From: Pseudomonadota bacterium
GTDB taxonomy: Bacteria > Pseudomonadota > Alphaproteobacteria > Rickettsiales > UBA6187
Reading direction: 5' to 3'
NCBI GenBank assembly: GCA_027620075.1
Contig: JAQCEY010000001.1
Location: forward strand, 448,718-512,717
Length of the DNA stretch: 64,000 bases
Shown: positions 1-64,000 of the stretch, piece after piece
Layout of the letters: each line of letters starts with the position of its first letter
Numbering within the stretch: position 1 is the first letter of the stretch
The notes under the pieces: generated by a model
Databases searched by the model: none
Seen by the model: the letters and a program-made list of their open reading frames with translations, nothing else
What the model was told of the DNA's origin: nothing
Made by a program: the position numbers and the translations under genes

Positions 1-534
1 CTTAGTTTTCACTACGGCAAGCACCATAACGCATATGTTACCAACCTTAACAAACTAATTGAAGGCACTGAGTTTGCCGGATCTTCTTTAGAAGAGATAG
101 TTGCAAAATCCGAAGGCGGCATATTCAATAATGCGGCTCAGGTTTGGAACCATACATTTTACTGGAACTCAATGAAGCCAAATGGCGGCGGCACTCCCGA
201 AGGTGAACTTGCCGACAAAATCAATGAGGCATTCGGCAGTTTTGATAAGTTCAGGGAAGAGTTTGCTAATGCGGCTGCCACCCAGTTCGGTAGCGGATGG
301 GCATGGCTGGTGCTAGATGGAGGGAAATTAAAGATAGTAAAAACCTCAAATGCAGAAACACCTCTCACCAAAGGTCAAAAACCGTTGCTAACTATTGATG
401 TTTGGGAACATGCATATTATCTGGACTTCCAGAATAAACGTCCTGATTATATACAGACTTTCTTAAACAACCTTGTAAATTGGGATTTTGCCGCTGAAAA
501 TCTAGCTAATGCAAAAAATGCAAAAGCTGCATAA
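1..534 (+). CDS. sodB: Fe/Mn-type superoxide dismutase, 5' end cut by the window edge
   Basis: Frame 1 is open from base 1 ([17 protein letters not shown]...[13 protein letters not shown]...[18 protein letters not shown]), which are classic Fe-SOD motifs. The stop is at 532-534. Confidence 0.9.
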
Positions 535-559
535 TATACTTAATAACTAAAAAATAATT

Positions 560-591
560 ATACCCGGTTAGTAAATAGCCGGGTATTTTTT
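560..591 (+). terminator. Rho-independent terminator after sodB
   Basis: Stem atacccgg (560-567) pairs with ccgggtat (579-586) and is followed by a T-run. Confidence 0.55.
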
Positions 592-961
592 ATACCGGTA
601 TCAGTGCAGCAGCCACCTTTCGCCCCTCGGCAAGAAGCACGTTATATGTCCTGCACGCAGCACCGGTGGTCATAATTTCAACGCCTACACCCTTTTTTTG
701 CAACTCGATGGCTATATTGCTATCAAGCGGTTTGTGTTCTAAACCGCAACCTATAAGCAATATCTCTAATTCATCATATGAGATGACATCGTTAAATGAA
801 TTTACCGATATATCCTGATGCGATTCTACCTGCCAGACAAAAACTTCTTCAGGCAGCACTATGATGCTTGAATTATGTTCATCATCATTAACCTTAAAGG
901 TCATGTTGCCATAACCTTTTATAACATTTTGTCCTTTAGGAATTACAGGTGTGATATCCAT
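590..961 (-). CDS. Mth938/DUF498 (NDUFAF3-like) domain protein
   Basis: 123-aa ORF whose start overlaps the secD stop (TAATG). The family call rests on size, position after secD and sequence resemblance (KGYGNMTFKVN...LLIGCG...IEIMTTGAACRTYNVL). Confidence 0.6.
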   Translation of the reverse strand: MDITPVIPKGQNVIKGYGNMTFKVNDDEHNSSIIVLPEEVFVWQVESHQDISVNSFNDVISYDELEILLIGCGLEHKPLDSNIAIELQKKGVGVEIMTTGAACRTYNVLLAEGRKVAAALIPV

Positions 962-2526
962 TAGAATGCAAGTTTTGTCGGTCGTTTTTTCTTAAGCCAA
1001 GTAACCACCATTAACCTTGTCAGTAATATAGCGGAGAACATTGAAGCTAATATCCCGACTGAAAGCGTTACCGCAAATCCCTTTATAGGTCCCGAACCGA
1101 AAATATAAAGCAATAATGCCGCTATCAAAGTTGTAGTGTTTGAATCTATAATTGTCTTGAACGCCTGCTGAAATCCGTTATCTACGGCCGCAAACGGGGT
1201 TTTACCGTTACTTATCTCTTCCCTTATCCTTTCAAATATAAGAACATTTGCATCTACTGCCATACCCATGGTAAGCACTATACCTGCAATGCCGGGTAGT
1301 GTTAAAGTAGCACCGAACACTGATATAACCGCCAAAATAAGCACCATATTTAAAATAAGTGCAATATCGGAAAACAGTCCGAACAAGCCGTAAGATACAA
1401 ACATAAACACTATAACCAGCACTATACCTACCGCTATAGCTTTTTTACCCGCTGCGATAGAATCCGCTCCAAGACTAGGCCCTACCGTACGCTCCTCAAC
1501 AATCTTCAATTCAGCAGGTAACGCACCGGCTCTCAATAATAGAGCCAGATTGCTTGCTTCCCTAGTAGTAAAATTACCCGTTATCTGAGGTTTACCGTCC
1601 AAAATAACCGATTGAATTTGGGGGGCGGTTAGGACTTTGCCGTCTAAAACTATGGCGAAAGGCTTCTTCAGATTTTCTTTGGTGATTCCTGCAAATTTCT
1701 TTGCCCCCAGACTATTAAATGTCAAATTAACCGCAGGTCTTCCAAATTGGTCGAAAGACGAGCTTGCACCGGTTAACAGCTCCCCTGTTAAAAGAATCCT
1801 GTTCTTTACGGCAAAAGCTGCTGTTCCGTCCTCACTATAAAGCCTTTTTGTCCCCGGAGGTACAGGTCCGCGTGTAGTATCGGGATAAGGGAGAGAATCG
1901 TCCAGCAAATGAAACGTAAGTTTAGCGGTCTTACCCAAAATTTCCTTTAGGTTTTCAGGGTCACTTAATCCCGGAACCTGTAATAATATCCTGTTATCAC
2001 CCTGACGCTGTATGTCAGGCTCTCTTGTTCCCGTCTCATCAACCCTTCTTCTAACTATCTCAATGGACTGATCCATAACTTTTTTCAGCATTTGTTCCAA
2101 TGCATTTTTATTATATCCGACAGAAACCTTACCTTCGGTATTCGTAACTTCCAGTTCGCTTGAAACTTCCTTGATTATTGTAGTCACTTCGGGCGCTATT
2201 GACGGGTCGGTCAGTTCAAAAACGATTTTTTCACCGATAACATTTATACCGCCCGTATAACCTATTCTTTCACCGTTAACCTTCTCGTCCCTGAATACGG
2301 TTCTAATCTCTGAAGCGACAGATTGCAAATCCTCTTTGAGGTAAGTTTTAAAATCCACTTCCAAAAGCAGATATGAGCCTCCCTGCAAGTCCAGCCCTAA
2401 ATTCACCCTTGAATCAGGCAAAAACCCTACCTTTTTATCTCCCATAAAATTAGGCAGGCTAAAAATAACTGCAAACAGGCAGACTGCTGCAATAAAAGTT
2501 ATTTTTAAATATGAAAAATTAAGCAT
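961..2526 (-). CDS. secD: Protein translocase subunit SecD
   Basis: 521 aa with an N-terminal TM segment, a large periplasmic domain and a C-terminal 5-TM block (GPSLGADSI...GIAGIVLTMGMAVDANVLIFERIREE). It lies directly downstream of yajC. Confidence 0.9.
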   Translation of the reverse strand: MLNFSYLKITFIAAVCLFAVIFSLPNFMGDKKVGFLPDSRVNLGLDLQGGSYLLLEVDFKTYLKEDLQSVASEIRTVFRDEKVNGERIGYTGGINVIGEKIVFELTDPSIAPEVTTIIKEVSSELEVTNTEGKVSVGYNKNALEQMLKKVMDQSIEIVRRRVDETGTREPDIQRQGDNRILLQVPGLSDPENLKEILGKTAKLTFHLLDDSLPYPDTTRGPVPPGTKRLYSEDGTAAFAVKNRILLTGELLTGASSSFDQFGRPAVNLTFNSLGAKKFAGITKENLKKPFAIVLDGKVLTAPQIQSVILDGKPQITGNFTTREASNLALLLRAGALPAELKIVEERTVGPSLGADSIAAGKKAIAVGIVLVIVFMFVSYGLFGLFSDIALILNMVLILAVISVFGATLTLPGIAGIVLTMGMAVDANVLIFERIREEISNGKTPFAAVDNGFQQAFKTIIDSNTTTLIAALLLYIFGSGPIKGFAVTLSVGILASMFSAILLTRLMVVTWLKKKRPTKLAF

Positions 2527-2535
2527 TTTTCTAAC

Positions 2536-2901
2536 CTATTTCTTTTTCGGTTCTTGCTTAGCTAAATCTTTTTTAGCCCTTTCAATCGCAGAATTATTCC
2601 TTGTGATAGTGTTACGCATAACTTTTACTACCGTATCGGCTGCAATTTCGACCTCTAATATAGTATCTTCAACTTTTCTCACCTTACCCACAATGCCGCC
2701 GCCGGTAACTATCTCATCACCTTTCTTGGTAGCCTCTATCATATTGCTATGTTGTTTTATTTCCTTTTGCTTGGGTCTTATTATGAACATATAAAAAATA
2801 AAAAATATAAGTAATAGCGGCAATAAATTAGCCATTGTACCGGGTTCTTGCGGAACTTGTGCTTCATTTGATTGAGCTATAGCTTCAGATATAAATAACA
2901 T
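2536..2901 (-). CDS. yajC: Preprotein translocase subunit YajC
   Basis: Single TM segment followed by LLPLLLIFFIFYMFIIRPKQK...GDEIVTGGGIVGKV, the YajC signature. Confidence 0.85.
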   Translation of the reverse strand: MLFISEAIAQSNEAQVPQEPGTMANLLPLLLIFFIFYMFIIRPKQKEIKQHSNMIEATKKGDEIVTGGGIVGKVRKVEDTILEVEIAADTVVKVMRNTITRNNSAIERAKKDLAKQEPKKK

Positions 2902-2987
2902 TCTTTATTCCTTTTATTATTTTCTTGATATTAATATACGCATTATGCAGGTTTCGCAAGATATTATAACCTGATTTTTTTAGCATA

Positions 2988-4121
2988 CTAGCCGGTCGGC
3001 AAATAAGATTGCGGGTTTATAGCCTTTCTTCCCTTTCTGATGCTGAAGTGCAACTGCGGAACCGATACATGCCCCGTACTGCCTACAGAGGCTATTTTCT
3101 GCCCCTTACTTACACTATCACCTTTTCTTACGAATATATCTCTTGCATGCGCATATGCGGTAACATAGCCGTTGGAATGTTTCAATAAAATAAGATTTCC
3201 ATACCCTCTAAGCTCGTTTCCGGCATATACAACCTTGCCGTTATCGGCAGCCACAACATCGCTACCCTCGGCCGCCCTTATGTTTATACCGTCATTATAC
3301 AGACCGCCTTTTTTTGGTCCGAACCTTGAAATTATAGTCCCGCTTGTCGGCCATCTGAATCCGCTTGCCGCATAATCTTTGCTATTATAGCTAGGAGGAG
3401 TGTAAGATGCCGGTTCATATTCCTTTTTTGTATTGCCCGCCGTTACCGTGCCGGGTTTTAGGTGCGGTGCGGGGTTGTTATTAGGTCTGAGTTTAGGAAC
3501 AATACCGCCGCCCTCACCTGATTGTAAAGTTGCCGTGTCCGTTCCTAATTTTACTTCTTTAGGCAATATAACTTGCGGGGCGTTGGGTAAGCTATTGATT
3601 CTACCCAAATCCTTTTCAACAACTGACGCAGTTTTTTGCTCCCCTACAAAAAAATCTTCTTTGTCTACAGTTTCTTTTTTTGCAATAGTCTGATAATATT
3701 CTGTAGAACTAGGAATACTCAGCTTAGTACCCACCCTTATTATATATGGCTCGGATATGTTATTTACATGTATCAGACGGCTAAGGTCAACACCATAGCT
3801 ACGTGAAACCGCATACAAAGTATCACCCTCTTTTACCATGTGGAATTTAGCTTTAGGTAATTTCAGCACCTCATCAGGAGTTAGAATATACGGGGGACGC
3901 AGGTTGTTTATTTCTATCAGATCACGTATACCAACGCCATACTGCTTGGATATAGTATATAGGTTATCACCGCTTTTTACAGTTATTTTAAAAGGATTTA
4001 TCCTGTAATCAAAATTGCTTGAATAGCTGTTACGGTTTTCTACCAAAGCAGGGCTTTGCGTACATGCCCCGGCAAAAAAAAGTGTGAGAATAATAGATAT
4101 ATTTCTATATAGAACTTTCAA
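2988..4121 (-). CDS. LysM-domain M23 peptidase lipoprotein (NlpD-like)
   Basis: Lipobox FFAGAC, two LysM repeats (GDNLYTISKQYGV / GDTLYAVSRSYGV) and a C-terminal M23 motif (GINIRAAEGSDVVAADNGKVVYAG...GYGNLILLKHSNGYVTAYAH). Confidence 0.85.
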   Translation of the reverse strand: MKVLYRNISIILTLFFAGACTQSPALVENRNSYSSNFDYRINPFKITVKSGDNLYTISKQYGVGIRDLIEINNLRPPYILTPDEVLKLPKAKFHMVKEGDTLYAVSRSYGVDLSRLIHVNNISEPYIIRVGTKLSIPSSTEYYQTIAKKETVDKEDFFVGEQKTASVVEKDLGRINSLPNAPQVILPKEVKLGTDTATLQSGEGGGIVPKLRPNNNPAPHLKPGTVTAGNTKKEYEPASYTPPSYNSKDYAASGFRWPTSGTIISRFGPKKGGLYNDGINIRAAEGSDVVAADNGKVVYAGNELRGYGNLILLKHSNGYVTAYAHARDIFVRKGDSVSKGQKIASVGSTGHVSVPQLHFSIRKGRKAINPQSYLPTG

Positions 4122-4150
4122 AATACCTTTAACCTATAATTCACATTAAA

Positions 4151-4483
4151 TCACCCTGAAGATGCTATTTTAAACTCATTGGGGATAGTGCTTTTAATTT
4201 CCTCAGGATATTCTTTTACTTTTTTCACCTGTGCCATTGCCGAACCTTTATAGCACCTTGAAGCAATTTCTTTTACAACAGACTGCTTGCCATACAAAAC
4301 AGCCTCAACGGAACCGTTTGACTTATTTTTTACCCAGCCGGTTATCCCGCTTTCGGTACAAACTCCTTTGAGCCAGTTACGGTATCCTATTCCCTGAACC
4401 TTGCCTTCAATAACTAGCCTTAAACAATATATATCGCTTTTAACTTTAGGCTTACCGTCACCAAAACCCGGCTCATCATGCAT
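4151..4483 (-). CDS. Acylphosphatase
   Basis: LVIEGKVQGIGYRNW...GWVKNKSNGSVEAVL matches the acylphosphatase V-x-G-x-V-Q-G-V-x-F-R pattern. It overlaps the pccA 3' end by 8 nt. Confidence 0.75.
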   Translation of the reverse strand: MHDEPGFGDGKPKVKSDIYCLRLVIEGKVQGIGYRNWLKGVCTESGITGWVKNKSNGSVEAVLYGKQSVVKEIASRCYKGSAMAQVKKVKEYPEEIKSTIPNEFKIASSG

Positions 4484-6467
4484 TTTCGTACTCTATAACT
4501 ACTTGTCCATAGGTAGTATTATCATTAGCATTAAGATAAACCTTCTTGATTTTGGCATCTTTTTCAGCACAGATAATATTTTCCATTTTCATGGCTTCTA
4601 ATATAAAAAGCTCTTGCCCCTGTTTAACTTTATCGCCGTCTTTTACTTTAATGTCAACAATAACTCCTGATATAGGAGCCTCAACCTTGGAAGAATCAAC
4701 ACCGCTTTTAGGCTCAGGCATATATCTGTCAAGCTCTGCAACCCTTGGCGTGCGAACGGATATTTTTACTTTTGCACCGGCGTGGGTTAAATAAAAACCG
4801 CCTGCAAAATATTCTATCTGCACATTTACAGGAATACCGTCAACCTCGCCGTGGAACAGCCTGTTACCGAGTATCCAAGCACTTTTTATTACCATCTGCG
4901 ACCTGTCATGCAGCACCTCATAACCGGAATGAATTGACTTAACATAGACGGAGAAACTTTCATCATCAACGTTAACCACCCATTTATTGCCTATCAGCCT
5001 TTGCCTTCCCTCTAGCTGCCCTGTTATAGTCCCTGCCCTTTTTACATCTTCTAAAAATATATGAATCGCTACGCATAAGAATATTCTTGTAGTTTCCGAA
5101 GTAAGTTCCGCACCGAAAAATCCGTCAGGGTATTCTTCTGCAATAAAGTTTGTGGAAATATCACCTGACGCAAATTTAGAATGCCCCATAACCGCTTCTA
5201 AAAAGCTGATATTGTGCGATATTCCTCTTATAACATATTCACCTAATGCCGTTTGCATTCTTTCGATCGCTTCTTTTCTGTCTTTGCCGTATGTAATCAG
5301 CTTTGCTATCATAGCATCATAGAACATGCTTACCTGACCGCCTTCATAGATACCCGTATCGACCCTGACATTAGTATTTGACTCAGGTTCTTTATATTCG
5401 GATATCCTACCGCTTGAAGGAAGGAAGCCGCGAGACGGGTCTTCGGCATATATCCTTGACTCGATAGCCCAGCCGTTTAATTTTACATCTTCCTGCTTTA
5501 ATTCTAATTTTTTGCCATATGCTATATTTATCATCTGCTCTACAAGGTCAAGTCCGGTAACATATTCGGTTACCGGGTGTTCCACCTGAAGTCTTGTATT
5601 CATCTCTAAAAAGTAGAATTTTTTATTAGAATCCATGATGAATTCAACAGTACCTGCCGAGTAATAGCTCACCTTTTTCGCAAGTGCCACACACTCTTTA
5701 TACATTGCCTGACGGGTCTTTTCATCAATGAACGAGCTTGGAGCTTCTTCAATAACCTTCTGGTTATGTCTTTGAATAGAGCATTCCCTTTCCCCAAGGC
5801 ATAGCGTATTACCGTATTTATCGGCCAACACCTGAATTTCAATGTGTCTTGGTTTTTCAATAAACTTTTCTATGAATATTCTGTCATCGCTGAAACTTTT
5901 CTTGGCTTCATTTGTTGCAGAGCGAAATGCGGACTTAACCTCATCTTTCGAATATACAACACGCATTCCTTTACCGCCACCACCTGCCGAGGCTTTTACC
6001 ATAACCGGATAACCGATATCAGTCGCTATTTTTACAGCCTCGTCTTCATCTTTTATAATTCCCATGTAACCGGGAATAGTGCTTACATTTGCCTCAATTG
6101 CTATTGTTTTAGCCTCAATTTTATCCCCCATCATTTTGATAGAATCCTGCGAAGGGCCGACGAATGCTACACCCTCTTTTTCAACAGCGCGTGCAAAGTT
6201 CATATTCTCGGATAGAAAGCCGTATCCGGGGTGAACCGCATCAGCACCGGTAGATACGATAGCGTCCATTATATTTTCAATATTAAGATAGCTTTGTGTG
6301 GAAGGTGAAGGCCCCACAAAAACCGCCTCATCAGCCATGCTTACATGTGCCGAGTTAGTATCCGCTTCAGAATATACCGCTACTGTTTTTATGCCCATTT
6401 TACGAGCGGTCTTAATGACTCTACAAGCGATTTCACCACGATTGGCTATTAATAATTTTTTGAACAT
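4476..6467 (-). CDS. pccA: Propionyl-CoA carboxylase alpha (biotin carboxylase/BCCP) subunit
   Basis: MFKKLLIANRGEIACRVI, an ATP-grasp region and a C-terminal biotinyl motif EAMKMEN. It is adjacent to pccB. Confidence 0.85.
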   Translation of the reverse strand: MFKKLLIANRGEIACRVIKTARKMGIKTVAVYSEADTNSAHVSMADEAVFVGPSPSTQSYLNIENIMDAIVSTGADAVHPGYGFLSENMNFARAVEKEGVAFVGPSQDSIKMMGDKIEAKTIAIEANVSTIPGYMGIIKDEDEAVKIATDIGYPVMVKASAGGGGKGMRVVYSKDEVKSAFRSATNEAKKSFSDDRIFIEKFIEKPRHIEIQVLADKYGNTLCLGERECSIQRHNQKVIEEAPSSFIDEKTRQAMYKECVALAKKVSYYSAGTVEFIMDSNKKFYFLEMNTRLQVEHPVTEYVTGLDLVEQMINIAYGKKLELKQEDVKLNGWAIESRIYAEDPSRGFLPSSGRISEYKEPESNTNVRVDTGIYEGGQVSMFYDAMIAKLITYGKDRKEAIERMQTALGEYVIRGISHNISFLEAVMGHSKFASGDISTNFIAEEYPDGFFGAELTSETTRIFLCVAIHIFLEDVKRAGTITGQLEGRQRLIGNKWVVNVDDESFSVYVKSIHSGYEVLHDRSQMVIKSAWILGNRLFHGEVDGIPVNVQIEYFAGGFYLTHAGAKVKISVRTPRVAELDRYMPEPKSGVDSSKVEAPISGVIVDIKVKDGDKVKQGQELFILEAMKMENIICAEKDAKIKKVYLNANDNTTYGQVVIEYENA

Positions 6468-6510
6468 ATTTTTTTACCTAATTCTACTTAACACTAAACT
6501 TGAAGATTCA

Positions 6511-8046
6511 CTACAGCGGCAAATTATCATGTTTTTTCCAAGGCTTATCTACCGTTTTACTCTCAAGAAAAGTCAACGCACGGCAGATTCTCCATCTGGT
6601 ATTTTGGGGGCGTATTACCTCATCAATAAAGCCCCTTGCAGCAGCGGCAAAAGGTGATGAGAATTTTTCAACATACTCGTCTGTCTTTTCCTTCATTTTT
6701 TCAGGGTCGTTAGCATGCTCACGGAACAATATCTGTGCCGCACCTTTTGGTCCCATAACAGCTATCTCGGCATTTGCCCACGCATAGTTAAGGTCACCCT
6801 TCAAGTGCTTGGAATTCATAACAATATACGCACCGCCATATGCTTTTCTGGTAATAACGGTGATTTTGGGAACGGTAGCTTCCGCATATGCGTATAATAA
6901 TTTTGCACCATGTTTTATTATTGCATCATGCTCTTGCGACACACCCGGCAAGAATCCCGGAACATCTACAAAAGTCACAAGCGGAATATTAAATGCATCA
7001 CAGAACCTGATGAATCTTGCAGCTTTCCTTGAAGCATCAATATCCAGACAACCTGCCAGATGCATCGGCTGATTAGCTACAAAACCAACCGTTCTGCCTT
7101 CCATTCTACCGAAACCGATAATTATATTTTTTGCAAAATCAGGCTGTAATTCATAAAAATCATTTTCATCTACCACCCTGTCGATAAGCTCACGCATATT
7201 ATATGGCTTATTAGGGTTATCAGGTACAAGTGTGTTCAATGACAAATCCACTCTGTCCGCATAGTCATGTGTATTCCTATCGGGAATAGGCTCACGGTTT
7301 GAACTAGGCAAGAAATTTATCAGCCTTCTTGCCTGAAGCAGTGCCTCAATATCATTATCAAACCCCAAATCTGCAACGCCTGTTTTAGCGGTATGCGTAT
7401 CGCAACCACCCAGTTCTTCACGTGTTACATCTTCATGTGTTACGGTTTTTACAACCTCAGGACCCGTAACGAACATATAAGAACTACCCCTGACCATAAA
7501 AATAAAGTCCGTCAGAGCAGGAGAATATACCGCACCGCCCGCACAAGGACCCATAATAAGCGATATCTGAGGTATAACACCCGATGCATCAACATTGTGC
7601 TGGAATATCTCGCCATAACCGCCCAAAGCGTTCACGCCCTCCTGTATCCTCGCACCGCCCGAATCATTAATACCGATAATAGGAGCACCTACTTTCATTG
7701 CCATATCCTGAATGCGACATATTTTTTCAGCATGAGCCTCGCCCAAAGAGCCGCCTAAAACCGTAAAGTCCTGTGAATACACAAACACAAGTCTTCCGTT
7801 TATAGTGCCGTGACCCGTAATAACGCCATCACCGGGGGTCTTGTTCTCACCCATACCGAAATCATGACAGCGATGCTCAACGAACATTCCGTATTCTTCG
7901 AAAGAATCAGGGTCAAGCAACACCTCAAGCCTTTCACGTGCCGTTAACTTACCGTTATTATGCTGTGCATCTATACGTTTTTGCCCACCGCCAAAACGTG
8001 CACTTTTCCTTTTATTTTCAAGCTGTTCTACAATTTTCGTTTTCAT
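6511..8046 (-). CDS. pccB: Propionyl-CoA carboxylase beta (carboxyltransferase) subunit
   Basis: [33 protein letters not shown] and full carboxyltransferase domains. The likely start is [10 protein letters not shown] at 8046, although the track ORF extends to 8109. Confidence 0.85.
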
Positions 8047-8221
8047 AGCAATACACTTATAATTTATAAATCGGTGTTGCAAACTAGCAGATGTTGCCCT
8101 ATGGGGCAATAAGGAAATTTAGACATCTTACTAACAAATTGTTTTATTAAAATCTTTTAATAAGCTTAGGCATATATTTTATTATCAAATTATCGGCTTA
8201 TATGATAAACTAAAAGAAGTT

Positions 8222-8899
8222 ATGAACGGCAATCCGAAACACAAAGGATTCACATTAATTGAATTATCAATAGTTATAGTGATAATCGGGTTAATAGTAG
8301 CCGGCATTGTAGGGGGACAAGCAATTGTTACTCAAGCAAAATTACGCTCGGTAATCTCGGATATCGATAAATACAAAATTGCAATAAACACATTTCAACT
8401 GGAATACAACGCTCTACCGGGCGACCTAGCTAACGCCGAAAGTTATTTTGGTGCCGCAAGCACTAACAACGGCAACGGAAATAGGCGGATAGACAATTAT
8501 ACAAGTGCTACAAACAATGAACAGCTACTTTTATGGCAGCACCTTTCACTAGCAAAAATAATAAGCGGAACATATAGCGGAGTAGGTGACGGCAGTCCAA
8601 ACAACGCTACTCCCGTAATAAACGTACCTACCGCATTCGGAGGAAAAAATTGTTTTGGATTCCGCCACAATACGGTTGGAATAGGCTGGATATCACCCCG
8701 CCCTCCAAGCCCAAGTCCTTTTTTAATAGTCGGCAGGGAAAGTAGCGATGGAGTGGAGCTAGATAAAGACTGCGTTTACAGCGGGTTCACAACTGCTGAC
8801 GCCTTTTCCATTGATAAAAAAATTGACGATGGTTTATCGCATGTCGGACTAATTTTTTCGTTTGAAGGAAAAGACTCAGGTGCAGCGGCAAATTGCTAA
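8222..8899 (+). CDS. Prepilin-type N-terminal cleavage/methylation domain protein (type IV pilin / pseudopilin-like), orphan
   Basis: KG|FTLIELSIVIVIIGLIVAG class III signal with Glu at +5. It is a paralog of the ORF at 46060-46881. Confidence 0.8.
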   Translation: MNGNPKHKGFTLIELSIVIVIIGLIVAGIVGGQAIVTQAKLRSVISDIDKYKIAINTFQLEYNALPGDLANAESYFGAASTNNGNGNRRIDNYTSATNNEQLLLWQHLSLAKIISGTYSGVGDGSPNNATPVINVPTAFGGKNCFGFRHNTVGIGWISPRPPSPSPFLIVGRESSDGVELDKDCVYSGFTTADAFSIDKKIDDGLSHVGLIFSFEGKDSGAAANC

Positions 8900-8955
8900 G
8901 ACTTCGCAACCGGAACATATACCCTAAGTGAAACGGTTGATAGATGCGTAATAAT

Positions 8956-8990
8956 GGTCAATAATATTTATTAAATTATTGACCGTTATT
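8956..8990. terminator. Hairpin between the convergent pilin-like gene and maeB
   Basis: Perfect 10-bp stem ggtcaataat (8956-8965) / attattgacc (8975-8984) with AT-rich flanks. Confidence 0.45.
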
Positions 8991-8996
8991 TTATAA

Positions 8997-11306
8997 TTAC
9001 GCAGCCTTCTTGCCGTTATTATTATGCTTACCCTCATCACTAATTGAATTTACGGCTGCCAAAGCTGCCATATTCAATATTTCTGACACCGAAGCACCCA
9101 TCTGTACAATCTGAACAGGTTTTTCCAAACCTATAAGCATAGGTCCTATAACCGTTCCGCCGCCAAGCTCCTGCAACAATTTAGAGCTTATGTTGGCAGA
9201 ATGCAACGCAGGCATGATAAGTACGTTTGCAGGGCCTGATAACCTGCTAAACGGATACAACTTCATCAATTCAGGATTAAGGGCAACATCTGCCGCCATC
9301 TCGCCTTCATATTCAAAATCCACATCACAGCTATCAAGTATTTCAACCACTTCCCTCACCTCTGAAGAACGTGAACGCATCAGGTTACCGAACGTGGAAA
9401 AAGAAAGCATTGCAACACGTGGAACATGCCCCATCTTACGGGCTTCTTCCGCCGTCTGTATCGCAATATCGGCAAGTTCGTCAGGTGTAGGAAGCTCATT
9501 TACGGTAGTATCCGAAATAAACACCGTTTTACCCTTCGCTATCATCATTGAAAGCCCGAATACCATTTTACCCGGTTTTGCGTTAACAACCTTCAATATA
9601 TCGTCAAGCGAGTCATAATAATTACGGGTAAGACCGGTTATCATAGCATCGGCATCACCGCACTGTACCATACATGCGGCAAAAATATTCCTGTCATTTT
9701 TTACCATACGCACACAGTCCCTACGCAAATAACCTTCACGTCCAAGCCTGTTATACAGGAACTCTATATATTTTTCATTTTTATCGGTAACGGCAGCATT
9801 ATGTATTTCGATACCCTCAGGATCAATACTCATTTCAGCCATTTTCTTTAATATAAGGTTTTCCCTGCCCACAAGTTTTGCAGTTCCGTAACCCTGCCTT
9901 CTCCATATAGCGGCAGCCCTGATGACTTTTTCTTCTTCACCTTCAGAGAACACCACATTTCTCGGATTGGCGTGAAGCCTGTCCATAATAAGGTTAAGGC
10001 TGTTAGCAGTAGGGTTAAGCCTCGCACTTAACTGACGCTTATATTCTTCCATATCTTCAATAGGCTGTTTCGCCACACCGCTATCCATAGCAGCTTTAGC
10101 TACCGCAGGCGGAATAGTATATATAAGCCTAGGGTCAAACGGAACGGGGATAATATAACCCGGACCATATTGCATTTTTCTGCCCGAATATGCAACCGAC
10201 ACCTCATCTGGCACATGCTCTCTGGCAAGGTCTGCAAGAGCCTGCGCACAGGCAATTTTCATTTCTTCATTGATAGTAGTTGCACGCACGTCCAACGCAC
10301 CACGGAATATATACGGGAATCCCATAACGTTATTAACCTGATTAGGATAATCCGAGCGACCTGTCGCAACAATAGCATCACTTCTAACCTCGGCAACATC
10401 TTCCGGTGTTATTTCCGGATCAGGATTAGCCATAGCAAATATTATAGGCTTTTTAGCCATTGATTTTACCATGTCTTTAGTAACGGCATCTTTTACGGAT
10501 AGACCCAAGAATACGTCTGCCCCCTTCATGGCATCGGCAAGACTTCTTGCCTTTGTTTTAGCCGCATGTGCAGATTTCCACTGATTCATACCGTCTTCAC
10601 GCCCTTCATATATAACACCGCGTGAGTCACAAAGTATAACGTTGTTATGCTGCACTCCCATTGCTTTTACAAGTTCCACACAAGCAATTGAGGCAGCTCC
10701 CGCACCGTTTACTACTATCGTCATATCCTTGAACTTACGCCCGGTAACATGAGCCGCATTGATAAGACCTGCCGCCGTAATTATAGCAGTTCCATGCTGG
10801 TCGTCATGGAATATAGGAATATCCATAACTTCTTTTAACTTCTGCTCGATTATAAAGCATTCGGGGGCTTTGATATCTTCAAGATTTATCCCGCCCCATG
10901 TAGGTCCAAGATATTTTACCGCATTGATGAACTCTTCAGGGTCTTCGGTATCTACTTCTATATCTACCGAGTCAATATCGGCAAAACGCTTAAATAATAC
11001 GGCTTTTCCTTCCATTACAGGCTTTGATGCCAATGCACCCAGATTTCCGAGACCAAGAACCGCCGTCCCGTTCGATATAACGGCTACATAGTTTCCTTTT
11101 GCGGTATATTCATATGCCTTGCTTTCATCTTTTTGTATTTCAAGGCAGGGTACGGCAACTCCGGGAGAATATGCAAGCGACAAATCCCTCTGTGTCATAA
11201 GGGGTTTAGTTGGCAAAACGGCAACTTTACCGGGTTTTCCGTCTCTTTTATGGAAATATAATGCATCTTCATCCGTTATAGAAGTGCCTTTTTTCTTTTC
11301 AGACAT
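8997..11306 (-). CDS. maeB: NADP-dependent malic enzyme with C-terminal phosphotransacetylase-like domain
   Basis: 769 aa with an N-terminal malic enzyme domain (LSLAYSPGVA...NGTAVLGLGNLG) and a C-terminal PTA-like domain. Confidence 0.9.
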   Translation of the reverse strand: MSEKKKGTSITDEDALYFHKRDGKPGKVAVLPTKPLMTQRDLSLAYSPGVAVPCLEIQKDESKAYEYTAKGNYVAVISNGTAVLGLGNLGALASKPVMEGKAVLFKRFADIDSVDIEVDTEDPEEFINAVKYLGPTWGGINLEDIKAPECFIIEQKLKEVMDIPIFHDDQHGTAIITAAGLINAAHVTGRKFKDMTIVVNGAGAASIACVELVKAMGVQHNNVILCDSRGVIYEGREDGMNQWKSAHAAKTKARSLADAMKGADVFLGLSVKDAVTKDMVKSMAKKPIIFAMANPDPEITPEDVAEVRSDAIVATGRSDYPNQVNNVMGFPYIFRGALDVRATTINEEMKIACAQALADLAREHVPDEVSVAYSGRKMQYGPGYIIPVPFDPRLIYTIPPAVAKAAMDSGVAKQPIEDMEEYKRQLSARLNPTANSLNLIMDRLHANPRNVVFSEGEEEKVIRAAAIWRRQGYGTAKLVGRENLILKKMAEMSIDPEGIEIHNAAVTDKNEKYIEFLYNRLGREGYLRRDCVRMVKNDRNIFAACMVQCGDADAMITGLTRNYYDSLDDILKVVNAKPGKMVFGLSMMIAKGKTVFISDTTVNELPTPDELADIAIQTAEEARKMGHVPRVAMLSFSTFGNLMRSRSSEVREVVEILDSCDVDFEYEGEMAADVALNPELMKLYPFSRLSGPANVLIMPALHSANISSKLLQELGGGTVIGPMLIGLEKPVQIVQMGASVSEILNMAALAAVNSISDEGKHNNNGKKAA

Positions 11307-11406
11307 ATTTTATACCTTTGACCTTATTGCATGAATAAAATTGAGCAAATACTTATACATCACTCGGTATAATTAGTCAAAGAAACCTTATTGTGCGTTG
11401 CGGTAA

Positions 11407-11712
11407 TTATTGTTGCAGCAACTTTTTCTCAAATTCCTCATCGGCTATAACATATAACAGCTTCATCCGAGATTTCTCCCCTGACAGAAGCACCATATCG
11501 GATTTTGCAAGCTTCCATTCTTTAGATAAAAAGTTTATAAGCTCCTTATTTGCCTTATCATTTTCAGGCACGGCAGCCACCTTAATACGTAAGGCTTTAG
11601 TTGCAAAATCGGCATCAACTACCCCGCAAATTTGATTTTTTTGCGAGTTAGGCACTATTTTTAATTGAATTTTATATCCGTTGTTATATCTTTGGTAGTA
11701 CATGTTAATCAA
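11407..11712 (-). CDS. DUF167 (YggU-like) protein
   Basis: LKIVPNSQKNQICG...LRIKVAAVPENDKANKELINFLSK...VLLSGEKSRMK matches the YggU pattern. Confidence 0.7.
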   Translation of the reverse strand: MINMYYQRYNNGYKIQLKIVPNSQKNQICGVVDADFATKALRIKVAAVPENDKANKELINFLSKEWKLAKSDMVLLSGEKSRMKLLYVIADEEFEKKLLQQ

Positions 11713-11853
11713 TATATAGTATTGTTATAGAAAATAAACCGCCATTTAGTAATTTCCGAAGCAAAGTGCAAATAATGTTAGATTTAGTTAACAAATCGTG
11801 TTACAATCTTCGCAATCGGGACGGCATGCACCGCATGCAAAGGAGTATAATTA

Positions 11854-12564
11854 ATGTTTAAAAACATACCTCTAGCAGCAGCGATAGCCATATTAACCTA
11901 TACTACTAATATATCTAATGTAAAATCAGAAGATATGTCATACACCCAGAGGCAGGATTACCGCTTTGAACGCCAAAACTCAAGTCTTTGCAACAGATAT
12001 TTCCCTATATACGAACATAAAAACCACATGCCGAGTAACATGCTAAGAGCAATATCGGTTACCGAATCCGGCAAATGGTCAAAATTTTATCATAAAAAAG
12101 TAGCATGGCCATGGACAATCAACGTCGAAGGCAAAGGTTATTACTTTGACTCAAAAAGAGAGGCAATTGCTAAAGTCAAAAAACTGATTGCAAAGGGAAA
12201 AGAAAGCATAGATATCGGCTGTATGCAGATAAATTTAAAATACCACCCCGATGCCTTCACTAACTTAAATCAGGCATTTGAACCTCGCTATAATATAGAA
12301 TATGCCGCCAAGTTTCTGACTGAAAAATATGAAAAGAACGGTAACTGGGAAACCGCAATCAGGCATTATCACAATATGAACAGAGAGTATTCCGATAAAT
12401 ACATAGAACGTATATATGAATCATGGCGGACGGAAGACAAGGGAGTAAACCTTGCCAACCTCAATAAAAGACCTATGTATATCAAGGTAACGCCAATGGT
12501 TAAAAATAACGACCCTGAAGTTGCGGATATAACGCAAAGCGTTCTGGATAATTTTGTAAGATAA
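11854..12564 (+). CDS. Secreted lytic transglycosylase (SLT domain)
   Basis: Signal peptide, then AISVTESGKW...PWTINVEGKGYYF...DIGCMQINLKYH (catalytic Glu context). Confidence 0.75.
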   Translation: MFKNIPLAAAIAILTYTTNISNVKSEDMSYTQRQDYRFERQNSSLCNRYFPIYEHKNHMPSNMLRAISVTESGKWSKFYHKKVAWPWTINVEGKGYYFDSKREAIAKVKKLIAKGKESIDIGCMQINLKYHPDAFTNLNQAFEPRYNIEYAAKFLTEKYEKNGNWETAIRHYHNMNREYSDKYIERIYESWRTEDKGVNLANLNKRPMYIKVTPMVKNNDPEVADITQSVLDNFVR

Positions 12565-12685
12565 AAAGACATATACCGGCATCTTTTTTCTTGACTGCTT
12601 TAGTGCAATACTATATTTTACGCAATCTTTTTAAGATTAAGTTGTTATATTAACAAACAAAGAATAACTGTTAAGTAGGATAAAA

Positions 12686-12949
12686 ATGGCAAACCATACA
12701 GCTACAAAAAAGTCAATTCGTAAAACAGAACGTCGTACTGCGACTAACAGGAATATTAAAAACCGTGTTAGGACTTTTATTAAAAAAACCGAAAAACTCA
12801 TAGACGAAGGTGATAAGAAAACCGCTAATGAGTCTTTAAAGGTTACTCAGTCTGAAATGATGAAAGCTGTAGGCAAAGGTGTTTTCAAACTTAATACAAG
12901 TTCTAGGAAAATAAGCCGTCTTTGTGCCAGAATCAAAGCTTTAAGCTAA
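12686..12949 (+). CDS. rpsT: 30S ribosomal protein S20
   Basis: MANHTATKKSIRKTERRTATNRNIKNRVRT, the canonical S20 N-terminus. Confidence 0.95.
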   Translation: MANHTATKKSIRKTERRTATNRNIKNRVRTFIKKTEKLIDEGDKKTANESLKVTQSEMMKAVGKGVFKLNTSSRKISRLCARIKALS

Positions 12950-13063
12950 TTTTAAATATTATAGATTGCAAAATATTATAATATTTTGCTATAGTCACCC
13001 CAATACGTTTTTTAGCCATTTAGGCATTGTTAAATTCTTTTTACAGTAAATTAGCAAGGCGAC

Positions 13064-14290
13064 ATGAGAACAGTTGCAACCGGTGCCGAAGCAAAGTTAT
13101 TTGAAATAACCAGCAGTCTGAGAGCCTCCTCCGATGGCTATTACGCATTACATTATCATTTTTCCCGACTTCAGGAAGAATTCCGCAGCGACTACCAGAT
13201 AAAAATAGCCATAAATGTCTTGAGCGACCTGTTCAAAGGCTTGGATTCAGTCCTATTCCTATTAAAAGATTTCGATATTGTCGTTCTGTATAACGGAACT
13301 AACCGTGGTTTGCTTGAAAAAGCTATTTTCCAGTTGCGTTACCTTTTTATGGACGATGCGTTGGCTTATACTGATGACGGTTATGAGAACGAGGATTTTT
13401 GCTCCGTATATGACCTTGAGTTCCAGTGGCGGGATTTTTTCGTAAGCTGCAAAAGGAAGTTGGGAAAAGATATTGAGGAAGTTGAAAAAAAACAACAGCA
13501 ACAGACAAAAAATGTCATACAAACCCCTAAAGGCGGGCGTTCAAAGCTTCATATATTCTCTCCTTCGTATCTGGTACAGATAATCGACGAGCTAAAGAAC
13601 ATAGAAATAGGCTCGTGCCTTAGAAGCCAACCGGTTTGTGCCGTTTTAAGGGGGAAAGAACCTAAAGTAATATTTAAGGAAGTCTATACAAACATCAAAA
13701 ATCTGCAAAAGCTTTTGTCTTTGAATGTTGACCTGATGAGCAGCAAGACTCTTTTTAAATATCTTACAAAAATATTGGATAAAAAAGTTCTCAATGCACT
13801 AAAACAGCAGGAAATCTCTAACAAGAACCCTATAAGCATCAACCTTAATGTAAAAACCCTGTTTTCAGAAGAGTTTGCCGAATTTGACTCGCAGATAGCT
13901 CAAAAACATAAGTCCTCTATCATTATCGAGATACATATTGCGGATATTTTTGAGGATATACAAAAATTTTTAGTAGCACAAAAAGAATTGCAGAATTTGG
14001 GCTACCGTATATGCCTTGACGGATTAGATAGTGCAAGTTTCATGCAGATTGACAGAAAAAATCTAGGTTTTGACCTTGCAAAACTTAGCTGGAATCCTGA
14101 AATGGGTACAAAGACATCTAAGGATCAGAGCCTTATTGAAGCTATCAATAAATGCGGAAAGAACCGTATTATACTGTGTCATTGCAGCTCAAAGGAAGCT
14201 ATTGATTTCGGGAAGGAAGTGGGAATATCTTTATTTCAGGGACGCTATATTGACGCACTGACCAACCCCACTGCAAAGGTTATTAATTAA
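13064..14290 (+). CDS. Degenerate GGDEF-like / EAL-like domain protein
   Basis: The C-terminal half follows the EAL-domain layout (QPV...ISINLNV...IIIEI...LGYRICLDGLDSASF...KLSW...QGRYI) but the EAL, DDFG and EGVE catalytic motifs are replaced. The N-terminal half resembles GGDEF, with LKDFDIVVL at the GGDEF position. Confidence 0.6.
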   Translation: MRTVATGAEAKLFEITSSLRASSDGYYALHYHFSRLQEEFRSDYQIKIAINVLSDLFKGLDSVLFLLKDFDIVVLYNGTNRGLLEKAIFQLRYLFMDDALAYTDDGYENEDFCSVYDLEFQWRDFFVSCKRKLGKDIEEVEKKQQQQTKNVIQTPKGGRSKLHIFSPSYLVQIIDELKNIEIGSCLRSQPVCAVLRGKEPKVIFKEVYTNIKNLQKLLSLNVDLMSSKTLFKYLTKILDKKVLNALKQQEISNKNPISINLNVKTLFSEEFAEFDSQIAQKHKSSIIIEIHIADIFEDIQKFLVAQKELQNLGYRICLDGLDSASFMQIDRKNLGFDLAKLSWNPEMGTKTSKDQSLIEAINKCGKNRIILCHCSSKEAIDFGKEVGISLFQGRYIDALTNPTAKVIN

Positions 14291-14303
14291 TAAGTTATAA
14301 ATT

Positions 14304-15563
14304 TTACGAAATCATCTTCCTTAGCTTACCCAAATCTTTTTCAGATATAAGTATTTTCATTTTCATCACTTCTTCATCATTCTCTTCGGAAAGCACTTTG
14401 GAATTAGCATAAACCCATGATATAGCCTTACCGTTTTGGCAGGAAATAGTAACTTCCTCCTCCAAAAACTTCGCTGATAATTTTTCATCTATTTTTGCAA
14501 ACAGATTATCAATCCCCTCGCCTGTAACGGCGGAAACAGGCACGCTATCTTTTTTGTCCGATATATATTTTTTATTTTCATTATCCAGCAGGTCTATCTT
14601 GTTGGATATCTCTATCATGTTCTCTTGTATTTTTGCTTCTAAACCAAGGCTTTTAAGTACCTTGAGAACATCATTCTTTTGCTCGGTATTATCAGGGTTT
14701 GATATGTCCCTGACATGCAAAATAACATCGGCTTCAATCACCTCTTCCAAAGTAGCCCTGAATGCGGCTACCAACTGAGTAGGCAAATCAGAAATAAACC
14801 CAACCGTATCGGAAATAATTATTTTACGCCCCGACGGTAGCTTCAATATTCGCATAGTCGGGTCTAATGTAGCAAAAAGCTTATCCTCCGCCAACACGTT
14901 AGCACCGGTTATATTGTTAAATAAAGTTGACTTACCGGCATTGGTATATCCTACCAGAGCTACAATATCGTAAGGCACTTTTTTGCGTGATTGCCTTTGT
15001 ATATCACGGGTTTGCGCAACTTTTTTAATTCTCTTTTTTATCATTGCTATCCTGTCCCTGATAGCACGCCTGTCAGACTCTATCTGCTTTTCTCCGGGGC
15101 CGCCCATAAAGCCACCCCCGCCCCGTTGACGCTCAAGGTGAGTCCATGACCTTACCAACCTTGATTTCTGATACTCCTGTGCAGCCAGTTCAACCTGCAA
15201 CCTGCCTTCTTTAGTATTGGCACGCTCACCGAAAATCTCTAAAATTAAGGCCGTTCTATCTATTACTTTACACTTCAGAGCAACTTCCAAATTCCTTTGC
15301 TGAATAGGCGTAAGCTGTTCATTGAATATAAGCAAATCAATTTCATTTGTTTCTACAAACTCTGCATATTCCTCAACTTTTCCGCTTCCTATATATGTAG
15401 CAGGCACTTTTTTTTGCAAAGTAACAACTTCTGCCAACACAATATCCAGATCAATAGCAAGTGCCAGCCCTTTAGCTTCTTCAAGCTTGGCTTCAATGCT
15501 CCTTAGGTCTTTATGTTCCTGCGATTTAATACTTGGCTGTATTATTAATGTGCATTTATTCAT
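14304..15563 (-). CDS. hflX: GTPase HflX
   Basis: LVGYTNAGKSTLFN G1 motif, DTVGFI, and the HflX N-terminal domain (ALILEIFGERANTKEGRLQVELA). Confidence 0.9.
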   Translation of the reverse strand: MNKCTLIIQPSIKSQEHKDLRSIEAKLEEAKGLALAIDLDIVLAEVVTLQKKVPATYIGSGKVEEYAEFVETNEIDLLIFNEQLTPIQQRNLEVALKCKVIDRTALILEIFGERANTKEGRLQVELAAQEYQKSRLVRSWTHLERQRGGGGFMGGPGEKQIESDRRAIRDRIAMIKKRIKKVAQTRDIQRQSRKKVPYDIVALVGYTNAGKSTLFNNITGANVLAEDKLFATLDPTMRILKLPSGRKIIISDTVGFISDLPTQLVAAFRATLEEVIEADVILHVRDISNPDNTEQKNDVLKVLKSLGLEAKIQENMIEISNKIDLLDNENKKYISDKKDSVPVSAVTGEGIDNLFAKIDEKLSAKFLEEEVTISCQNGKAISWVYANSKVLSEENDEEVMKMKILISEKDLGKLRKMIS

Positions 15564-15717
15564 AAACGTGTTTGTACTTCATTTTCGCTAATTAAGCTAG
15601 AAAAGAAATATTCGGTTAAAGTTAATTTTTTATACAAAACTTTACACAGAGCAATAAAAACACTAACATTAAATAGTAGTTAATATTTTAATTAAATTAA
15701 AAAGCGGATATATCGGC

Positions 15718-16107
15718 ATGAAAGATTTATTTGGAAAAATTTTTAATAAGCAACAAAACATAGACGATTTATCAGTGGAGGCTCAATACACAAATGCAGA
15801 TTATGCCGATATCTCGACTATTGTAAATGATGCTAACGCTGATAATATCTCAACTATGGCAAATACCTCACAAAATGGAACTACCGAAGAAAGAAAAAGA
15901 CGAGTTAAATCCGCCCCTCTATACATACCCGGAATGCTTGACGATGAGTCACTAATTAGCGAAACATCTAAAATTTCTTTACCGGATGAAATAAAACCTG
16001 ATTCGGAAGCATTACTCAAAATTCATCAGCAACAAATGGAGTTCAGAGAACGAGAACAACAAAGAAAAGACAACAAAGTGGAGCAAACAGGAAGATCCGG
16101 AGTTTAA
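15718..16107 (+). CDS. Hypothetical low-complexity/disordered protein
   Basis: 129-aa ORF in a gap with no competing gene. No recognisable domain, so coding status is uncertain. Confidence 0.35.
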   Translation: MKDLFGKIFNKQQNIDDLSVEAQYTNADYADISTIVNDANADNISTMANTSQNGTTEERKRRVKSAPLYIPGMLDDESLISETSKISLPDEIKPDSEALLKIHQQQMEFREREQQRKDNKVEQTGRSGV

Positions 16108-16108
16108 T

Positions 16109-16774
16109 TTATCTGAACTTCTTCAATAGTTCTATCATTTCATTATGGTCTTTAAAGTGCATCTCCGGCTGATGGTTAGCGAACCTCTCCGAGCTTAAAT
16201 CCTGATCTCCGTAAAAAACGGGGATACACCCGCAATTATATGCACATTCCATATCGGTAATACTATCACCTACGAACCATACATCTCTACTTAGTTTTAT
16301 GCCGCTTCCCTCTAGTGCCATCAGCACAGGTTTGGGAGAGGGCTTATCCTCTTCAGCGTCCCTAGCCCCTACTACTTTTACAAAATATCTTTGCCAGCCT
16401 ATATGGTTCACTTCTTTGCGGAGGTTCTCACCTGTTTTATTACTGACCAAAGAAACATAGATATCAGTACCTACCAAATGTTTTAAAACTTCTTCAGCCC
16501 CTTCTAAAGGTGTAAGATTTTCAAGGTGGGAATTTTTAAAATGCATTAAATATTTCTCGCCTGCTTCTTGCCACCTGTCACCGAATATATCGGGGAACGC
16601 ATCACGCATTGAGCGGTGTACACGCATCTTTGTTTCTTCAAAGCTCCAAGGCTGATGCCCCATTTCAACAAAGGTTCTCTCCAATGCGTTATGTATTGTC
16701 GGCCATGTGTCCGCCAATGTGTTATCCCAATCAAATAATATAGCTTTAGGCTTAGGTAAATTCATATTAATCAC
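16109..16774 (-). CDS. HAD-superfamily hydrolase (phosphoglycolate phosphatase-like)
   Basis: ILFDWDNTL (DxD motif I), VSNK (motif II) and FVGDSITD (motif IV). Confidence 0.75.
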   Translation of the reverse strand: MINMNLPKPKAILFDWDNTLADTWPTIHNALERTFVEMGHQPWSFEETKMRVHRSMRDAFPDIFGDRWQEAGEKYLMHFKNSHLENLTPLEGAEEVLKHLVGTDIYVSLVSNKTGENLRKEVNHIGWQRYFVKVVGARDAEEDKPSPKPVLMALEGSGIKLSRDVWFVGDSITDMECAYNCGCIPVFYGDQDLSSERFANHQPEMHFKDHNEMIELLKKFR

Positions 16775-17628
16775 AACTGTTTGTTTATATATTCAGCATA
16801 TAGTTCTATAAGTCTTTGCGTAGTTTTTCCTACCTTTCCATCGCCCACCTTTTCACCGTCAATTTCGGTTATAGGCAAAATATGCTTTGTAGTAGAGGTT
16901 ATAAAAACTTCCGAAGCTTCCTTTAAGGTTTGAACGTTAAAAGATTCTTCTACAAAGATTATTCCGTTGTTACCGGCAACCGTCAACACTCCTTTGCGTG
17001 TTATACCGCCTAATATATTTTCATTGGCAGGGTGGGTAAATAAGCACCCCAGACTATCTATAATAAATACGTTCGTAGAACTTCCCTCTGTTACCTTACC
17101 GTCTTTTTCAAATAATATGGCTTCTTCAGCACCATGTTCCAACGCTTCTTGCTTTGCCAGTATATTAGGCAATAACGATATTGTTTTTAAATTACGCAGC
17201 TTCCAACGCAAGTCAGGTCTGGTTATAGCCTTAGCACCGCTTGCTATTACCTCTTTAGCCAAAGGTTTATATGGCGATAGCGTCATAGTTATAGAAGGTT
17301 TGACCGCAGGTTGCGGAAATTGATGCAGCCTTGGAGCAACGCCTCTTGTTATCTGTAAATATAATACCGCATCAACCATTGCGTTACTTTCCAGCAATTG
17401 CATTACAATAGCTTCAAGCTCATCTTTATTTACCGCAAAATCTATTCTTAAGCCCTGCAAAGATTTTTGCAGCCTTATACAGTGCAACTCCCAGTCAATA
17501 ATAATCCCGTTTTTTATGAGTGCTACCTCGTATACCCCATCAGAAAAAACATACCCTCTATCTTCGATATGCACTTTTGCGATATTGTGGTCTAAATATT
17601 GACCGTTAACATAACTTATTTTAGACAT
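16771..17628 (-). CDS. Class IV aminotransferase (D-amino-acid / branched-chain type)
   Basis: RGYVFSDGVYEV...LQITRG...EGSSTNVFII are fold-type IV PLP motifs. The likely start is MSKISYVNGQY at 17628. Confidence 0.75.
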   Translation of the reverse strand: MSKISYVNGQYLDHNIAKVHIEDRGYVFSDGVYEVALIKNGIIIDWELHCIRLQKSLQGLRIDFAVNKDELEAIVMQLLESNAMVDAVLYLQITRGVAPRLHQFPQPAVKPSITMTLSPYKPLAKEVIASGAKAITRPDLRWKLRNLKTISLLPNILAKQEALEHGAEEAILFEKDGKVTEGSSTNVFIIDSLGCLFTHPANENILGGITRKGVLTVAGNNGIIFVEESFNVQTLKEASEVFITSTTKHILPITEIDGEKVGDGKVGKTTQRLIELYAEYINKQL

Positions 17629-17691
17629 TTTTTTCCTTATACACAACGTAACCCTGAACTTGTTTCATCATTACCGGCACACCTATTTATT

Positions 17692-19071
17692 TTAAAAGAA
17701 CTCAAACTTAACCGAGAATATTTTCTCAACTTTACTTACCATATTGGCAAGGCTTAAAATAACTATCCTATCACCTACCTTTATAATAGTATCTTCATCG
17801 GGAACAATAGTCTCACCATTCCTTACCATAGTACCTATAACTATCCCATTGGGAAGTGCAAGGTCTTTTATTCTTTTTCCGACTACCGACGATGCCTCTA
17901 CAGCCTCCGCCTCAATAACCTCCGCTTTGCCTTTACATATGGAATGCACGGCAACTATACGCCCTTTCCTTATATGCTGTAAAATACTGGAAACAGTTAT
18001 CTCGCGAGGGTTGATAGCAACGTCTATTCCCAAAGAAGATGTAAGCGGCGAATATGAAGACGCATTATTTACCAACGTAACTACACGATGAGCACCGAAC
18101 CTTTTTGATAAAAGTGACGACAATATATTGACCTCATCATCATTTGAAACGGCTATAACGGTTTCAGCTAATGCCACATTAGCCTCTTCCAATATTTCCT
18201 GAGATAAGGCACTTCCGTTTATTACCGTGGTACGGTTAAGCCTGTCGGCAACCTGTTCTGCACGGTCTTTATCAACTTCAATAAGTTTTACTTTAACATC
18301 AGAATCTTCTTTTTCCAACTGCTCGGCAAGAAATAACCCCACATTACCGCCACCTATGATAGTAACCCTGCGTGCTTCCCTCTCCTCGTGACCGAACATT
18401 GCCATTACTTTTTGTACGTTCTTGGTATCGCAGGAAAAATAAAGCTCGTCCTCATCGAGCAACTCAAGCCCCTCACCCGTAACAAGAAAGCTCTCTCCCC
18501 GTAATATACCCAATATAGAAACATCAAATTCCGACACACGCTTTTGTATCCTTTCCACAGGCATATTTATCATCGGACAATCAACCGTGCATCTTATACC
18601 CACAACTTTTACCAAACCATCCACAAAAGGAATGGTATCTACGGCACCCGGTACATGCAGTCTGTTAACAATTGCATTGGCAACCTCTATTTCAGGCGAA
18701 ATGATAAAATCAATCGGCAGGTGGTCATGCCTGTATAACCTCATCCACTCCGGACGCAGATAATTCTGGTTCCTTATCCTTGCGATTTTTGTGGGAATAT
18801 TAAATAACGAGTGTGCTACCTGACATGCTACCATGTTTATTTCATCTGAAAGGGTCACCGCAATTATCATATCGGTATTTTCCGCTCCTACCTCCTCTAG
18901 TACCGTAGGGTGGGACGCAAAGCCAATCTTTGCCTTTACGTCTAAAGTATCATTTATCATCTGAATATGCTCAGCTGACTGATCTATAACGGTAACGTCG
19001 TTTCCTTCAATAGATAGCTGTCTTGCAATTGATGAGCCTACCTGACCGGCACCACAAACAATAATTCTCAT
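17692..19071 (-). CDS. trkA: Trk potassium uptake system NAD-binding protein TrkA
   Basis: MRIIVCGAGQVG and a second IIGGGNVG Rossmann repeat. The start overlaps the ntrX stop (TAATG). Confidence 0.9.
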   Translation of the reverse strand: MRIIVCGAGQVGSSIARQLSIEGNDVTVIDQSAEHIQMINDTLDVKAKIGFASHPTVLEEVGAENTDMIIAVTLSDEINMVACQVAHSLFNIPTKIARIRNQNYLRPEWMRLYRHDHLPIDFIISPEIEVANAIVNRLHVPGAVDTIPFVDGLVKVVGIRCTVDCPMINMPVERIQKRVSEFDVSILGILRGESFLVTGEGLELLDEDELYFSCDTKNVQKVMAMFGHEEREARRVTIIGGGNVGLFLAEQLEKEDSDVKVKLIEVDKDRAEQVADRLNRTTVINGSALSQEILEEANVALAETVIAVSNDDEVNILSSLLSKRFGAHRVVTLVNNASSYSPLTSSLGIDVAINPREITVSSILQHIRKGRIVAVHSICKGKAEVIEAEAVEASSVVGKRIKDLALPNGIVIGTMVRNGETIVPDEDTIIKVGDRIVILSLANMVSKVEKIFSVKFEFF

Positions 19072-20489
19072 TAGGCCTCACTTATTTCCAATTCTTGTTC
19101 TTCAATATTACTGTGAACATTCAACGATTTTATCTTTCTATGGAAAGCCGACCTTTCCATACCTACAAAATTAGCTGTACGTGATACATTACCGCCAAAC
19201 CTTTTTAATTGGGAAGAAAGATATTGCTTTTCAAACACCTCTCTTGCTGCTCTTAGCGGCAGCCCTATAATATCCTTACTTAAGCCGGAAGAATCCGACA
19301 TAGGCGTGTTCTGCAATATCTCCGGCGGCAGCATTGAAGATGTGATAGGTTCATTAGGGTCTTCAGGAGCCATAATTAACAGCCACTCAATAACGTTCCT
19401 TAACTGCCTTACATTACCCGGCCAATCATAAACTTCCATTGCTGCCATTGCGTTCTCACTTATTTTTCTAGGCACAACGCCCAACGTATCGGCACATCTT
19501 TTTACAAAATATTCAGAAAGCGGTTTTAAATCACCACTTCTTTCCACTAATGAAGGAACGTTCAGCGGCACTACGTTCAGCCTGTAAAAAAGGTCTTCCC
19601 TGAACCTTCCATTTTCTATTTCTTTTTGCAGATTTTTATTGGTAGATGATATTACCCTGACATCAACTTTAACCAAGCGGTTACCACCTACTCTTTCAAA
19701 GCTGTTTTCCTGCAATATCCTTAATATTTTTCCCTGAACTGCAAGAGGCATATCGGCTATCTCATCAAGGAATAACGTACCGCCGTGTGCTTTTTCAAAA
19801 GTCCCTATTTTTCTATTTTCTCCTAGACCTATCCCTGCGGCATCTTCTTTTCCGAATAACTCCTCTTCAACCCTTTCTGGCGAGATACTGGCGGCATTTA
19901 ATATGACGAAAGGACCATTCTTCCTTTTGGATTTTTGGTGGATTATTCTTGCTACAACTTCTTTACCGCATCCGGCAGGACCTTTTATCATTATACGGCT
20001 TTCAGCCGGAGCAACCCTATCAATCGCATTTTTTAAAGCAGTAACGGCGGGGGATTTTCCGATTAAATGATTTTCAATTCCTCCCCTTATTTTAAGCTGT
20101 GCATTCTCGTCCTTTAGCTTGGCGGTTTCTATCGCCCTTTTCACCAGACGTAATAACCTATCCTCTTTAAAAGGCTTTTCAATATAATCATATGCACCTA
20201 ATTTTATTGAATTAATAGCCGTTTCAATATTACCGTGTCCGCTAATCATAATTACAGGAAGATTCGGGTATTTGCTTTTTACCGCCTCTAAAATACCGAG
20301 TCCGTCAAGCTCACTTCCCTGTAGCCAGATATCAAGAACTATTGCAGCAGGAACCCTTTCCTTTACCGCTTCAATAGCTGTCTTGCTATCACTTGCCACC
20401 CTTGGCGAAAATCCATCATCTTTTAGTATGTCCGATATAAGATCTCTTATATCCTCTTCATCATCTACAACTAAAACATCTATTGACAT
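19071..20489 (-). CDS. ntrX: Response regulator NtrX (receiver + AAA+ + HTH)
   Basis: VLVVDDEEDIR...LDIWLQGSELDGL receiver domain and a GPAGCGKE Walker A. ELFGKEDAAGIG replaces the GAFTGA loop, as is usual for NtrX. Confidence 0.85.
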   Translation of the reverse strand: MSIDVLVVDDEEDIRDLISDILKDDGFSPRVASDSKTAIEAVKERVPAAIVLDIWLQGSELDGLGILEAVKSKYPNLPVIMISGHGNIETAINSIKLGAYDYIEKPFKEDRLLRLVKRAIETAKLKDENAQLKIRGGIENHLIGKSPAVTALKNAIDRVAPAESRIMIKGPAGCGKEVVARIIHQKSKRKNGPFVILNAASISPERVEEELFGKEDAAGIGLGENRKIGTFEKAHGGTLFLDEIADMPLAVQGKILRILQENSFERVGGNRLVKVDVRVISSTNKNLQKEIENGRFREDLFYRLNVVPLNVPSLVERSGDLKPLSEYFVKRCADTLGVVPRKISENAMAAMEVYDWPGNVRQLRNVIEWLLIMAPEDPNEPITSSMLPPEILQNTPMSDSSGLSKDIIGLPLRAAREVFEKQYLSSQLKRFGGNVSRTANFVGMERSAFHRKIKSLNVHSNIEEQELEISEA

Positions 20490-20539
20490 TCAAAAACCCT
20501 AAAAGTTAATTTTATACAGCTTGTCATACTAAACCTCAC

Positions 20540-22396
20540 TTAACGCTCTATAGGAAAAACGACACAAACACAAGCACCGTTTTCCACGTTAGAAAATATA
20601 AGCTCTCCACCATGATCTTCAATTATTTTCTTCACTATGGCAAGCCCCAACCCAGTTCCTTTGCTTTTTGTAGTAACGTAAGGCTCTGTAATTCTGTCAA
20701 TAACGCTCCGTTCAAAGCCTTTTCCGTTATCGACAATATTTATCATGCATTTATTTTCTTTTACATATACAACTACATTTATCCGACCGTGCCTTAATGC
20801 TTTATCTTTTTCCATACGCTCCGATATTGACTCTTCGGCATTTTTAATCAGGTTAGTCATAACACGAACCATCTGGTTGGTATCGCAATTTAAGATTACA
20901 GGTTTCTCCGGCATATCATAATCTATACTGATATTGCTGTTCGTTTCGCTCCTTGAGAAAATAACATCACTTATAAGAGAGCATATATCGTTATGTGAGA
21001 ATATCGGTGCGGGAATACGGGCAAAGCTTGAAAACTCCTCAACCATATTTCCTATAGAGCTTACATTGCGTGAAATAGTGTTTACATATTTTGTAAATTC
21101 CTCAGGGTTATCAAGCTGAGATGCATATTTCTTTTTTAGGCGGTCAGTCGCCAGTTGTATAGGTGTTAGAGGGTTTTTTATTTCATGTGCTATACGCCTT
21201 GCCACATCAGACCACGCAGAGCGCCTTTGTGCCGAAATAAGCTCGGTTCTCTGACGTTCAAGCTGTTCTGCCATTTTATTGAATGAACGTCCTAAAGTTG
21301 CCACTTCATCATTATCCCTTCCTTCAGAAACACGGGCGCTAAGATCTCCCTCACTCACTCTCTTGGTAGCTGCTATCAGCCCCCTTACGGGATTAACAAG
21401 GGCTAGTGCAAATATAAAACCGAACCACACCACCGCAAGTAATAACAACAACGCCACTATCAGGAAAATAATGAAGAATTTTATCTGCATATTAGAAACG
21501 CCGGACTCCAGCTTTTTATACTCGTTTGCCGCCCCTTCGGTTACCTCTATATGATTCATTATCTGAGTATCGACAAACCTCCCTACCAGCAGGTAAGAAT
21601 CAAAATAGTTCTCCAATCTCAATAATGCCATAACCCTGTCATCACGCTCATTGGTAAGTATAACAAGTTCTCCGTCCCTTGCCTGATTGAAAGTGTCTAT
21701 AGGCATATCCTCCAATATCATTTCCAATGAAAAACTAAGCTTGGTACGGGCAAGCAACAAGCTTCTGCCTTCATTTTTCTGGAACACTATCGCCTCAGGC
21801 AATTTCCTTACTCCGGCAAGGATAGCTAACTTCTGGCTAAAAGACCCCGGATCACGCCGCATATTATATGCGTCACGGTTTAAGTCCCTTGCCACACCCA
21901 AAATATCGGCAGCTATTATTTTTTTATGTTCTTCCAAATACAATCTGGCAATTTCCACCGAGCCGTCAATAGCCGTACTCACCTTTTTATCAAACCATGC
22001 CTGAATACCGTAATTAAAGAATATAAGCGAAAAAACCGCCATAACTATTGAAGGTACTATTGCTACCATTGAGAACATCAATACCATTCTCGCCTGTAGC
22101 ATAGACCCGACGGAACCTTTACGCCTTTCAACCACCAGCCGTACTATACGCCGTGCAACAACAGCAGTAAGTGAAAGTAAAAACACAATATCAACTACTA
22201 TCCAAACCAGAACATCTTTTGAGTCGGGAACTAAAGGATTTTCGTTATTGCTTATGGCAAAGTAAGTAGCCATCACCGAAAGAATGCTCGCCACAGCGAA
22301 TATTATCGACAGATTTTTCGTCCTGAAAGCCCTTCTTGACCACGCCTTGAAGCGTGCAAAATTAATATTCTTTAAATCTTTTGCCAATACATTCAT
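20540..22396 (-). CDS. ntrY: Sensor histidine kinase NtrY
   Basis: N-terminal TM segments, HAMP, H-box AHEIKNPLTPI, and an ATPase domain with DNGKGF and GTGLGLAIV. Confidence 0.85.
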   Translation of the reverse strand: MNVLAKDLKNINFARFKAWSRRAFRTKNLSIIFAVASILSVMATYFAISNNENPLVPDSKDVLVWIVVDIVFLLSLTAVVARRIVRLVVERRKGSVGSMLQARMVLMFSMVAIVPSIVMAVFSLIFFNYGIQAWFDKKVSTAIDGSVEIARLYLEEHKKIIAADILGVARDLNRDAYNMRRDPGSFSQKLAILAGVRKLPEAIVFQKNEGRSLLLARTKLSFSLEMILEDMPIDTFNQARDGELVILTNERDDRVMALLRLENYFDSYLLVGRFVDTQIMNHIEVTEGAANEYKKLESGVSNMQIKFFIIFLIVALLLLLAVVWFGFIFALALVNPVRGLIAATKRVSEGDLSARVSEGRDNDEVATLGRSFNKMAEQLERQRTELISAQRRSAWSDVARRIAHEIKNPLTPIQLATDRLKKKYASQLDNPEEFTKYVNTISRNVSSIGNMVEEFSSFARIPAPIFSHNDICSLISDVIFSRSETNSNISIDYDMPEKPVILNCDTNQMVRVMTNLIKNAEESISERMEKDKALRHGRINVVVYVKENKCMINIVDNGKGFERSVIDRITEPYVTTKSKGTGLGLAIVKKIIEDHGGELIFSNVENGACVCVVFPIER

Positions 22397-22438
22397 GTTA
22401 GCATATATACAGCATGATGATGCATAATTGCAACAACT

Positions 22439-23428
22439 TTAAGCAGCTAATTCCGACTCAAAAAGACCCTCATAAAATTCATTGATTTTCGCTTTAACAT
22501 CATGAACGGATTCTAATTTGTTATATTCGTTCCTGAACCTTGCACCGCCGTGCAGACCTGCACTATACCAGCCGACATGCTTCCTAAATAGTCTTATAGC
22601 GTTTATTTCGTTATAGTGAGATAACATTCCGTCAAGGTGAGTAAGGACTACGGCGTACTGCTGTTCAACGGTCGGGTCGGGTAATTTTTCGCCTGTTTTT
22701 AAATAATGAGATGCCTGATTAATTATCCACGGCTTTCCATATGCCCCCCTGCCTATCATCACCCCATCGGCTTTAGACAGCTCCAATGCTCTGTCAATAT
22801 CATCATAAGTTTTTATGTCACCATTTGCTATAACAGGAATATTAACCGCTTCTTTTACTTTAGAAATAAACTCCCAGTCAGCACTTCCATTATACATCTG
22901 GCATCTGGTACGCCCGTGAATCACTATCATTTTTATGCCCAGTTCTTCAGCGGCTTTAGCAAGTTTAGGGGCGTTCAAATGCTCCCTGTTCCAGCCCATA
23001 CGCATTTTCAAGGTAACAGGCACTTTAACCGCATTAGTAACCGCTTCCAGTATCGCTATCGCCTTACACTCATCTTTCATCAGTGCCGAGCCGGCATAGC
23101 CGTTGACTACCTTTTTAACCGGACAGCCGTAATTAAGGTCGATTATCTTTGCTCCCATATCCTCATTTAACCGAGCAGCCTCCGCCATTTTATCAGGGTC
23201 ATTTCCGGCAAGCTGTACCGAGGTCATATCCTCTATGGGTGACATTTCACATTTTAACAAACTATCTCTTGTCTGGCGTATCATGGCCTCGGAAGCTATC
23301 ATCTCCGACACCATAAGCCCGGCTCCGAACCCTTTTACAAGCTCACGGAACGGTTTATCGGTCACTCCCGACATAGGTGCAAGTATAACATTATCTTTTA
23401 ATTCAAATTCACCGATTCTTATTGGCAT
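22439..23428 (-). CDS. dusB: tRNA-dihydrouridine synthase B
   Basis: LAPMSGVTDKPFR...IDLNYGCPVKKV...TLKMRMGW...IHGRTR. Confidence 0.9.
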   Translation of the reverse strand: MPIRIGEFELKDNVILAPMSGVTDKPFRELVKGFGAGLMVSEMIASEAMIRQTRDSLLKCEMSPIEDMTSVQLAGNDPDKMAEAARLNEDMGAKIIDLNYGCPVKKVVNGYAGSALMKDECKAIAILEAVTNAVKVPVTLKMRMGWNREHLNAPKLAKAAEELGIKMIVIHGRTRCQMYNGSADWEFISKVKEAVNIPVIANGDIKTYDDIDRALELSKADGVMIGRGAYGKPWIINQASHYLKTGEKLPDPTVEQQYAVVLTHLDGMLSHYNEINAIRLFRKHVGWYSAGLHGGARFRNEYNKLESVHDVKAKINEFYEGLFESELAA

Positions 23429-23515
23429 TTATTAATATCCGAGCTTTTAAAAAACGGCATTATAATAAAAAAAGCCCCAATAGTAAACGCAATATTTGTA
23501 TTACATCAAGATTTA

Positions 23516-24496
23516 TTATGCGACTTTCCGACCTTTTTCCTTAGTTGAAGAGCTTGTATTAATTCCAAGAATGTTTTCTTCATCCATTTTCATAAAGCGA
23601 CATAACATCTTAATACGTGTCATACAAATATTATAACGCCTTAAATCGTGTTCCTGCAATAATTCGCTGTTAAGTGAGACCGCCATAGGAATAGATAATA
23701 CATCTTTTATATAACGCCGTACTATCTCATCTGAAATATAGAAACTATTTAGGCTAATAGCATCTTCTAAGGTATATGCACGATGCCACCATTTATGTGG
23801 AACGTACAACGTATCCCCCTTTTGTACACGATAATGCATAACGTTATTATCGGGGTTTCTTAAAAATTCTTCGTAATCGGGTTCACCGTCATCTTTGGCA
23901 AATAAACAGGCATTCTTATCAAATAACATCCACTCCTTACAGCCCTTTATCTGGCTAACCCAGATGTTTGAATAGACACTATCATCATGTATCGGGGTAC
24001 AAGCACCTTTAGAACCAAGCCATAAAGTAGAGTTTACATATCCGAATAGCCTCAGATTCTCATCATTTTCAAAATGAGGAGGAATAGTAAAATCTTCTAA
24101 AATAGCCGGACAATCATACTGAAACCACCATTCCTGCAAATAAACCGGCTTATCGGTTGAAGCACTTTTAATTTGCCTAATTCCTTCTTTTAAAGAAGAT
24201 TTTTCAGTCTTTTTAATATCATAAAGATCCATCACTACATTAGCATCAGCAAAATTATTTGCAAAATAATCAAAATCCCATTTAGAATATGCCGACCAGC
24301 CGTCAAGCAGTCCTTTTATAACGACCGGTTTGTTTTGTAATACATATTTTTCATAAAACAGCTCCGGACTAATGTTAGTCTCCACAGCTACTTGAGGACA
24401 ATTATTAAGTATTTTCTCCCCTAAAAATTTCCTGATATCCGATTCTAGACGAACTCTTTCCAATAATATCTTTTTCTGCACTTGCAACACCTTCAT
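23516..24496 (-). CDS. JmjC / cupin-8 domain protein (putative Fe(II)/2-oxoglutarate oxygenase)
   Basis: LWLGSKGACTPIHDD (HxD), NIWVSQIKGCKEWMLF and GDTLYVPHKWWHRAYTLEDAISLNSF (distal His) follow the FIH/JmjC cupin pattern. Confidence 0.7.
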   Translation of the reverse strand: MKVLQVQKKILLERVRLESDIRKFLGEKILNNCPQVAVETNISPELFYEKYVLQNKPVVIKGLLDGWSAYSKWDFDYFANNFADANVVMDLYDIKKTEKSSLKEGIRQIKSASTDKPVYLQEWWFQYDCPAILEDFTIPPHFENDENLRLFGYVNSTLWLGSKGACTPIHDDSVYSNIWVSQIKGCKEWMLFDKNACLFAKDDGEPDYEEFLRNPDNNVMHYRVQKGDTLYVPHKWWHRAYTLEDAISLNSFYISDEIVRRYIKDVLSIPMAVSLNSELLQEHDLRRYNICMTRIKMLCRFMKMDEENILGINTSSSTKEKGRKVA

Positions 24497-24509
24497 TTAA
24501 AATAATAAA

Positions 24510-24657
24510 GGCATTGCTAACTAAACACAGCTTTTGTCATACTGAATTTATTTCAGTATCTTTTTGTCCAATAGCAGATGCTGAAACAAGTTCGGCATGA
24601 CGCAAATATTAACAATTTTGATATTAACTACAAAAACTATGTTTAGTTAACAATGCC
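24510..24657. mobile_element. 148-bp MITE-like element with 26-bp terminal inverted repeats and an 8-bp target-site duplication
   Basis: Left TIR ggcattgctaactaaacacagctttt (24510-24535) matches the reverse complement of the right TIR aaaaactatgtttagttaacaatgcc (24632-24657) at 23/26. It is flanked by a direct ATAATAAA at 24502-24509 and 24658-24665. Internal hairpins are atactgaa-N5-ttcagtat and atgctgaa-N5-ttcggcat. Confidence 0.7.
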
Positions 24658-24765
24658 ATAATAAACATATCTTTAACCAGTTATACTTTCAGCAGAAAAT
24701 ATGTAAACAACTTTCTACGCTCTTCTTACTTTACACAACTCCACTATTAAATTATCTTGTCTTGC

Positions 24766-25932
24766 ATGAACAAACTTAAAACATATTGTCTTATAGTTGC
24801 CGCAGGACACGGCACAAGAACCGGTAGCACTACGCCCAAGCAATATATGAATTTGCATGGAATGCCCATGCTACGCCATACGGTTCAGGTGTTCCTCAAC
24901 AATCCGAACATTGACGGCGTTTTAGTCGTATATAATCCTAACCATAAAGACCTTTATGACTTTGCAGTCGGCGACCTTGAGATACTTCCTCCGACATCAG
25001 GCGGCATAACCCGTCAGGAATCGGTGTGGCACGGACTGGAAGCTTTGAAGGAGTATAAGCCGCATAAGGTTTTAATACATGATGCCGCACGTCCTTTGGT
25101 ATCTGACCGGATAATAAATTCCGTAATTGATGCCGTAAGAGAGAATGTAGCCGTTATACCTGCCGTTGCGGTTGAGGATACACTAAAAAAATATGAGAAC
25201 GGCAAAGTAACCGACACTATTGACCGCACACAAATGATAAGGGCGCAGACACCGCAAGGGTTCATCTATAAAGAAATATTAAATTGCCATAATGAAGTTA
25301 AGGGCAGAAACTTTACCGATGATGCTGCTATAAAAGAATATTTAGGTGAAGATGTAATAACTGTTGACGGCTCACAACTCAACTTTAAAATTACAACGGA
25401 AGAAGATTTTGAACGGGCAGAAAGGATAATGAGCATTAAACATAAAACTACGGTAGGGCTGGGCTTTGACGTTCACAGATTTTGCGAACCTAAATCCGAT
25501 GTAAATAAAATCATGCTTTGCGGAGTCGAAGTTGAACACGACAAAAGCCTTGAAGGTCATTCAGATGCCGATGTTGCTATCCATGCCGTAGTTGATGCGT
25601 TACTGGGTGCTATATCCGAGGGGGATATCGGTGAGCATTTCCCTGCATCTGATGAAAAATTTAAAGATATGTCATCAGATATGTTCCTTGAACACGCATG
25701 TAGTCTTGTTGCAAAAAAACACGGTGTAATAAATAATATTGACATAACCGTCATATGTGAATCACCTAAAATATCAAAATATAAGAAAGATATGGAAAAA
25801 CGCATTGCCCAAATAGCAGGAATTGATTATACAAATGTAAATGTTAAGGCAACAACAACTGAAAAACTAGGTTTTACAGGTCGTGGTGAAGGTATTGCGG
25901 CACAGGCTGTTGTAAGCGTAGATATGCATTAA
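24766..25932 (+). CDS. ispDF: Bifunctional IspD/IspF (MEP cytidylyltransferase / MEcPP synthase)
   Basis: N-terminal IVAAGHGTR and C-terminal GLGFDVHRF...GHSDADVAIHA. ATG at 24766 is preferred over the upstream TTG at 24757. Confidence 0.9.
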   Translation: MNKLKTYCLIVAAGHGTRTGSTTPKQYMNLHGMPMLRHTVQVFLNNPNIDGVLVVYNPNHKDLYDFAVGDLEILPPTSGGITRQESVWHGLEALKEYKPHKVLIHDAARPLVSDRIINSVIDAVRENVAVIPAVAVEDTLKKYENGKVTDTIDRTQMIRAQTPQGFIYKEILNCHNEVKGRNFTDDAAIKEYLGEDVITVDGSQLNFKITTEEDFERAERIMSIKHKTTVGLGFDVHRFCEPKSDVNKIMLCGVEVEHDKSLEGHSDADVAIHAVVDALLGAISEGDIGEHFPASDEKFKDMSSDMFLEHACSLVAKKHGVINNIDITVICESPKISKYKKDMEKRIAQIAGIDYTNVNVKATTTEKLGFTGRGEGIAAQAVVSVDMH

Positions 25933-25940
25933 TAATAGGC

Positions 25941-26663
25941 ATGGCAATGACAAAAAACACCGAAGAAACGCAAAAAACGGAAACTCCCAAAGGAATATCT
26001 CGGTATCACCCTGCATTTATAATCGCTACGTGGTTCGGTTCGGGAAAGATTCCTTTTGCACCGGGTACTATGGGCAGCTTTTTCACTTTCCCGCTTTTTA
26101 TTTTATCGCATGTACTTTTTATATTTGCAGATACACAAGAAGAATTTACCAATCTGTATTTATTATGCATAACTTTATTATTCATTATCGGTCAGTGGGC
26201 TACGTCCGTCTATATGAAACGCACCGGCAGACAGGACCCTAAAGAGGTCGTAATAGATGAAGTTGTCGGTCAAATGCTGGTTTTTTTCTCCGGCTTTGTA
26301 CTGGTAGCAACTGCATTACCTATTTTCCATATACTTTATTCCGTTGATGATAAGATACGCTTTTCCATTGACAACCTACAGGACTTGCAAGATTTTTTCA
26401 TTAACAGTGCGATTTTCATTCCTTATACGGTAATGATATCCGTCGTATCACTGGTAGGTTTTATTTTGTTCCGTATCTTTGATATATGGAAACCTTGGCC
26501 TATTAAATGGTGCGACAAAAATATAAAAAGCAGCTTCGGCGTAATGTTCGATGATATTTTTGCAGCCGTTTATGCAATAATCGTAATGTATTTAATTGCC
26601 ATGTTATTGGCATCGGGATTTTTTGCTTATAATGGTGTTGAAAATTTTCCGGCACCACAATAA
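25941..26663 (+). CDS. pgpA: Phosphatidylglycerophosphatase A
   Basis: GSGKIPFAPGTMGS...DEVVGQ...FRIFDIWKPWPI are PgpA motifs. Confidence 0.8.
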   Translation: MAMTKNTEETQKTETPKGISRYHPAFIIATWFGSGKIPFAPGTMGSFFTFPLFILSHVLFIFADTQEEFTNLYLLCITLLFIIGQWATSVYMKRTGRQDPKEVVIDEVVGQMLVFFSGFVLVATALPIFHILYSVDDKIRFSIDNLQDLQDFFINSAIFIPYTVMISVVSLVGFILFRIFDIWKPWPIKWCDKNIKSSFGVMFDDIFAAVYAIIVMYLIAMLLASGFFAYNGVENFPAPQ

Positions 26664-27170
26664 ATGTCAACAGGAAGGGATATGTTTTCATCTGAGATAA
26701 CGGGAAAAGCACACGAGGTTCTCAAAACCCTAAGGAAACGGGAATACAGGCTTGCTACCGCAGAATCATGCACAGGCGGTCTATTATCGGCGGCACTAAC
26801 CGAAATCCCCAACTCATCGGAAGTTTTCGAAAGAGGTTATGTTACTTATTCTAATGAATCAAAAGTAGAACTCCTGACCGTGCCTACTTATTATATAGAA
26901 GATTTCGGTGCGGTAAGTTTTCAGACTGCCATCGCTATGGCAGAGGGTGCTTTACTTATGTCGAGGGCGGATATTTCCGTTTCAATAACAGGTGTTGCAG
27001 GTCCGGACGGAGGCACGAGGCGAACTCCGGTCGGAACGGTCTATATAGCAACTGCATATCAGGGGCATGAAACAGTTTATGAATTACACAGCTTTTCAGG
27101 CAGCCGTAATTCCATAAGGGAAAAAGCGGTTTTTACCGCTTTAGAAATGATACTAAAAAGAATAGATTAG
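26664..27170 (+). CDS. CinA C-terminal domain protein (nicotinamide-nucleotide amidohydrolase PncC-like)
   Basis: LATAESCTGGLLSAALT...SITGVAGPDGG. Confidence 0.85.
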   Translation: MSTGRDMFSSEITGKAHEVLKTLRKREYRLATAESCTGGLLSAALTEIPNSSEVFERGYVTYSNESKVELLTVPTYYIEDFGAVSFQTAIAMAEGALLMSRADISVSITGVAGPDGGTRRTPVGTVYIATAYQGHETVYELHSFSGSRNSIREKAVFTALEMILKRID

Positions 27171-27173
27171 CAT

Positions 27174-27614
27174 TTAAGCCTTCTCTTTACACAACTGGTC
27201 GGCACGTTTTGTAAATGCGTCCATCATTTTCTTACACGCCTCATCGAACATCATATCGGCTATTTTTTCTAAGAAAAAATTACGTATCTTAAAGTCAATG
27301 TCGAACTCCACCCTTGTACCTTCAGGGACTTTTATGAACTTCCACCCCTGATATAAATGATGAAAAGGTCCTTGTGCCAGCTCTACGGAAATTTCCTTTT
27401 CTGTTTCATCAATCAATACACGTGAAGTATATTTCCCCGTAACACCCCTGAAACGTATCACCAGATCGGCAAGAACGGCATCGCCATCACGTTCATATAT
27501 CCTTGCGTTTTCACACCAAGGTATGAATTTGGGATAGCTTTCAATATCCGCCACCAAATCAAATAATTGCTTTGGCGTATAAGGTAATATTTTCTCAATA
27601 TAATGCGTAGGCAT
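27174..27614 (-). CDS. SRPBCC family protein (RatA / COQ10-like ubiquinone-binding)
   Basis: 146 aa with LFDLVADIESYPKFIPWC, typical of the RatA/COQ10 polyketide-cyclase-like family. Confidence 0.75.
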   Translation of the reverse strand: MPTHYIEKILPYTPKQLFDLVADIESYPKFIPWCENARIYERDGDAVLADLVIRFRGVTGKYTSRVLIDETEKEISVELAQGPFHHLYQGWKFIKVPEGTRVEFDIDFKIRNFFLEKIADMMFDEACKKMMDAFTKRADQLCKEKA

Positions 27615-27729
27615 AAAATGCAGACCTATCAGTTCTTTAACTTAAGTAGTTATTTCTACATTATTTTAATTCGATTTTGAATTAAAATATCAGGATATAT
27701 ACACTTTTTTGCTCCCCTCGGGCGAAGGA

Positions 27730-27785
27730 GATAATGATTCTCATTGACATAAAGTGTAATGCGAGCTATAATAATAATCACTATC
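27730..27785 (+). promoter_or_regulatory. Consensus sigma-70 promoter of bfd-bfr overlapped by two Fur-box-like sites
   Basis: TTGACA (27744-27749), a 17-nt spacer, then TATAAT (27767-27772). gataatgattctcattgac (27730-27748) matches GATAATGATAATCATTATC at 15/19, and tataataataatcactatc (27767-27785) matches at 16/19. Confidence 0.6.
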
Positions 27786-27804
27786 AATTAATGTAGGTTA
27801 TAAT

Positions 27805-28002
27805 ATGTATATATGTATATGTAACGCCCTAAAAGAAAAAGATTTAAAAAGGCTTTGCAAAACCAAATGCCCTAAAGACGGCGAGTCTGTAATTAAAGAG
27901 GCGGGTTGCAAGGTTGAATGCGGTCAGTGCCTTGATTACATTGATAGTTTTATGCTCGGTTCAATTATGGACGAAAATATTAACAATCCGAGTATTGCAT
28001 AA
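27805..28002 (+). CDS. bfd: Bacterioferritin-associated ferredoxin (BFD-like [2Fe-2S])
   Basis: MYICICN...CGQC Cys pattern, immediately upstream of bfr. Confidence 0.85.
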   Translation: MYICICNALKEKDLKRLCKTKCPKDGESVIKEAGCKVECGQCLDYIDSFMLGSIMDENINNPSIA

Positions 28003-28055
28003 TTTCCGTTAATTGCTATGTTGGACTAACATTATAAATAAACGAGTACGAAATT

Positions 28056-28517
28056 ATGTCCGATAAAGCGGTAATATCTCAGCTAAATATCATTTTAAAA
28101 AACGAACTAACTGCCATTAATCAATATTTTCTACATGCAAGAATATTAGAGCATAAGGGGTTTCATTCTTTATGTGCAAAGGTAAAAGCAGAGTCCATTG
28201 ACGAAATGAAGCACTCTGACGTTATAATTCAACGTATATTATTCTTAGAAGGACTTCCCAATTTGCAGGATTTGGGAAAATTGATGATAGGCGAAACACC
28301 AAAAGAAATGCTTGAATGCGACTTAAAGTTAGAAGACAAAGCAATTGCAGACCTTAAACAAGCTATCGGCGTAGCAGATGACGCAGGCGACAGGGTTACG
28401 GTTAATTTACTCGAAGATATCCTTGCATCTGAAGAAGAACATCAAGACTGGCTAAGACAGCAATTATCGGTTATAGAAAATATAGGCATTGAAAATTATC
28501 TGCAATCGCAAGTCTAA
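28056..28517 (+). CDS. bfr: Bacterioferritin
   Basis: ISQLNIILKNELTAINQYFLHARI...ESIDEMKHSD...EEEHQDWL are ferroxidase-centre residues plus the heme-ligand Met. Confidence 0.9.
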   Translation: MSDKAVISQLNIILKNELTAINQYFLHARILEHKGFHSLCAKVKAESIDEMKHSDVIIQRILFLEGLPNLQDLGKLMIGETPKEMLECDLKLEDKAIADLKQAIGVADDAGDRVTVNLLEDILASEEEHQDWLRQQLSVIENIGIENYLQSQV

Positions 28518-28633
28518 AAAATAAGCCGTACTTTTATAGTATTTTCTAACGTGTAAATTCACTTAGATTACACTCATGCAAAAGATATATTCGCTGACTT
28601 AAAACTTTACGGCACGTGAAGGATAAGAAGAAA

Positions 28634-29254
28634 TTACCGTAACAAAATATCATCTAAATGATGCCCTTTTGTTAGTCCGCTATCTATTGCGTTTTTTGTC
28701 CATTTCCCCAGCACTTCCAGCTCTTTTTTGAAGATTTCCGGGCTTTCATACCTGCTAAATTCCGAGATAGTATCATCAGCAACTATACCGGAGTCTAACC
28801 TTGAATGATTAATTATCCTGCATATTACAGGTGTCGCAAGTGGTGTTATCCCTTCAGCATCACCAAGTTTGAAATTATTATCTTCACCGATTACTGCATT
28901 TTTTGCAGCATTTAACATCCTTTTTGAGTTCAGTGTGGACTGACGAAACTCAAAGTTATCTTTATCATTGCCGTTTTTATAATATTTGAAGTATCTATCT
29001 ATTGATTTTTTTTCATAGTCGATTGCGTCGGCAAAATTTTGCGAAGTTATACCTGCCTCTTTTACCAATTCAACAAGAGGGCGGTTCATTAATTGCCGTC
29101 CTTGCTTGCCGGACATCAATTCATATATTTTGGTTGCTCCGTCAGATTCGTAAACACCTGATACAAGCTTGCGGAATTCTGTATTTTTCGTCATGGAAAG
29201 CCTTAATTTATTAACATTTAAATTGAGGGCAATCCGTTTATCATAATATGACAT
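28634..29254 (-). CDS. Hypothetical protein
   Basis: 206-aa ORF in a gap with no competing gene. I recognise no signal peptide, TM segment or motif. Confidence 0.45.
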   Translation of the reverse strand: MSYYDKRIALNLNVNKLRLSMTKNTEFRKLVSGVYESDGATKIYELMSGKQGRQLMNRPLVELVKEAGITSQNFADAIDYEKKSIDRYFKYYKNGNDKDNFEFRQSTLNSKRMLNAAKNAVIGEDNNFKLGDAEGITPLATPVICRIINHSRLDSGIVADDTISEFSRYESPEIFKKELEVLGKWTKNAIDSGLTKGHHLDDILLR

Positions 29255-29290
29255 TTAAGTAAAATTATTTACTCAGGCAGAATAGGTTTA

Positions 29291-30187
29291 TTACTGTAAT
29301 TGCCTATGCCTTGCTTCCCTTAGTTTAGCAAAGTCATCACCGGCATGGTAAGAAGAGCGTGTCAGCGGAGAAGATGATATCATCAAAAATCCCTTAGCCC
29401 GACCAAGACGTTCATAATATTTAAATTCATCAGGCGTTACGAACCTGTCTATAACCGCATGTTTAGGTGTAGGTTGTAAATATTGTCCGATTGTCATGAA
29501 GTCCACCTCTGCCGCCCTAAAATCGTCCATAACCTGAACAACTTCTTGCTTTTTCTCACCCAATCCGACCATTATACCGGATTTAGTGAACATGGAAGGG
29601 TCAAGCTCCTTAACACGGCTGAGTAATTTCAATGAACCGAAATATTTTGCACCCGGTCGCACCCTTGCATACAGGCCGGGAACGGTCTCAACATTATGGT
29701 TAAACACATCTGGTTTTGCGGCAACTACAACCTCTAACGCACCTTTTTTATTCTGGAAATCAGGTGTAAGTATCTCAATAGTAGTATTTGGCGAAGCTTT
29801 GCGGATTGCCTTTATGCACTGTGCAAAATGTTCCGCTCCTCCATCGGGCAGGTCATCTCTGTCAACGGACGTTATTACGGCATGCTCCAATTGCAGTTGG
29901 GCTATAGCCGTTGCCAAATTTTCAGGCTCATGCGGATCAAGCAGGTCAGGTCTGCCGGTTTTTATGTTACAAAAAGCACATGCCCTTGTGCATACCGAGC
30001 CTAATATCATAAAAGTGGCGTGTTTTTTTTCCCAGCACTCACCGATATTAGGGCAGGCTGCCTCCTCACAAACAGTATTTAATTTCAGGTTTCTTGCCAG
30101 CTCGTAAGTATCCTTGAAGCCTTGTGACTGAGGTGCTTTTACCTTTATCCAGTCAGGCTTTTTCAAGCTGTTATTTGCATCTTTCAT
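29291..30187 (-). CDS. lipA: Lipoyl synthase
   Basis: [12 protein letters not shown] and the radical-SAM motif CTRACAFC. Confidence 0.95.
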
Positions 30188-30998
30188 CGGGTTTTGCTTT
30201 ATTTATATATTTATGTATCTCTAACGGAACGTCCGTTGTTATCCTATCAACATTTTCTAGGCTTTTCAGCTCTTTTATATCATTTAACGTATAAATCTCA
30301 ACATCAATTCCATTTTCTTGCATATTTTCAATAAAATCAGGTGTTAATATTTTTCTATGGACGGAAACCTGATCGGGCTTAAAACCGCAAATTTCTTCAA
30401 TTCCATTAATATCAGGGAGCTTTTTCACCACTGTTTTACCTGTTGTTATGAAGTCTTTTTTGAGGTTGACCCTTTTTTTCCCCTCAAGCAAAAGGCAATA
30501 TTGCCTTTCCGGCTGTTGTTTTTTCGCATGTTGCAAAACCGATTCCTGAAACGACCTTATAGCGGTTTGACTGTCTATTTTAGGATAATCGGCAAGCATA
30601 TGTAATATATTATCGACCAATTTATTATCAGGACTTTTTATCTCTAGATGGAACTCAAAAGCCGGTGAAAAACCCGAAGATTTAACAGCCTCCAGCCCCT
30701 CTCTTAAACTATCTATGTCCGGTCTTTTTTCCCTTAATTCTTCGGCACTAATAGCCCCGACTTCTATATAGCTATAGCTTTTACGTTTTTTATACTCGCC
30801 GTCACTCATTAAATCTTTGGTAAGAACTTTGTCGTGCATCAAAAACGGAACTGAATCGGAAGTGCCTACAACATCAAACTCAACACCGCTGACTCCGTAT
30901 CTTTCAAGTTTCACGGCTTCAAGCATCATTTGCACGCTGTTAGTCTTGTGCCAAATTATTTTACTGCCGTTTTGTAATAACTTCTGCAAATGTTTCAT
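30171..30998 (-). CDS. Glycerophosphodiester phosphodiesterase-like (GDPD-fold) protein, divergent
   Basis: IIWHK...[25 protein letters not shown] resembles the GDPD HR..EN...E.D...D...HD pattern. The 3' end overlaps the lipA start by 17 nt. Confidence 0.5.
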
Positions 30999-31094
30999 AA
31001 TAACCCGTTATCACATATGTTAACTTTTGTCAAAATAAGACATTGCGGAAGTGTTCGATATAGATAGATTTTGACATGCTTGAATTTTATAATC

Positions 31095-31250
31095 TTTGTC
31101 ATTCCTGTAAAATGGCGTAAAAACTCCCTCTCCCTAAGGGAGAGGGGTGGGGTGAGGGATTTTTTCAACATATGCTTTAACTACAAACTAATGTTTTTGT
31201 TGAAACACCCCTCCCTCTTCCTAGCCTTCTGGCAAAGGGAGAAGGGACTA
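31095..31250. repeat. Mosaic GC-rich palindromic intergenic repeat
   Basis: It contains gtcattcctg, ctccctctccctaagggagaggggtggggtgaggg and acccctccctc...gggagaaggga. These modules recur at 55801-55920. taactacaaactaatgttt resembles the TIR region of the 24510 element. Confidence 0.6.
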
Positions 31251-31293
31251 AGAGTTGAACTTTACACTATTTTGCAGAGGTTTCTATAATTTA

Positions 31294-32259
31294 TCAAGCA
31301 GCTACATTAGACTTTATCAACTCCACACCAAAGCATCTTTGATAATATTCCGAGATTATAAATTTTTCGGACTCATCACATTTATTGAAAAATGTCAGGC
31401 AGAAAGATTTTTCAAGGTCGCCGAATATTTCATAATTTTCTGCCCATGTGATTACCGTTCTTGGCGACATTACCGTTGAAAGGTCGCCGGACTTGAACCC
31501 CTCACGGGTCAAATCTGCCATAGTGACCATTGCATCGGCTTTTTTCTTATCTTTTTTGAGCTTAGGGGCTTTCGCAAATAATATCTCAAGCTCTTTGGCT
31601 TTTGAAAGATAATTCAACGTGGCAACTATGTTCCACCTGTCCATCTGTCCCTGATTAATAGGCTGCACACCATGATAAAGCCCCGTTACATCGCCTAACC
31701 CGACAGTGTTGGCGGTGGCAAATATCCTAAAGTAAGGGTGTGGTCTTATAACTTCATTCTTATCAAGCAAGGTGAATTTCCCGTCCGCCTCAAGCAGACG
31801 TTGCAATACGAACATTACATCGGGACGGGCAGCGTCATATTCATCAAAAACCAGTGCTACAGGTCTTTTAAGGCTCCACGGTATTATTCCGTCATTGAAT
31901 TTTGTAACCTGCTTGCCGTCCTCGATAATAATAACATCACGACCTATAAGGTCTATCCTACTTATATTACCGTCCAGATTAATACGCATACAAGGCCAGT
32001 TAAGACGGGCAGCAATCTGTTCAATATGGCTTGATTTTCCCGTACCGTGAAACCCCTGCACCATAACCCTGCGGTTATGTACGAAGCCGGCAAGGATACT
32101 AAGCGTTGTATCTTTATCAAAACAATAAGCCTCGTCAATATCCGGAACGAACTCCGTTCTTTTAGAAAAAGCCGCAACTTCCATATCTACATCAATACCA
32201 AAGGTCTTTTTTACCGATAGTTTTATATCAGGCTTATCCGTTTGTTCTGAAACGCTCAT
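31294..32259 (-). CDS. cobS: CobS-type AAA+ ATPase (cobaltochelatase CobS homolog)
   Basis: [44 protein letters not shown] is the CobS signature. The likely start is MSVSEQTDK at 32259, although the track ORF extends to 32295. Confidence 0.85.
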
Positions 32260-32279
32260 GAATTTTTCCTTGTAAAATT

Positions 32280-32816
32280 TTATTTGATACCGCAATTTTT
32301 AAGGTAGTTATATGCTTCCGTCACTTCTTTAAATTTGTCCTCATTACCTTTACCGTTTACATCAGGATGGTATTTTTTGGCAAGTTCTTTATATTTATTT
32401 TTTATTTGCCGCATAGTAACAGGAAGGGTAAGACCGAATACCTTCATATATTTCATCTGAGAGTCCGGAATATCCTTTAACCTCTCTCTTTTAGCACCCG
32501 TAAAATTAAATTCCCTATAAACCTTTTCCCTAAGCTCATCTTCGGAAAAGTTACGGAAAGTAGCGTCACGCTTGAATGTTCTCCTGTGTCCCGTTACACT
32601 ATCGATATAAAATCCCTCTATCTCATCTTGTTCCATACCGGAGAAAAAATCCCATGACTTATTATATATCTTCACGTGATCCAAACAGAAGTGATATCTT
32701 TCCTTTGAATTATAAGGGGATTTAGGTGCAGGATAATCACCGCCGGCACTACAGCCCTTAAAGCAGCAGCCGTCTTTTTTATCTTCTAATTCAAATGGTA
32801 CTTTTCTAGCCTTCAT
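32280..32816 (-). CDS. J-domain protein (C-terminal DnaJ domain)
   Basis: C-terminal [38 protein letters not shown] with the HPD tripeptide, plus an N-terminal Cys-rich region. Confidence 0.75.
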
Positions 32817-32851
32817 ATTAACATTATGACGCTTTTACGGTTATTTTTCAA

Positions 32852-33550
32852 CTATATATTCATATATCGTAAGAACTTAGCTCCCCTGCCCTGTTTTTCT
32901 GCTTTTGCCTGATAATTAGTGCGTACCCAGTCACTTGGCGGATCGTTACTAACGCTTATTTTTTTCAAGCCTTCAAAAGCCTCAAGATGTTCAAAAATCC
33001 ACTGCCCGTATTCAACATGGTCGGTTGCAACTTCTAAGATACCGTCTTTTTTCAGAACACCTGATATAAGACCAAGCATATCCTGATTAATGATACGTTT
33101 TTTGTGATGCCTGACCTTTGGCCATGGGTCGGGGAAAAGTACGAATATCTTATCAACAGAACCTGCCCCCAGCTTTTCAAGCAGCAATCTTGCATCGCCA
33201 TGCAACACCTTGATATTTTGCGTTTTCTCTTCGTGAATATATTTTAGCAACCTTGCTACACCATTGATAAAAGGCTCGCACCCGATAAAACCGATTTGAG
33301 GATTATTTTTAGCATAGCCGACAAGATGCTCCCCTTTGCCGAAGCCGATTTCAATACAGAACTCTTTATATTGATTACTGAATATCGAAGGAAGATTTAT
33401 TTCATTATCAACACTAACTGAAACTTCAGGTAAGATATTATCGACAAACCATTGTTGTTCCCTGCCCAATTTACGCCCCTGTACACGACCGAACGACCTC
33501 ATAAGTTCATCACTCATAGCAGGCTTGTTATTTCGCTTGTCGGGTATCAT
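32852..33550 (-). CDS. trmB: tRNA (guanine46-N7)-methyltransferase
   Basis: IEIGFGKGEH...FVLFPDPWPKVRHHKKR. Confidence 0.9.
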   Translation of the reverse strand: MIPDKRNNKPAMSDELMRSFGRVQGRKLGREQQWFVDNILPEVSVSVDNEINLPSIFSNQYKEFCIEIGFGKGEHLVGYAKNNPQIGFIGCEPFINGVARLLKYIHEEKTQNIKVLHGDARLLLEKLGAGSVDKIFVLFPDPWPKVRHHKKRIINQDMLGLISGVLKKDGILEVATDHVEYGQWIFEHLEAFEGLKKISVSNDPPSDWVRTNYQAKAEKQGRGAKFLRYMNI

Positions 33551-33660
33551 AGCAATAAGAACCTATTATACTTTATGTCATTTTTGAAACTTACTCGGAA
33601 TCTTTTTTAAAGAAGTAATGTGCTGCAATAAGTTCGGCACACCGAGCATGACAAAATATA

Positions 33661-34869
33661 TTACAACAAATCCTTCAAATCATCGATTAAATCCGTTTTT
33701 TCCCAAGGGAAACTACCGTCATCAGACGGAGTGCGACCAAAATGCCCATAAGCTGCCGTTTTGCGGTATATAGGTTTATTCAGACCTAAATGCTCACGAA
33801 TACCACGCGGCGTAAGCCTTACAAGTTCTTTAATTCTGGACTCTAACTTTTTGTTATCTACATGGTTGTTACCGAACGTATTAACATAAAATGAAACAGG
33901 CTCAGAAACACCTATAGCATAAGCTATCTGTATATCACATTGATTAGCACAACCCGAAGCCACAACATTCTTGGCAAGATATCTTGCCATATAGGCGGCA
34001 GATCGGTCAACTTTTGTAGGGTCTTTTCCTGAGAACGCACCGCCACCATGCGGGGCTGCTCCGCCATAAGTATCAACAATTATCTTACGTCCCGTTAAAC
34101 CGCAGTCACCGTCAGGCCCACCTATTACGAACTTACCCGTTGGATTGGTCAGGAATCTTGTTTTATCGGTGAACATACCTTCAGGCAATGCTTTAGTCAC
34201 ATATTTCCTTACTATCTCACGCACTTCTTCCTGTGACACGCCTTCTTCATGCTGGGTTGAAACCAACACCGCATCAACACGAGTTGGAATGCCGCCTTCA
34301 TAACCATAGGTAACCTGCGATTTTGCGTCAGGTCCTAACCCCTTTGCCTCACCCGAATGCCTTGCATCGGCAAGTGCTTTCAAAATCCTGTGTGAATAAT
34401 GAATCGGAGCCGGCATAAACACATCTGTTTCATCACATGCATAGCCGAACATAAGCCCCTGATCGCCCGCACCTTCATCTTTATTGCCGCCTGCATCGAC
34501 ACCTTGTGCTATATCTGCCGACTGCTCATGTATATAAATATCTATATCGGCATTCCTCCAGTGAAAACCTTCCTGTTCGTAGCCGATATCCTTTACCACT
34601 CCTCTTGCAACTTCTTCAAGGCGTTCATGGGATACTTCCACAGGACATCTCACCTCGCCTGCAAGAACTATTTTATTTGTTGTAACAAGAGTTTCAACGG
34701 CAACCCTTGACTCGCCGTACTTTCCCAGATACTCATCAACTATAGCGTCGGATATCTGGTCACATACCTTATCAGGATGTCCTTCTGACACTGATTCACT
34801 TGTAAACAGATATTCCTCCTTCTTAGTGCCTTTTTCTTCATCAATTCTAATGGACATCAAACTACTCAT
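33661..34869 (-). CDS. metK: S-adenosylmethionine synthetase
   Basis: [20 protein letters not shown]...[12 protein letters not shown]...[16 protein letters not shown]. The likely start is MSSLMS at 34869, although the track ORF extends to 34941. Confidence 0.95.
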
Positions 34870-34982
34870 TTTTAATTCACCTATAAAAAACTTTAAGTTT
34901 ACGAGATTATCTGAAGTAAAGTATTTTGCAAGCACTGGCAAGATAATTTTGTAAATTATTTATCAAACGCTCATATTGCTTT

Positions 34983-36389
34983 CTATTTTATCTTTTCATA
35001 TGCCCCAAGGGCTTCTTTTCTCGTCTTTGCAGCATCTATAATAGGGTATGGATAAGTCTTACCAAGCTCTATTTTTGCTTTGTCCAGTATATCCTGCGGT
35101 GCTTCCCACGGTTTAAAAAGATATTTATCGGGTAATTTTGCCAGTTCGGGAACGTATTTTCTTGTGTACTGCCCGCTTGCGTCAAAACGCTCTCCCTGAT
35201 TTATGGGGTTAAAAACCCTAAAATATGGTGCAGCGTCCGCACCGCAACCGGCAACCCATTGCCAGCCTGCAGCATTATTGGCAAGGTCGGCATCGAAAAG
35301 GCAGTCCCAAAACCATTTTTCTCCCTCACGCCAATCTATAAGCAGGTTTTTAACCAAAAACGACGCAACTACCATTCTTATCCTGTTATGCATGAACCCC
35401 GTTTGCCACAACTCCCTCATACCCGCATCTACTATCGGGTATCCCGTCATTCCTTTTTGCCACTTCTTTAAAAAGCCGTCATTTTTTTTCCACGGGAATT
35501 TATCGAATTTTTTTTGTAGGTTATCCCACGGCAAGTCAGGATAATAATACAACAAATTATAAGAAAACTCTCTCCATGCAAGTTCAACGCAAAAATTCTC
35601 GGTATTTTCATTCTGCTCATAAAAAAGTACGGAATTCCATATCTGCCTTGGCGATATCTGACCGAAATGTAAATATGGCGATAGTCGGGAATTATTATTT
35701 TGAGCCGGAAAGTTCCTGCCTTTTTTATAGTCCTTTATCCCGTCATCTAAAAACGCAAATAACCTTTCTTTAGCACCGTCTTCGCTGATATCCCATTTTT
35801 TAAGCAACTCATCATGCCATTTAATTTCAGGAAGCAACTTTAACGAATTAATATCTGTTTCACCTATATTTTTTGTATAGACATTTAATTTTTCAGGCTC
35901 TTTTAAAGGCTCAGGGAACTCTTTTAATTGATAGTTCTTTTTGTAAAACGGGGTAAATACCCTATATGGGCTTCCGTCATCTTTTAAAGCTTCCCAAGGC
36001 TCCAGTAACAAACTACCGTTAAAAGACTCCACCTCTATTCCGTCATTTTTTAATTTTTCCTTTATATTTTTATCTCCGACAATTGCCCAAGGCTCATAAC
36101 ATCTATTCCAATAGACTGCTTTAGCTTGCGATTTATTTATAATGTCAGACAATATTTTGGCAGGCTCTCCTTTAAATATCTTAAGGTTTCCGCCAAGTTT
36201 TTTATTAAGGTCATGCAGGGCATAATGCAACCATACCAGACTAGACTCTCCCATTTGCCTTAGATTTTTCGTAGAATCATCAAATATATATATCGGCAGC
36301 ACCCGACCTTTTTTTGCAGCCTCATAAAGGGAGGGATTATCTGATATCCTCAGGTCTTGCCTGAACCGGTGTATAATTAAATCAGTCAT
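34983..36389 (-). CDS. phrB: Deoxyribodipyrimidine photolyase
   Basis: HRFRQDLRISDNPSL...TGYPIVDAGMRELWQTGFMHNRIRMVVASFL...GWQWVAGCGADAAPYFRVFNP. Confidence 0.9.
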   Translation of the reverse strand: MTDLIIHRFRQDLRISDNPSLYEAAKKGRVLPIYIFDDSTKNLRQMGESSLVWLHYALHDLNKKLGGNLKIFKGEPAKILSDIINKSQAKAVYWNRCYEPWAIVGDKNIKEKLKNDGIEVESFNGSLLLEPWEALKDDGSPYRVFTPFYKKNYQLKEFPEPLKEPEKLNVYTKNIGETDINSLKLLPEIKWHDELLKKWDISEDGAKERLFAFLDDGIKDYKKGRNFPAQNNNSRLSPYLHFGQISPRQIWNSVLFYEQNENTENFCVELAWREFSYNLLYYYPDLPWDNLQKKFDKFPWKKNDGFLKKWQKGMTGYPIVDAGMRELWQTGFMHNRIRMVVASFLVKNLLIDWREGEKWFWDCLFDADLANNAAGWQWVAGCGADAAPYFRVFNPINQGERFDASGQYTRKYVPELAKLPDKYLFKPWEAPQDILDKAKIELGKTYPYPIIDAAKTRKEALGAYEKIK

Positions 36390-36553
36390 ATTATTTCATT
36401 GTAATTAATATTTACAAATGCCAGCCTATACTTTTTTTCAAAAAATTTAACTTAAAACATTTTAATGAACCGACCAAGTGTTAATTTATTAATAATTAGT
36501 TTGAATAATAACCGTATTTATAGTAAAATGCCTAACGAAAAAGCGAGGTAATT

Positions 36554-36841
36554 ATGGGAATCTGGTGTTCAAAAATTAGTGATGGCAAAAAACCGGCGGC
36601 AGTGATTAATGTGTCGGACAATAGTGATTCTTCAAGTGTAGAATGCAAATCCGATTATGTCAGAGAGAGACCTTCTAAACCATATCACGACACAGGAATC
36701 GATAGCGGCTATGAAGCGGACAGTGAAGCTCCTTTAACGAAAGTTGAAATACACGCAAAGGAAGTTCGACAAATAGAAAAAAGATTATCCGATTTATTTA
36801 GAAGCTCCAGTTCAGGCTCAAACAGCGAAATATCAAGATAA
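36554..36841 (+). CDS. Hypothetical small Ser/Asp-rich protein with an MGxxCS N-terminus
   Basis: 95-aa ORF in a gap with no competing gene, preceded by gcgaggtaattATG (an SD-like GAGG). No domain was recognised. Confidence 0.4.
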   Translation: MGIWCSKISDGKKPAAVINVSDNSDSSSVECKSDYVRERPSKPYHDTGIDSGYEADSEAPLTKVEIHAKEVRQIEKRLSDLFRSSSSGSNSEISR

Positions 36842-36847
36842 TGGCGT

Positions 36848-38260
36848 TTAAGCACCTGTTTGTTCATTACATTTTTTGCCGCTTACTATAAATTCTTTTA
36901 CCGTATCTATATCATTAGCAAGCACTTCATAGCGTTCTTCGGCAGCCATTAAGCCGTATAGACATTCGGGCAGTTTAGCTTCATCAACTCCTGATTTTTC
37001 AATTGCTTCAGGAAACTTGGCAGGGTGTGCCGTAGCAATTGTTATAATAGGATTACTCCCCTTAACAGCTTTGTCACGGGCAGCCCTAACCCCGGTTGCG
37101 GTATGTGGGTCGATTATCTCGCCCGATTCGTCAAATACCTGTCTAATGGTTTGGCACGTCGCATCATCATCGATGCTCAGACTGCTAAATAATTTTTTTG
37201 CTTCAGCGAGTTTGTCAACCTCAACGGATATCCCCTCGCCTGCTTTAAAGCGTTTCATTATTTCATCTATCCTTTGTGCGTCCTGATTGTACAGATAGAA
37301 AAGATATCTTTCAAAATTGCTTGAAACCTGAATATCCATACTCGGTGACAGGGTTTTTTCCAGACCGCCACGGCTATAATCATTACTTTCAAAGAAACGG
37401 TGTAAAATATCATTTTTATTGGTCGCAACAATAAGCTGTTTTATCGGCAGACCCATTTTTTTGGCTAAAAATCCTGCAAAAATATCCCCGAAATTACCTG
37501 TCGGCACTGAAAATATCATTTCTTTTTCAGGCGAGCCTAGTTTTAAGCCTGCATAAAAATAATAAACTATCTGTGCCATTATACGGCACCAGTTGATTGA
37601 ATTAACCGCAACAAGTGCCTGACCGCTCAAAAAGCCCTGATCGGCAAATAATTCTTTTACGATATGCTGACAATCGTCAAAATTTCCTTCTAAAGCTATA
37701 TTATACACATTATCCGCCAGAACGGTTGTCATCTGCTTTCTTTGTACATCAGACACCCTGTTATGAGGATGCATTATATATATCTGCACATGCTTGCTGT
37801 GCCTACACCCCTCAATAGCCGCAGAACCCGTATCACCTGAGGTAGCACCGACTATAACCACGTCCTGATTACGTTTTGTAAGTATATAATCAAATATCCT
37901 GCCCAAAAATTGCAGGGCAAAATCCTTGAAAGCCATTGTAGGACCATGGAACAATTCTAACAAATATTCGTTTTCGGCTATTTTTTTAACAGGAGCTATA
38001 TCGGCATCACGAAACTGCAAATAGCTTTCTTTTATTATATCTTGCAAAATACTTTGCGGTATTTCATCTTCGATAAAAGGAGTTATTATTTTGAGCATCA
38101 GCTCTTCATATGAAAGCCCCTTAAAAGAAGCTATTTCATCTTTGCCGAAGGTTGGGACGGACTCAGGAACATATAGCCCGCCGTCACTTGCCAGCCCTGC
38201 TATTACAACATCTTCAAAACTTAAAACAGGAGCTTTCCCCCTTGTACTTATATATTTCAT
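36848..38260 (-). CDS. thrC: Threonine synthase
   Basis: MKYISTRG...HGPTMAFKDFALQ (PLP lysine)...GATSGDTGSAA. Confidence 0.9.
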   Translation of the reverse strand: MKYISTRGKAPVLSFEDVVIAGLASDGGLYVPESVPTFGKDEIASFKGLSYEELMLKIITPFIEDEIPQSILQDIIKESYLQFRDADIAPVKKIAENEYLLELFHGPTMAFKDFALQFLGRIFDYILTKRNQDVVIVGATSGDTGSAAIEGCRHSKHVQIYIMHPHNRVSDVQRKQMTTVLADNVYNIALEGNFDDCQHIVKELFADQGFLSGQALVAVNSINWCRIMAQIVYYFYAGLKLGSPEKEMIFSVPTGNFGDIFAGFLAKKMGLPIKQLIVATNKNDILHRFFESNDYSRGGLEKTLSPSMDIQVSSNFERYLFYLYNQDAQRIDEIMKRFKAGEGISVEVDKLAEAKKLFSSLSIDDDATCQTIRQVFDESGEIIDPHTATGVRAARDKAVKGSNPIITIATAHPAKFPEAIEKSGVDEAKLPECLYGLMAAEERYEVLANDIDTVKEFIVSGKKCNEQTGA

Positions 38261-38284
38261 AGCTAGTTTTTTCTCTAAGCCCGA

Positions 38285-39775
38285 CTATCCTTCCAGATAT
38301 CTTTTTTTCAAATGGTTCTTATAGACCTCAACATCAAGTTCGCTTCCGGTAGCACCCTTGACTATCTCGTCAGATGACATTTTAGAGCCTTTTTCATGCA
38401 CGTTCTTATTTAACCATTCTTTTAACGGCTTGAAGTCCCCTTTACCTATAGAAGGCATAATATCGTTGTTATTATGGTTTGCCGCATCAAATAACTGGGA
38501 GGCATAAATAGCACCTAACGTATATGTAGGGAAATATCCGAAAGCACCGTCCATCCAGTGGATATCCTGCATACAGCCATCTTTATCGTCTTTAACCTTT
38601 ATTCCGAGGAACTTCTTCATTCCCTGATTCCACGCCTCAGGCAGGTCTTCAACTTCCATATCTCCCGAAATTATATATTTTTCAATATAATATCTTAAAA
38701 TAATATGGGCAGGATATGTAACCTCATCAGCATCTACCCTTATAAGTGAAGGCTCAACTTTATTATAAATATGGTACAAATTATCAGGGTTAAGGCTTTT
38801 TGACTTTGAGTTAAACTCTTTTTTAAGCACTCCGGATACGAAATTGATGAACTCACGGCTTCTACATGCCTGCATCTCTATCAACAAAGACTGGCTTTCA
38901 TGTATGCTCATACCCCTTGCCTTGCCTACAGGCTGATTAAGCCATTTTTTAGGCAGACCTTCTTCATACATAGCATGTCCGGCTTCATGAACAACCCCCA
39001 TTAAGGACGGTATAAAATCGTCTTTGTCATATCTGGTTGTTATCCTTATATCGGTCGGATACCCACCGCAAAACGGATGCAAACTCTCGTCAAGTCTGCC
39101 GTAATCCCTATCAAATCCTATAACCTCAAGCATTTTAGAAGCTATCATTTTCTGCTTTTCTATATCGAAAGGCCCTTTTATTTGGGTAACTTTTTCAGAC
39201 TTTTGCTTTTCTACCACCTGACTTATAAAATCAGGTAAAAACTCTTTCAGATTATCAAAGACCTTATCTAACTGTTTGGATTTTCTATCAGGGTCGTACC
39301 TGTCAAGTAAAGCATCATATGGCGAACAGCCAAAAGCCTCACCTTTTAATTTTGCAATTTCCCTGACTAAAGAAACAACTTTTTTCAAATGCGGTAATAA
39401 TTTCTTGAAATCATTATTTGACCTTGCCTCACGCCAGACTATCTCACACTTAGCACCTTCCCTTGTAAGCTCGCTTATTAGCTTTGCAGGAACGGAAGCG
39501 TTATGGTTCCAAGCTCTTTTCATTTCATTTAAATTGGCTTTTTGCCAGTCATTTAACTTGCGTCCGTTAATTCCGGCACTTTCTAATAAATCACCCACTC
39601 CGTCATCTGTCAGGATAGCATGATGAATATCGCCTAAGGTTGCCAACTGCTCGGCTCTTGCCTCAGCACCACCGGCAGGCATCTTTGTAGCCATATCCCA
39701 ATGCAGCACCGCACTTGCCTGCTCAATATCGTTTAATTTTTTAAAAATCTTTTCTAAAGTTTTGTAATTATCCAT
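38285..39775 (-). CDS. Carboxypeptidase Taq-type metallopeptidase (M32)
   Basis: HEAGHAMYE zinc motif, the HPF motif (LHPFCGG) and IRVDADEVTYPAHIILRY. Confidence 0.85.
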   Translation of the reverse strand: MDNYKTLEKIFKKLNDIEQASAVLHWDMATKMPAGGAEARAEQLATLGDIHHAILTDDGVGDLLESAGINGRKLNDWQKANLNEMKRAWNHNASVPAKLISELTREGAKCEIVWREARSNNDFKKLLPHLKKVVSLVREIAKLKGEAFGCSPYDALLDRYDPDRKSKQLDKVFDNLKEFLPDFISQVVEKQKSEKVTQIKGPFDIEKQKMIASKMLEVIGFDRDYGRLDESLHPFCGGYPTDIRITTRYDKDDFIPSLMGVVHEAGHAMYEEGLPKKWLNQPVGKARGMSIHESQSLLIEMQACRSREFINFVSGVLKKEFNSKSKSLNPDNLYHIYNKVEPSLIRVDADEVTYPAHIILRYYIEKYIISGDMEVEDLPEAWNQGMKKFLGIKVKDDKDGCMQDIHWMDGAFGYFPTYTLGAIYASQLFDAANHNNNDIMPSIGKGDFKPLKEWLNKNVHEKGSKMSSDEIVKGATGSELDVEVYKNHLKKRYLEG

Positions 39776-39811
39776 ATTTTACCATTATTGTTATCGCATC
39801 CGTATCACAAA

Positions 39812-40513
39812 CTATTTTTCGGCTTTTCTGCTATAAAGAAAATAAATCACCAGCAATATAATTGCCAGAGAATACCATGTTACCGCATATTGCAGATGGT
39901 CGTTCCTTACTTTTATAAACTCATCTGAGGCTATTGGGTATATATTTTTTTTATCTTTTTTCAACGCTCTAACATAGAAATTTTGTAGATTAATGCCAGC
40001 GTAATTTTCAATTTCATCTAAATCTATCCAAAACCATAGGTTTTTTGCAACATCATTTTCAGGAGTAAACCGCCCCGGCGTTTCTCCGGCATGGATAATC
40101 CCTTCTATTTCCACCATGCCTTCTTCTAAGGTTTCAGGTCTTTTCTCCGGTGATTTTATATCGGAATTTACCCACCCCCTATCGACAAGGACATAATTGC
40201 CTTCTTCAATTTTCAGAGGCGTAAGTATATCGTACCCGGGTCTTCCTCTTTCAGCCTTAGGCCCCACGAACAAATGCACTTCCTTATCATGCAAAAATTC
40301 GCCTCTAACCTTTACACGGCGGTATTTAAATTTTTCTATTTCATTTCTATCTGAGAGCAGCTCTACGGCAGGCAAAGCAGCCCCTTCATTAATCTCTTTG
40401 ACAAGAGTCCGCTTCCACTGAAGCCTGCTCATTTGCCAACTGCCAAGTGATAATAACAGCACCAATCCGGCAATAGTCATCAATGTTGGAATAGGCTTTG
40501 GTTTGAACTTCAT
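39812..40513 (-). CDS. SURF1 family cytochrome oxidase assembly protein
   Basis: N- and C-terminal TM segments, GSWQMSRLQWK...VLVDRGWV...NDHLQYAVTWY. It is adjacent to the cta genes. Confidence 0.85.
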   Translation of the reverse strand: MKFKPKPIPTLMTIAGLVLLLSLGSWQMSRLQWKRTLVKEINEGAALPAVELLSDRNEIEKFKYRRVKVRGEFLHDKEVHLFVGPKAERGRPGYDILTPLKIEEGNYVLVDRGWVNSDIKSPEKRPETLEEGMVEIEGIIHAGETPGRFTPENDVAKNLWFWIDLDEIENYAGINLQNFYVRALKKDKKNIYPIASDEFIKVRNDHLQYAVTWYSLAIILLVIYFLYSRKAEK

Positions 40514-40878
40514 TTTTTTTCCTTTTTAGCAAACCCAAGAACATTATGTTTATACTGAGCTGCTATTAAAAAAGATTTCATTACTTTCAAAAGATATATA
40601 GACATAATAATTGTTACGGGTGTCCATAATATCATATGCAGCAATATATGCATAGGGTACATAAATTCAACTAAAACCGCCAAACATGTTACGACCGCCC
40701 CTACAATAAACATCGCAAAAAATGCCGGACCGTCACCTGCGTCATGCTCTTTTAACGCAAAGCCGCAAACTTCACACTCGTCCTTTACTTTTAATAAAGA
40801 ACCATAAATGCCCCCCTTTCCACAAGACGGACATTTATGAAAAAATGATATTTTGTATATTGATACAGGCTTCTTCAA
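40510..40878 (-). CDS. DUF983 membrane protein
   Basis: CPSCGKG...CEVCG zinc-ribbon-like pairs followed by two TM segments. The 3' end overlaps the SURF1 start by 4 nt. Confidence 0.7.
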   Translation of the reverse strand: MKKPVSIYKISFFHKCPSCGKGGIYGSLLKVKDECEVCGFALKEHDAGDGPAFFAMFIVGAVVTCLAVLVEFMYPMHILLHMILWTPVTIIMSIYLLKVMKSFLIAAQYKHNVLGFAKKEKK

Positions 40879-40931
40879 AGAAAAACACTCCCGATACCTG
40901 TTTTAAACAAAAATTCAGCCTGAAATAATTA

Positions 40932-41762
40932 CTAACTACCCCAAACATATACGAAGGCGAACAGGAACAACCACACAACATCTACGAAATGCCAATACCA
41001 AGCCGCAAACTCAAAACCAAGATGGTGCTTAGGACTCATATCACCTTTTAAGGCACGTATCAGACATATAGCCAAAAAGATAGTCCCTATAAGCACGTGT
41101 GCACCGTGGAATCCCGTAGCCATGTAGAAGTTTGAAGAATAAATGCCGTCTTTAAACCCGAATGCCGCATGATGGTATTCGTAAGCCTGTAAACATGTAA
41201 ATGATATACCCAGCAATACGGTTATCAACAACGCTCTTATCAGGTTTTTTCTGTCATTGCGTAATAAAGCGTAATGCGCCCATGTAACCGTAGTACCCGA
41301 TAGAAGAAGAACAAGGGTGTTAATAAAAGGCAAATCCCACGCATTAAAGGTTTCAATTCCCACCGGAGGCCAAACGCCTTCAACAACTTTTATACCTTCC
41401 TCGAATATATGCGCACCGTCGAACACTAATTCAGGAGCCAGTGCCGCCTTAAAGAACGCCCAGAAGAATGCAAAGAAAAACATTACCTCAGATAGTATGA
41501 ACAACGCCATACCCACACGCAAACCATGCTGTACAAGATTTTTATGATGCCCGCCTTTACCCTCTTTTATAACGTCCTTCCACCACACGAACATAGTGAA
41601 TATTACAGCCGCAAAACCTGCTATTAGCATTATATTCCCGGCTGGCTTCCCATGCATAAAAAACAAAGCCCCCGTAGCAAGTAATAAACCTGAAAATGCA
41701 CCTATTAAAGGCCATGGACTAGGGTCTACCAGATGGTAATCGTGCTTTTGTTCTCCACTCAT
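40932..41762 (-). CDS. ctaE: Cytochrome c oxidase subunit III
   Basis: HDYHLVDPSPWP...TGFHGAHVLIGT...AAWYWHFVDVVWLFLF. The likely start is MSGEQKH at 41762. Confidence 0.95.
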   Translation of the reverse strand: MSGEQKHDYHLVDPSPWPLIGAFSGLLLATGALFFMHGKPAGNIMLIAGFAAVIFTMFVWWKDVIKEGKGGHHKNLVQHGLRVGMALFILSEVMFFFAFFWAFFKAALAPELVFDGAHIFEEGIKVVEGVWPPVGIETFNAWDLPFINTLVLLLSGTTVTWAHYALLRNDRKNLIRALLITVLLGISFTCLQAYEYHHAAFGFKDGIYSSNFYMATGFHGAHVLIGTIFLAICLIRALKGDMSPKHHLGFEFAAWYWHFVDVVWLFLFAFVYVWGS

Positions 41763-41830
41763 TACAAACTCCACATTAATTTTACTTTTTTGTCTTTATA
41801 CAGACATTAATTCAAAAATCCAGTAATAAA

Positions 41831-42382
41831 CTATTCTGCAGCCTTAAAAAACGTATAAGATAATGTTATAGTTTTTACATCATTCATATACGGGTCGTTC
41901 TCTATTTCAGGGTCAATATAGAATGAAACCGGCATTTCCACCTTTTCATGTGCCGACAATGTCTGCTCGTTAAAACAGAAACACTGCACTTTAAAAAAAT
42001 ATTCAGACGCTTTGGCAGGCGTTACGTTATACGTGGCCATTCCTTTTACGGCACTATCGGAAGTATTTTCCGCTGTATAAAAAACTAATTTATTTTCTCC
42101 GGTTTTTACGCTAACCTCCTTTTGTAAAGGAGAAAACTTCCACGGAATGTCCTGCATTATGTCGGAATTGAACCTTACATTTATCGTCCTACCGCCAACC
42201 TGCAATTTAGATGCGGTAAGCTCGTCAGATGTAAGCGGAGTGCCGCCATAACCGGTAATTTTACAAAAAAGATTGTAAATCGGAAATGATGCAAATGCCA
42301 ACAAGAACATGCCCAAAACAAGCGCTACGACCTTTATGGCTGTTTTATTATTATTGTTGTTGTTGTCTTTCGATTCTTGCAT
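41831..42382 (-). CDS. ctaG: Cytochrome c oxidase assembly protein CtaG/Cox11
   Basis: LFCKITGYGGTP...KVQCFCF, the Cox11 copper-binding motif. Confidence 0.9.
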   Translation of the reverse strand: MQESKDNNNNNNKTAIKVVALVLGMFLLAFASFPIYNLFCKITGYGGTPLTSDELTASKLQVGGRTINVRFNSDIMQDIPWKFSPLQKEVSVKTGENKLVFYTAENTSDSAVKGMATYNVTPAKASEYFFKVQCFCFNEQTLSAHEKVEMPVSFYIDPEIENDPYMNDVKTITLSYTFFKAAE

Positions 42383-42506
42383 TTTTCGCAGCTATTTGTA
42401 GTTTAACCATTGTAACAGTAAAAAAAGTAGCAATCAGCAACGTAAGTACTATCAGTAACGCATAGTTTTTCGCTTTTTTCTTTTCATGTATTTCGTGATG
42501 CGGCAT
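42351..42506 (-). CDS. Small single-TM ORF between ctaB and ctaG (not in the ORF track)
   Basis: My translation is MPHHEIHEKKKAKNYALLIVLTLLIATFFTVTMVKLQIAAKNARIERQQQQ*. The ATG lies 1 nt after the ctaB stop, and the 3' end overlaps the ctaG start by 32 nt. Confidence 0.45.
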   Translation of the reverse strand: MPHHEIHEKKKAKNYALLIVLTLLIATFFTVTMVKLQIAAKNARIERQQQQ

Positions 42507-42507
42507 C

Positions 42508-43407
42508 TTATAAAATCCTGTCTATTATCATTGATAAAAACAATACCGATAGGTACAACAACGAAAATTTAAATGTTTTTCTCGCTAATTCTTCCGAATA
42601 CTCGCCGTATAAATCCTTAGCCAGTTTCATAAAATATATACCCAAAGCAAAAGCAGATAAAAGGTATATAGTTCCAAACATACCGGCGGCTATCGGCAAC
42701 ATACTTGCGGCAAATAATATTACCGTATAAATATATATCTGTTTTCTAGTCTCCAAATCTCCGGCAACCACAGGCAGCATAGGAATATTCGCCGCTTTAT
42801 AATCTTCGTTTTTATATAACGCCAATGCCCAAAAATGCGGTGGTGTCCACAAAAATATAATTAAAAAAAGCAGAAAACTCTGGAACGACACATCTCCTGT
42901 AACCGCAGCCCAGCCTATCATAGGAGGAAAAGCCCCCGCCGCACCGCCTATTACTATATTTTGCGGTGTTCTTCTTTTTAACCAGATTGTATAAACAAAT
43001 ACATAAAACAATATGGCAAGCAACAGCAAGAAACCTGCCGTAAAATTAACCGCTAGCGACATCAGCAAAACACTGATAAAAGCACTGACAACGGCAAATT
43101 CCAACGCACTTTGATGCATCATACGCTTAGACGGCAAAGGGCGGTTCTTCGTCCTTTTCATCAGGGCATCAACATCTCTTTCATACCACATATTAACAGC
43201 ACCGGCAGCACCCGAGCCAAGGGCAATACAAAATGTGGCAACAAAAGCTATTAACTGGTGTATTTCACCCGGTGCAAGGAATATACCTACCAAACCCGTA
43301 AAAACCACGAGTGACATCACCCGTGGTTTTAGCAGTGCAATATAATCTTTTATTCTCGATTCTGAAATATCGATAGAATCAATAGTTACATCAATATTTT
43401 CACTCAA
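42508..43407 (-). CDS. ctaB: Protoheme IX farnesyltransferase (heme O synthase)
   Basis: LLKPRVMSLVVFT...NMWYERDVDALMKRTKNRPLP, a polytopic membrane protein. Confidence 0.9.
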   Translation of the reverse strand: MSENIDVTIDSIDISESRIKDYIALLKPRVMSLVVFTGLVGIFLAPGEIHQLIAFVATFCIALGSGAAGAVNMWYERDVDALMKRTKNRPLPSKRMMHQSALEFAVVSAFISVLLMSLAVNFTAGFLLLLAILFYVFVYTIWLKRRTPQNIVIGGAAGAFPPMIGWAAVTGDVSFQSFLLFLIIFLWTPPHFWALALYKNEDYKAANIPMLPVVAGDLETRKQIYIYTVILFAASMLPIAAGMFGTIYLLSAFALGIYFMKLAKDLYGEYSEELARKTFKFSLLYLSVLFLSMIIDRIL

Positions 43408-43419
43408 ATCAACTTACCT

Positions 43420-45027
43420 CTATTTTATTTTCGGTATCTCATCATAACTATGGAAGTTAGGCGGAGAAGGTAAAGTCCATTCCAAAGTACCCGATATATC
43501 GTTCCACGGATCGTTAGGACATTTTTTACCGAATTTCAACGTGTGGAAAATTATGTATACAAAGAACAATGCCGCAGCAAATGAAATATAAGAACCCCAT
43601 GAAGAAACCTCGTTCCAACCTGCAAATGCATCAGGATAATCCGGAATCCTTCTAGGCATACCTGCCAACCCTAAAAAGTGCTGAGGGAAAAATGTAATAT
43701 TAACACCTATAAATGTCAGCCAGAAATGTATTTTGCCTAAGCATTCATTATATTGACGACCAGACATTTTACCAAACCAGTAGTAAAACGCTGCATATGC
43801 CGAGAAAATCGCTCCCATAGACATTGTATAGTGGAAGTGAGCTACAACGTAATAAGTATCATGGAAAACCCTATCCAGACCGCCGTTTGCAAGCACTACT
43901 CCCGTTACACCGCCTACAGTGAACAGGAATATCATGCCTATAGCAAATAACATAGGTGTCTTGAACTCAATAGAACCACCCCACATTGTAGCTATCCAGC
44001 TAAATATCTTAATTCCCGTAGGAACGGCAATAACCATAGTGGCAAGGGTAAAATACGCAAGCGTATCAACATTAAGTCCGGTAGTGTACATATGGTGAGC
44101 CCACACAACGAAACCTACAACACCGATACTAGCCATAGCGTATGCCATTCCTAAATAACCGAAAACCGGCTTTTTTGAGAAAGTTGATACAACATGGCTG
44201 ATTATACCGAATCCCGGAAGAATTATAATATAAACCTCAGGGTGCCCGAAAAACCAGAATAGATGCTGCCAGAACACAGGATCACCACCGCCCGCAGGAT
44301 CAAAGAAGCTTGTCCCGAAGTTCCTGTCGGTAAGCAACATGGTAATAGCACCTGCCAACACAGGCAACGCCAATACAAGCAAGAAAGCGGTAATCAGCAC
44401 AGACCATACATATAAAGGCATTTTATGTAACGTCATACCGGGAGCACGCATATTAAGTATTGTAACTATCATATTGATAGCACCCAATATTGACGAGGCT
44501 CCGGCAAGGTGAAGGGCGAATATTCCCATGTCAACCGCCATTCCGGACTGGAAAATACTATTCGACAGCGGAGGATACACCGTCCACCCCGTACCCACGC
44601 CGCCATCTACGAATGCAGAAGCAAGAAGCATTAGCAAGGCAACAGCCAATAACCAGAAGCTTATGTTATTCATACGAGGGAACGCCATATCAGGTGCACC
44701 TATTTGCAAAGGAATGAACCAGTTACCGAACCCACCGAAAAGTGCCGGCATTATCATGAAAAACACCATTATAAATGCGTGTGCGGTAAGGAAAACGTTA
44801 TATATCTGGTTAGGGTCGGTACCGAAAACACTCCCTCCCATAAAGTCCGCCAACATAGGAAAGAACTGCAACCCCGGCTCTGCCAGCTCTTTTCTCATCG
44901 CTACAGAGAACAAGCCCCCGACCAATCCGCCGAAAATTGCCAATATCAGGTATAACGTACCTATGTCTTTATGGTTAGTTGATAAAAACCATCTTTTAAA
45001 ACCAGTTGGATTTGCATGACCGCCCAT
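43420..45027 (-). CDS. ctaD: Cytochrome c oxidase subunit I
   Basis: [15 protein letters not shown]...[17 protein letters not shown]...HHMYTTG...HFHY. Confidence 0.97.
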
Positions 45028-45084
45028 ACCGAATTTTCCCTTACTTAATTATTTATCAAAAATTATTTAAATGCTTAAACCGGA

Positions 45085-45867
45085 TTAACTTTCAACGCCG
45101 AATTCAGGCTTTACTCGCTCAACCCAAGCTTCGAATTCTTCTTTAGTTACAACTTTCACAGCTATAGGCATGAATCCGTGACCCGTACCGCAAAGCTCCG
45201 AGCACTGACCGTAATATGTACCTGTTTCTTTTACTTTTAGCCAACCTTCATTCAATCTACCAGGAATCGCTTCAAGCTTAGTACCGAACGCAGGAATAGC
45301 CCAGTTATGTATAACATCGCCACCTGTAGATTGCAGCCTAATAGTAGTATCAACCGGTATCACCACCTGATTATCTACAGTTAGAAGCCTTGGCTGCCCC
45401 TCTTTTAAATCTTCATCGGCAACTATACGGCTATCGAAAGCAAGATTCTGGTCAGGATACTGATAAGTCCAGTACCACTGCTTACCGATAACCTTTAGGG
45501 TCATCTCGGCATCTTCAGGAACGGTTTCATTATAATATAGCGTCTTCATCGAAGGTACGCATATATATACCAAAATAAGAACAGGTACCACCGTCCAGAT
45601 TATCTCTATTAAAGTGTTATGCGATGTTTTGCTTGGAACAGGATTACTTTTTGCGTTAAATTTTATGCAAACATAGGCTAAAAGAAGTACTACGAAAATA
45701 GAGACGGCAAATATGATAACAAGCAGCTCATTATGAAAATCTATAAATTTATCCATTATAGGAGTTGCTGGCTTTTGAAAACCTAACTGCCATGGAACCG
45801 GTTGATCTGCATAGGCATTAACAGATACAAACAGCGAAAAAACTCCTGATAAAAGCTTTTTAAACAT
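45085..45867 (-). CDS. ctaC: Cytochrome c oxidase subunit II
   Basis: Signal peptide and two TM segments, then the CuA site DVIHNWAIP...CSELCGTGHGFM. Confidence 0.95.
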   Translation of the reverse strand: MFKKLLSGVFSLFVSVNAYADQPVPWQLGFQKPATPIMDKFIDFHNELLVIIFAVSIFVVLLLAYVCIKFNAKSNPVPSKTSHNTLIEIIWTVVPVLILVYICVPSMKTLYYNETVPEDAEMTLKVIGKQWYWTYQYPDQNLAFDSRIVADEDLKEGQPRLLTVDNQVVIPVDTTIRLQSTGGDVIHNWAIPAFGTKLEAIPGRLNEGWLKVKETGTYYGQCSELCGTGHGFMPIAVKVVTKEEFEAWVERVKPEFGVES

Positions 45868-45994
45868 ATCTTATTCTACTCTATTTTATTTTTGGTATAA
45901 GTTTTACAACGCCTCATATATAGCCGACTTTTCACAAAAGTAAACATTTAATAGACTAAATACGGAGGGAGCGTTCATTATAAATAGATTTTAT

Positions 45995-46032
45995 AAAAAA
46001 AACACTCCTTATATATAAGGAGTGTTTTTTTT
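45995..46032 (-). terminator. Rho-independent (bidirectional-looking) terminator downstream of the pilin-like gene
   Basis: An A-run, then stem cactcctta (46003-46011) / taaggagtg (46016-46024), then a T-run. Confidence 0.65.
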
Positions 46033-46059
46033 ATAACTTTTTACTATACTTTATTTATT

Positions 46060-46881
46060 TTATAATTCAAATGCGACTGCACAACCTGAACCGGCAGTAG
46101 CAGTATTAGTACCGTCAAGATTATAAGTATCAGGATTAGGAGCAGTATCTATACAGTCGGTCGCAGCAGCACCGGCAACCCCCACACCGACTACAGCACC
46201 CGTAAGAGGTTGACCATCATCAATTTTGTCATCAATACCCTGAACATCCTTAGCATCAAATATCAATCCGTTAGCCATACCTGTACCGGCTGACTGCACA
46301 CCACCGATAAGAACAACATTCCTATTAAAATCCCTTCCACCGGCAGCAGCACCGTCACCGGCAGTGGCATCAGAAGTCCCATCGTCATACACAATAGTAA
46401 TACCCGCACCGGTATATTTAGAAGCAGGTATTTTAATATTTAGATCCGAAGTTGCAACGGCAGTAGCGTTACTAGGAAAGAACGAACCCGGTGTTAAATC
46501 CGCCAATTGAAGATGCTTCCATGCCATATATGATTCGATAGCACCGCCTACACTGGCAAGCACAATCTGCTTATTACCGTTACCGTTACACTCTGCCTGC
46601 ACGCCCGCACCCGTTCCTGCGGCATTACAGCCTTGGGCTGCGGCAGGCCAATATGCAAAAGCATTATTAAAGTCACCCGGCAATGCATCATATTCCAGTT
46701 TAAACGCATTCATAGCCAGCTTTACCTGATTATGCTCGCTTACGACAGAACGAAGCTTTGCCTGCTTTACCAGAGCCTGCCCCCCCACAACACCTGCTAC
46801 AATCAAACCTATAATAACAATAACAATTGAAAGCTCTATAAGAGTAAAGCCCTTGTTTTTATTTTTAATATTCATAAACAC
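46060..46881 (-). CDS. Prepilin-type N-terminal cleavage/methylation domain protein (type IV pilin / pseudopilin-like), orphan, Gly/Ala-rich
   Basis: KG|FTLIELSIVIVIIGLIVAG. About 70 N-terminal residues are closely similar to the ORF at 8222-8899, with shared NGNGN[KR] and ID.KIDDG motifs. Confidence 0.8.
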   Translation of the reverse strand: MFMNIKNKNKGFTLIELSIVIVIIGLIVAGVVGGQALVKQAKLRSVVSEHNQVKLAMNAFKLEYDALPGDFNNAFAYWPAAAQGCNAAGTGAGVQAECNGNGNKQIVLASVGGAIESYMAWKHLQLADLTPGSFFPSNATAVATSDLNIKIPASKYTGAGITIVYDDGTSDATAGDGAAAGGRDFNRNVVLIGGVQSAGTGMANGLIFDAKDVQGIDDKIDDGQPLTGAVVGVGVAGAAATDCIDTAPNPDTYNLDGTNTATAGSGCAVAFEL

Positions 46882-47198
46882 AACCTGAAAAAAAATTAAT
46901 AAAACACAAAAATTAATATAATATGTTTAATAACGCATTGAAGTACGCCCCCGACTTCATTAATCTACAATATAATATTACATCAACGCCAAAATAACAC
47001 TAATCAAATCGTAATTTTATACGAAATAATTGGCTGATAAATTAACCGCAAAAAACCGCCATTCACCTTAAGCCTTTAATAAAAAAACATTTTTATACGC
47101 CGACACATACTTGCTTTATTTTTGCACAACTCAACTAACTATAAAATATGAATATTAATTAAATATTAACATCGCCCGTTCTAAGAGGCTTATTTTGA

Positions 47199-47226
47199 TT
47201 GACTATAGGAAAATATCATGTATAAA
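47199..47226 (+). promoter_or_regulatory. Candidate sigma-70 promoter for rpmH-rnpA
   Basis: TTGACT (47199-47204), a 16-nt spacer, then TATAAA (47221-47226), about 50 nt upstream of the rpmH GTG. Confidence 0.4.
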
Positions 47227-47274
47227 GGCGGACTATTTTTTATAATTATAATGAGATTTTAGGAGTACTTAAAA

Positions 47275-47409
47275 GTGAAACGTACATTCCAGCCAAGTAA
47301 CCGCAAACGCAAAAACAAGCATGGATTTAGAGCTCGTATGAGTACCGTAGGCGGTAGAAAAGTATTAAATAACCGTCGCAAAAAAGGTCGTAAGAAGCTT
47401 AGTGCTTAA
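47275..47409 (+). CDS. rpmH: 50S ribosomal protein L34 (not in the ORF track; GTG start)
   Basis: My translation is [46 protein letters not shown] aggag at 47261-47265. It lies directly upstream of rnpA. Confidence 0.93.
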
Positions 47410-47426
47410 ATTGTATCAAATGTTTT

Positions 47427-47768
47427 ATGAAACTTGTTTCCATAAAAAAAAGAAAAGATTTTGTAAAAATCGCACAAAAAGGAAAGAAAGCTTCCGCCAA
47501 AGGTCTTGTTATACAAGTGAGTGAAAATCTATCACCCGATAAAAACATTCACATCGGCTATACCGTCAGCAAAAAAGTCGGGAATGCGGTTAAACGGAAC
47601 AAGGCAAAACGCAGGTTAAGGGCTTTATCGCAACAAATTATACCTTCTTTTGCAAAACCTGAGTATGATTACGTTATTATAGGCAGAAAAGAAACCCTAG
47701 AGCGTGGCTTCCAAGATTTAAAGAAAGACCTGAAATATACTTTACATTCAACCGATACCCATAAATAA
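47427..47768 (+). CDS. rnpA: Ribonuclease P protein component
   Basis: Basic 113-aa protein (KKVGNAVKRNKAKRRLR) in the conserved rpmH-rnpA-yidD-yidC order. Confidence 0.85.
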   Translation: MKLVSIKKRKDFVKIAQKGKKASAKGLVIQVSENLSPDKNIHIGYTVSKKVGNAVKRNKAKRRLRALSQQIIPSFAKPEYDYVIIGRKETLERGFQDLKKDLKYTLHSTDTHK

Positions 47769-47777
47769 GGTATAAAA

Positions 47778-47990
47778 ATGGTACAGACACTTATTGCTAT
47801 TATAAAGTTATATAAGATAGTAATTTCACCTTTTCTTCCACGTGCCTGCCGTTATTTACCCACCTGTTCGGAGTATGCTGCCGAGGCATTAAAGACGCAC
47901 GGTATAATCCGTGGTGGATATTTATCAATAAAACGTATATTAAGTTGCCATCCATGGGGTAAACATGGTTATGACCCGGTTCCTAAATAA
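47778..47990 (+). CDS. yidD: Membrane protein insertion efficiency factor YidD
   Basis: [27 protein letters not shown]...[20 protein letters not shown]. Confidence 0.9.
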
Positions 47991-48007
47991 ACAATCAGGA
48001 TTGTTTT

Positions 48008-49789
48008 ATGCACGATACTAAAAATCTCATTTTCGCTATAGTTCTATCGCTTATAGTATTGTTTTGTTGGCAGTATTTCTATGCCGGCCCTAAAATTGAG
48101 CAGGCAAGGAAATATGCCCAAGAGCAGCAGAAAAAGAAGTTAAAAGAGGCACAGATGATGCCGGGCAACGAGCAAGCCTCCACCGCCTCACCGGACGATG
48201 CCTCCGCTTCAATTCAAACACCTGCTATATATAATGAATTAAGAAGTTCGGATAGGCAGAAGGTTTTAGAACAGGTAAAGCGCATAAAAATACAGACCGG
48301 CAAGCTGCATGGCTCCATATCCTTAAAAGGTGCAAGGTTTGATGACCTGACACTCGCTGACCATAAGATTTACAATGATAAAGATGCCGATGAGGTTGCA
48401 CTTTTATCACCGGTCGGTTTATTAGCACCTAAAAACAATGAGGACGACCCCGATCATGAAATAGTTTATTTCTCGGAGTTCGGGTGGCTTAAGGGAGATA
48501 CCTCGGTAACGGTTCCCGATGCCAAAACTATATGGTACTCCGAAGACACAGTGTTGACCCCCGAAAAACCCGTTACATTATCGTGGGATAACAATCACGG
48601 TCTAAAATTCTTTATACAAATTGCAATCGATAAGAACTTTTTATTTACAGTCACAAAAACCATTGAGAATTATGGCAGTGACAGCTATCTGGTATTTCCT
48701 TACGGACGTATCAACAGAGTAAAGGAAAAAGAGCAAACGTTTTTTATATCACATGAAGGTGCTATAGGTGCTATAAACGGCAAGTTATCGGAATTTACCT
48801 ATGAAGACCTAAAGGACGACGGCAAGGTTAAATTCGATAACAGCTCGGGCTGGTTAGGAATTGCCGACAAATACTGGCTAACTACCGTCATTCCCGATCA
48901 AGAACAAAAATTTGATATAAATTTCAGCCACTTTGATAGCAAAGGGCAAGACAAATATCAGGTGGACTATCTCGGTAATAGGATAGAAATTACTCCCGGA
49001 CAGACAATAAACTCTAAAGTTAACCTGTTCGCCGGTCCAAAAGAGGTGAATAAGCTTGATGAATACGGTGAAAAACTAAATATCCCTTTATTTGACCGTG
49101 CGGTAGATTTCGGAGTGCTATATTTCCTGACCAAGCCTATTTATAAGCTTTTGATGATATTCTACGGTTTTGTAGAAAATTTCGGTATTGCAATAATGAT
49201 GCTTACGGTTCTTTTGAAGCTGTGCCTGTTTCCTCTTGCCAACAAGTCATATGTCAGTATGCACCATTTAAAAAGACTGCAACCGCAAATGCTTGATATA
49301 AAAGAGCGTTATAAAAACGATAAGGTGGCAATGAACAAAGCCATGATGGATTTATATAAAGAGGAAAAAGTAAACCCTATGTCCGGTTGCTTGCCTATTT
49401 TAATTCAAATTCCTATATTCTTTGCACTATATAAGGTTTTATTCGTAACTATAGAAATGCGGCACGCACCTTTTTACGGGTGGATAAACGATTTATCCGC
49501 ACCGGATCCTACTACTATATTTAACCTTTTCGGTTTATTACCTTTCGATCCTCCACAGATATTAATGGTAGGTGCATGGCCGATAATTATGGGTATTACA
49601 ATGTTCCTGCAACAAAAGATGAGTCCTGCACCGACTGATCCGGTACAAGCTAAAGTTATGAAGATGTTGCCGTGGATATTCGTATTTTTGTTATCCACCT
49701 TCCCTGCCGGTTTAGTTATATACTGGGCATGGAACAACACTCTTTCTATTTTACAACAATGGGTTATAACCAGACGTCTGCCGAAATGA
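48008..49789 (+). CDS. yidC: Membrane protein insertase YidC
   Basis: 593 aa with an N-terminal TM segment, a periplasmic domain and a C-terminal 60-kDa insertase core (GCLPILIQIPIFFALY...). Confidence 0.9.
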   Translation: MHDTKNLIFAIVLSLIVLFCWQYFYAGPKIEQARKYAQEQQKKKLKEAQMMPGNEQASTASPDDASASIQTPAIYNELRSSDRQKVLEQVKRIKIQTGKLHGSISLKGARFDDLTLADHKIYNDKDADEVALLSPVGLLAPKNNEDDPDHEIVYFSEFGWLKGDTSVTVPDAKTIWYSEDTVLTPEKPVTLSWDNNHGLKFFIQIAIDKNFLFTVTKTIENYGSDSYLVFPYGRINRVKEKEQTFFISHEGAIGAINGKLSEFTYEDLKDDGKVKFDNSSGWLGIADKYWLTTVIPDQEQKFDINFSHFDSKGQDKYQVDYLGNRIEITPGQTINSKVNLFAGPKEVNKLDEYGEKLNIPLFDRAVDFGVLYFLTKPIYKLLMIFYGFVENFGIAIMMLTVLLKLCLFPLANKSYVSMHHLKRLQPQMLDIKERYKNDKVAMNKAMMDLYKEEKVNPMSGCLPILIQIPIFFALYKVLFVTIEMRHAPFYGWINDLSAPDPTTIFNLFGLLPFDPPQILMVGAWPIIMGITMFLQQKMSPAPTDPVQAKVMKMLPWIFVFLLSTFPAGLVIYWAWNNTLSILQQWVITRRLPK

Positions 49790-50418
49790 TGAATGAAAAT
49801 GAAGATTTAGACATTGAAAAAGGAAAATGGCTGTTTTCCGGTCAATGTGATTTTAAAATAGGAGCTACCGAGCTATCGCATATACCGGAATCGGATATAA
49901 GCGAGGTGGCTTTTGCGGGTCTTTCTAATGTCGGTAAATCCAGCCTTATTAATGCTATAACAGGCAGGACTACCCTTGCCAGAACTTCAGTGACACCCGG
50001 TCGCACAAGGCAATTGAACTTTTTTCTGCTTAGGGACTGCTTAACTTTAGTTGATTTACCCGGCTACGGCTATGCAAAGGCTTCTAAAAAAGATATTAAG
50101 GGCTGGACGGATCTTACCAAAAAATACTTAAAAGGTCGCCCTAACCTTGCAAGGGTTATGCTGCTTGTAGACTCCAGAAGAGGCTTAAAGGACAGTGACC
50201 GCAGTATCATGGATTTATTGGACGAATCGGCGGTAAACTACCAAATAATATTAACAAAATCCGATAAAGTAAAAAAACTAGATGTAGAAAAAATTATTTC
50301 TGATATAAAGGCAGAGGCTCATAAGCATATTGCACTTCATCCGGAGGTAATCACTACAAGCAGCCGGAAAAATATCGGAATAGATACGATTAGAGCCATA
50401 ATTGCAAGTTTTACATAA
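49786..50418 (+). CDS. engB: Ribosome biogenesis GTPase YihA/EngB
   Basis: VAFAGLSNVGKSSLINAI...DLPGYGYA...TKSDK. The likely start is the ATG overlapping the yidC stop (ATGA). The upstream part of the track ORF lies inside yidC. Confidence 0.85.
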   Translation: MMNENEDLDIEKGKWLFSGQCDFKIGATELSHIPESDISEVAFAGLSNVGKSSLINAITGRTTLARTSVTPGRTRQLNFFLLRDCLTLVDLPGYGYAKASKKDIKGWTDLTKKYLKGRPNLARVMLLVDSRRGLKDSDRSIMDLLDESAVNYQIILTKSDKVKKLDVEKIISDIKAEAHKHIALHPEVITTSSRKNIGIDTIRAIIASFT

Positions 50419-50433
50419 GAACGATTAAAAAAT

Positions 50434-51345
50434 ATGTCACAAAAATCTAAAGAAAAAGATAGAGTCAAGCAATTAGAAAAAGCCAAGATTTTATCCGAAG
50501 CATTACCTTATATGCGTCAATTCGCAGGCGAGACTTTCGTCATAAAATATGGTGGCAGTGCTATGGGCAACCCTGAGCTTGCAAAGACTTTTGCACGAGA
50601 TGTAGTTATGCTCAAACAGGTAGGTATCAACCCTATCATTGTGCATGGCGGAGGGCCTCAAATAAGCTCTATGCTTGAGAAGCTTAAGATACAAAGCTCA
50701 TTTATTGACGGTTTAAGGGTAACCGATCAGGCTACCGTTGAAATAGTTGAGATGGTGCTTTCCGGCTCCATAAACAAACAAATAGTGTCCGAGATAAATA
50801 TGGCAGGCGGTATGGCTATAGGTATTTCGGGTAAAGATGGCGGTCTTATATCAGCCAGAAAACTAAGACGCACAAAAAGTGACCCCGATTCAAATATCGA
50901 ACAGATACTTGACCTTGGTTTTGTAGGAGAACCGACAGATATTAACCCTGAAACACTGGTTATGTTTGAAGAATCCGATATAATTCCCGTTATAGCCCCG
51001 ATAGGTAGAGGGGCAAATGGTGAAACATATAATATAAACGCCGATAGTGCTGCCGGAGCTATTGCCTCTTCAATTGCGGCAACAAAATTACTAATGTTGA
51101 CCGATGTACCGGGGATATTGGATAAAAACGGCGAGCTTATATCTGAAATAACCATTAGTCAGGCTCAAAAACTGATTAGGAACAAGACCATATCCGGCGG
51201 AATGATTCCAAAGGTAGAAACTTGTATCAACGCTCTTAACAACCATACCGAGGCAGCACATATATTAGACGGAAGACTACCGCATGTGTTGTTACTTGAA
51301 ATATTCACCGAACTTGGTACAGGCTCAATGATATTGCAGGGTTAA
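50434..51345 (+). CDS. argB: Acetylglutamate kinase
   Basis: [10 protein letters not shown]...IVHGGGPQI...[12 protein letters not shown]. Confidence 0.92.
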
Positions 51346-51373
51346 GTTTATTGAACACTCTATAGCCCTTTAA

Positions 51374-51519
51374 ATTATAGTATTTACACTTTTGTACACG
51401 CATGATTGTCATCCCCGCTTTATGCGGGGATCTACCGTCAATTTAAATTAGATCCCCCTATAATTGCCTACGACAATTCGGGGGATGGCAGCAGTATTGA
51501 AAAGTGTGAATACTATAAT
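51374..51519. mobile_element. 146-bp MITE-like element with 20-bp terminal inverted repeats and two GC-rich hairpins
   Basis: Left TIR attatagtatttacactttt (51374-51393) matches the reverse complement of aaaagtgtgaatactataat (51500-51519) at 19/20. Internal hairpins are atccccgc-N5-gcggggat (51411-51431) and atccccc...gggggat (51452-51486). No clear TSD. Confidence 0.6.
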
Positions 51520-51530
51520 CGACAAATCCG

Positions 51531-52112
51531 TTAATTCTTAACAACAAAATCAATGCCGCTTATTATATCACTGTTATTGACGATGCTTACCAGTTCTTCG
51601 TGCAATCCGTCTTCGCTAAATTCCGTCAAAGACTCATCGGCAATTTTAACGACATACTGCCCCGGCACTACACCTGAGAAAATATAAAAGCCGTCAAACT
51701 CGCTTTTTGTTTCCTTAACCACCTCCCCTTCATTGTTAACCAGTTGCATAGTGATTCTTGCTATACCTTTAGTATCTTCACCCTGCTCCAAATATACCGT
51801 TCCATCTATCTCCGTAGTCAGATAAACCGGAAAATCAAGCTCGTTCATGGCTCCGGGTCTTGTTACAACATGGTATCCTTCCACCTTAGGCATCCAAAAC
51901 GGGTCTTCCAATGTTGTAATATCTATCCTTACGGGTGAATTCTTATATGCTTCTATATTCGGGATAACCACCGGAGATGTATCATTTCCTTTGAATTTAC
52001 CGTTTTCACTTATAAAACCGACATCAGGTATAACTTCGTCACCATCGTCAAAAATACCGTTATAGTTATTATCAAGGAACGCCCTTAGACTCAAAGCACC
52101 CTCATTTGACAT
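51531..52112 (-). CDS. Usher C-terminal fragment with SdrD-B-like and CarboxypepD_reg-like beta-sandwich repeats (same frame as 52149-54215)
   Basis: No signal peptide. FLDNNYNGIFDDGDEVIPDV is an SdrD-B-type motif, and DGTVYLEQ...ITMQLVNNEGEVVKETKSEFDGFYIFSGVVPGQYVVKI is a CarboxypepD_reg-type motif. The frame stays open up to the TAG at 52149-52151. Confidence 0.6.
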   Translation of the reverse strand: MSNEGALSLRAFLDNNYNGIFDDGDEVIPDVGFISENGKFKGNDTSPVVIPNIEAYKNSPVRIDITTLEDPFWMPKVEGYHVVTRPGAMNELDFPVYLTTEIDGTVYLEQGEDTKGIARITMQLVNNEGEVVKETKSEFDGFYIFSGVVPGQYVVKIADESLTEFSEDGLHEELVSIVNNSDIISGIDFVVKN

Positions 52113-52148
52113 ATCCCTATCACTGAAGAACCATCTATCTTGGCGCGG

Positions 52149-54215
52149 CTAATGCCCCATTGAGAAAGAAAGTCTTGTTCCTGCCGTGATATTATCCTGA
52201 TCGTCAAAACCGGCAACGGTACTTAAGGTAAAATATTTAAAGCGTTTATTGAGCGATATGTTAAGCGAGGTAATATCCTCCCCTACCAAATCCTTTCTTA
52301 TATTAAACCTTGCATTTGTTTCACGGGTTATTTGCTTTTGTCCTATAAAGTTTATACTTGTTATCTGCGACTCGGGAGTTATATCATAATCGGCACTCAA
52401 CCTTAATGAGGCATTTTTATATCTGGCACGGACAGACAAACTACCGCCTGACGTATCCGTAATCGTTGAAGAATCTTTTGTTGACGTATAATCGACATTA
52501 TTAGTCAAGCCTATACCGAAGAATGTAGTCGAAAGTCTGTTACTAAAGGTGCTTATTTCCCTTTCATTTTCAAATACTTCATGCTCTGTGCTAAAACGGT
52601 AAGCAATACCTGAAGAATTAAGGCTGCTTATCCTTCCGTCCAAGTCTACCTTGCTTGTCATAAGGCGTTGTTGTGAGCCTGATTCTTCTATTTCACTTAC
52701 AAAATCATCATAAAATGCCTGCCTTGCCCTGACATTTATCTCCTTTATCTTGGCATTTGCCAATATCTCGCTTGCCCACCCTCCATCTGTCGAGTCATAT
52801 ACAAAGTTAACATCGGTAAGCATTCCGGCAGAGAACAGCTTATTAAAACTATTTGTTACCCCTATTGATTGATAATTATGGAATTTTCCATCTTCTAACG
52901 GGGTGCGGATAAACCCTACACTACCGGTAACCGAAGAAGTTAATCCGTAATCAAAATCGGCTACATACCTCTCCCCTAATTCATGCCTTATTATATCATC
53001 ATCTTCATCTATACCGAAAATCGTTTCTGACTTTCTATCGACTGAAAATCGATAAGTAAAATCACCTTTCGGCAAAATTGAGTTATCTATAAGATAAGTT
53101 TCCGTTTTTTCCTTAACCTGACCTTGCGGACCATATGACACTATCCTGAATATATTGTTACCGAAAAAGATAGGAACGTCATTAAATTCATATCTGCCGT
53201 CATCGCCTACTATTTGAAAATCAACCAGAACACCGTTCCTGTAGATTTCAACCTCCCAACCGGGTTGCTCGTCACCTACAAAATTTGTTGAGTCAAAGTC
53301 ATCTGCAACATCAAGGTCTTTATTTGAAACGGTGAATCCCGTTCCCCTGCCTCTTGACGTAACCATTGACACGGGAACCGACGTAATGTCACCGAATGAA
53401 TATGATTTAGCGTCAGCTTTACCGAGCAAGCCTCCGTCTTCACTGCTACGCCCCATATTGAACCTTAATGCAGTCAGCGAGTCCCTGTTATCACCTGCTA
53501 CGGTCAGTTGTGCGGTATGGTAGGCAAGATCACCCTGAGATATAACCGAATATGTAGAATTATGCGGAGAAGCACTTTGATTGCTATAATCGTAACCCAA
53601 ATCAAAATCAACGAACGGATATGAAGCAATTTCGTAAGGTTTTTTGATGACATCATAACCCTTGTCGTCAATTCCCATCTTACGTAAACTTTTAGTGCGT
53701 ATTTTTTCTCTTTCCATACGCTCCTGAAAAGGAAGACTTTCACGGGGCTTTACAAACAAGACCAAGTCAGAGAAGTTTAGCTCAAGATCGACAGGAAACC
53801 ACTGCGAAAAATAAGAGGAATCCACATAAAGATCATTAAAACCTTTGCTGATTATCCTGCCGTCCAGTTTTTTCTTCACCCCTTCTACAACAACTTCGCC
53901 TGCTGCCACATCAAGAACGAAAATCCTATTTTCCTTTATAAACCAACCGCTAGCCGATTCATTTTGATAATCAACTTTCACCTGAAATTCTAATATATTT
54001 GCAAGCATACCCAGAGGTACCAAAAAACCTCCGTCATACTGGTAAACTTCCACTATCTCACCCGTACCGAGTTTATTAACAAATATCTCCGTAAGGACTA
54101 GGTTGTCTTCTGAAAGCTCTATCTTTTGGTAACCGGTATTTTCAGTCGCATAAACGTTTGAACAAAAAAAGCCCGTTATACTAAACATTAATATAAAAAA
54201 TATGCTACGGCACAT
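52149..54215 (-). CDS. Fimbrial outer-membrane usher, N-terminal 688 aa, ending at an in-frame TAG
   Basis: Signal peptide (FFCSNVYA|TEN), an usher N-terminal domain (VNKLGTGEIVEVYQYDGGFLVPLGML), a plug-like segment (GWEVEIYRNGVLVDFQIVGDDGRYEFNDVPIFFGNNIFRIVSYGPQG) and a long beta-rich region. It lies downstream of a PapD-like chaperone. Confidence 0.75.
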   Translation of the reverse strand: MCRSIFFILMFSITGFFCSNVYATENTGYQKIELSEDNLVLTEIFVNKLGTGEIVEVYQYDGGFLVPLGMLANILEFQVKVDYQNESASGWFIKENRIFVLDVAAGEVVVEGVKKKLDGRIISKGFNDLYVDSSYFSQWFPVDLELNFSDLVLFVKPRESLPFQERMEREKIRTKSLRKMGIDDKGYDVIKKPYEIASYPFVDFDLGYDYSNQSASPHNSTYSVISQGDLAYHTAQLTVAGDNRDSLTALRFNMGRSSEDGGLLGKADAKSYSFGDITSVPVSMVTSRGRGTGFTVSNKDLDVADDFDSTNFVGDEQPGWEVEIYRNGVLVDFQIVGDDGRYEFNDVPIFFGNNIFRIVSYGPQGQVKEKTETYLIDNSILPKGDFTYRFSVDRKSETIFGIDEDDDIIRHELGERYVADFDYGLTSSVTGSVGFIRTPLEDGKFHNYQSIGVTNSFNKLFSAGMLTDVNFVYDSTDGGWASEILANAKIKEINVRARQAFYDDFVSEIEESGSQQRLMTSKVDLDGRISSLNSSGIAYRFSTEHEVFENEREISTFSNRLSTTFFGIGLTNNVDYTSTKDSSTITDTSGGSLSVRARYKNASLRLSADYDITPESQITSINFIGQKQITRETNARFNIRKDLVGEDITSLNISLNKRFKYFTLSTVAGFDDQDNITAGTRLSFSMGH

Positions 54216-54268
54216 GAACTTTTAATCCGTTTATAGATTAAATCTTTTGAATTTAAGTTGTGTATATT

Positions 54269-54313
54269 TGTCATTCCACGAATTTGTTTAGTAAAACAAA
54301 TTATAAGATGACA
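54269..54313. repeat. Intercistronic palindromic hairpin between the chaperone and usher genes
   Basis: tgtcattccacg-aatttgttt-agta-aaacaaatt-ataag-atgaca. The inner 9-bp stem is perfect, the outer tgtcat/atgaca arms are inverted, and the gtcattcc head is shared with other repeats in the window. Confidence 0.55.
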
Positions 54314-54345
54314 CCGATTAGTAAAATAAATTCAAAGTTACTAAA

Positions 54346-55179
54346 CTATAGTTCTATTTTTTCACTAGCTAATATCTCGCCGCCTTCTTTGGCTTTGGCT
54401 TTGTACTGCACCTCAAGAGTTCCTCCATCGATACTTACACCTTCGGGAACGTCCAGCATCACCTTGAATCTTCTATTTTTATTAGGTGAATATACCGCCA
54501 GACCCCCCATAGATTTCAGTATGAGTTCCGTTCCGTCTTTAGCTTTATAAAGAACTATAATATCACCGTACATTGAGCTGTTACCGGTTCTGGTTATATC
54601 AAACTCAACACTTTTAATGCCGTCATCATTTGAAACAAGTTTAAGGTCGTTTATCTGTCCTGTTGCAGAAATTTCCCCCTGCCTTATTATTACCGGTATT
54701 GTAACTCCGAAATTCGCCTTAATACTGATAATTAACGAGTTATCAGTCTGCTCACTGTTTTTTTCACGTTCGGTAGTATCTTCATTAACTATCTTGAAAT
54801 TCAAATGCGACCTATACTCACCGTCTTCAAGATCGGCAGGTTTTCTTGCCAATATCCTTACATTCTGGTGTTCACCGGGTTGTAAAGTGATTCTGCGTGG
54901 AGATATCCTTAACATATCGGTAGCGAATTTTTCACCTTCGATTGCTTCCTCATCGTCACCTATAGGCACTATAGTACCGTCCTCCTGCATTCTCCTATTC
55001 ACTATGGAAATGGCATATGTTCCTTCCACATTACCGTTATTTGCAACGGATACCGATGCACTACGGGTTCTTCCGTCCAGCAATACTCTTGTAGGTGTGA
55101 TTAAAAGACCCGGTTTTTCTTGTGCGAATGCCACCTCTGAGAACGCTAGGAAAACTATTAAAAAAAGTACCTTTTTCAT
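54346..55179 (-). CDS. PapD-like periplasmic pilus chaperone
   Basis: Signal peptide, then LLITPTRVLLDGRTRSASVSVANNGN and RISPRRITLQPGEHQNVRI, the two hallmark strands of fimbrial chaperones. The size suits a two-domain chaperone. Confidence 0.75.
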   Translation of the reverse strand: MKKVLFLIVFLAFSEVAFAQEKPGLLITPTRVLLDGRTRSASVSVANNGNVEGTYAISIVNRRMQEDGTIVPIGDDEEAIEGEKFATDMLRISPRRITLQPGEHQNVRILARKPADLEDGEYRSHLNFKIVNEDTTEREKNSEQTDNSLIISIKANFGVTIPVIIRQGEISATGQINDLKLVSNDDGIKSVEFDITRTGNSSMYGDIIVLYKAKDGTELILKSMGGLAVYSPNKNRRFKVMLDVPEGVSIDGGTLEVQYKAKAKEGGEILASEKIEL

Positions 55180-55191
55180 TAAAATTCCTTC

Positions 55192-55677
55192 TTAATCGTA
55201 ATTTATATCAATGTTATAACAAGGAGTAAGGACTCCGCCGGGCGTACTTGAATTAATCACCAAGGTGGCTCCATATGTCAGATTTTGCCCTCTCCATGCA
55301 GGAGGAAGTCCGTTAGCTGAGTTTATAAAGTTAACCCCGGAATAATTAGCGACAAACCTTCTAAGCTGCAGTCCCAAGGCAGAATTACTTGAGCATTCGT
55401 CAAATGATATCTGTATATCATTCCTTCTGCTTCCCGATATTCTATCACGACCTGCCGATACGGCAGTAGTATCAAGCATTATCGCCGTTGTTCCGCCACC
55501 TACGGAACCGTTTCTTCTAACTACGATACTTACATTACCCGAAGTTGGCTTTGCCACTTTGCCAAAATTGAGTTCACGGATATTTACCGCCCGCTGTGCG
55601 TAAGAATCGATAGATATGAGAATAAACGCAAATGTAATAAATGCTGTAATAATTTTATATTGCATTAACTTAAACAA
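55192..55677 (-). CDS. Secreted pilus subunit 3 (DUF4402/SCPU-like)
   Basis: Signal peptide (SIDSYA|QRA), LNFGKV motif, and a C-terminal YGATLVINSSTPGGVLTPCYNIDINYD shared with the ORFs at 55986 and 56770. Confidence 0.7.
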   Translation of the reverse strand: MFKLMQYKIITAFITFAFILISIDSYAQRAVNIRELNFGKVAKPTSGNVSIVVRRNGSVGGGTTAIMLDTTAVSAGRDRISGSRRNDIQISFDECSSNSALGLQLRRFVANYSGVNFINSANGLPPAWRGQNLTYGATLVINSSTPGGVLTPCYNIDINYD

Positions 55678-55789
55678 CTCTATCTTTTGTATATCTTATA
55701 AATACTAACAAAAGAATAGGAAAGTTCAACAATATATAGTAGTTAGAATGCAGTTATACACCACTATTTTGATATTTTATGGAATTTGC

Positions 55790-55977
55790 TATAGGAACCT
55801 CTACAAAACTCAAAAAACTTACTCTCCCCTTGAGGGAGAGTTAAAAACACGAAGTGTTTTTGTGAGGGGTGGAAACTTGCAAGTGTTTTTTATACCTGCA
55901 TGTGTCGCCCCCTCCCTAACAAAGAAGATACTGAAACAAGTTCAGTATGACAAAAACTATGTTTAGTTAGCAATAAC
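55790..55977. repeat. Composite intergenic repeat inside the pilus cluster
   Basis: ctctccccttgagggagag, aaaacacgaagtgtttt, gtgaggggtgg and ccccctccct match modules at 31123-31215. tactgaaacaagttcagtatgacaaaaactatgtttagttagcaat matches the right half and TIR of the 24510 element. Confidence 0.6.
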
Positions 55978-55985
55978 GATAAATA

Positions 55986-56480
55986 TTATTCGTAATAGAT
56001 TGCAATGTTGAAGTCAGGCTCATAATAACCTGATTGTGTATCTCCGTTAACCTTAAGGGTAGCACCTAACTTAAGCTTAGCGTCCCGACCCGGAGCAGAC
56101 CTAACAATATTGTTATCCCCGTTATCTGCTCCGTTCGAGTAGCTCACAACGAAATCATCAATCTTCACTTTAGACTCTTGTGTGCTTTCACTTGCTACGG
56201 ATATTTGTATCGAGTTACTTGTTGAACCGCTTATCCTATACTCGCTTTCAGGCATTTGTCTTACATATTCCTCTTTGCCGCCATTGTTTTTTTTCTGAAA
56301 CAACTTTTGGAAAAAAGAAACCGAAGTATCAATGCTCAATGTTTCAAAACCGCTTTCCTGACTAAAAACCGTCGGTTCAACTATTTCTACACTTGCAACA
56401 GCGCTAGCCTTAATGGCTTTTGCTTCAAATGAAGCAGAACACATTAATACCGGCAGCAATGTTGCGTATAAAAGTTTCAC
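55986..56480 (-). CDS. Secreted pilus subunit 2 (DUF4402/SCPU-like), GTG start
   Basis: Signal peptide (SFEAKA|IKA) and a C-terminal LGATLKVNGDTQSGYYEPDFNIAIYYE. Confidence 0.65.
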   Translation of the reverse strand: MKLLYATLLPVLMCSASFEAKAIKASAVASVEIVEPTVFSQESGFETLSIDTSVSFFQKLFQKKNNGGKEEYVRQMPESEYRISGSTSNSIQISVASESTQESKVKIDDFVVSYSNGADNGDNNIVRSAPGRDAKLKLGATLKVNGDTQSGYYEPDFNIAIYYE

Positions 56481-56715
56481 TAAAAATATCCCCTAACCAT
56501 TTACAAATACATAAATAATATACATATTTATATATATACGGTCGCAAGCATCGTGCCAGATTCGTTACAATCGGTGTGAATGCAGTATTTAGGGATAATA
56601 ATGGGATATTCTTGTTAAATAAAGATTTTTTCAATTTTTAGTATAATTTTTTGTACAGTTTAACAATTTATACTTTAGAATAACTAATAAAAATATAAAA
56701 GACATATTCGCCAAA

Positions 56716-56746
56716 CAAAAAAAAGAGCTAGAAGCTCTTTTTTTTA
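56716..56746 (-). terminator. Rho-independent terminator/attenuator directly after the first pilin gene
   Basis: aaagagct (56722-56729) pairs with agctcttt (56733-56740), flanked by an A-run and a T-run. It lies about 25 nt downstream of the stop at 56770. Confidence 0.65.
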
Positions 56747-56769
56747 AAGTTATTGGAAGTTATTTTTTC

Positions 56770-57282
56770 TTAGTCGTAAGTTACTTCAACATCATAACTT
56801 GGGCTATGTGTACCGGTTGCAACTGTTGAATCAACGGTAAGTGTTGAACCGATATTAAATATGTCCGTTCCGCCTGTTAATGTAGCACCTGTTAAAGACC
56901 CACCTGATAATGCTTGACCACCGAATGTTCCTGTAAAGCTACCTAGGCTTAACCCTGTAATAGCAGTTGTATCTGTAATGGTTATAGAAACCGTTTCTGT
57001 AGAAGCACCTGAAATATTTACGGTTCCTTCCGATCCTGTAGTGTCGATATAATCTGCCGTACCTGCTAATACGCCTGTATCGCTTACCACTGCTGTAACC
57101 GAACCTGATGTCGGCTGAACGATTTTACCGAAATCCATATCGTTGTTAGCAACCACTTGTAACGGAGCCACTATATCAACTGTTGCGGTGTTATTTACTG
57201 TAACTGCATTTGCTGCCGAATAAGAAAATACAACACCTGTTAAAACCGAACCTGCTAATAATTTTTTAATAGAACTTTTCAT
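56770..57282 (-). CDS. Secreted major pilus subunit candidate (DUF4402/SCPU-like), Thr/Gly/Ser-rich
   Basis: Signal peptide (SYSAANA|VTV), MDFGKIV motif, and a C-terminal IGSTLTVDSTVATGTHSPSYDVEVTYD. It is the first gene of the cluster and has its own terminator. Confidence 0.75.
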   Translation of the reverse strand: MKSSIKKLLAGSVLTGVVFSYSAANAVTVNNTATVDIVAPLQVVANNDMDFGKIVQPTSGSVTAVVSDTGVLAGTADYIDTTGSEGTVNISGASTETVSITITDTTAITGLSLGSFTGTFGGQALSGGSLTGATLTGGTDIFNIGSTLTVDSTVATGTHSPSYDVEVTYD

Positions 57283-57354
57283 ATCTGTAATCCCCCAAGA
57301 AAAAAATAACTAAATAATTTATGTATATTCTGTAAATTGTTTAATTCTAATACA

Positions 57355-57383
57355 ACTGTACCATGTTTTTGACACACTGTCAA
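57355..57383 (-). promoter_or_regulatory. Candidate sigma-70 promoter of the pilus cluster with a palindromic operator over the -35
   Basis: On the minus strand: TTGACA (57383-57378), a 17-nt spacer, then TACAGT (57360-57355). The -35 is half of the perfect palindrome TTGACA-cac-TGTCAA (57369-57383). Confidence 0.45.
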
Positions 57384-57493
57384 CGAGCAAAATCACTTTT
57401 AACTACCTATAGTTTACCTTAGCACCGTCCGCACCAACTTTCAATAGCATAAATGACTATAAAACAAAATATTGAACCGTAAAAAAAATAAAA

Positions 57494-57525
57494 TTATCCA
57501 CTTTTTATCCACAGGCTTATCCGCA
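57494..57525. promoter_or_regulatory. Three same-orientation DnaA-box-like nonamers
   Basis: TTATCCACT (57494-57502), TTATCCACA (57505-57513) and TTATCCGCA (57517-57525), with starts spaced 11 and 12 bp apart and AT-rich flanks. Confidence 0.45.
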
Positions 57526-57633
57526 AGGATATGCACTATTTTAAGGCATATATGATATATATGTGTTTTATTTAGAAACATTACAAAGTGCTAAAAATGT
57601 AAAAAAATCAAAAAATTTGTACAAAAATTACAT

Positions 57634-60600
57634 TTATGCCGCTTTTTTTCGTAAATTTAGCTGTTCAAGGCATCTATTTATCCATAAAGCAGATAATTTT
57701 TCATGGATTCCGTTTTGTGCAAGCCTTTGGTCAAGATGGTCAAAGCTTACACTATCGAGATCCTGATCCTGATTAAAACAGCTATAAACGTAATATTCCT
57801 TACCTGTATCGGGGTCTATATGCTTTTGTAGGCATTGGGCACATATCTCTTTCATCATACACTGCATCGGCGAGTTTATTGAGCCGATTGCCTTATGGTC
57901 GGGCTTTAGCATATCTTTTAGTACGGTATGCCTTGCTTTACCTACAGCTTCCATCATACGGTGCGAACCGATAGCTATTATACGGTCAACATCTTCAACT
58001 TTAATGCTGCATTTACCAAGCATTCCCGAGCCATAAGCCTCAATCGCCTTAACTATATTGCCGTGGAACGCCCTGTCCTGTTCACGCTCAGGAGTAAATG
58101 TAGCTTCATCACATGCCCATATAATAACATCTGATGCTTCTTCAATATCTTTTATCTTATATCTATCCTGTGCTTTTTTATATCCGGCAAAGTAAAGTAC
58201 CCTAGAACCGTTTGCCTTTAGTGCCTTACCTATAGAAAATAACACCGCATTACCCAAACCGCCACCTACAAGCATGACGGTTTCACCAGCCGGTGTTTCG
58301 GTAGGCTCGCCCGTAGGTCCCATAAGCACTATAGGCTCATCTTTTTGCAGGTAATAGCATAAGTCTGACGAACCGCCCATTTCCAGCACTATAGTAGATA
58401 ACAATCCTTCTTCCTTATCTACCCATGCACCCGTAAGTGCCAGACCTTCCATAGCCAGTTTTGTTTTATTATTATGGTTGTCGGTAACGGTAGCGGCATT
58501 GGTCTCATAATTTTGCAGACGGTAGAACTGCCCCGGATTAAACCCTCTTGCCGCAGCAGGGGCTTTTACCACTACTTCTACTATATTAGACGTTAAACGT
58601 TCAACCTTATATACTCTTGCCAAAAGCTCATTATTCATGTACTTGATGAATTTGTCGCTCTTATCAGAATTTGAACGGCTTGCTTTATTCAATATATTGG
58701 TGATTATAGGGCAGCCCTGCTTAGCTGCACCCATGGCTTTTACCACATTCCCCACATATGAAGGGTGCATATCACCAAAAAAGCTTACGAATTTATCATT
58801 ATCGGTTTTACTTAATAGAACATGTATTTCTTCAGGCTTTGAAGAATCCCACTCCGGCTTTACCTGATTGCCGTTTTCGTCAATTGCTTTGAAATATTTT
58901 CCGTCCAACTCAAAATGCTCCGAATCCTCACGCTGCAATACGGTATTAGGGTTAGTTCCCGCTGCCATAAATATGCTCTTAGCCTGAATAAGCTCTTCAC
59001 GAGCTTGCTTAGTCCCCTCTCCCTCAGGGTGAGGGCTACTTACACTAACCTTCAAAGCCTCCGCATGAGCATATTTATCAAGTTCCACAGATACAGGAGA
59101 AGCATTAGGCACAAACTCAATACCCTCTTCTAAAGCCAGTTCAACTTCCTCATGGTTCAAGCGATATGCAGGAGAATCATGTAAATTCTTGCGGTAAACA
59201 ACCTTTACCCCTCCCCAACCTTTAATAAGCTTCACGATATTCGGCTTTCTGCCCTCTTCATGAGCAGCTTCTTTTTCTAAGCGTATAGCTTTTGCATGAT
59301 TTATAAACTCGTCACCGATTTCTCTTTCTTCGAGATTCCAACGCTTTCTTACCTCATCTTCACCAAGCTCTTCAACTAACGCCTCATATCTACGTAAGAA
59401 TTTTTCCACCTGAAAAGGGTAATAAGCAAGTGATTCGGTCGCCGTATCAACAGCCGTAAGACCACCGCCTATAACCGCTACCGGCAATCTTAGCTGTAAA
59501 TTAGCTATAGTATCTTTTTTGGCAGCTCCCGATAACTGCAATGACATTAAAAAATCCGATGCGGTACGAACGCCTCTAGCCATAGCGTTAGGCATATCAA
59601 TTACCGTAGGCTTGCCCGCACCCATGCAAAGGGCGATATGGTCAAACCCGTAACGCTTGAATGCATCATCATAAGTAATCGTACTACCGAAACGCACGCC
59701 TCCATACATGGCAAACGTACGCCTACGCTCTAATAACAATCTGATAACCTTCAGATAGTTCTTATTCCATCTAACTGTAATACCGTATTCGGCAACCCCC
59801 CCAAATCCGGCAAGAACACGCTCACCCAAATCCTCAAATATCTCTTTTATATCTTTAATAGGTTTGAAAGGAACTCGCATCCCTTTTTGGGTAACACCCG
59901 AAATATCTTCAGGCAGCGGTTCAATTTTCAAACCGTCTACCGCCACAACAGTATGTCCGTCATTTAATAAATGATGTGCCAGTGTAAATCCGGCAGGACC
60001 AAGCCCTGCAACCAACACCTTATATCCGGTATCCTCGGCAGGTAACGGTCTATCCAAATTCAAAGGATTCCACCTTGTAAATAGCGAGTAAATCTCAAAT
60101 CCATAAGGTAAATCAAGCACGTCCTGCAAAACACGGGTTTCATTTCTCGGAATATTAACAGGGTCTTGTTTTTGATATATACAACCTTTCATGCAGTCAT
60201 TACATATCCTATGCCCCGTACCTGCACACATAGGGTTATCAATCGTTACCACTGCCAACGCACCTATAGAAACACCTCTTGCTTTTAAGGTATTCATTTC
60301 GGAGATTTTTTCTTCTAGCGGACAGCCTGCCTGCTTTACATCAAGAGCTGTTTTTTTAACGCTACCGTCTTTTTCTCTTAAACCTTTAGAACATGAATCC
60401 TTGCCCTGATTATGGCAATATATACAGTAATTGGCATCATCTAATGCCTGTTTTAAGCTTATACCCTTATCGGTAAGAGCGAACCCGTCACGGTAATGGA
60501 TAGACTCGTCAGGAAGTTTCTGAACGGTAATTCCATGCTTTTGTGTTGTTTCAACAGGAACAAGGTTAAAAAAATCAAGTTTATTAGGAACTTTGAATAA

Positions 60601-61143
60601 CACACCTGATTTATGATATTTTTTACCATTGTCGGTATGCAACGCCCATGCGGCATATTTTGCTGCCATATCGATGTTTGCTTCATTTTTATCAGCATCT
60701 TCAAGCCAAGCATTTACCGTATCCGAATATAACTTCTCGGATAATGCTCCGCCCAGAGCCTTTTCTAAGTCTTTACGCAAAGCATCGCCATCAACATCTT
60801 GAACATCAACAGCTTTATATTTTTTAGCCACCTGCCTTTGTACAAACAGACGTTTGCACGTATAAATATTAGCCAGTTCATCATGTTCTTTAGCTAATGC
60901 CTTGGTTTCTTTTTGAATTTTAAAAAGACTAGCTGTAAAATCTTCTAAGTGGGGTGCTACATCAATCAGCAAATTTGAAACTTCCTTTTCTTCCATTTGC
61001 GACCTGTCAGCCCTCGCCGCAACAAAGCGGTTATGCACATCGGCATTAGCCTGTGCCAACTCACCGACAAAAGCCTTATCAAGCTTTACCAGACCGTCAC
61101 GGCTATATAAATCTTCAAATGTTATTCCAAAGTTTAGTTTCAT
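57634..61143 (-). CDS. Large multidomain Fe-S flavoprotein: unknown N-domain + GltD/NfnB-like FAD/NAD(P) oxidoreductase + PyrK/NfnA-like FNR domain
   Basis: 1169 aa. Cys clusters CIYCHNQGKDSC and CAGTGHRICNDCMKGC, dinucleotide folds VLVAGLGPAGF and VIGGGLTAVD, a C-terminal FNR-like region (GQFYRLQNYE...MLVGGGLGNAVLFS) and a terminal CMMKEICAQC...C cluster. Confidence 0.7.
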   Translation of the reverse strand: MKLNFGITFEDLYSRDGLVKLDKAFVGELAQANADVHNRFVAARADRSQMEEKEVSNLLIDVAPHLEDFTASLFKIQKETKALAKEHDELANIYTCKRLFVQRQVAKKYKAVDVQDVDGDALRKDLEKALGGALSEKLYSDTVNAWLEDADKNEANIDMAAKYAAWALHTDNGKKYHKSGVLFKVPNKLDFFNLVPVETTQKHGITVQKLPDESIHYRDGFALTDKGISLKQALDDANYCIYCHNQGKDSCSKGLREKDGSVKKTALDVKQAGCPLEEKISEMNTLKARGVSIGALAVVTIDNPMCAGTGHRICNDCMKGCIYQKQDPVNIPRNETRVLQDVLDLPYGFEIYSLFTRWNPLNLDRPLPAEDTGYKVLVAGLGPAGFTLAHHLLNDGHTVVAVDGLKIEPLPEDISGVTQKGMRVPFKPIKDIKEIFEDLGERVLAGFGGVAEYGITVRWNKNYLKVIRLLLERRRTFAMYGGVRFGSTITYDDAFKRYGFDHIALCMGAGKPTVIDMPNAMARGVRTASDFLMSLQLSGAAKKDTIANLQLRLPVAVIGGGLTAVDTATESLAYYPFQVEKFLRRYEALVEELGEDEVRKRWNLEEREIGDEFINHAKAIRLEKEAAHEEGRKPNIVKLIKGWGGVKVVYRKNLHDSPAYRLNHEEVELALEEGIEFVPNASPVSVELDKYAHAEALKVSVSSPHPEGEGTKQAREELIQAKSIFMAAGTNPNTVLQREDSEHFELDGKYFKAIDENGNQVKPEWDSSKPEEIHVLLSKTDNDKFVSFFGDMHPSYVGNVVKAMGAAKQGCPIITNILNKASRSNSDKSDKFIKYMNNELLARVYKVERLTSNIVEVVVKAPAAARGFNPGQFYRLQNYETNAATVTDNHNNKTKLAMEGLALTGAWVDKEEGLLSTIVLEMGGSSDLCYYLQKDEPIVLMGPTGEPTETPAGETVMLVGGGLGNAVLFSIGKALKANGSRVLYFAGYKKAQDRYKIKDIEEASDVIIWACDEATFTPEREQDRAFHGNIVKAIEAYGSGMLGKCSIKVEDVDRIIAIGSHRMMEAVGKARHTVLKDMLKPDHKAIGSINSPMQCMMKEICAQCLQKHIDPDTGKEYYVYSCFNQDQDLDSVSFDHLDQRLAQNGIHEKLSALWINRCLEQLNLRKKAA

Positions 61144-61179
61144 TGTTAGTTTCTCTTAAAAGTTACTTCTTATTCAGTT

Positions 61180-61323
61180 GTCATTCCTGCGAAGGCAGGA
61201 ATCTATTATAATACTGAATTATATTTCACCCTGAATTTATTTAAGGGTCTTACTAATCTCAAATTAGATTCTAAAACAAGTTCAGAATGACATTGTCATT
61301 CCCGCCTTTGCGGGAATGACAAT
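61180..61323. repeat. Cluster of palindromic REP-like repeats
   Basis: gtcattcctgc-gaag-gcaggaatc (61180-61203), attctaaa-acaag-ttcagaatgac (61268-61291), and a perfect 14-bp stem attgtcattcccgc-cttt-gcgggaatgacaat (61292-61323). Confidence 0.7.
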
Positions 61324-61352
61324 GGTATTAAGTGTAAGTGCTAAACAAAACT

Positions 61353-61400
61353 CACTAACACTTAACACTTAACACTTAACACTTAACACTCAACACCGAC
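61353..61400. repeat. Heptamer tandem repeat (CACTTAA)n
   Basis: cactaa, then cacttaa x4 (61359-61386), then cactcaa and caccgac. It lies immediately 3' of the cysNC stop. Confidence 0.8.
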
Positions 61401-61412
61401 ACTAGCAACCAA

Positions 61413-63362
61413 CTATATCCCCTCGCCTTTTGCTTCTCCTTTTTCCTTACCAAGGTTACGAAGCGGGGCTACAAAATGGTGTTCTACATATTCTTCAAGC
61501 TGGTCAACCGAGCGGTCAACCGACTGAGTACCGTTATTTACGATAAGGTCGGCATTATCCGGCTCTTCGAATTTGTCGGAAACTCCGGTAAAGTGGGCTA
61601 TTTTTCCTTCCCTTGCCTTCTTGTATAATCCTTTAGGGTCACGGCCTTCACAGGTTTTCAGGTCGGCATCGATAAAGATACTGTGGAAATTTTCAGGCAA
61701 TGCGTTTCTGGCACGCCTTCTATCCTCGGAATAAGGAGAGATAAACGCAGTAATCACGATAACACCTGCTTTTGCAAATAATGCCGCAACTTCCGCCACA
61801 CGGCGTAAGTTCTCGGAACGCCCTTCAGGTGTAAAATCAAGGTCGGCACATAATCCGTTACGGATATTATCGCCGTCTAATACATAAACCTGATAACCTT
61901 TAGCAAACAACCTGCGTTCAAGCTCAATTGCCAACGTAGTTTTACCCGCTCCCGACAATCCGCTGAACCACAACATACCGCCCAAGTGACCGTTATTTAA
62001 CGCACGTGCATTCTGGCTGATTGAACCTGTAACTTCAAACAGATTCTTTGACTCAACCTTTTTAGCCGATACACGCTGGTCGGAAAAGCCCTCCATTGAG
62101 ATAATACCGCCACCTGCAACATCATAGCCGTCCATAAGCATGAAACGCCCCATTTGCTGGTTTTGTTCAAACTCGTCCAAAGCCGCCAGCCCCCTGACCT
62201 GTAGAACAACTTCCGCAACGTCATTTCTTGCTACATTTAAAACTTCCGAGTGTGAAAGGTCATCGGTACTGATAACTTTTTCTACTTCCCTGACCTCAAC
62301 CTTATATTCACTGGTGTTAATCTTCATTACGTATCGCTTGCCTACTTCCAGATCATTCCTGCCAAGCCAGAATAATTTAGCACGGAAAAGGTTGGTTAAA
62401 ACAGGAGCGTCTTTAGTTAAACTGGCAATTTCGCCACGCTCTACGAATATCTGCTCCTCAAGCGTAACACCGACACATTGACCGGCACCGGCCTCTTTCC
62501 AAGGCTCATCAGCCCCCCAAAATTCAATTGAAGCTACTTTAGAAGTTTTGTTAGAAGGAGAAAATAACAACTTATCACCAACCTTTAAAGTTCCGGTTTC
62601 AACACGTCCGGCAAAAATACGTTTATGCTCGTCAAAACGGTAAACGTCCTGAATAGGGAAACGCAACGGTAAATCATGTAATTCAGGCTTACGCTTAAAG
62701 TTATCAAGAGCCTCTACAACCGTAGGGCCTTTATACCAAGGCATATCATCACTGCCTTTGGCTATGTTATCCCCTTCCCTTGCCGAGATAGGCACGATGT
62801 CGGTAGGCGTTACACCTATACTTTTCAAATACGCCCTGTATTCTTTTTCTATCTGTTGAAATTTCTTTTCAGAATACCCCACCAAATCCATTTTGTTAAC
62901 GGCAACGGTAATTTGCCTTACACCAAGAAGATGTAATAAATAACCGTGACGCTTTGACTGCTCCTGTACGCCTTCATTAGCGTCAATAATAAGTAGAGCC
63001 GCCTCACTCATAGCAGCACCCGATATCATATTCTTCAGGAATTCTTTATGCCCCGGAGCATCAATTATCACGTAATTACGCTTTGCAGTCTTGAACCATA
63101 TTTGCGACGTATCAATGGTTATCTCCTGATCACGCTCCGATTGCAAAGCGTCCATCAGGAACGACCACTCAAACTGCATACCCCGTCTTTTACACATTGT
63201 CTGAATCTGCTCGAACTTACCGTCAGGCAACGAATCGGTGTCATGGAACAAACGCCCGACCAAGGTTGATTTACCGTGGTCAACGTGACCGACGATAACT
63301 ATTTTCATCTGTTCTTTTGAACTTGCATTATCCATAGCCGGAACCTCTTGTATTGCTTTCAT
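61413..63362 (-). CDS. cysNC: Bifunctional sulfate adenylyltransferase subunit 1 / adenylylsulfate kinase
   Basis: N-terminal GTPase domain ([24 protein letters not shown]) and a C-terminal APS kinase domain ([14 protein letters not shown]). Confidence 0.9.
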
Positions 63363-63509
63363 TTTAACTCCTAGTGTTTATTGGTAGTGTTGAGTGCCGG
63401 TTTTAATCCTCACTCTTAAACTCACCTTATTTATTTTCAAACGTTACCTTTGAGTGTTTGTTGTTATAGCTAGCCTTATTAACTCTTTACAACATCACCC
63501 AACACTTTT

Positions 63510-64000
63510 TTACATATAACCGTCGGCACGCAGCTTTTCAAAGCTAGCCTCATCTTCATCAGCTCCCATAGGACGACCTGAACGCTCTGAAACCTTAGTA
63601 ACTTTAAGCTCTGCGATTATCTCATCAATTGTAGTAGCACCGCTTTCTACCGGCCATGTGATACCACGCTCGCCAAGTGAACGGAAACGCATCATCTTAC
63701 CGCCGAAATCACGCCCTTCGAATACGTTATATTCCTTAGCGTAATATAGAGGAACCATAGGTATATCCTCACGTTTGATATATTCCCACACATCAAGCTC
63801 CGTCCAGTGCAATAGCGGGTGGATACGCACATGAGTTCCCGGAGGAAAATCGGTAGTGTACTGATCCCAAAACTCAGGAGGCTGATCTTTCACGTCCCAT
63901 TGGCTTTCAGCGTCACGAGGGCTAAAATAGCGCTCTTTAGCACGTGTACCTTCTTCGTCACGTCTGATTCCTGCAAACAGACCGTCAAACTTATGCTTTG
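63510..64000 (-). CDS. cysD: Sulfate adenylyltransferase subunit 2, 5' end beyond the window
   Basis: The frame is open to base 64000 (FDGLFAGIRRDEEGTRAKERYFSPRD...HPLLHWTELDVWEYI...SLGERGITWPV). Confidence 0.9.
   Translation of the reverse strand, partial: KHKFDGLFAGIRRDEEGTRAKERYFSPRDAESQWDVKDQPPEFWDQYTTDFPPGTHVRIHPLLHWTELDVWEYIKREDIPMVPLYYAKEYNVFEGRDFGGKMMRFRSLGERGITWPVESGATTIDEIIAELKVTKVSERSGRPMGADEDEASFEKLRADGYM

Follow-up and report, generated by a model that had tools for sequence, protein, structure and literature searches.

Organization of the gene cluster

The window, i.e., the whole 64,000-nt stretch of DNA analysed here, carries six ORFs at positions 51531-57282, all of which were found on the minus strand in the window ORF listing, as the first-pass annotation had described; in order, they encode three small subunits, a PapD-like chaperone, and an usher-like protein divided over two ORFs. 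The genes other than that of the usher are intact. The flanks were also confirmed: yidC-engB-argB on one side, and on the other a gene for a large (1169-aa) oxidoreductase. A 146-bp MITE-like element (51374-51519), whose 20-nt terminal inverted repeats show 95% complementarity, lies between argB and the usher gene; the bordering MITE that had been proposed is borne out by these repeats, by a stable predicted fold (-56.6 kcal/mol, z = -7.9), and by one full copy (92% identical) and two partial copies elsewhere in one metagenome. Three unrelated genes occupy this position in the sister genome. The cluster is interrupted, again as proposed, by an intergenic region (55797-55974), in which small dispersed repeats lie at 55797-55859 and at 55922-55974 and a GC-rich hairpin at 55821-55841 (-14.5 kcal/mol, z = -4.2 by folding); a 53-nt inverted copy of repeat sequence from this region is found at 24513-24565 of the window, and a 64-bp copy is present in L096.

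Two further elements on the minus strand may bear on expression. A promoter-like site at 57355-57383 (TTGACA-17-TACAGT plus an upstream TG), approximately 70 nt upstream of the gene for subunit 1, was found by a consensus scan, and constitutes weak evidence, as such sites were no commoner than in shuffled sequence. Directly 3′ of this gene, a perfect 14-bp hairpin accompanied by A- and T-tracts (56716-56746; -13.2 kcal/mol, z = -4.6, equalled by 0 of 200 shuffles) may act as a terminator or attenuator. Comparison of the interval between genomes showed that the closest relative carries this cluster too, at an identical chromosomal site, and thus the cluster was not recently acquired; this weakens the suggestion that it looks accessory.

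Three DUF4402 subunits with pilin-like folds

Subunit 1 (170 aa; 56770-57282), subunit 2 (164 aa; 55986-56480), and subunit 3 (55192-55677; 161 aa from a TTG at 55677, or 157 aa from an ATG at 55665), all on the minus strand, scored 48.7, 33.8, and 41.1 bits, respectively, against Pfam DUF4402 (PF14352), and all three surpass its gathering score of 25.2 bits. The match in subunit 2 is confined to the C-terminal half (residues 79-163). The subunits had been called DUF4402/SCPU-like, and the first part of this label stands; none of the three window subunits matched SCPU. PF14352 is without assigned function, and none of the papers searched mentions DUF4402 or PF14352, in keeping with the claim that this subunit type is uncharacterised.

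The C-terminal strings quoted for the three subunits (IGSTLTVDS..SYDVEVTYD, LGATLKVNG..DFNIAIYYE, and YGATLVINS..CYNIDINYD) are exact, and the shared C-terminus corresponds to a family consensus, G-[AS]-T-L...V-x-V-x-Y-x, in which an aromatic residue (Tyr) is penultimate. The motif [FL]-x-FGK-[IV], which had been ascribed to all three, fits only subunit 3 (LNFGKV); subunit 1 has MDFGKI, and the FGK motif is absent from the subunit 2 sequence. At the other end of the protein, subunit 1 has a predicted signal peptide (signal peptides were called only from visual inspection and a crude rule), followed by an N-terminal extension of about 15 residues, VTVNNTATVDIVAPL, ahead of its FGK motif. The extension of subunit 2 is IKASAVASVEIVEP, with 22 residues between the mature N-terminus and the FG column. 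Over 140 subunits, the extension shows alternating hydrophobicity with a small/hydrophobic pattern, A-x-A-x-[AV]-x-[IVL].

Subunit 3 is without this extension, and only 10 residues separate its predicted cleavage site from the FG motif, compared to the typical 24. Short N-termini of this kind are concentrated in chaperone-proximal genes (22 of 67, versus 4 of 71 other subunit genes; Fisher p = 5e-5). Because subunit 3 lacks an N-terminal donor strand, as do the chaperone-proximal subunits in a third of loci, it is likely the tip subunit and the first to be assembled. The earlier observation that no CsuE-like tip gene follows the usher is correct; however, a tip subunit need not be encoded there, and subunit 3 fits this role. 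Subunit 1 is probably the major subunit, since its gene is the first and is followed by the hairpin, and subunit 2 is a candidate minor or adaptor subunit.

An AF2 model of the subunit (pLDDT 85), in which the N-terminal extension (residues 27-41 of subunit 1) is unstructured, was compared with the PDB using Foldseek. The best matches were nearly all chaperone-usher pilins, including CfaB, PapA, FimF/G/A, Caf1, and the pilin domain of PapG, with probabilities of up to 1.0 and modest E-values (2e-3 to 0.1).

A PapD-like chaperone and an usher recognised by fold

The chaperone gene (54346-55179, minus strand) starts 12 bp after the stop codon of subunit 3, and its periplasmic 277-aa product scores 31.8 bits on PapD_N, above the cut-off of 23, in agreement with its annotation as PapD-like. 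PapD_N was matched by 49 of 56 members of the chaperone family, while Pfam searches gave no significant match to PapD_C. Residue R31, kept in 55 of the 56 sequences, aligns with Arg8 of FimC, and only 32 of the 56 have a basic residue where Lys112 aligns. The chaperone also has a strand with alternating hydrophobic residues (I151-I165) ending in the invariant P162, R123, an invariant Arg of the presumed F1 strand, and conserved Arg and Tyr residues in domain 2. In a search of the PDB, the chaperone profile retrieved FimC and CupB2, but not CsuC.

The usher-like outer-membrane protein is encoded by 688 codons at 52149-54215 (signal peptide, N-terminal domain, barrel of about 24 strands, and plug) and by an in-frame continuation of 205 codons at 51531-52148 (two C-terminal domains), both on the minus strand. 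The N-terminal domain gives weak Cu_amine_oxidN1 matches, and the second C-terminal domain is SdrD_B/transthyretin-like (SdrD_B, 43 bits). The window protein matched neither Pfam Usher nor, significantly by sequence, any usher in the PDB, and 4 of 50 homologues matched Pfam Usher weakly. The fold was modelled on P0002, an intact homologue that is 70% identical, rather than on the window protein itself. The AlphaFold model of P0002 (pLDDT 88.5) contains an N-terminal domain, about 24 long strands, a plug (296-362) that follows long strand six, and two C-terminal beta-domains, and its top 18 Foldseek matches in the PDB were all FimD/PapC ushers (E = 4.8e-29 to 5e-14; FimD, 4.8e-29). The TM-scores to FimD are only 0.45-0.5, probably owing to a different domain arrangement. 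According to this model, the identification of the large outer-membrane protein as an usher holds at the fold level only.

Relationship to archaic systems

The cluster had been annotated as archaic (Csu/sigma-like), a claim that is not borne out by these data. True membership of the archaic (sigma, Csu-type) clade, with DUF4402 as a divergent branch of the SCPU family, appears unlikely, although several features are compatible with it. The order subunits-chaperone-usher resembles csuA/B-A-B-C-D, and the family is present outside Proteobacteria, like archaic systems (PMC4654587). R123 and the domain 2 Arg/Tyr of the chaperone could correspond to Arg89, Arg174, and Tyr196 of CsuC (PMC4654587); however, R31 aligns with the classical Arg8, which has no analogue in archaic chaperones (PMC4654587), and the chaperone profile finds FimC and CupB2 rather than CsuC. 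A colinear alignment of the DUF4402 HMM with CsuA/B, extending from the LNFGK motif through the G-x-Y...V-T-V-x-[FY] C-terminus, scores 5.6 bits, which only 11 of 2000 shuffles match; hhalign against CsuA/B gave 2% probability over the last 16 residues only. Similarly, SCPU was matched marginally by 4 of 101 subunit relatives (best E = 0.045) but by none of the window subunits, and CsuA/B ranks 42nd among the structural matches, after the CfaB, PapA, Fim, and Caf1 pilins. Unlike in CsuA/B, one residue follows the C-terminal aromatic residue, and a two-domain CsuE-like gene is absent. Moreover, the sigma group was defined from ushers with a recognisable sequence, and this usher escapes Pfam Usher.

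An in-frame stop codon splits the usher gene

The usher had been reported as being in two pieces, and the two ORFs are indeed present; they are, however, one gene. They share a reading frame, with a single TAG (52149-52151) between them, the sister codon is GAG, and each full-length usher homologue is one protein, 880-1100 aa long, spanning both ORFs (the window gene would encode about 895 aa if unbroken). The usher is unbroken in every related locus examined. Thus, a GAG-to-TAG nonsense mutation splits the gene. The stop lies just past the last barrel strand, and both C-terminal domains are lost. The equivalent domains of FimD and PapC hold the chaperone-subunit complex while the fibre polymerises. 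Because the stop removes both C-terminal domains, this copy most likely cannot assemble fibres, and the system has probably been inactivated very recently.

It is considerably less probable that the cluster is intact and functional, and that the TAG is a minor allele, an artefact of the assembly or of the consensus, or a codon read through often enough to yield a full-length usher. Beyond the stop, the frame stays open for 205 codons, this part is 67% identical to the sister with equal non-synonymous divergence (pN 0.179 versus 0.172 in the N-terminal part), and the remaining genes are undamaged. Nevertheless, the 688-aa product was called on 4 contigs in ENA and Logan assemblies from two pipelines (possibly of the same or related samples), and no near-identical full-length usher was present among 5.8 billion clusters. 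A GAG allele may still be present in the population, and readthrough may occur at a low level. TAG also serves as the normal stop codon for 10 other long ORFs of the window, including the chaperone gene, no suppressor tRNA was found within the window, and the downstream ORF, from an ATG at 52112, is without a signal peptide.

Proposed assembly of the fibre

With an unbroken usher, the three subunits would be exported by Sec, and the chaperone would cap the incomplete Ig-like fold of each by donor-strand complementation. Chaperone-subunit complexes would then dock on the outer-membrane usher, which combines an N-terminal domain and two C-terminal domains with a barrel of about 24 strands, the plug being inserted between strands 6 and 7. 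There, the roughly 15-residue extension of an incoming subunit would replace the chaperone strand in the preceding subunit, and the fibre would be threaded outwards through the usher. Subunit 3, with no extension, could only sit distally, as the probable tip. We infer donor-strand exchange from fold, motifs, and gene order.

Export of this type without a pilus, in which the DUF4402 proteins form a thin capsule- or coat-like polymer or non-polymerised surface proteins, is very improbable: Caf1 is among the best structural matches (the Caf1/F1 antigen and Myxococcus spore coat protein U would be the models), the subunits are small and single-domain, and many loci have one subunit gene alone, but the conserved extension, with a constant 24 residues up to the FG motif, together with a separate class that lacks it, indicates ordered, polar polymerisation, even though fibre morphology cannot be read from sequence.

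Altogether, DUF4402 pilins, a PapD-like chaperone, and an usher make this a chaperone-usher-type cluster, and the claim that it is built from DUF4402 subunits is supported by Pfam matches, fold matches, and gene order. It is probable that the cluster represents a surface fibre of this type from a divergent, uncharacterised family, and that, with the usher broken here, the fibre is most likely not assembled.

A widespread family compared with known systems

Gene order, with 1-7 subunit genes followed by chaperone and usher, is kept in nearly all complete loci among approximately 80 species from many phyla, and this usher type occurs in at least 598 genomes and at least 2,851 protein clusters. 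Conserved gene order and fold establish the link between DUF4402, a chaperone, and an usher-like pore. The fibre family is widespread, yet unstudied, with an usher that escapes the Pfam Usher model.

The cluster resembles the classical Fim/Pap systems (FimC/FimD and PapD/PapC) in its Ig-like pilins with an N-terminal donor strand, PapD-like chaperone, and outer-membrane usher, for which FimD and PapC are the best structural matches of the homologue model. The Arg8-aligned chaperone residue and a presumed tip subunit without a donor strand are also shared, and the aromatic-plus-one ending of the subunits equals the longer strand F of classical subunits (PMC4654587). Unlike the classical systems, the family matches none of Usher, Fimbrial, and PapD_C significantly by sequence, and it has a Lys112-aligned position that is not always basic, and an usher with Cu_amine_oxidN1-like and SdrD_B/transthyretin-like terminal domains; its tip candidate is single-domain rather than a two-domain lectin adhesin, and the family is spread far outside beta- and gamma-proteobacteria. 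With the archaic Acinetobacter Csu and Pseudomonas CupE systems, the cluster shares gene order, wide phyletic spread, a weak colinear signal between DUF4402 and CsuA/B, and conserved Arg/Tyr residues in both chaperone domains that could form a two-domain carboxylate anchor (PMC4654587). It differs from them in its lack of SCPU matches and of a CsuE-like two-domain adhesin after the usher, in a C-terminal aromatic residue that is penultimate rather than terminal, in keeping the Arg8 equivalent, and in a chaperone profile that misses CsuC and a lower structural rank of CsuA/B. A third point of comparison is Pfam DUF4402 (PF14352) itself, to which the three window subunits and 98 of 101 relatives match with scores that exceed or approach the cut-off.

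Organization of the DUF4402 subunit, chaperone and usher genes

The first-pass annotation described six co-oriented ORFs as a chaperone-usher pilus cluster, and all six are present on the minus strand at 51531-57282. Subunit 1 (57282-56770, minus strand, 170 aa), subunit 2 (56480-55986, minus strand, 164 aa) and subunit 3 (55677-55192, minus strand, 161 aa from a TTG start or 157 aa from the ATG at 55665, which is the ENA gene call) scored 48.7, 33.8 and 41.1 bits, respectively, in the Pfam search for DUF4402 (PF14352), so that all three of the subunits passed the gathering threshold of 25.2 bits; the match of subunit 2 is confined to its C-terminal half. The C-terminal strings reported for the subunits agree exactly with the sequence; however, the proposed [FL]-x-FGK-[IV] motif is found in subunit 3 (LNFGKV) and is not general, as subunit 1 carries MDFGKI and subunit 2 has no FGK. 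NCBIfam holds no family for any of the six proteins, sequence searches of the PDB with the window usher, chaperone and subunit 1 returned nothing useful, and the DUF4402 subunit family profile had no match in the PDB.

An AlphaFold2 model of subunit 1, built with 23 sequences (pLDDT 85), is all-beta, and residues 27-41, directly after the signal peptide, are unstructured. The best PDB matches of this model are almost all chaperone-usher pilins (CfaB, PapA, FimF, FimA, Caf1, FimG and the pilin domain of PapG), with probabilities up to 1.00 and modest E-values of 2e-3 to 0.1. Across 140 DUF4402 proteins from related loci, an invariant FG motif is preceded by an alternating hydrophobic/polar stretch with hydrophobic residues at positions -20, -18, -16, -14, -10 and -8, the pattern expected of a donor strand that leads into the first core strand. 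The models and alignments point to pilin-like subunits with an Ig-like pilin-type fold and an N-terminal donor strand, and from these folds and motifs we infer donor-strand complementation and exchange, both between chaperone and subunit and between subunits.

The fourth gene (55179-54346, minus strand) encodes a 277-aa protein that scored 31.8 bits against PapD_N (cut-off 23 bits), a domain matched by 49 of 56 chaperone family members. The PapD search supported the predicted periplasmic PapD-like chaperone of a chaperone-usher pathway through its first domain, but the second domain was not recognized by PapD_C.

The large protein is an usher at the level of fold

The usher reading covers an N-terminal ORF of 688 aa (54215-52149, minus strand) and a downstream ORF of 193 aa (52112-51531, minus strand; SdrD_B, 43 bits). 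The Pfam Usher search left the 688-aa protein unmatched at E <= 1 and gave weak matches in 4 of 50 homologues, with a best E-value of 0.0029; the assignment was upheld by structure instead. The closest intact homologue (P0002, 881 aa, 70% identical to the joined window usher) was modelled with AlphaFold2 from a 50-sequence alignment (mean pLDDT 88.5). The model consists of an N-terminal beta-rich domain (residues 26-144), a long helix (149-167), about 24 long beta-strands (188-676) with a six-stranded beta-domain (296-362) inserted after the sixth, and two C-terminal beta-domains (693-772 and 777-880). In ushers such as PapC and FimD, the plug is placed between strands 6 and 7 of the barrel, and the most conserved motifs of the family, GWEVE[IL]YRNG and YGPQGQ, lie inside the inserted domain. 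A Foldseek search of the PDB with this model returned FimD or PapC ushers as all of its top 18 matches (E 4.8e-29 to 5e-14), followed by SdrD-type domains and then by LptD and other barrels. On the evidence of its 70%-identical intact homologue, the large protein has the fold of an usher. In sequence this relationship is nearly invisible; the usher family profile matched SdrD-type domains in the PDB and no usher.

Many usher homologues (P0144-P0176 and others) are 1100-1500 aa long, with the homologous region beginning at residue 150-600, and some of these carry SPOR (peptidoglycan-binding) domains. To our knowledge, classical ushers have no SPOR domains.

A premature stop codon truncates the window usher

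The first-pass annotation read the usher as two pieces. Both ORFs do belong to the usher; however, they form one gene in a single frame that is split by one TAG codon at 52149-52151. The joined usher query retrieved approximately 150 homologues, nearly all of them single proteins of 880-1100 aa with 90-100% query coverage, and in a library-wide scan nearly all of the best 150 homologues ran well past the end point of the window protein. Furthermore, the usher is one ORF in every locus scored among the best 80 loci except that of the window. In the sister locus L083, the closest relative, the stop position is occupied by GAG (Glu), and the sequence reads ...SLGHEPRENRWFF compared with ...SMGH*PRQDRWFF in the window. 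Non-synonymous divergence between the two is 0.172 before the stop and 0.179 after it, and 205 codons downstream of the stop are open; because divergence is equal on either side and the downstream codons are open, the comparison indicates that the nonsense mutation is recent. Genome-wide reassignment of TAG was rejected, as 10 further long ORFs of the window, the chaperone gene included, use TAG as their normal stop, and no tRNA gene is found within the 64-kb window. The 688-aa product is called on four contigs from ENA and Logan assemblies, the source samples of which may overlap, and the protein collection searched holds no near-identical full-length version of the window usher.

The stop corresponds to residue 676 of P0002, at the end of the last long strand; the product up to the stop therefore retains the barrel with its plug and the N-terminal domain but is without both C-terminal domains, and the downstream 193-aa ORF has no signal peptide. 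In FimD and PapC, the C-terminal domains hold the chaperone-subunit complex during polymerization. By analogy, the window copy of the cluster is probably inactive. The recent nonsense mutation severing the C-terminal domains, absent from the first-pass reading, is the main feature of this copy, which would be a case of recent usher inactivation in a lineage with a relative that keeps the gene intact.

The cluster is shared with a diverged sister locus

The cluster had been regarded as accessory, and a comparison of the argB-to-oxidoreductase interval weakens this view. In L083, which comes from another metagenome, a three-subunit cluster with chaperone and usher occupies the same site, between the same oxidoreductase and argB. 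The two genomes are well diverged (identity of 91% for ArgB, 89% for the oxidoreductase and 71% for the usher, with synonymous sites saturated), and because they nevertheless share the cluster at one site, its presence in their common ancestor is indicated. The cluster genes are under purifying selection (pN 0.16-0.35 versus pS of about 0.5-0.78 between window and L083) and diverge faster than their housekeeping neighbours. The 8-kb surroundings of the 80 more distant loci contain neither argB nor yidC nor the oxidoreductase.

Between usher and argB, L083 carries a small membrane protein, a 467-aa methyltransferase-like protein and a 562-aa multi-pass membrane enzyme (L083:12654-15990), and the corresponding window segment (51346-51530) has only a 146-bp inverted-repeat element; either the three genes were deleted in the window lineage or they were inserted in that of the sister. 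The 146-bp element (51374-51519), reported earlier as a MITE, recurs elsewhere at 92% identity; the same holds for one of the repeats that lie in the spacer separating the genes of subunits 2 and 3 (55797-55859 and 55922-55974). One spacer repeat is found inverted at 24513-24565 of the window, within a repeat region at 24513-24606, and a metagenome contig of 621 kb has another next to its copy of the 146-bp element (L096:406-469 and 578-739). The element and the repeats are thus real, but the repeats are intergenic and interrupt no gene.

A short-N-terminus subunit is the likely fibre tip

The distance from predicted cleavage site to FG motif is a constant 24 residues in most subunits, and a second class has 8-13 residues. 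Short-N-terminus subunits make up 22 of 67 chaperone-proximal subunits versus 4 of 71 elsewhere (Fisher p = 5e-5), and loci with a single subunit almost always encode the long form. Subunits 1 and 2 of the window belong to the long class (24 and 22 residues), and subunit 3, whose gene adjoins that of the chaperone, to the short one (10 residues). If the fibre is a polymer built by donor-strand exchange, a subunit that lacks the donor strand fits nowhere but at its distal end, and for this reason subunit 3 is likely to be the fibre tip. As the first-pass annotation had pointed out, the CsuE-like two-domain tip-adhesin gene of archaic systems is absent after the usher in the window, and with subunit 3 as the tip none would be needed there. 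The two large genes after the L083 usher were considered as the missing adhesins and rejected, since inspection by eye suggests a cytoplasmic protein resembling methyltransferases for one and a multi-pass membrane enzyme for the other.

Directly 3' of subunit 1 lies a perfect 14-bp hairpin with A and T tracts on its flanks (-13.2 kcal/mol, z = -4.6), and Rfam gave only a sub-threshold sRNA match over it. Being first in the cluster and followed by this hairpin, subunit 1 would fit a major subunit made in excess.

The largest array observed, in a Nitrospinaceae MAG (L010:2353-11100), places seven tandem DUF4402 genes ahead of chaperone and usher; five of the seven encode proteins of 163-168 aa, and all have the 24-residue N-terminal spacing. 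Double-length DUF4402 proteins (270-350 aa) with an extra N-terminal domain occur at L044:5104-7000 and L006:13065-14006 and in P0128, P0134 and P0136; these are possible two-domain adhesins, and the window encodes none.

The family is common and phylogenetically broad

A single plug-domain peptide pattern retrieved at least 598 species-level genomes, and locus layouts were taken from the best 80 loci by scoring HMMs made from the window proteins against their ORFs. These 80 loci include Alphaproteobacteria (Rickettsiales-labelled MAGs, Rhodospirillales, Micavibrio, Sphingomonadales and Kiloniellales), Gammaproteobacteria (Vibrio, Pseudoalteromonas, Marinobacter and Cellvibrio), Nitrospinota, Nitrospirota, Acidobacteriota, Zixibacteria, Myxococcota, Desulfobacterales, Chlorobiaceae and Akkermansiaceae. 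With S, C and U for subunit, chaperone and usher, the main layouts are SSCU (23 loci), SCU (18), SSSCU (8) and SSSSCU (4), and in the remaining loci these genes are in divergent arrangement or are interrupted by contig ends. The order S(1-7)-C-U is kept in nearly all complete loci (80 species) and in L083, demonstrating that the three kinds of gene are clustered and inherited together.

An usher scan of 1.84 billion representative proteins yielded 2,851 clusters (50% identity) at E <= 0.001 and 1,402 at E <= 1e-30. The source names of the homologues are "hypothetical", "sporulation protein" or "SD-repeat protein", never usher. The literature searched does not mention DUF4402 or PF14352, and nothing about this family came up in searches on usher-like proteins and archaic chaperone-usher pili.

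The Micavibrio sp. MAGs L018 and L046 carry the cluster. Micavibrio is an obligate epibiotic predator, and its possession of the cluster fits the earlier suggestion of prey attachment; no literature linking Micavibrio and DUF4402 clusters was found. A complete subunit-chaperone-usher cluster also lies on a contig labelled Candidatus Saccharimonadales (L063, DATKKS010000263.1), a lineage whose members are generally regarded as having no outer membrane, and this contig is probably mis-binned. In the window itself, a 273-aa protein beside cytochrome oxidase genes (46060-46881, minus strand) matches PF07963 N_methyl (type IV pilin/pseudopilin-like); it would give this genome another, second type of component for surface fibres or secretion.

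Among the adhesive fibres of Gram-negative bacteria, chaperone-usher pili are the principal kind, and we know of essentially no study of adhesive fibres in some phyla that the family reaches. The main interest lies in the family as a whole, beyond the window copy. All three components are present at fold level, yet the usher escapes the sequence model and the subunits are catalogued under a domain of unknown function. The family is common (at least 598 species-level genomes and 2,851 protein clusters), includes predatory Micavibrio and Rickettsiales-like MAGs, and has cultured carriers in Parasphingorhabdus, Pseudoalteromonas, Marinobacter and Vibrio; recognizing it gives DUF4402 a testable function and extends the known range of the pathway.

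Relationship to archaic and classical chaperone-usher systems

For the most part the first-pass observation was borne out, and its interpretation holds as to the general kind of system: the cluster encodes a chaperone-usher fibre of an uncharacterized subunit type. Its assignment to the archaic (sigma, Csu-type) systems, however, is not established. Gene order and broad phyletic range agree with that assignment, and the DUF4402 HMM has a weak colinear match to PDB-verified CsuA/B (5.6 bits, equalled by 11 of 2000 shuffles) that spans the LNFGK motif to the C-terminal G-x-Y...VTV; by contrast, hhalign of DUF4402 against CsuA/B aligned 16 residues at a non-significant 2% probability, and CsuA/B ranked only 42nd among the structural matches of the subunit 1 model. 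Marginal SCPU matches occur in 4 of 101 subunits of relatives (best E = 0.045), but the SCPU (PF05229) search matched none of the three window subunits at E <= 1, and the SCPU-like label is not supported for them. The window subunits end in Y-D, Y-E and Y-D (family consensus V-T-V-x-Y-x), and differ from the subunits of archaic systems in having a residue after the aromatic; a few relatives do end on an aromatic residue.

The chaperone is similarly divided. Arg and Tyr are conserved in both of its domains, as the archaic reading would have it, and R123 (53 of 56), R197 (56 of 56) and the likewise conserved Y230 and R236 could form an archaic-type anchor. Conversely, the chaperone profile retrieved FimC and CupB2 from the PDB, at E = 0.6-2 only, and not CsuC, and R31, conserved in 55 of 56 chaperones, aligns with FimC Arg8, which has no analogue in archaic chaperones (PMC4654587). 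Archaic chaperones lack the classical Arg8/Lys112 pair and anchor the subunit carboxylate by an Arg of strand F1 and a Tyr and Arg of domain 2 (PMC4654587). Because the position aligned with the classical Lys112 is basic in only 32 of 56 members, the anchor of this family may be a hybrid of the classical and archaic types.

The classification of chaperone-usher systems was derived from recognizable usher sequences. It currently comprises three groups and six clades (PMC9452303), and archaic membership is defined by grouping of the usher with the sigma clade in the usher phylogeny, as the passages of PMC9452303 and PMC4654587 that cite the Nuccio and Baumler classification put it. The cluster is filed here as a chaperone-usher-type system of a separate, unclassified family rather than as Csu-type. 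That the DUF4402 clusters form an unrecognized deep clade outside alpha, beta, gamma, kappa, pi and sigma is a tentative proposal, with a little short of an even chance of being correct; it is suggested by an usher to which the Pfam Usher model is blind, a chaperone that combines classical and archaic anchor residues, a putative tip subunit of one domain that has no donor strand and whose gene immediately precedes that of the chaperone, and a distribution over many environmental phyla (Alpha- and Gammaproteobacteria, Nitrospinota, Nitrospirota, Acidobacteriota, Zixibacteria, Myxococcota, Chlorobiota and Verrucomicrobiota). Altogether, the family is a common, phylogenetically broad and sequence-divergent branch of a well-known pathway, apparently undescribed so far.

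What the first reader, a model, noticed from the sequence alone, without database searches (positions are those of the whole stretch)
52113..52151. A single in-frame TAG splits the usher gene, and the frame continues open into the downstream ORF
The 688-aa usher ORF ends ...SFSMGH-TAG (stop at 52149-52151). Reading on in the same frame gives PRQDRWFFSDRD and then MSNEGALSL..., the 193-aa ORF at 51531-52112, with no further stop. Joined, the product would be about 894 residues, a normal usher size, whereas the 688-aa piece alone would lack the periplasmic C-terminal domains. The downstream piece has no signal peptide, so it cannot act as an independent periplasmic or surface protein. This could be a very recent nonsense mutation (an incipient pseudogene), a sequencing or assembly error, or an on/off or read-through control point for piliation.
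Basis: seen in the sequence. Interest (0 to 1): 0.7.

Follow-up and report, generated by a model that had tools for sequence, protein, structure and literature searches.

The report
Recent stop codon truncating a pilus usher
A single G-to-T change has put a stop codon into the gene for the outer-membrane pore that assembles a pilus, cutting off its two inner domains; this is an ordinary, very young gene-inactivating mutation, not a new mechanism.

Summary
On the minus strand, a 688-codon ORF (54215..52152) ends in TAG (52151..52149). The same frame then runs open for 205 more codons to TAA (51533..51531), 894 codons in all.

It is a real, very recent nonsense mutation in a distant chaperone-usher gene.
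- A sister lineage (GCA_002787635.1, 92.9% nt identity, no indels) has one intact 894-aa gene with GAG (Glu) at codon 689.
- A syntenic 70%-identical ortholog also has GAG. 22 of 22 aligned homologs have E, D, N or K there.
- 81 of 81 related loci have one uninterrupted frame across the junction.
- The TAG allele is 100% identical in an ENA assembly, a Logan contig seen in 3 samples, and an NCBI MAG (one of four carrying this protein). A sequencing artefact is therefore very unlikely.
- TAG is a normal stop elsewhere in the window.

An AlphaFold model (pLDDT 90.7) matches the FimD and PapC ushers (Foldseek E = 2e-28). The stop falls one residue after the 24th barrel strand, so both C-terminal periplasmic domains are lost. 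The downstream piece shows no decay: dN/dS is 0.07 against 0.09 upstream, with one replacement on this branch.

The most likely result is loss of piliation. Usher pseudogenes are well known, so interest is low. The gene family itself is large and un-named.

The parts
52152..54215 (-). 5' piece of the usher-like gene (codons 1-688). Predicted domains: signal peptide about 1-23, N-terminal periplasmic domain 39-157, helix 162-180, and a 24-strand beta-barrel at 201-687 with a plug-like sandwich at 309-376 inserted after strand 6.
   Evidence: ORF. AlphaFold model with pLDDT 90.7 and DSSP strand list. The top 18 Foldseek hits are all FimD or PapC ushers, E = 2e-28 to 3e-14.
52149..52151 (-). In-frame TAG at codon 689, a derived nonsense codon (GAG to TAG, one G>T change on the coding strand).
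   Evidence: GAG (Glu) at this codon in sister lineage L085 and in syntenic ortholog L003. The alignment column reads E13, D7, N1, K1 in 22 homologs. The conserved motif is G-[HRK]-E-P-R.
51531..52148 (-). 3' remainder of the same gene (codons 690-894 plus TAA): a linker and two beta-sandwich C-terminal domains. No longer translated as part of the usher. Annotated in public MAGs as a separate 193-aa 'SdrD B-like domain-containing protein'.
   Evidence: Same frame with no further stop. Pfam SdrD_B and CarboxypepD_reg hits. Model strands 696-893. Public naming. dN/dS against the sister lineage is 0.071. Only 1 amino-acid change is assignable to this branch.
54346..55179 (-). PapD-like periplasmic chaperone gene (277 aa), intact.
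   Evidence: Pfam PapD_N 31.8 bits against a cut-off of 23. A homolog lies within the fetched flanks in 75 of 81 related loci. dN/dS against the sister lineage is 0.085.
55192..55677 (-). DUF4402 gene 1 (presumed pilus subunit), intact. Public gene calls start at 55665 (157 aa).
   Evidence: Pfam DUF4402 E = 3.5e-10. dN/dS 0.11.
55986..56480 (-). DUF4402 gene 2 (presumed pilus subunit), intact.
   Evidence: Pfam DUF4402 E = 6.3e-8. dN/dS 0.098.
56770..57282 (-). DUF4402 gene 3, the first gene of the cluster (presumed major subunit), intact.
   Evidence: Pfam DUF4402 E = 1.6e-12. dN/dS 0.20. A promoter-like site lies upstream at 57383..57355; this is a consensus match only.

Best explanation
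The gene is a highly diverged outer-membrane usher of a chaperone-usher pilus operon: three DUF4402 subunit genes, a PapD-like chaperone, then the usher. In this lineage a single G>T substitution changed codon 689 from GAG (Glu) to TAG.

Translation therefore stops one residue after the last strand of the 24-strand barrel. The product keeps the signal peptide, the N-terminal recruitment domain, the barrel and the plug, but lacks both C-terminal periplasmic domains.

In FimD and PapC those domains receive the chaperone-subunit complex from the N-terminal domain and hold the growing fibre. Deletion experiments show that all soluble usher domains are needed for assembly. By analogy, the truncated usher should insert in the outer membrane but fail to polymerise or secrete subunits, so the pilus is lost.

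The 205-codon remainder has no signal peptide and no well-spaced ribosome-binding site, so it cannot supply the missing domains in the periplasm.

The mutation is real, and it is the only allele assembled for this lineage. It is also very young: nothing else in the gene or the operon has decayed.

Shown here: the stop, its ancestral codon, its position in the predicted fold, its recurrence in independent assemblies, and the absence of decay. Inferred: loss of pilus assembly.
For: - Sense codon in relatives. The sister lineage (L084-L091; GCA_002787635.1 and several JGI, ENA and Logan assemblies) has an 894-aa gene of identical length. It is 92.9% nt identical and has GAG at codon 689. The syntenic 70%-identity ortholog L003 also has GAG. 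22 of 22 aligned homologs have E, D, N or K there.
- No relative is split here. 81 of 81 related loci have one uninterrupted frame across the junction. All of the best 150 hits among 5,111 strong family representatives are 841-1531 aa, and nearly all match through to the C-terminal domains.
- The allele is reproducible. The DNA is 100% identical over every compared stretch in ENA ERZ23495042, in a Logan SRR2026986 contig seen in 3 samples, and in NCBI GCA_027621865.1, one of four NCBI assemblies carrying the same truncated protein. No intact version of this allele exists in its 90% cluster.
- It is an usher. The AlphaFold model has pLDDT 90.7, and the top 18 Foldseek hits are all FimD or PapC. 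A PapD_N chaperone is adjacent.
- The C-terminal domains matter. PMC3394950 states that deletion experiments show all soluble usher domains are required in vivo. PMC3960871 describes the hand-over from the N-terminal domain to the C-terminal domains.
- The mutation is recent. dN/dS against the sister lineage is 0.087 for the N piece and 0.071 for the C piece, with no indels. In the C piece, 1 replacement falls on the window branch and 5 on the intact sister branch. The rest of the operon is intact with dN/dS 0.085-0.20.
- TAG is a normal stop. It ends 12 other ORFs in the window, including a complete M32 peptidase gene.
Against: - No reads were available, so within-population polymorphism at this base could not be examined.
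- The equally low dN/dS of the downstream piece is also what continued function would give, for example through read-through.
- Loss of function is inferred from FimD and PapC, which share only about 11-12% sequence identity with this protein. Nobody has tested whether the C-terminal domains are essential in this family.
- It is not known whether the ENA, Logan and NCBI assemblies come from fully independent samples.
Confidence: 0.8

Rival explanations
1. Leaky or programmed read-through. The TAG is partly read through, by a near-cognate tRNA or a suppressor tRNA encoded elsewhere. A small amount of full-length usher is made, and the stop acts as a throttle or an on/off point for piliation.
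For: - The downstream 205 codons are perfectly preserved, with dN/dS 0.071 and only one replacement on this branch.
- The base after the stop is C (TAG-C). From general knowledge of E. coli termination, this is one of the weaker contexts.
- The literature on S. Typhi usher pseudogenes raises suppressor tRNAs as a possibility (PMC5809473).
- A second homolog (L092) has an independent in-frame stop in the same linker.
Against: - No ortholog has a stop here: 0 of 81 loci, and 0 of 22 in the alignment column. It is therefore not a conserved recoding site.
- TAG terminates 12 other ORFs in the window.
- There is no tRNA gene in the window.
- The RNA around the stop folds no better than shuffled sequence, z = -0.29.
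- There is no repeat or homopolymer that would make the change reversible.
- Preservation of the downstream piece is explained equally well by a very recent mutation.
Confidence: 0.08
2. Sequencing or assembly artefact. The true base gives GAG and the usher is intact.
For: - It is a single-base difference.
- G>T changes are a known type of oxidative library artefact (general knowledge).
- The other split homolog (L092) sits on a 3.2x-coverage contig, which shows that such errors could enter assemblies.
Against: - The same base is present in every assembly compared, each 100% identical to the window over the compared stretch: an ENA metagenome assembly, a Logan contig found in 3 samples, and an NCBI MAG with a 400-kb contig. 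Four NCBI assemblies carry the same truncated protein, with contigs up to 622 kb.
- No intact variant of this allele was found among about 15 billion proteins.
Confidence: 0.04
3. Functional split or neofunctionalisation. The usher without its C-terminal domains still works, for example as a secretion pore for unpolymerised subunits. Alternatively, the downstream piece is translated separately from ATG 52112 and has a role of its own.
For: - The stop falls exactly at a domain boundary, leaving a complete barrel, plug and N-terminal domain.
- An ATG lies 12 codons downstream, and public pipelines call a 187-193-aa gene there.
- The S. Typhi paper speculates that truncated ushers may still export subunits (PMC5809473).
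Against: - The downstream piece starts MSNEGALSLRAF..., with no hydrophobic signal sequence, so it could not reach the periplasm.
- The only purine-rich stretch (AGGGA) lies 1-2 nt from the ATG, too close for a Shine-Dalgarno site (inference).
- No promoter-like site above chance lies upstream of it.
- Every examined relative keeps the domains fused.
- All soluble domains are required in PapC and FimD (PMC3394950).
Confidence: 0.05

Closest known systems
Usher pseudogenes in chaperone-usher fimbrial operons of Salmonella enterica serovar Typhi (stgC, sthC, bcfC)
   Same: The usher gene of an otherwise intact fimbrial operon is disrupted, while the subunit and chaperone genes remain. Operons containing such pseudogenes gave no visible fimbriae (PMC5809473).
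   Different: The case here is in an uncultured 'Rickettsiales bacterium' MAG lineage and in a far more divergent usher family. The mutation is demonstrably very young: the intact allele in the sister lineage is 93% nt identical, and nothing downstream has decayed. No phenotype data exist.
FimD / PapC outer-membrane ushers (classical chaperone-usher pathway)
   Same: The predicted architecture is the same: signal peptide, periplasmic N-terminal domain, 24-strand barrel with a plug inserted after strand 6, and two C-terminal beta-sandwich domains. Foldseek gives E = 2e-28 to FimD 3rfz_B. A PapD-like chaperone gene is adjacent.
   Different: - Sequence identity is only about 10-13%.
- There is no Pfam PF00577 hit for this protein, and only 2 of 23 family members give sub-threshold hits.
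- The N-terminal domain resembles Cu_amine_oxidN1 by sequence.
- The last C-terminal domain scores as SdrD_B / CarboxypepD_reg (matches at residues ~803-868).
- The subunits are DUF4402 proteins rather than the Fimbrial or SCPU families.
Archaic (sigma) chaperone-usher pili such as Csu and CupE
   Same: Both are widespread environmental chaperone-usher systems with a small operon of several short subunits, a chaperone and an usher (background from PMC10104325, abstract).
   Different: From my own knowledge, not tested here, archaic ushers are recognised by the Pfam Usher model and their subunits by SCPU. Neither model matches here. No direct comparison with CsuD or CupE was made.

Membership tests
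Chaperone-usher pathway outer-membrane usher (FimD/PapC type) | 24-stranded beta-barrel translocation domain | tested here: met
   DSSP on the AlphaFold model (pLDDT 90.7) gives 6 + 18 long strands between residues 201 and 687. The FimD and PapC translocation domains 3ohn and 2vqi match at E about 1e-16. This rests on a predicted structure, not a solved one.
Chaperone-usher pathway outer-membrane usher (FimD/PapC type) | Plug domain inserted between barrel strands 6 and 7 | tested here: met
   A six-strand sandwich at 309-376 lies between barrel strands 290-297 and 386-395. It contains the family's most conserved motifs, GW[ED]VE[LI]Y and YGPQG.
Chaperone-usher pathway outer-membrane usher (FimD/PapC type) | Periplasmic N-terminal domain that recruits chaperone-subunit complexes | tested here: inconclusive
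   A folded N-terminal domain at 39-157 is present, and full-length FimD aligns over about 920 columns. By sequence, however, it resembles Cu_amine_oxidN1. Its equivalence to the usher N-terminal domain was not tested separately.
Chaperone-usher pathway outer-membrane usher (FimD/PapC type) | Two C-terminal periplasmic beta-sandwich domains fused to the barrel | tested here: not met
   They are encoded at codons 696-894 but separated from the barrel by TAG at codon 689 in this window. The feature is met in the intact sister allele P0121 and in 81 of 81 related loci.
Chaperone-usher pathway outer-membrane usher (FimD/PapC type) | Sequence match to Pfam Usher PF00577 | tested here: not met
   No hit at E <= 10 for the window protein. 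2 of 23 homologs give PF00577 hits at best E = 0.0029, which I take to be below the gathering score (the alignment-mode table lists no bit scores or cut-offs). No PDB usher was found by profile sequence search.
Chaperone-usher pathway outer-membrane usher (FimD/PapC type) | Adjacent gene for a PapD-like periplasmic chaperone | tested here: met
   The gene immediately upstream (55179..54346) scores PapD_N 31.8 bits against a cut-off of 23. Homologs were found within the fetched flanks in 75 of 81 related loci.
Chaperone-usher pathway outer-membrane usher (FimD/PapC type) | Pilin subunits with an incomplete Ig fold completed by donor-strand exchange | tested here: inconclusive
   Three DUF4402 genes lie upstream. 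The AlphaFold model of one, built from only 9 sequences, was poor (pLDDT 52) and was not used. There was no PDB sequence match.
Pseudogene by recent nonsense mutation | Orthologs carry a sense codon at the position, one substitution away | tested here: met
   GAG is found in L085 (93% nt identity) and in L003 (70% aa identity), against TAG here.
Pseudogene by recent nonsense mutation | The stop is reproducible in independent data, not an assembly error | tested here: met
   Identical sequence was found in ENA, Logan (3 samples) and NCBI assemblies. Raw reads were not inspected.
Pseudogene by recent nonsense mutation | Loss of the protein's function | not testable with these tools
   Loss of function is inferred from the requirement for the C-terminal domains in PapC and FimD (PMC3394950, PMC3960871).
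Programmed stop-codon recoding (suppression, pyrrolysine, code change) | The stop codon is conserved at the site in orthologs, or TAG is reassigned genome-wide | tested here: not met
   0 of 81 loci have a stop at the junction. TAG ends 12 other ORFs here, usually with another stop within a few codons, and ends a complete M32 peptidase gene.
Programmed stop-codon recoding (suppression, pyrrolysine, code change) | Suppressor or dedicated tRNA in the genome | not testable with these tools
   No tRNA gene lies in the 64-kb window. The rest of the genome was not available.
Programmed stop-codon recoding (suppression, pyrrolysine, code change) | Stimulatory RNA structure next to the stop | tested here: not met
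   The 141 nt around the stop fold at -33.2 kcal/mol against a shuffled mean of -32.2, z = -0.29.

The most novel reading that the evidence does not exclude
The barrel-to-C-terminal-domain linker of this usher family could be a recurrent, selectable 'off' (or 'low') point for piliation. Stops arising there would leave a stable plugged barrel. Low-level read-through of the weak TAG-C context would still supply a little full-length usher. Natural populations would then toggle or throttle the pilus under grazing or phage pressure.

Three observations hint at this: the second, independent in-frame stop 16 codons further on in a 28%-identical homolog (L092), the chaperone frameshift in one sample of the sister lineage (L087), and the perfectly preserved downstream piece.
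Probability: 0.06. Interest if true: 0.55.

Novelty: new member of a known kind. Interest (0 to 1): 0.22.

Why it matters
For this genome, the main consequence is for annotation. The two public gene calls, a 'hypothetical protein' of 679-688 aa and an 'SdrD B-like domain-containing protein' of 187-193 aa, are two halves of one usher. They should be annotated as a single disrupted gene, and this lineage should be scored as probably non-piliated for this system.

Biologically, it catches a pilus operon at the first step of inactivation. The intact allele survives in a sister population at 93% nt identity, so the pair is a natural contrast for asking what selects against this pilus.

Of wider interest is a by-product of the work. 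The gene belongs to a very large family, with about 5,000 50%-identity clusters at E <= 1e-30. These proteins have an usher fold but no Pfam or NCBIfam model for the barrel. They pair with PapD-like chaperones and, in at least 48 of 81 loci, with DUF4402 proteins. That looks like an un-named branch of the chaperone-usher pathway, common in environmental Proteobacteria, Nitrospinota, Acidobacteriota and Desulfobacterota.

Tried and rejected
- TAG reassignment or recoding: rejected. TAG ends 12 other ORFs, including a complete M32 peptidase gene, and no ortholog shares the stop.
- Suppressor tRNA in the window: none found. The rest of the genome could not be examined.
- RNA structure at the stop: none beyond chance.
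- Internal promoter or terminator near the stop: promoter-like sites are fewer than in shuffled sequence and none is placed to serve the downstream piece.
- Sequence-level link to known ushers: Pfam and NCBIfam gave no hit for the barrel, and a PDB profile search found only SdrD- and NOMO-like matches to the last domain. The link was made by fold instead.
- Structure of a DUF4402 subunit: the homolog search returned only 7 proteins. The resulting model was poor (pLDDT 52), so it was not searched. A PDB sequence search gave nothing.
- dN/dS against the 70%-identity ortholog: dS was saturated. The analysis was redone with the 93% nt sister lineage.
- Literature look-ups for the sample and assembly accessions and for DUF4402: nothing found. 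PMC151958 (Thanassi 2002) is not held.
- Paralogous usher in the window that could complement: none.
- The three extra genes next to the usher in L003, as possible adhesins: no DUF4402 similarity and no trace in the window.
Full report
**1. The observation**

Read on the minus strand, the window has an ATG at 54215. The ORF ends ...RLSFSMGH followed by TAG at 52151..52149. The same frame then continues PRQDRWFFSDRD-MSNEGALSL... without a further stop to TAA at 51533..51531.

Frame continuity is not remarkable in itself. Among about 50 long ORFs in the window, four other adjacent pairs are also in frame with an open spacer. The two I checked are unrelated complete genes: M32 carboxypeptidase followed by threonine synthase, and PgpA followed by CinA. 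The significance comes from homology.

**2. The two pieces are one gene in every relative examined**

- A search with the joined sequence found 156 homologs. Nearly all are 880-1100 aa and cover 90-100% of the joined query.
- In an alignment of 22 of them, the column under the TAG reads E (13), D (7), N (1), K (1), inside a conserved G-[HRK]-E-P-R motif.
- A scan of one genome per GTDB species returned 80 loci. With the syntenic locus L003, 81 of 81 carry one uninterrupted frame across the junction.
- A profile search of 1.84 billion cluster representatives found 5,111 proteins at E <= 1e-30. The best 150 are all 841-1531 aa, and nearly all match through to the C-terminal domains.

**3. The ancestral codon**

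The 90% cluster of the 688-aa piece also contains an intact 894-aa protein (P0121 = PIR39210.1, from GCA_002787635.1). The same protein was assembled on 15 contigs from JGI, ENA, NCBI and Logan data. Its gene has exactly the same length as the window's joined frame, is 92.9% nt identical with no indels, and has GAG at codon 689. The more distant syntenic ortholog L003 (70% aa identity, 881 aa, same neighbours on both sides) also has GAG. The window allele therefore arose by a single G>T change on the coding strand.

**4. It is not an artefact and not a code change**

- DNA 100% identical to the window, TAG included, is present in three kinds of assembly. These are an ENA assembly (ERZ23495042, 14 kb compared), a Logan contig of SRR2026986 recorded in three samples, and NCBI GCA_027621865.1 (5 kb compared).
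- The truncated protein has four NCBI accessions, on four contigs of up to 622 kb, named 'Rickettsiales bacterium' or 'Pseudomonadota bacterium'.
- No intact version of this particular allele is in the collection.
- TAG terminates 12 other ORFs in the window, usually with another stop a few codons on. One of them is an M32 peptidase gene that matches its Pfam model end to end.
- The window has no tRNA gene.
- The RNA around the stop folds no better than shuffled controls, z = -0.29.
- There is no repeat tract at the site that could make the change reversible.

**5. What the gene is**

Pfam and NCBIfam do not recognise the 688-aa piece as an usher. The only hit is a sub-threshold Cu_amine_oxidN1 match. 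The downstream piece scores as SdrD_B / CarboxypepD_reg. A PDB profile search by sequence finds no usher.

The fold settles the question. An AlphaFold model built on 98 sequences has mean pLDDT 90.7, and its 18 best Foldseek matches in the PDB are all FimD or PapC ushers (E = 2e-28 to 3e-14, 10-13% identity). The predicted domains are:
- signal peptide, residues 1-23;
- N-terminal domain, 39-157;
- six barrel strands, 201-297;
- a six-strand plug-like sandwich, 309-376, which carries the family's most conserved motifs;
- eighteen more barrel strands, 386-687;
- two beta-sandwich domains, 696-894.

That makes 24 barrel strands with a plug after strand 6, plus one N-terminal and two C-terminal periplasmic domains. 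This is the five-domain usher plan described in PMC3394950 and PMC3960871.

The context agrees. Directly upstream lie a PapD_N chaperone (31.8 bits against a cut-off of 23) and three DUF4402 genes. A chaperone homolog lies within the fetched flanks in 75 of 81 related loci, and DUF4402 homologs in at least 48. Two of 23 family members give weak PF00577 hits (E = 0.003), a faint sequence trace of the same relationship. That the DUF4402 proteins are the pilins is inference: my model of one was too poor to use (pLDDT 52).

**6. What the stop does**

Codon 689 is one residue past the last barrel strand (676-687). The product should therefore be a complete barrel with plug and N-terminal domain, lacking both C-terminal domains.

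In type 1 and P pili, chaperone-subunit complexes are recruited at the N-terminal domain and then handed to the C-terminal domains, which hold the base of the fibre while the next subunit docks (PMC3960871). Deletion experiments show that all soluble usher domains are needed in vivo (PMC3394950). By analogy, the truncated usher should be inserted in the membrane but unable to assemble pili.

The remainder cannot help in trans. It begins MSNEGALSLRAF..., with no signal sequence. Its ATG is preceded by AGGGA at a spacing of only 1-2 nt, and there is no promoter-like site placed to serve it. No second usher is encoded in the window. These last steps are inferred, not shown.

**7. Age of the mutation**

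- Against the sister lineage, dN/dS is 0.028/0.322 = 0.087 for the upstream piece and 0.0145/0.204 = 0.071 for the downstream piece.
- With L003 as outgroup, the seven amino-acid differences in the downstream piece split as one on the window's branch, five on the intact sister's branch, and one ambiguous.
- The three subunit genes and the chaperone are intact, with dN/dS 0.085-0.20. The flanking housekeeping genes give 0.02-0.08.

The stop is therefore very young compared with the split between the two lineages (dS about 0.2-0.3). Alternatively, the downstream part is still under selection. These data cannot separate the two, which is why I leave some weight on read-through.

**8. Comparison with what is known**

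The closest precedent is the set of usher pseudogenes in Salmonella Typhi fimbrial operons (stgC, sthC, bcfC). Operons containing pseudogenes gave no visible fimbriae, and the authors discuss suppressor tRNAs and export through truncated ushers as possibilities (PMC5809473). A nonsense-mutated usher is thus a known kind of event. This one is a new instance, in an uncultured lineage and in a divergent family.

The public annotation treats the two halves as separate genes, which is misleading.

**9. Verdict**

This is a real, reproducible and very recent nonsense mutation, an incipient pseudogene, in a distant-family usher. It most probably abolishes this pilus (confidence about 0.8). The rivals are leaky read-through (0.08), a functional split (0.05) and an artefact (0.04).

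Interest in the finding itself is low. The family it belongs to is the more interesting by-product: an usher fold, thousands of members, and no family model for the barrel. Two further observations may be worth a follow-up: a second independent stop in the same linker (L092) and a chaperone frameshift in one sister-lineage sample (L087).

Noticed in passing
window 51531-54215 (-) and loci L003-L092: The usher-like protein belongs to a very large un-named family. The A2 profile finds 5,111 50%-identity cluster representatives at E <= 1e-30 and 13,213 at E <= 1e-10. The genome scan found over 529 loci in Alpha- and Gammaproteobacteria, Nitrospinota, Acidobacteriota, Desulfobacterota and others. 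The barrel has no Pfam or NCBIfam model, and public names are 'hypothetical', 'sporulation protein' or 'SPOR domain-containing'. Together with PapD-like chaperones and DUF4402 proteins, it looks like an undescribed branch of the chaperone-usher pathway.
   Followed up: partly
L092:3200-3400 (ENA ERZ21818092 NODE_23272, 3.2x coverage): A 28%-identical homolog (P0102, also 688 aa by coincidence) has an independent in-frame TGA, 16 codons after its GREPR motif. That puts it in the same barrel-to-C-terminal-domain linker, where most relatives have Gly (motif AxxGAxSxRVF). The frame stays open for the rest of the C-terminal domains. At this low coverage it may be a sequencing error.
   Followed up: partly
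L087:5186-6014 (JGI 3300025007, sister lineage with intact usher): The chaperone gene is split into 100-aa and 152-aa ORFs by a 5-bp deletion (GCCCG) at codon 100, relative to L084. The deletion is not in a repeat tract. This is a second, independent disruption of the same operon in a related population, or else an assembly error.
   Followed up: partly
window 55922-55974, 24513-24565 (inverted copy), 61263-61296 (partial); L084/L085:3990-6347: A palindromic intergenic repeat of about 53 nt occurs at least three times in the window. At the copy between DUF4402 genes 2 and 1, the sister lineage carries a 2.3-kb insertion encoding a DNA methylase and a 366-aa ORF. This is a possible restriction-modification cassette inserted into the pilus operon.
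   Followed up: partly
L003:10708-13990 versus window 51346-51530: The 70%-identity syntenic relative has three extra genes (71, 467 and 562 aa, no Pfam hits, no DUF4402 similarity) between the usher and argB. The window and its sister lineage have only a short intergenic spacer there.
   Followed up: partly
window 51411-51431: A perfect 8-bp-stem hairpin (ATCCCCGC-ATAAA-GCGGGGAT) lies in the 185-bp spacer between the convergent usher and argB genes. It may be a bidirectional terminator. The consensus scan did not flag it because no T-run follows. This spacer does not align with the sister lineage's 310-bp spacer.
   Followed up: no
window 55841-55821 (-): A terminator-like hairpin with a T-run lies after the second DUF4402 gene and before the third subunit gene. 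It is placed like the attenuators that follow major-pilin genes in classical fimbrial operons. This is a consensus match only.
   Followed up: no
window 36848-39775 (-), 25941-27170 (+), 49672-51345 (+), 54346-55677 (-): Four other adjacent gene pairs are in the same frame with an open spacer (M32 peptidase/thrC, pgpA/cinA, ysxC/argB, DUF4402/chaperone). The two pairs checked by Pfam are unrelated complete genes. Open read-through frames alone are therefore common here and not diagnostic.
   Followed up: yes
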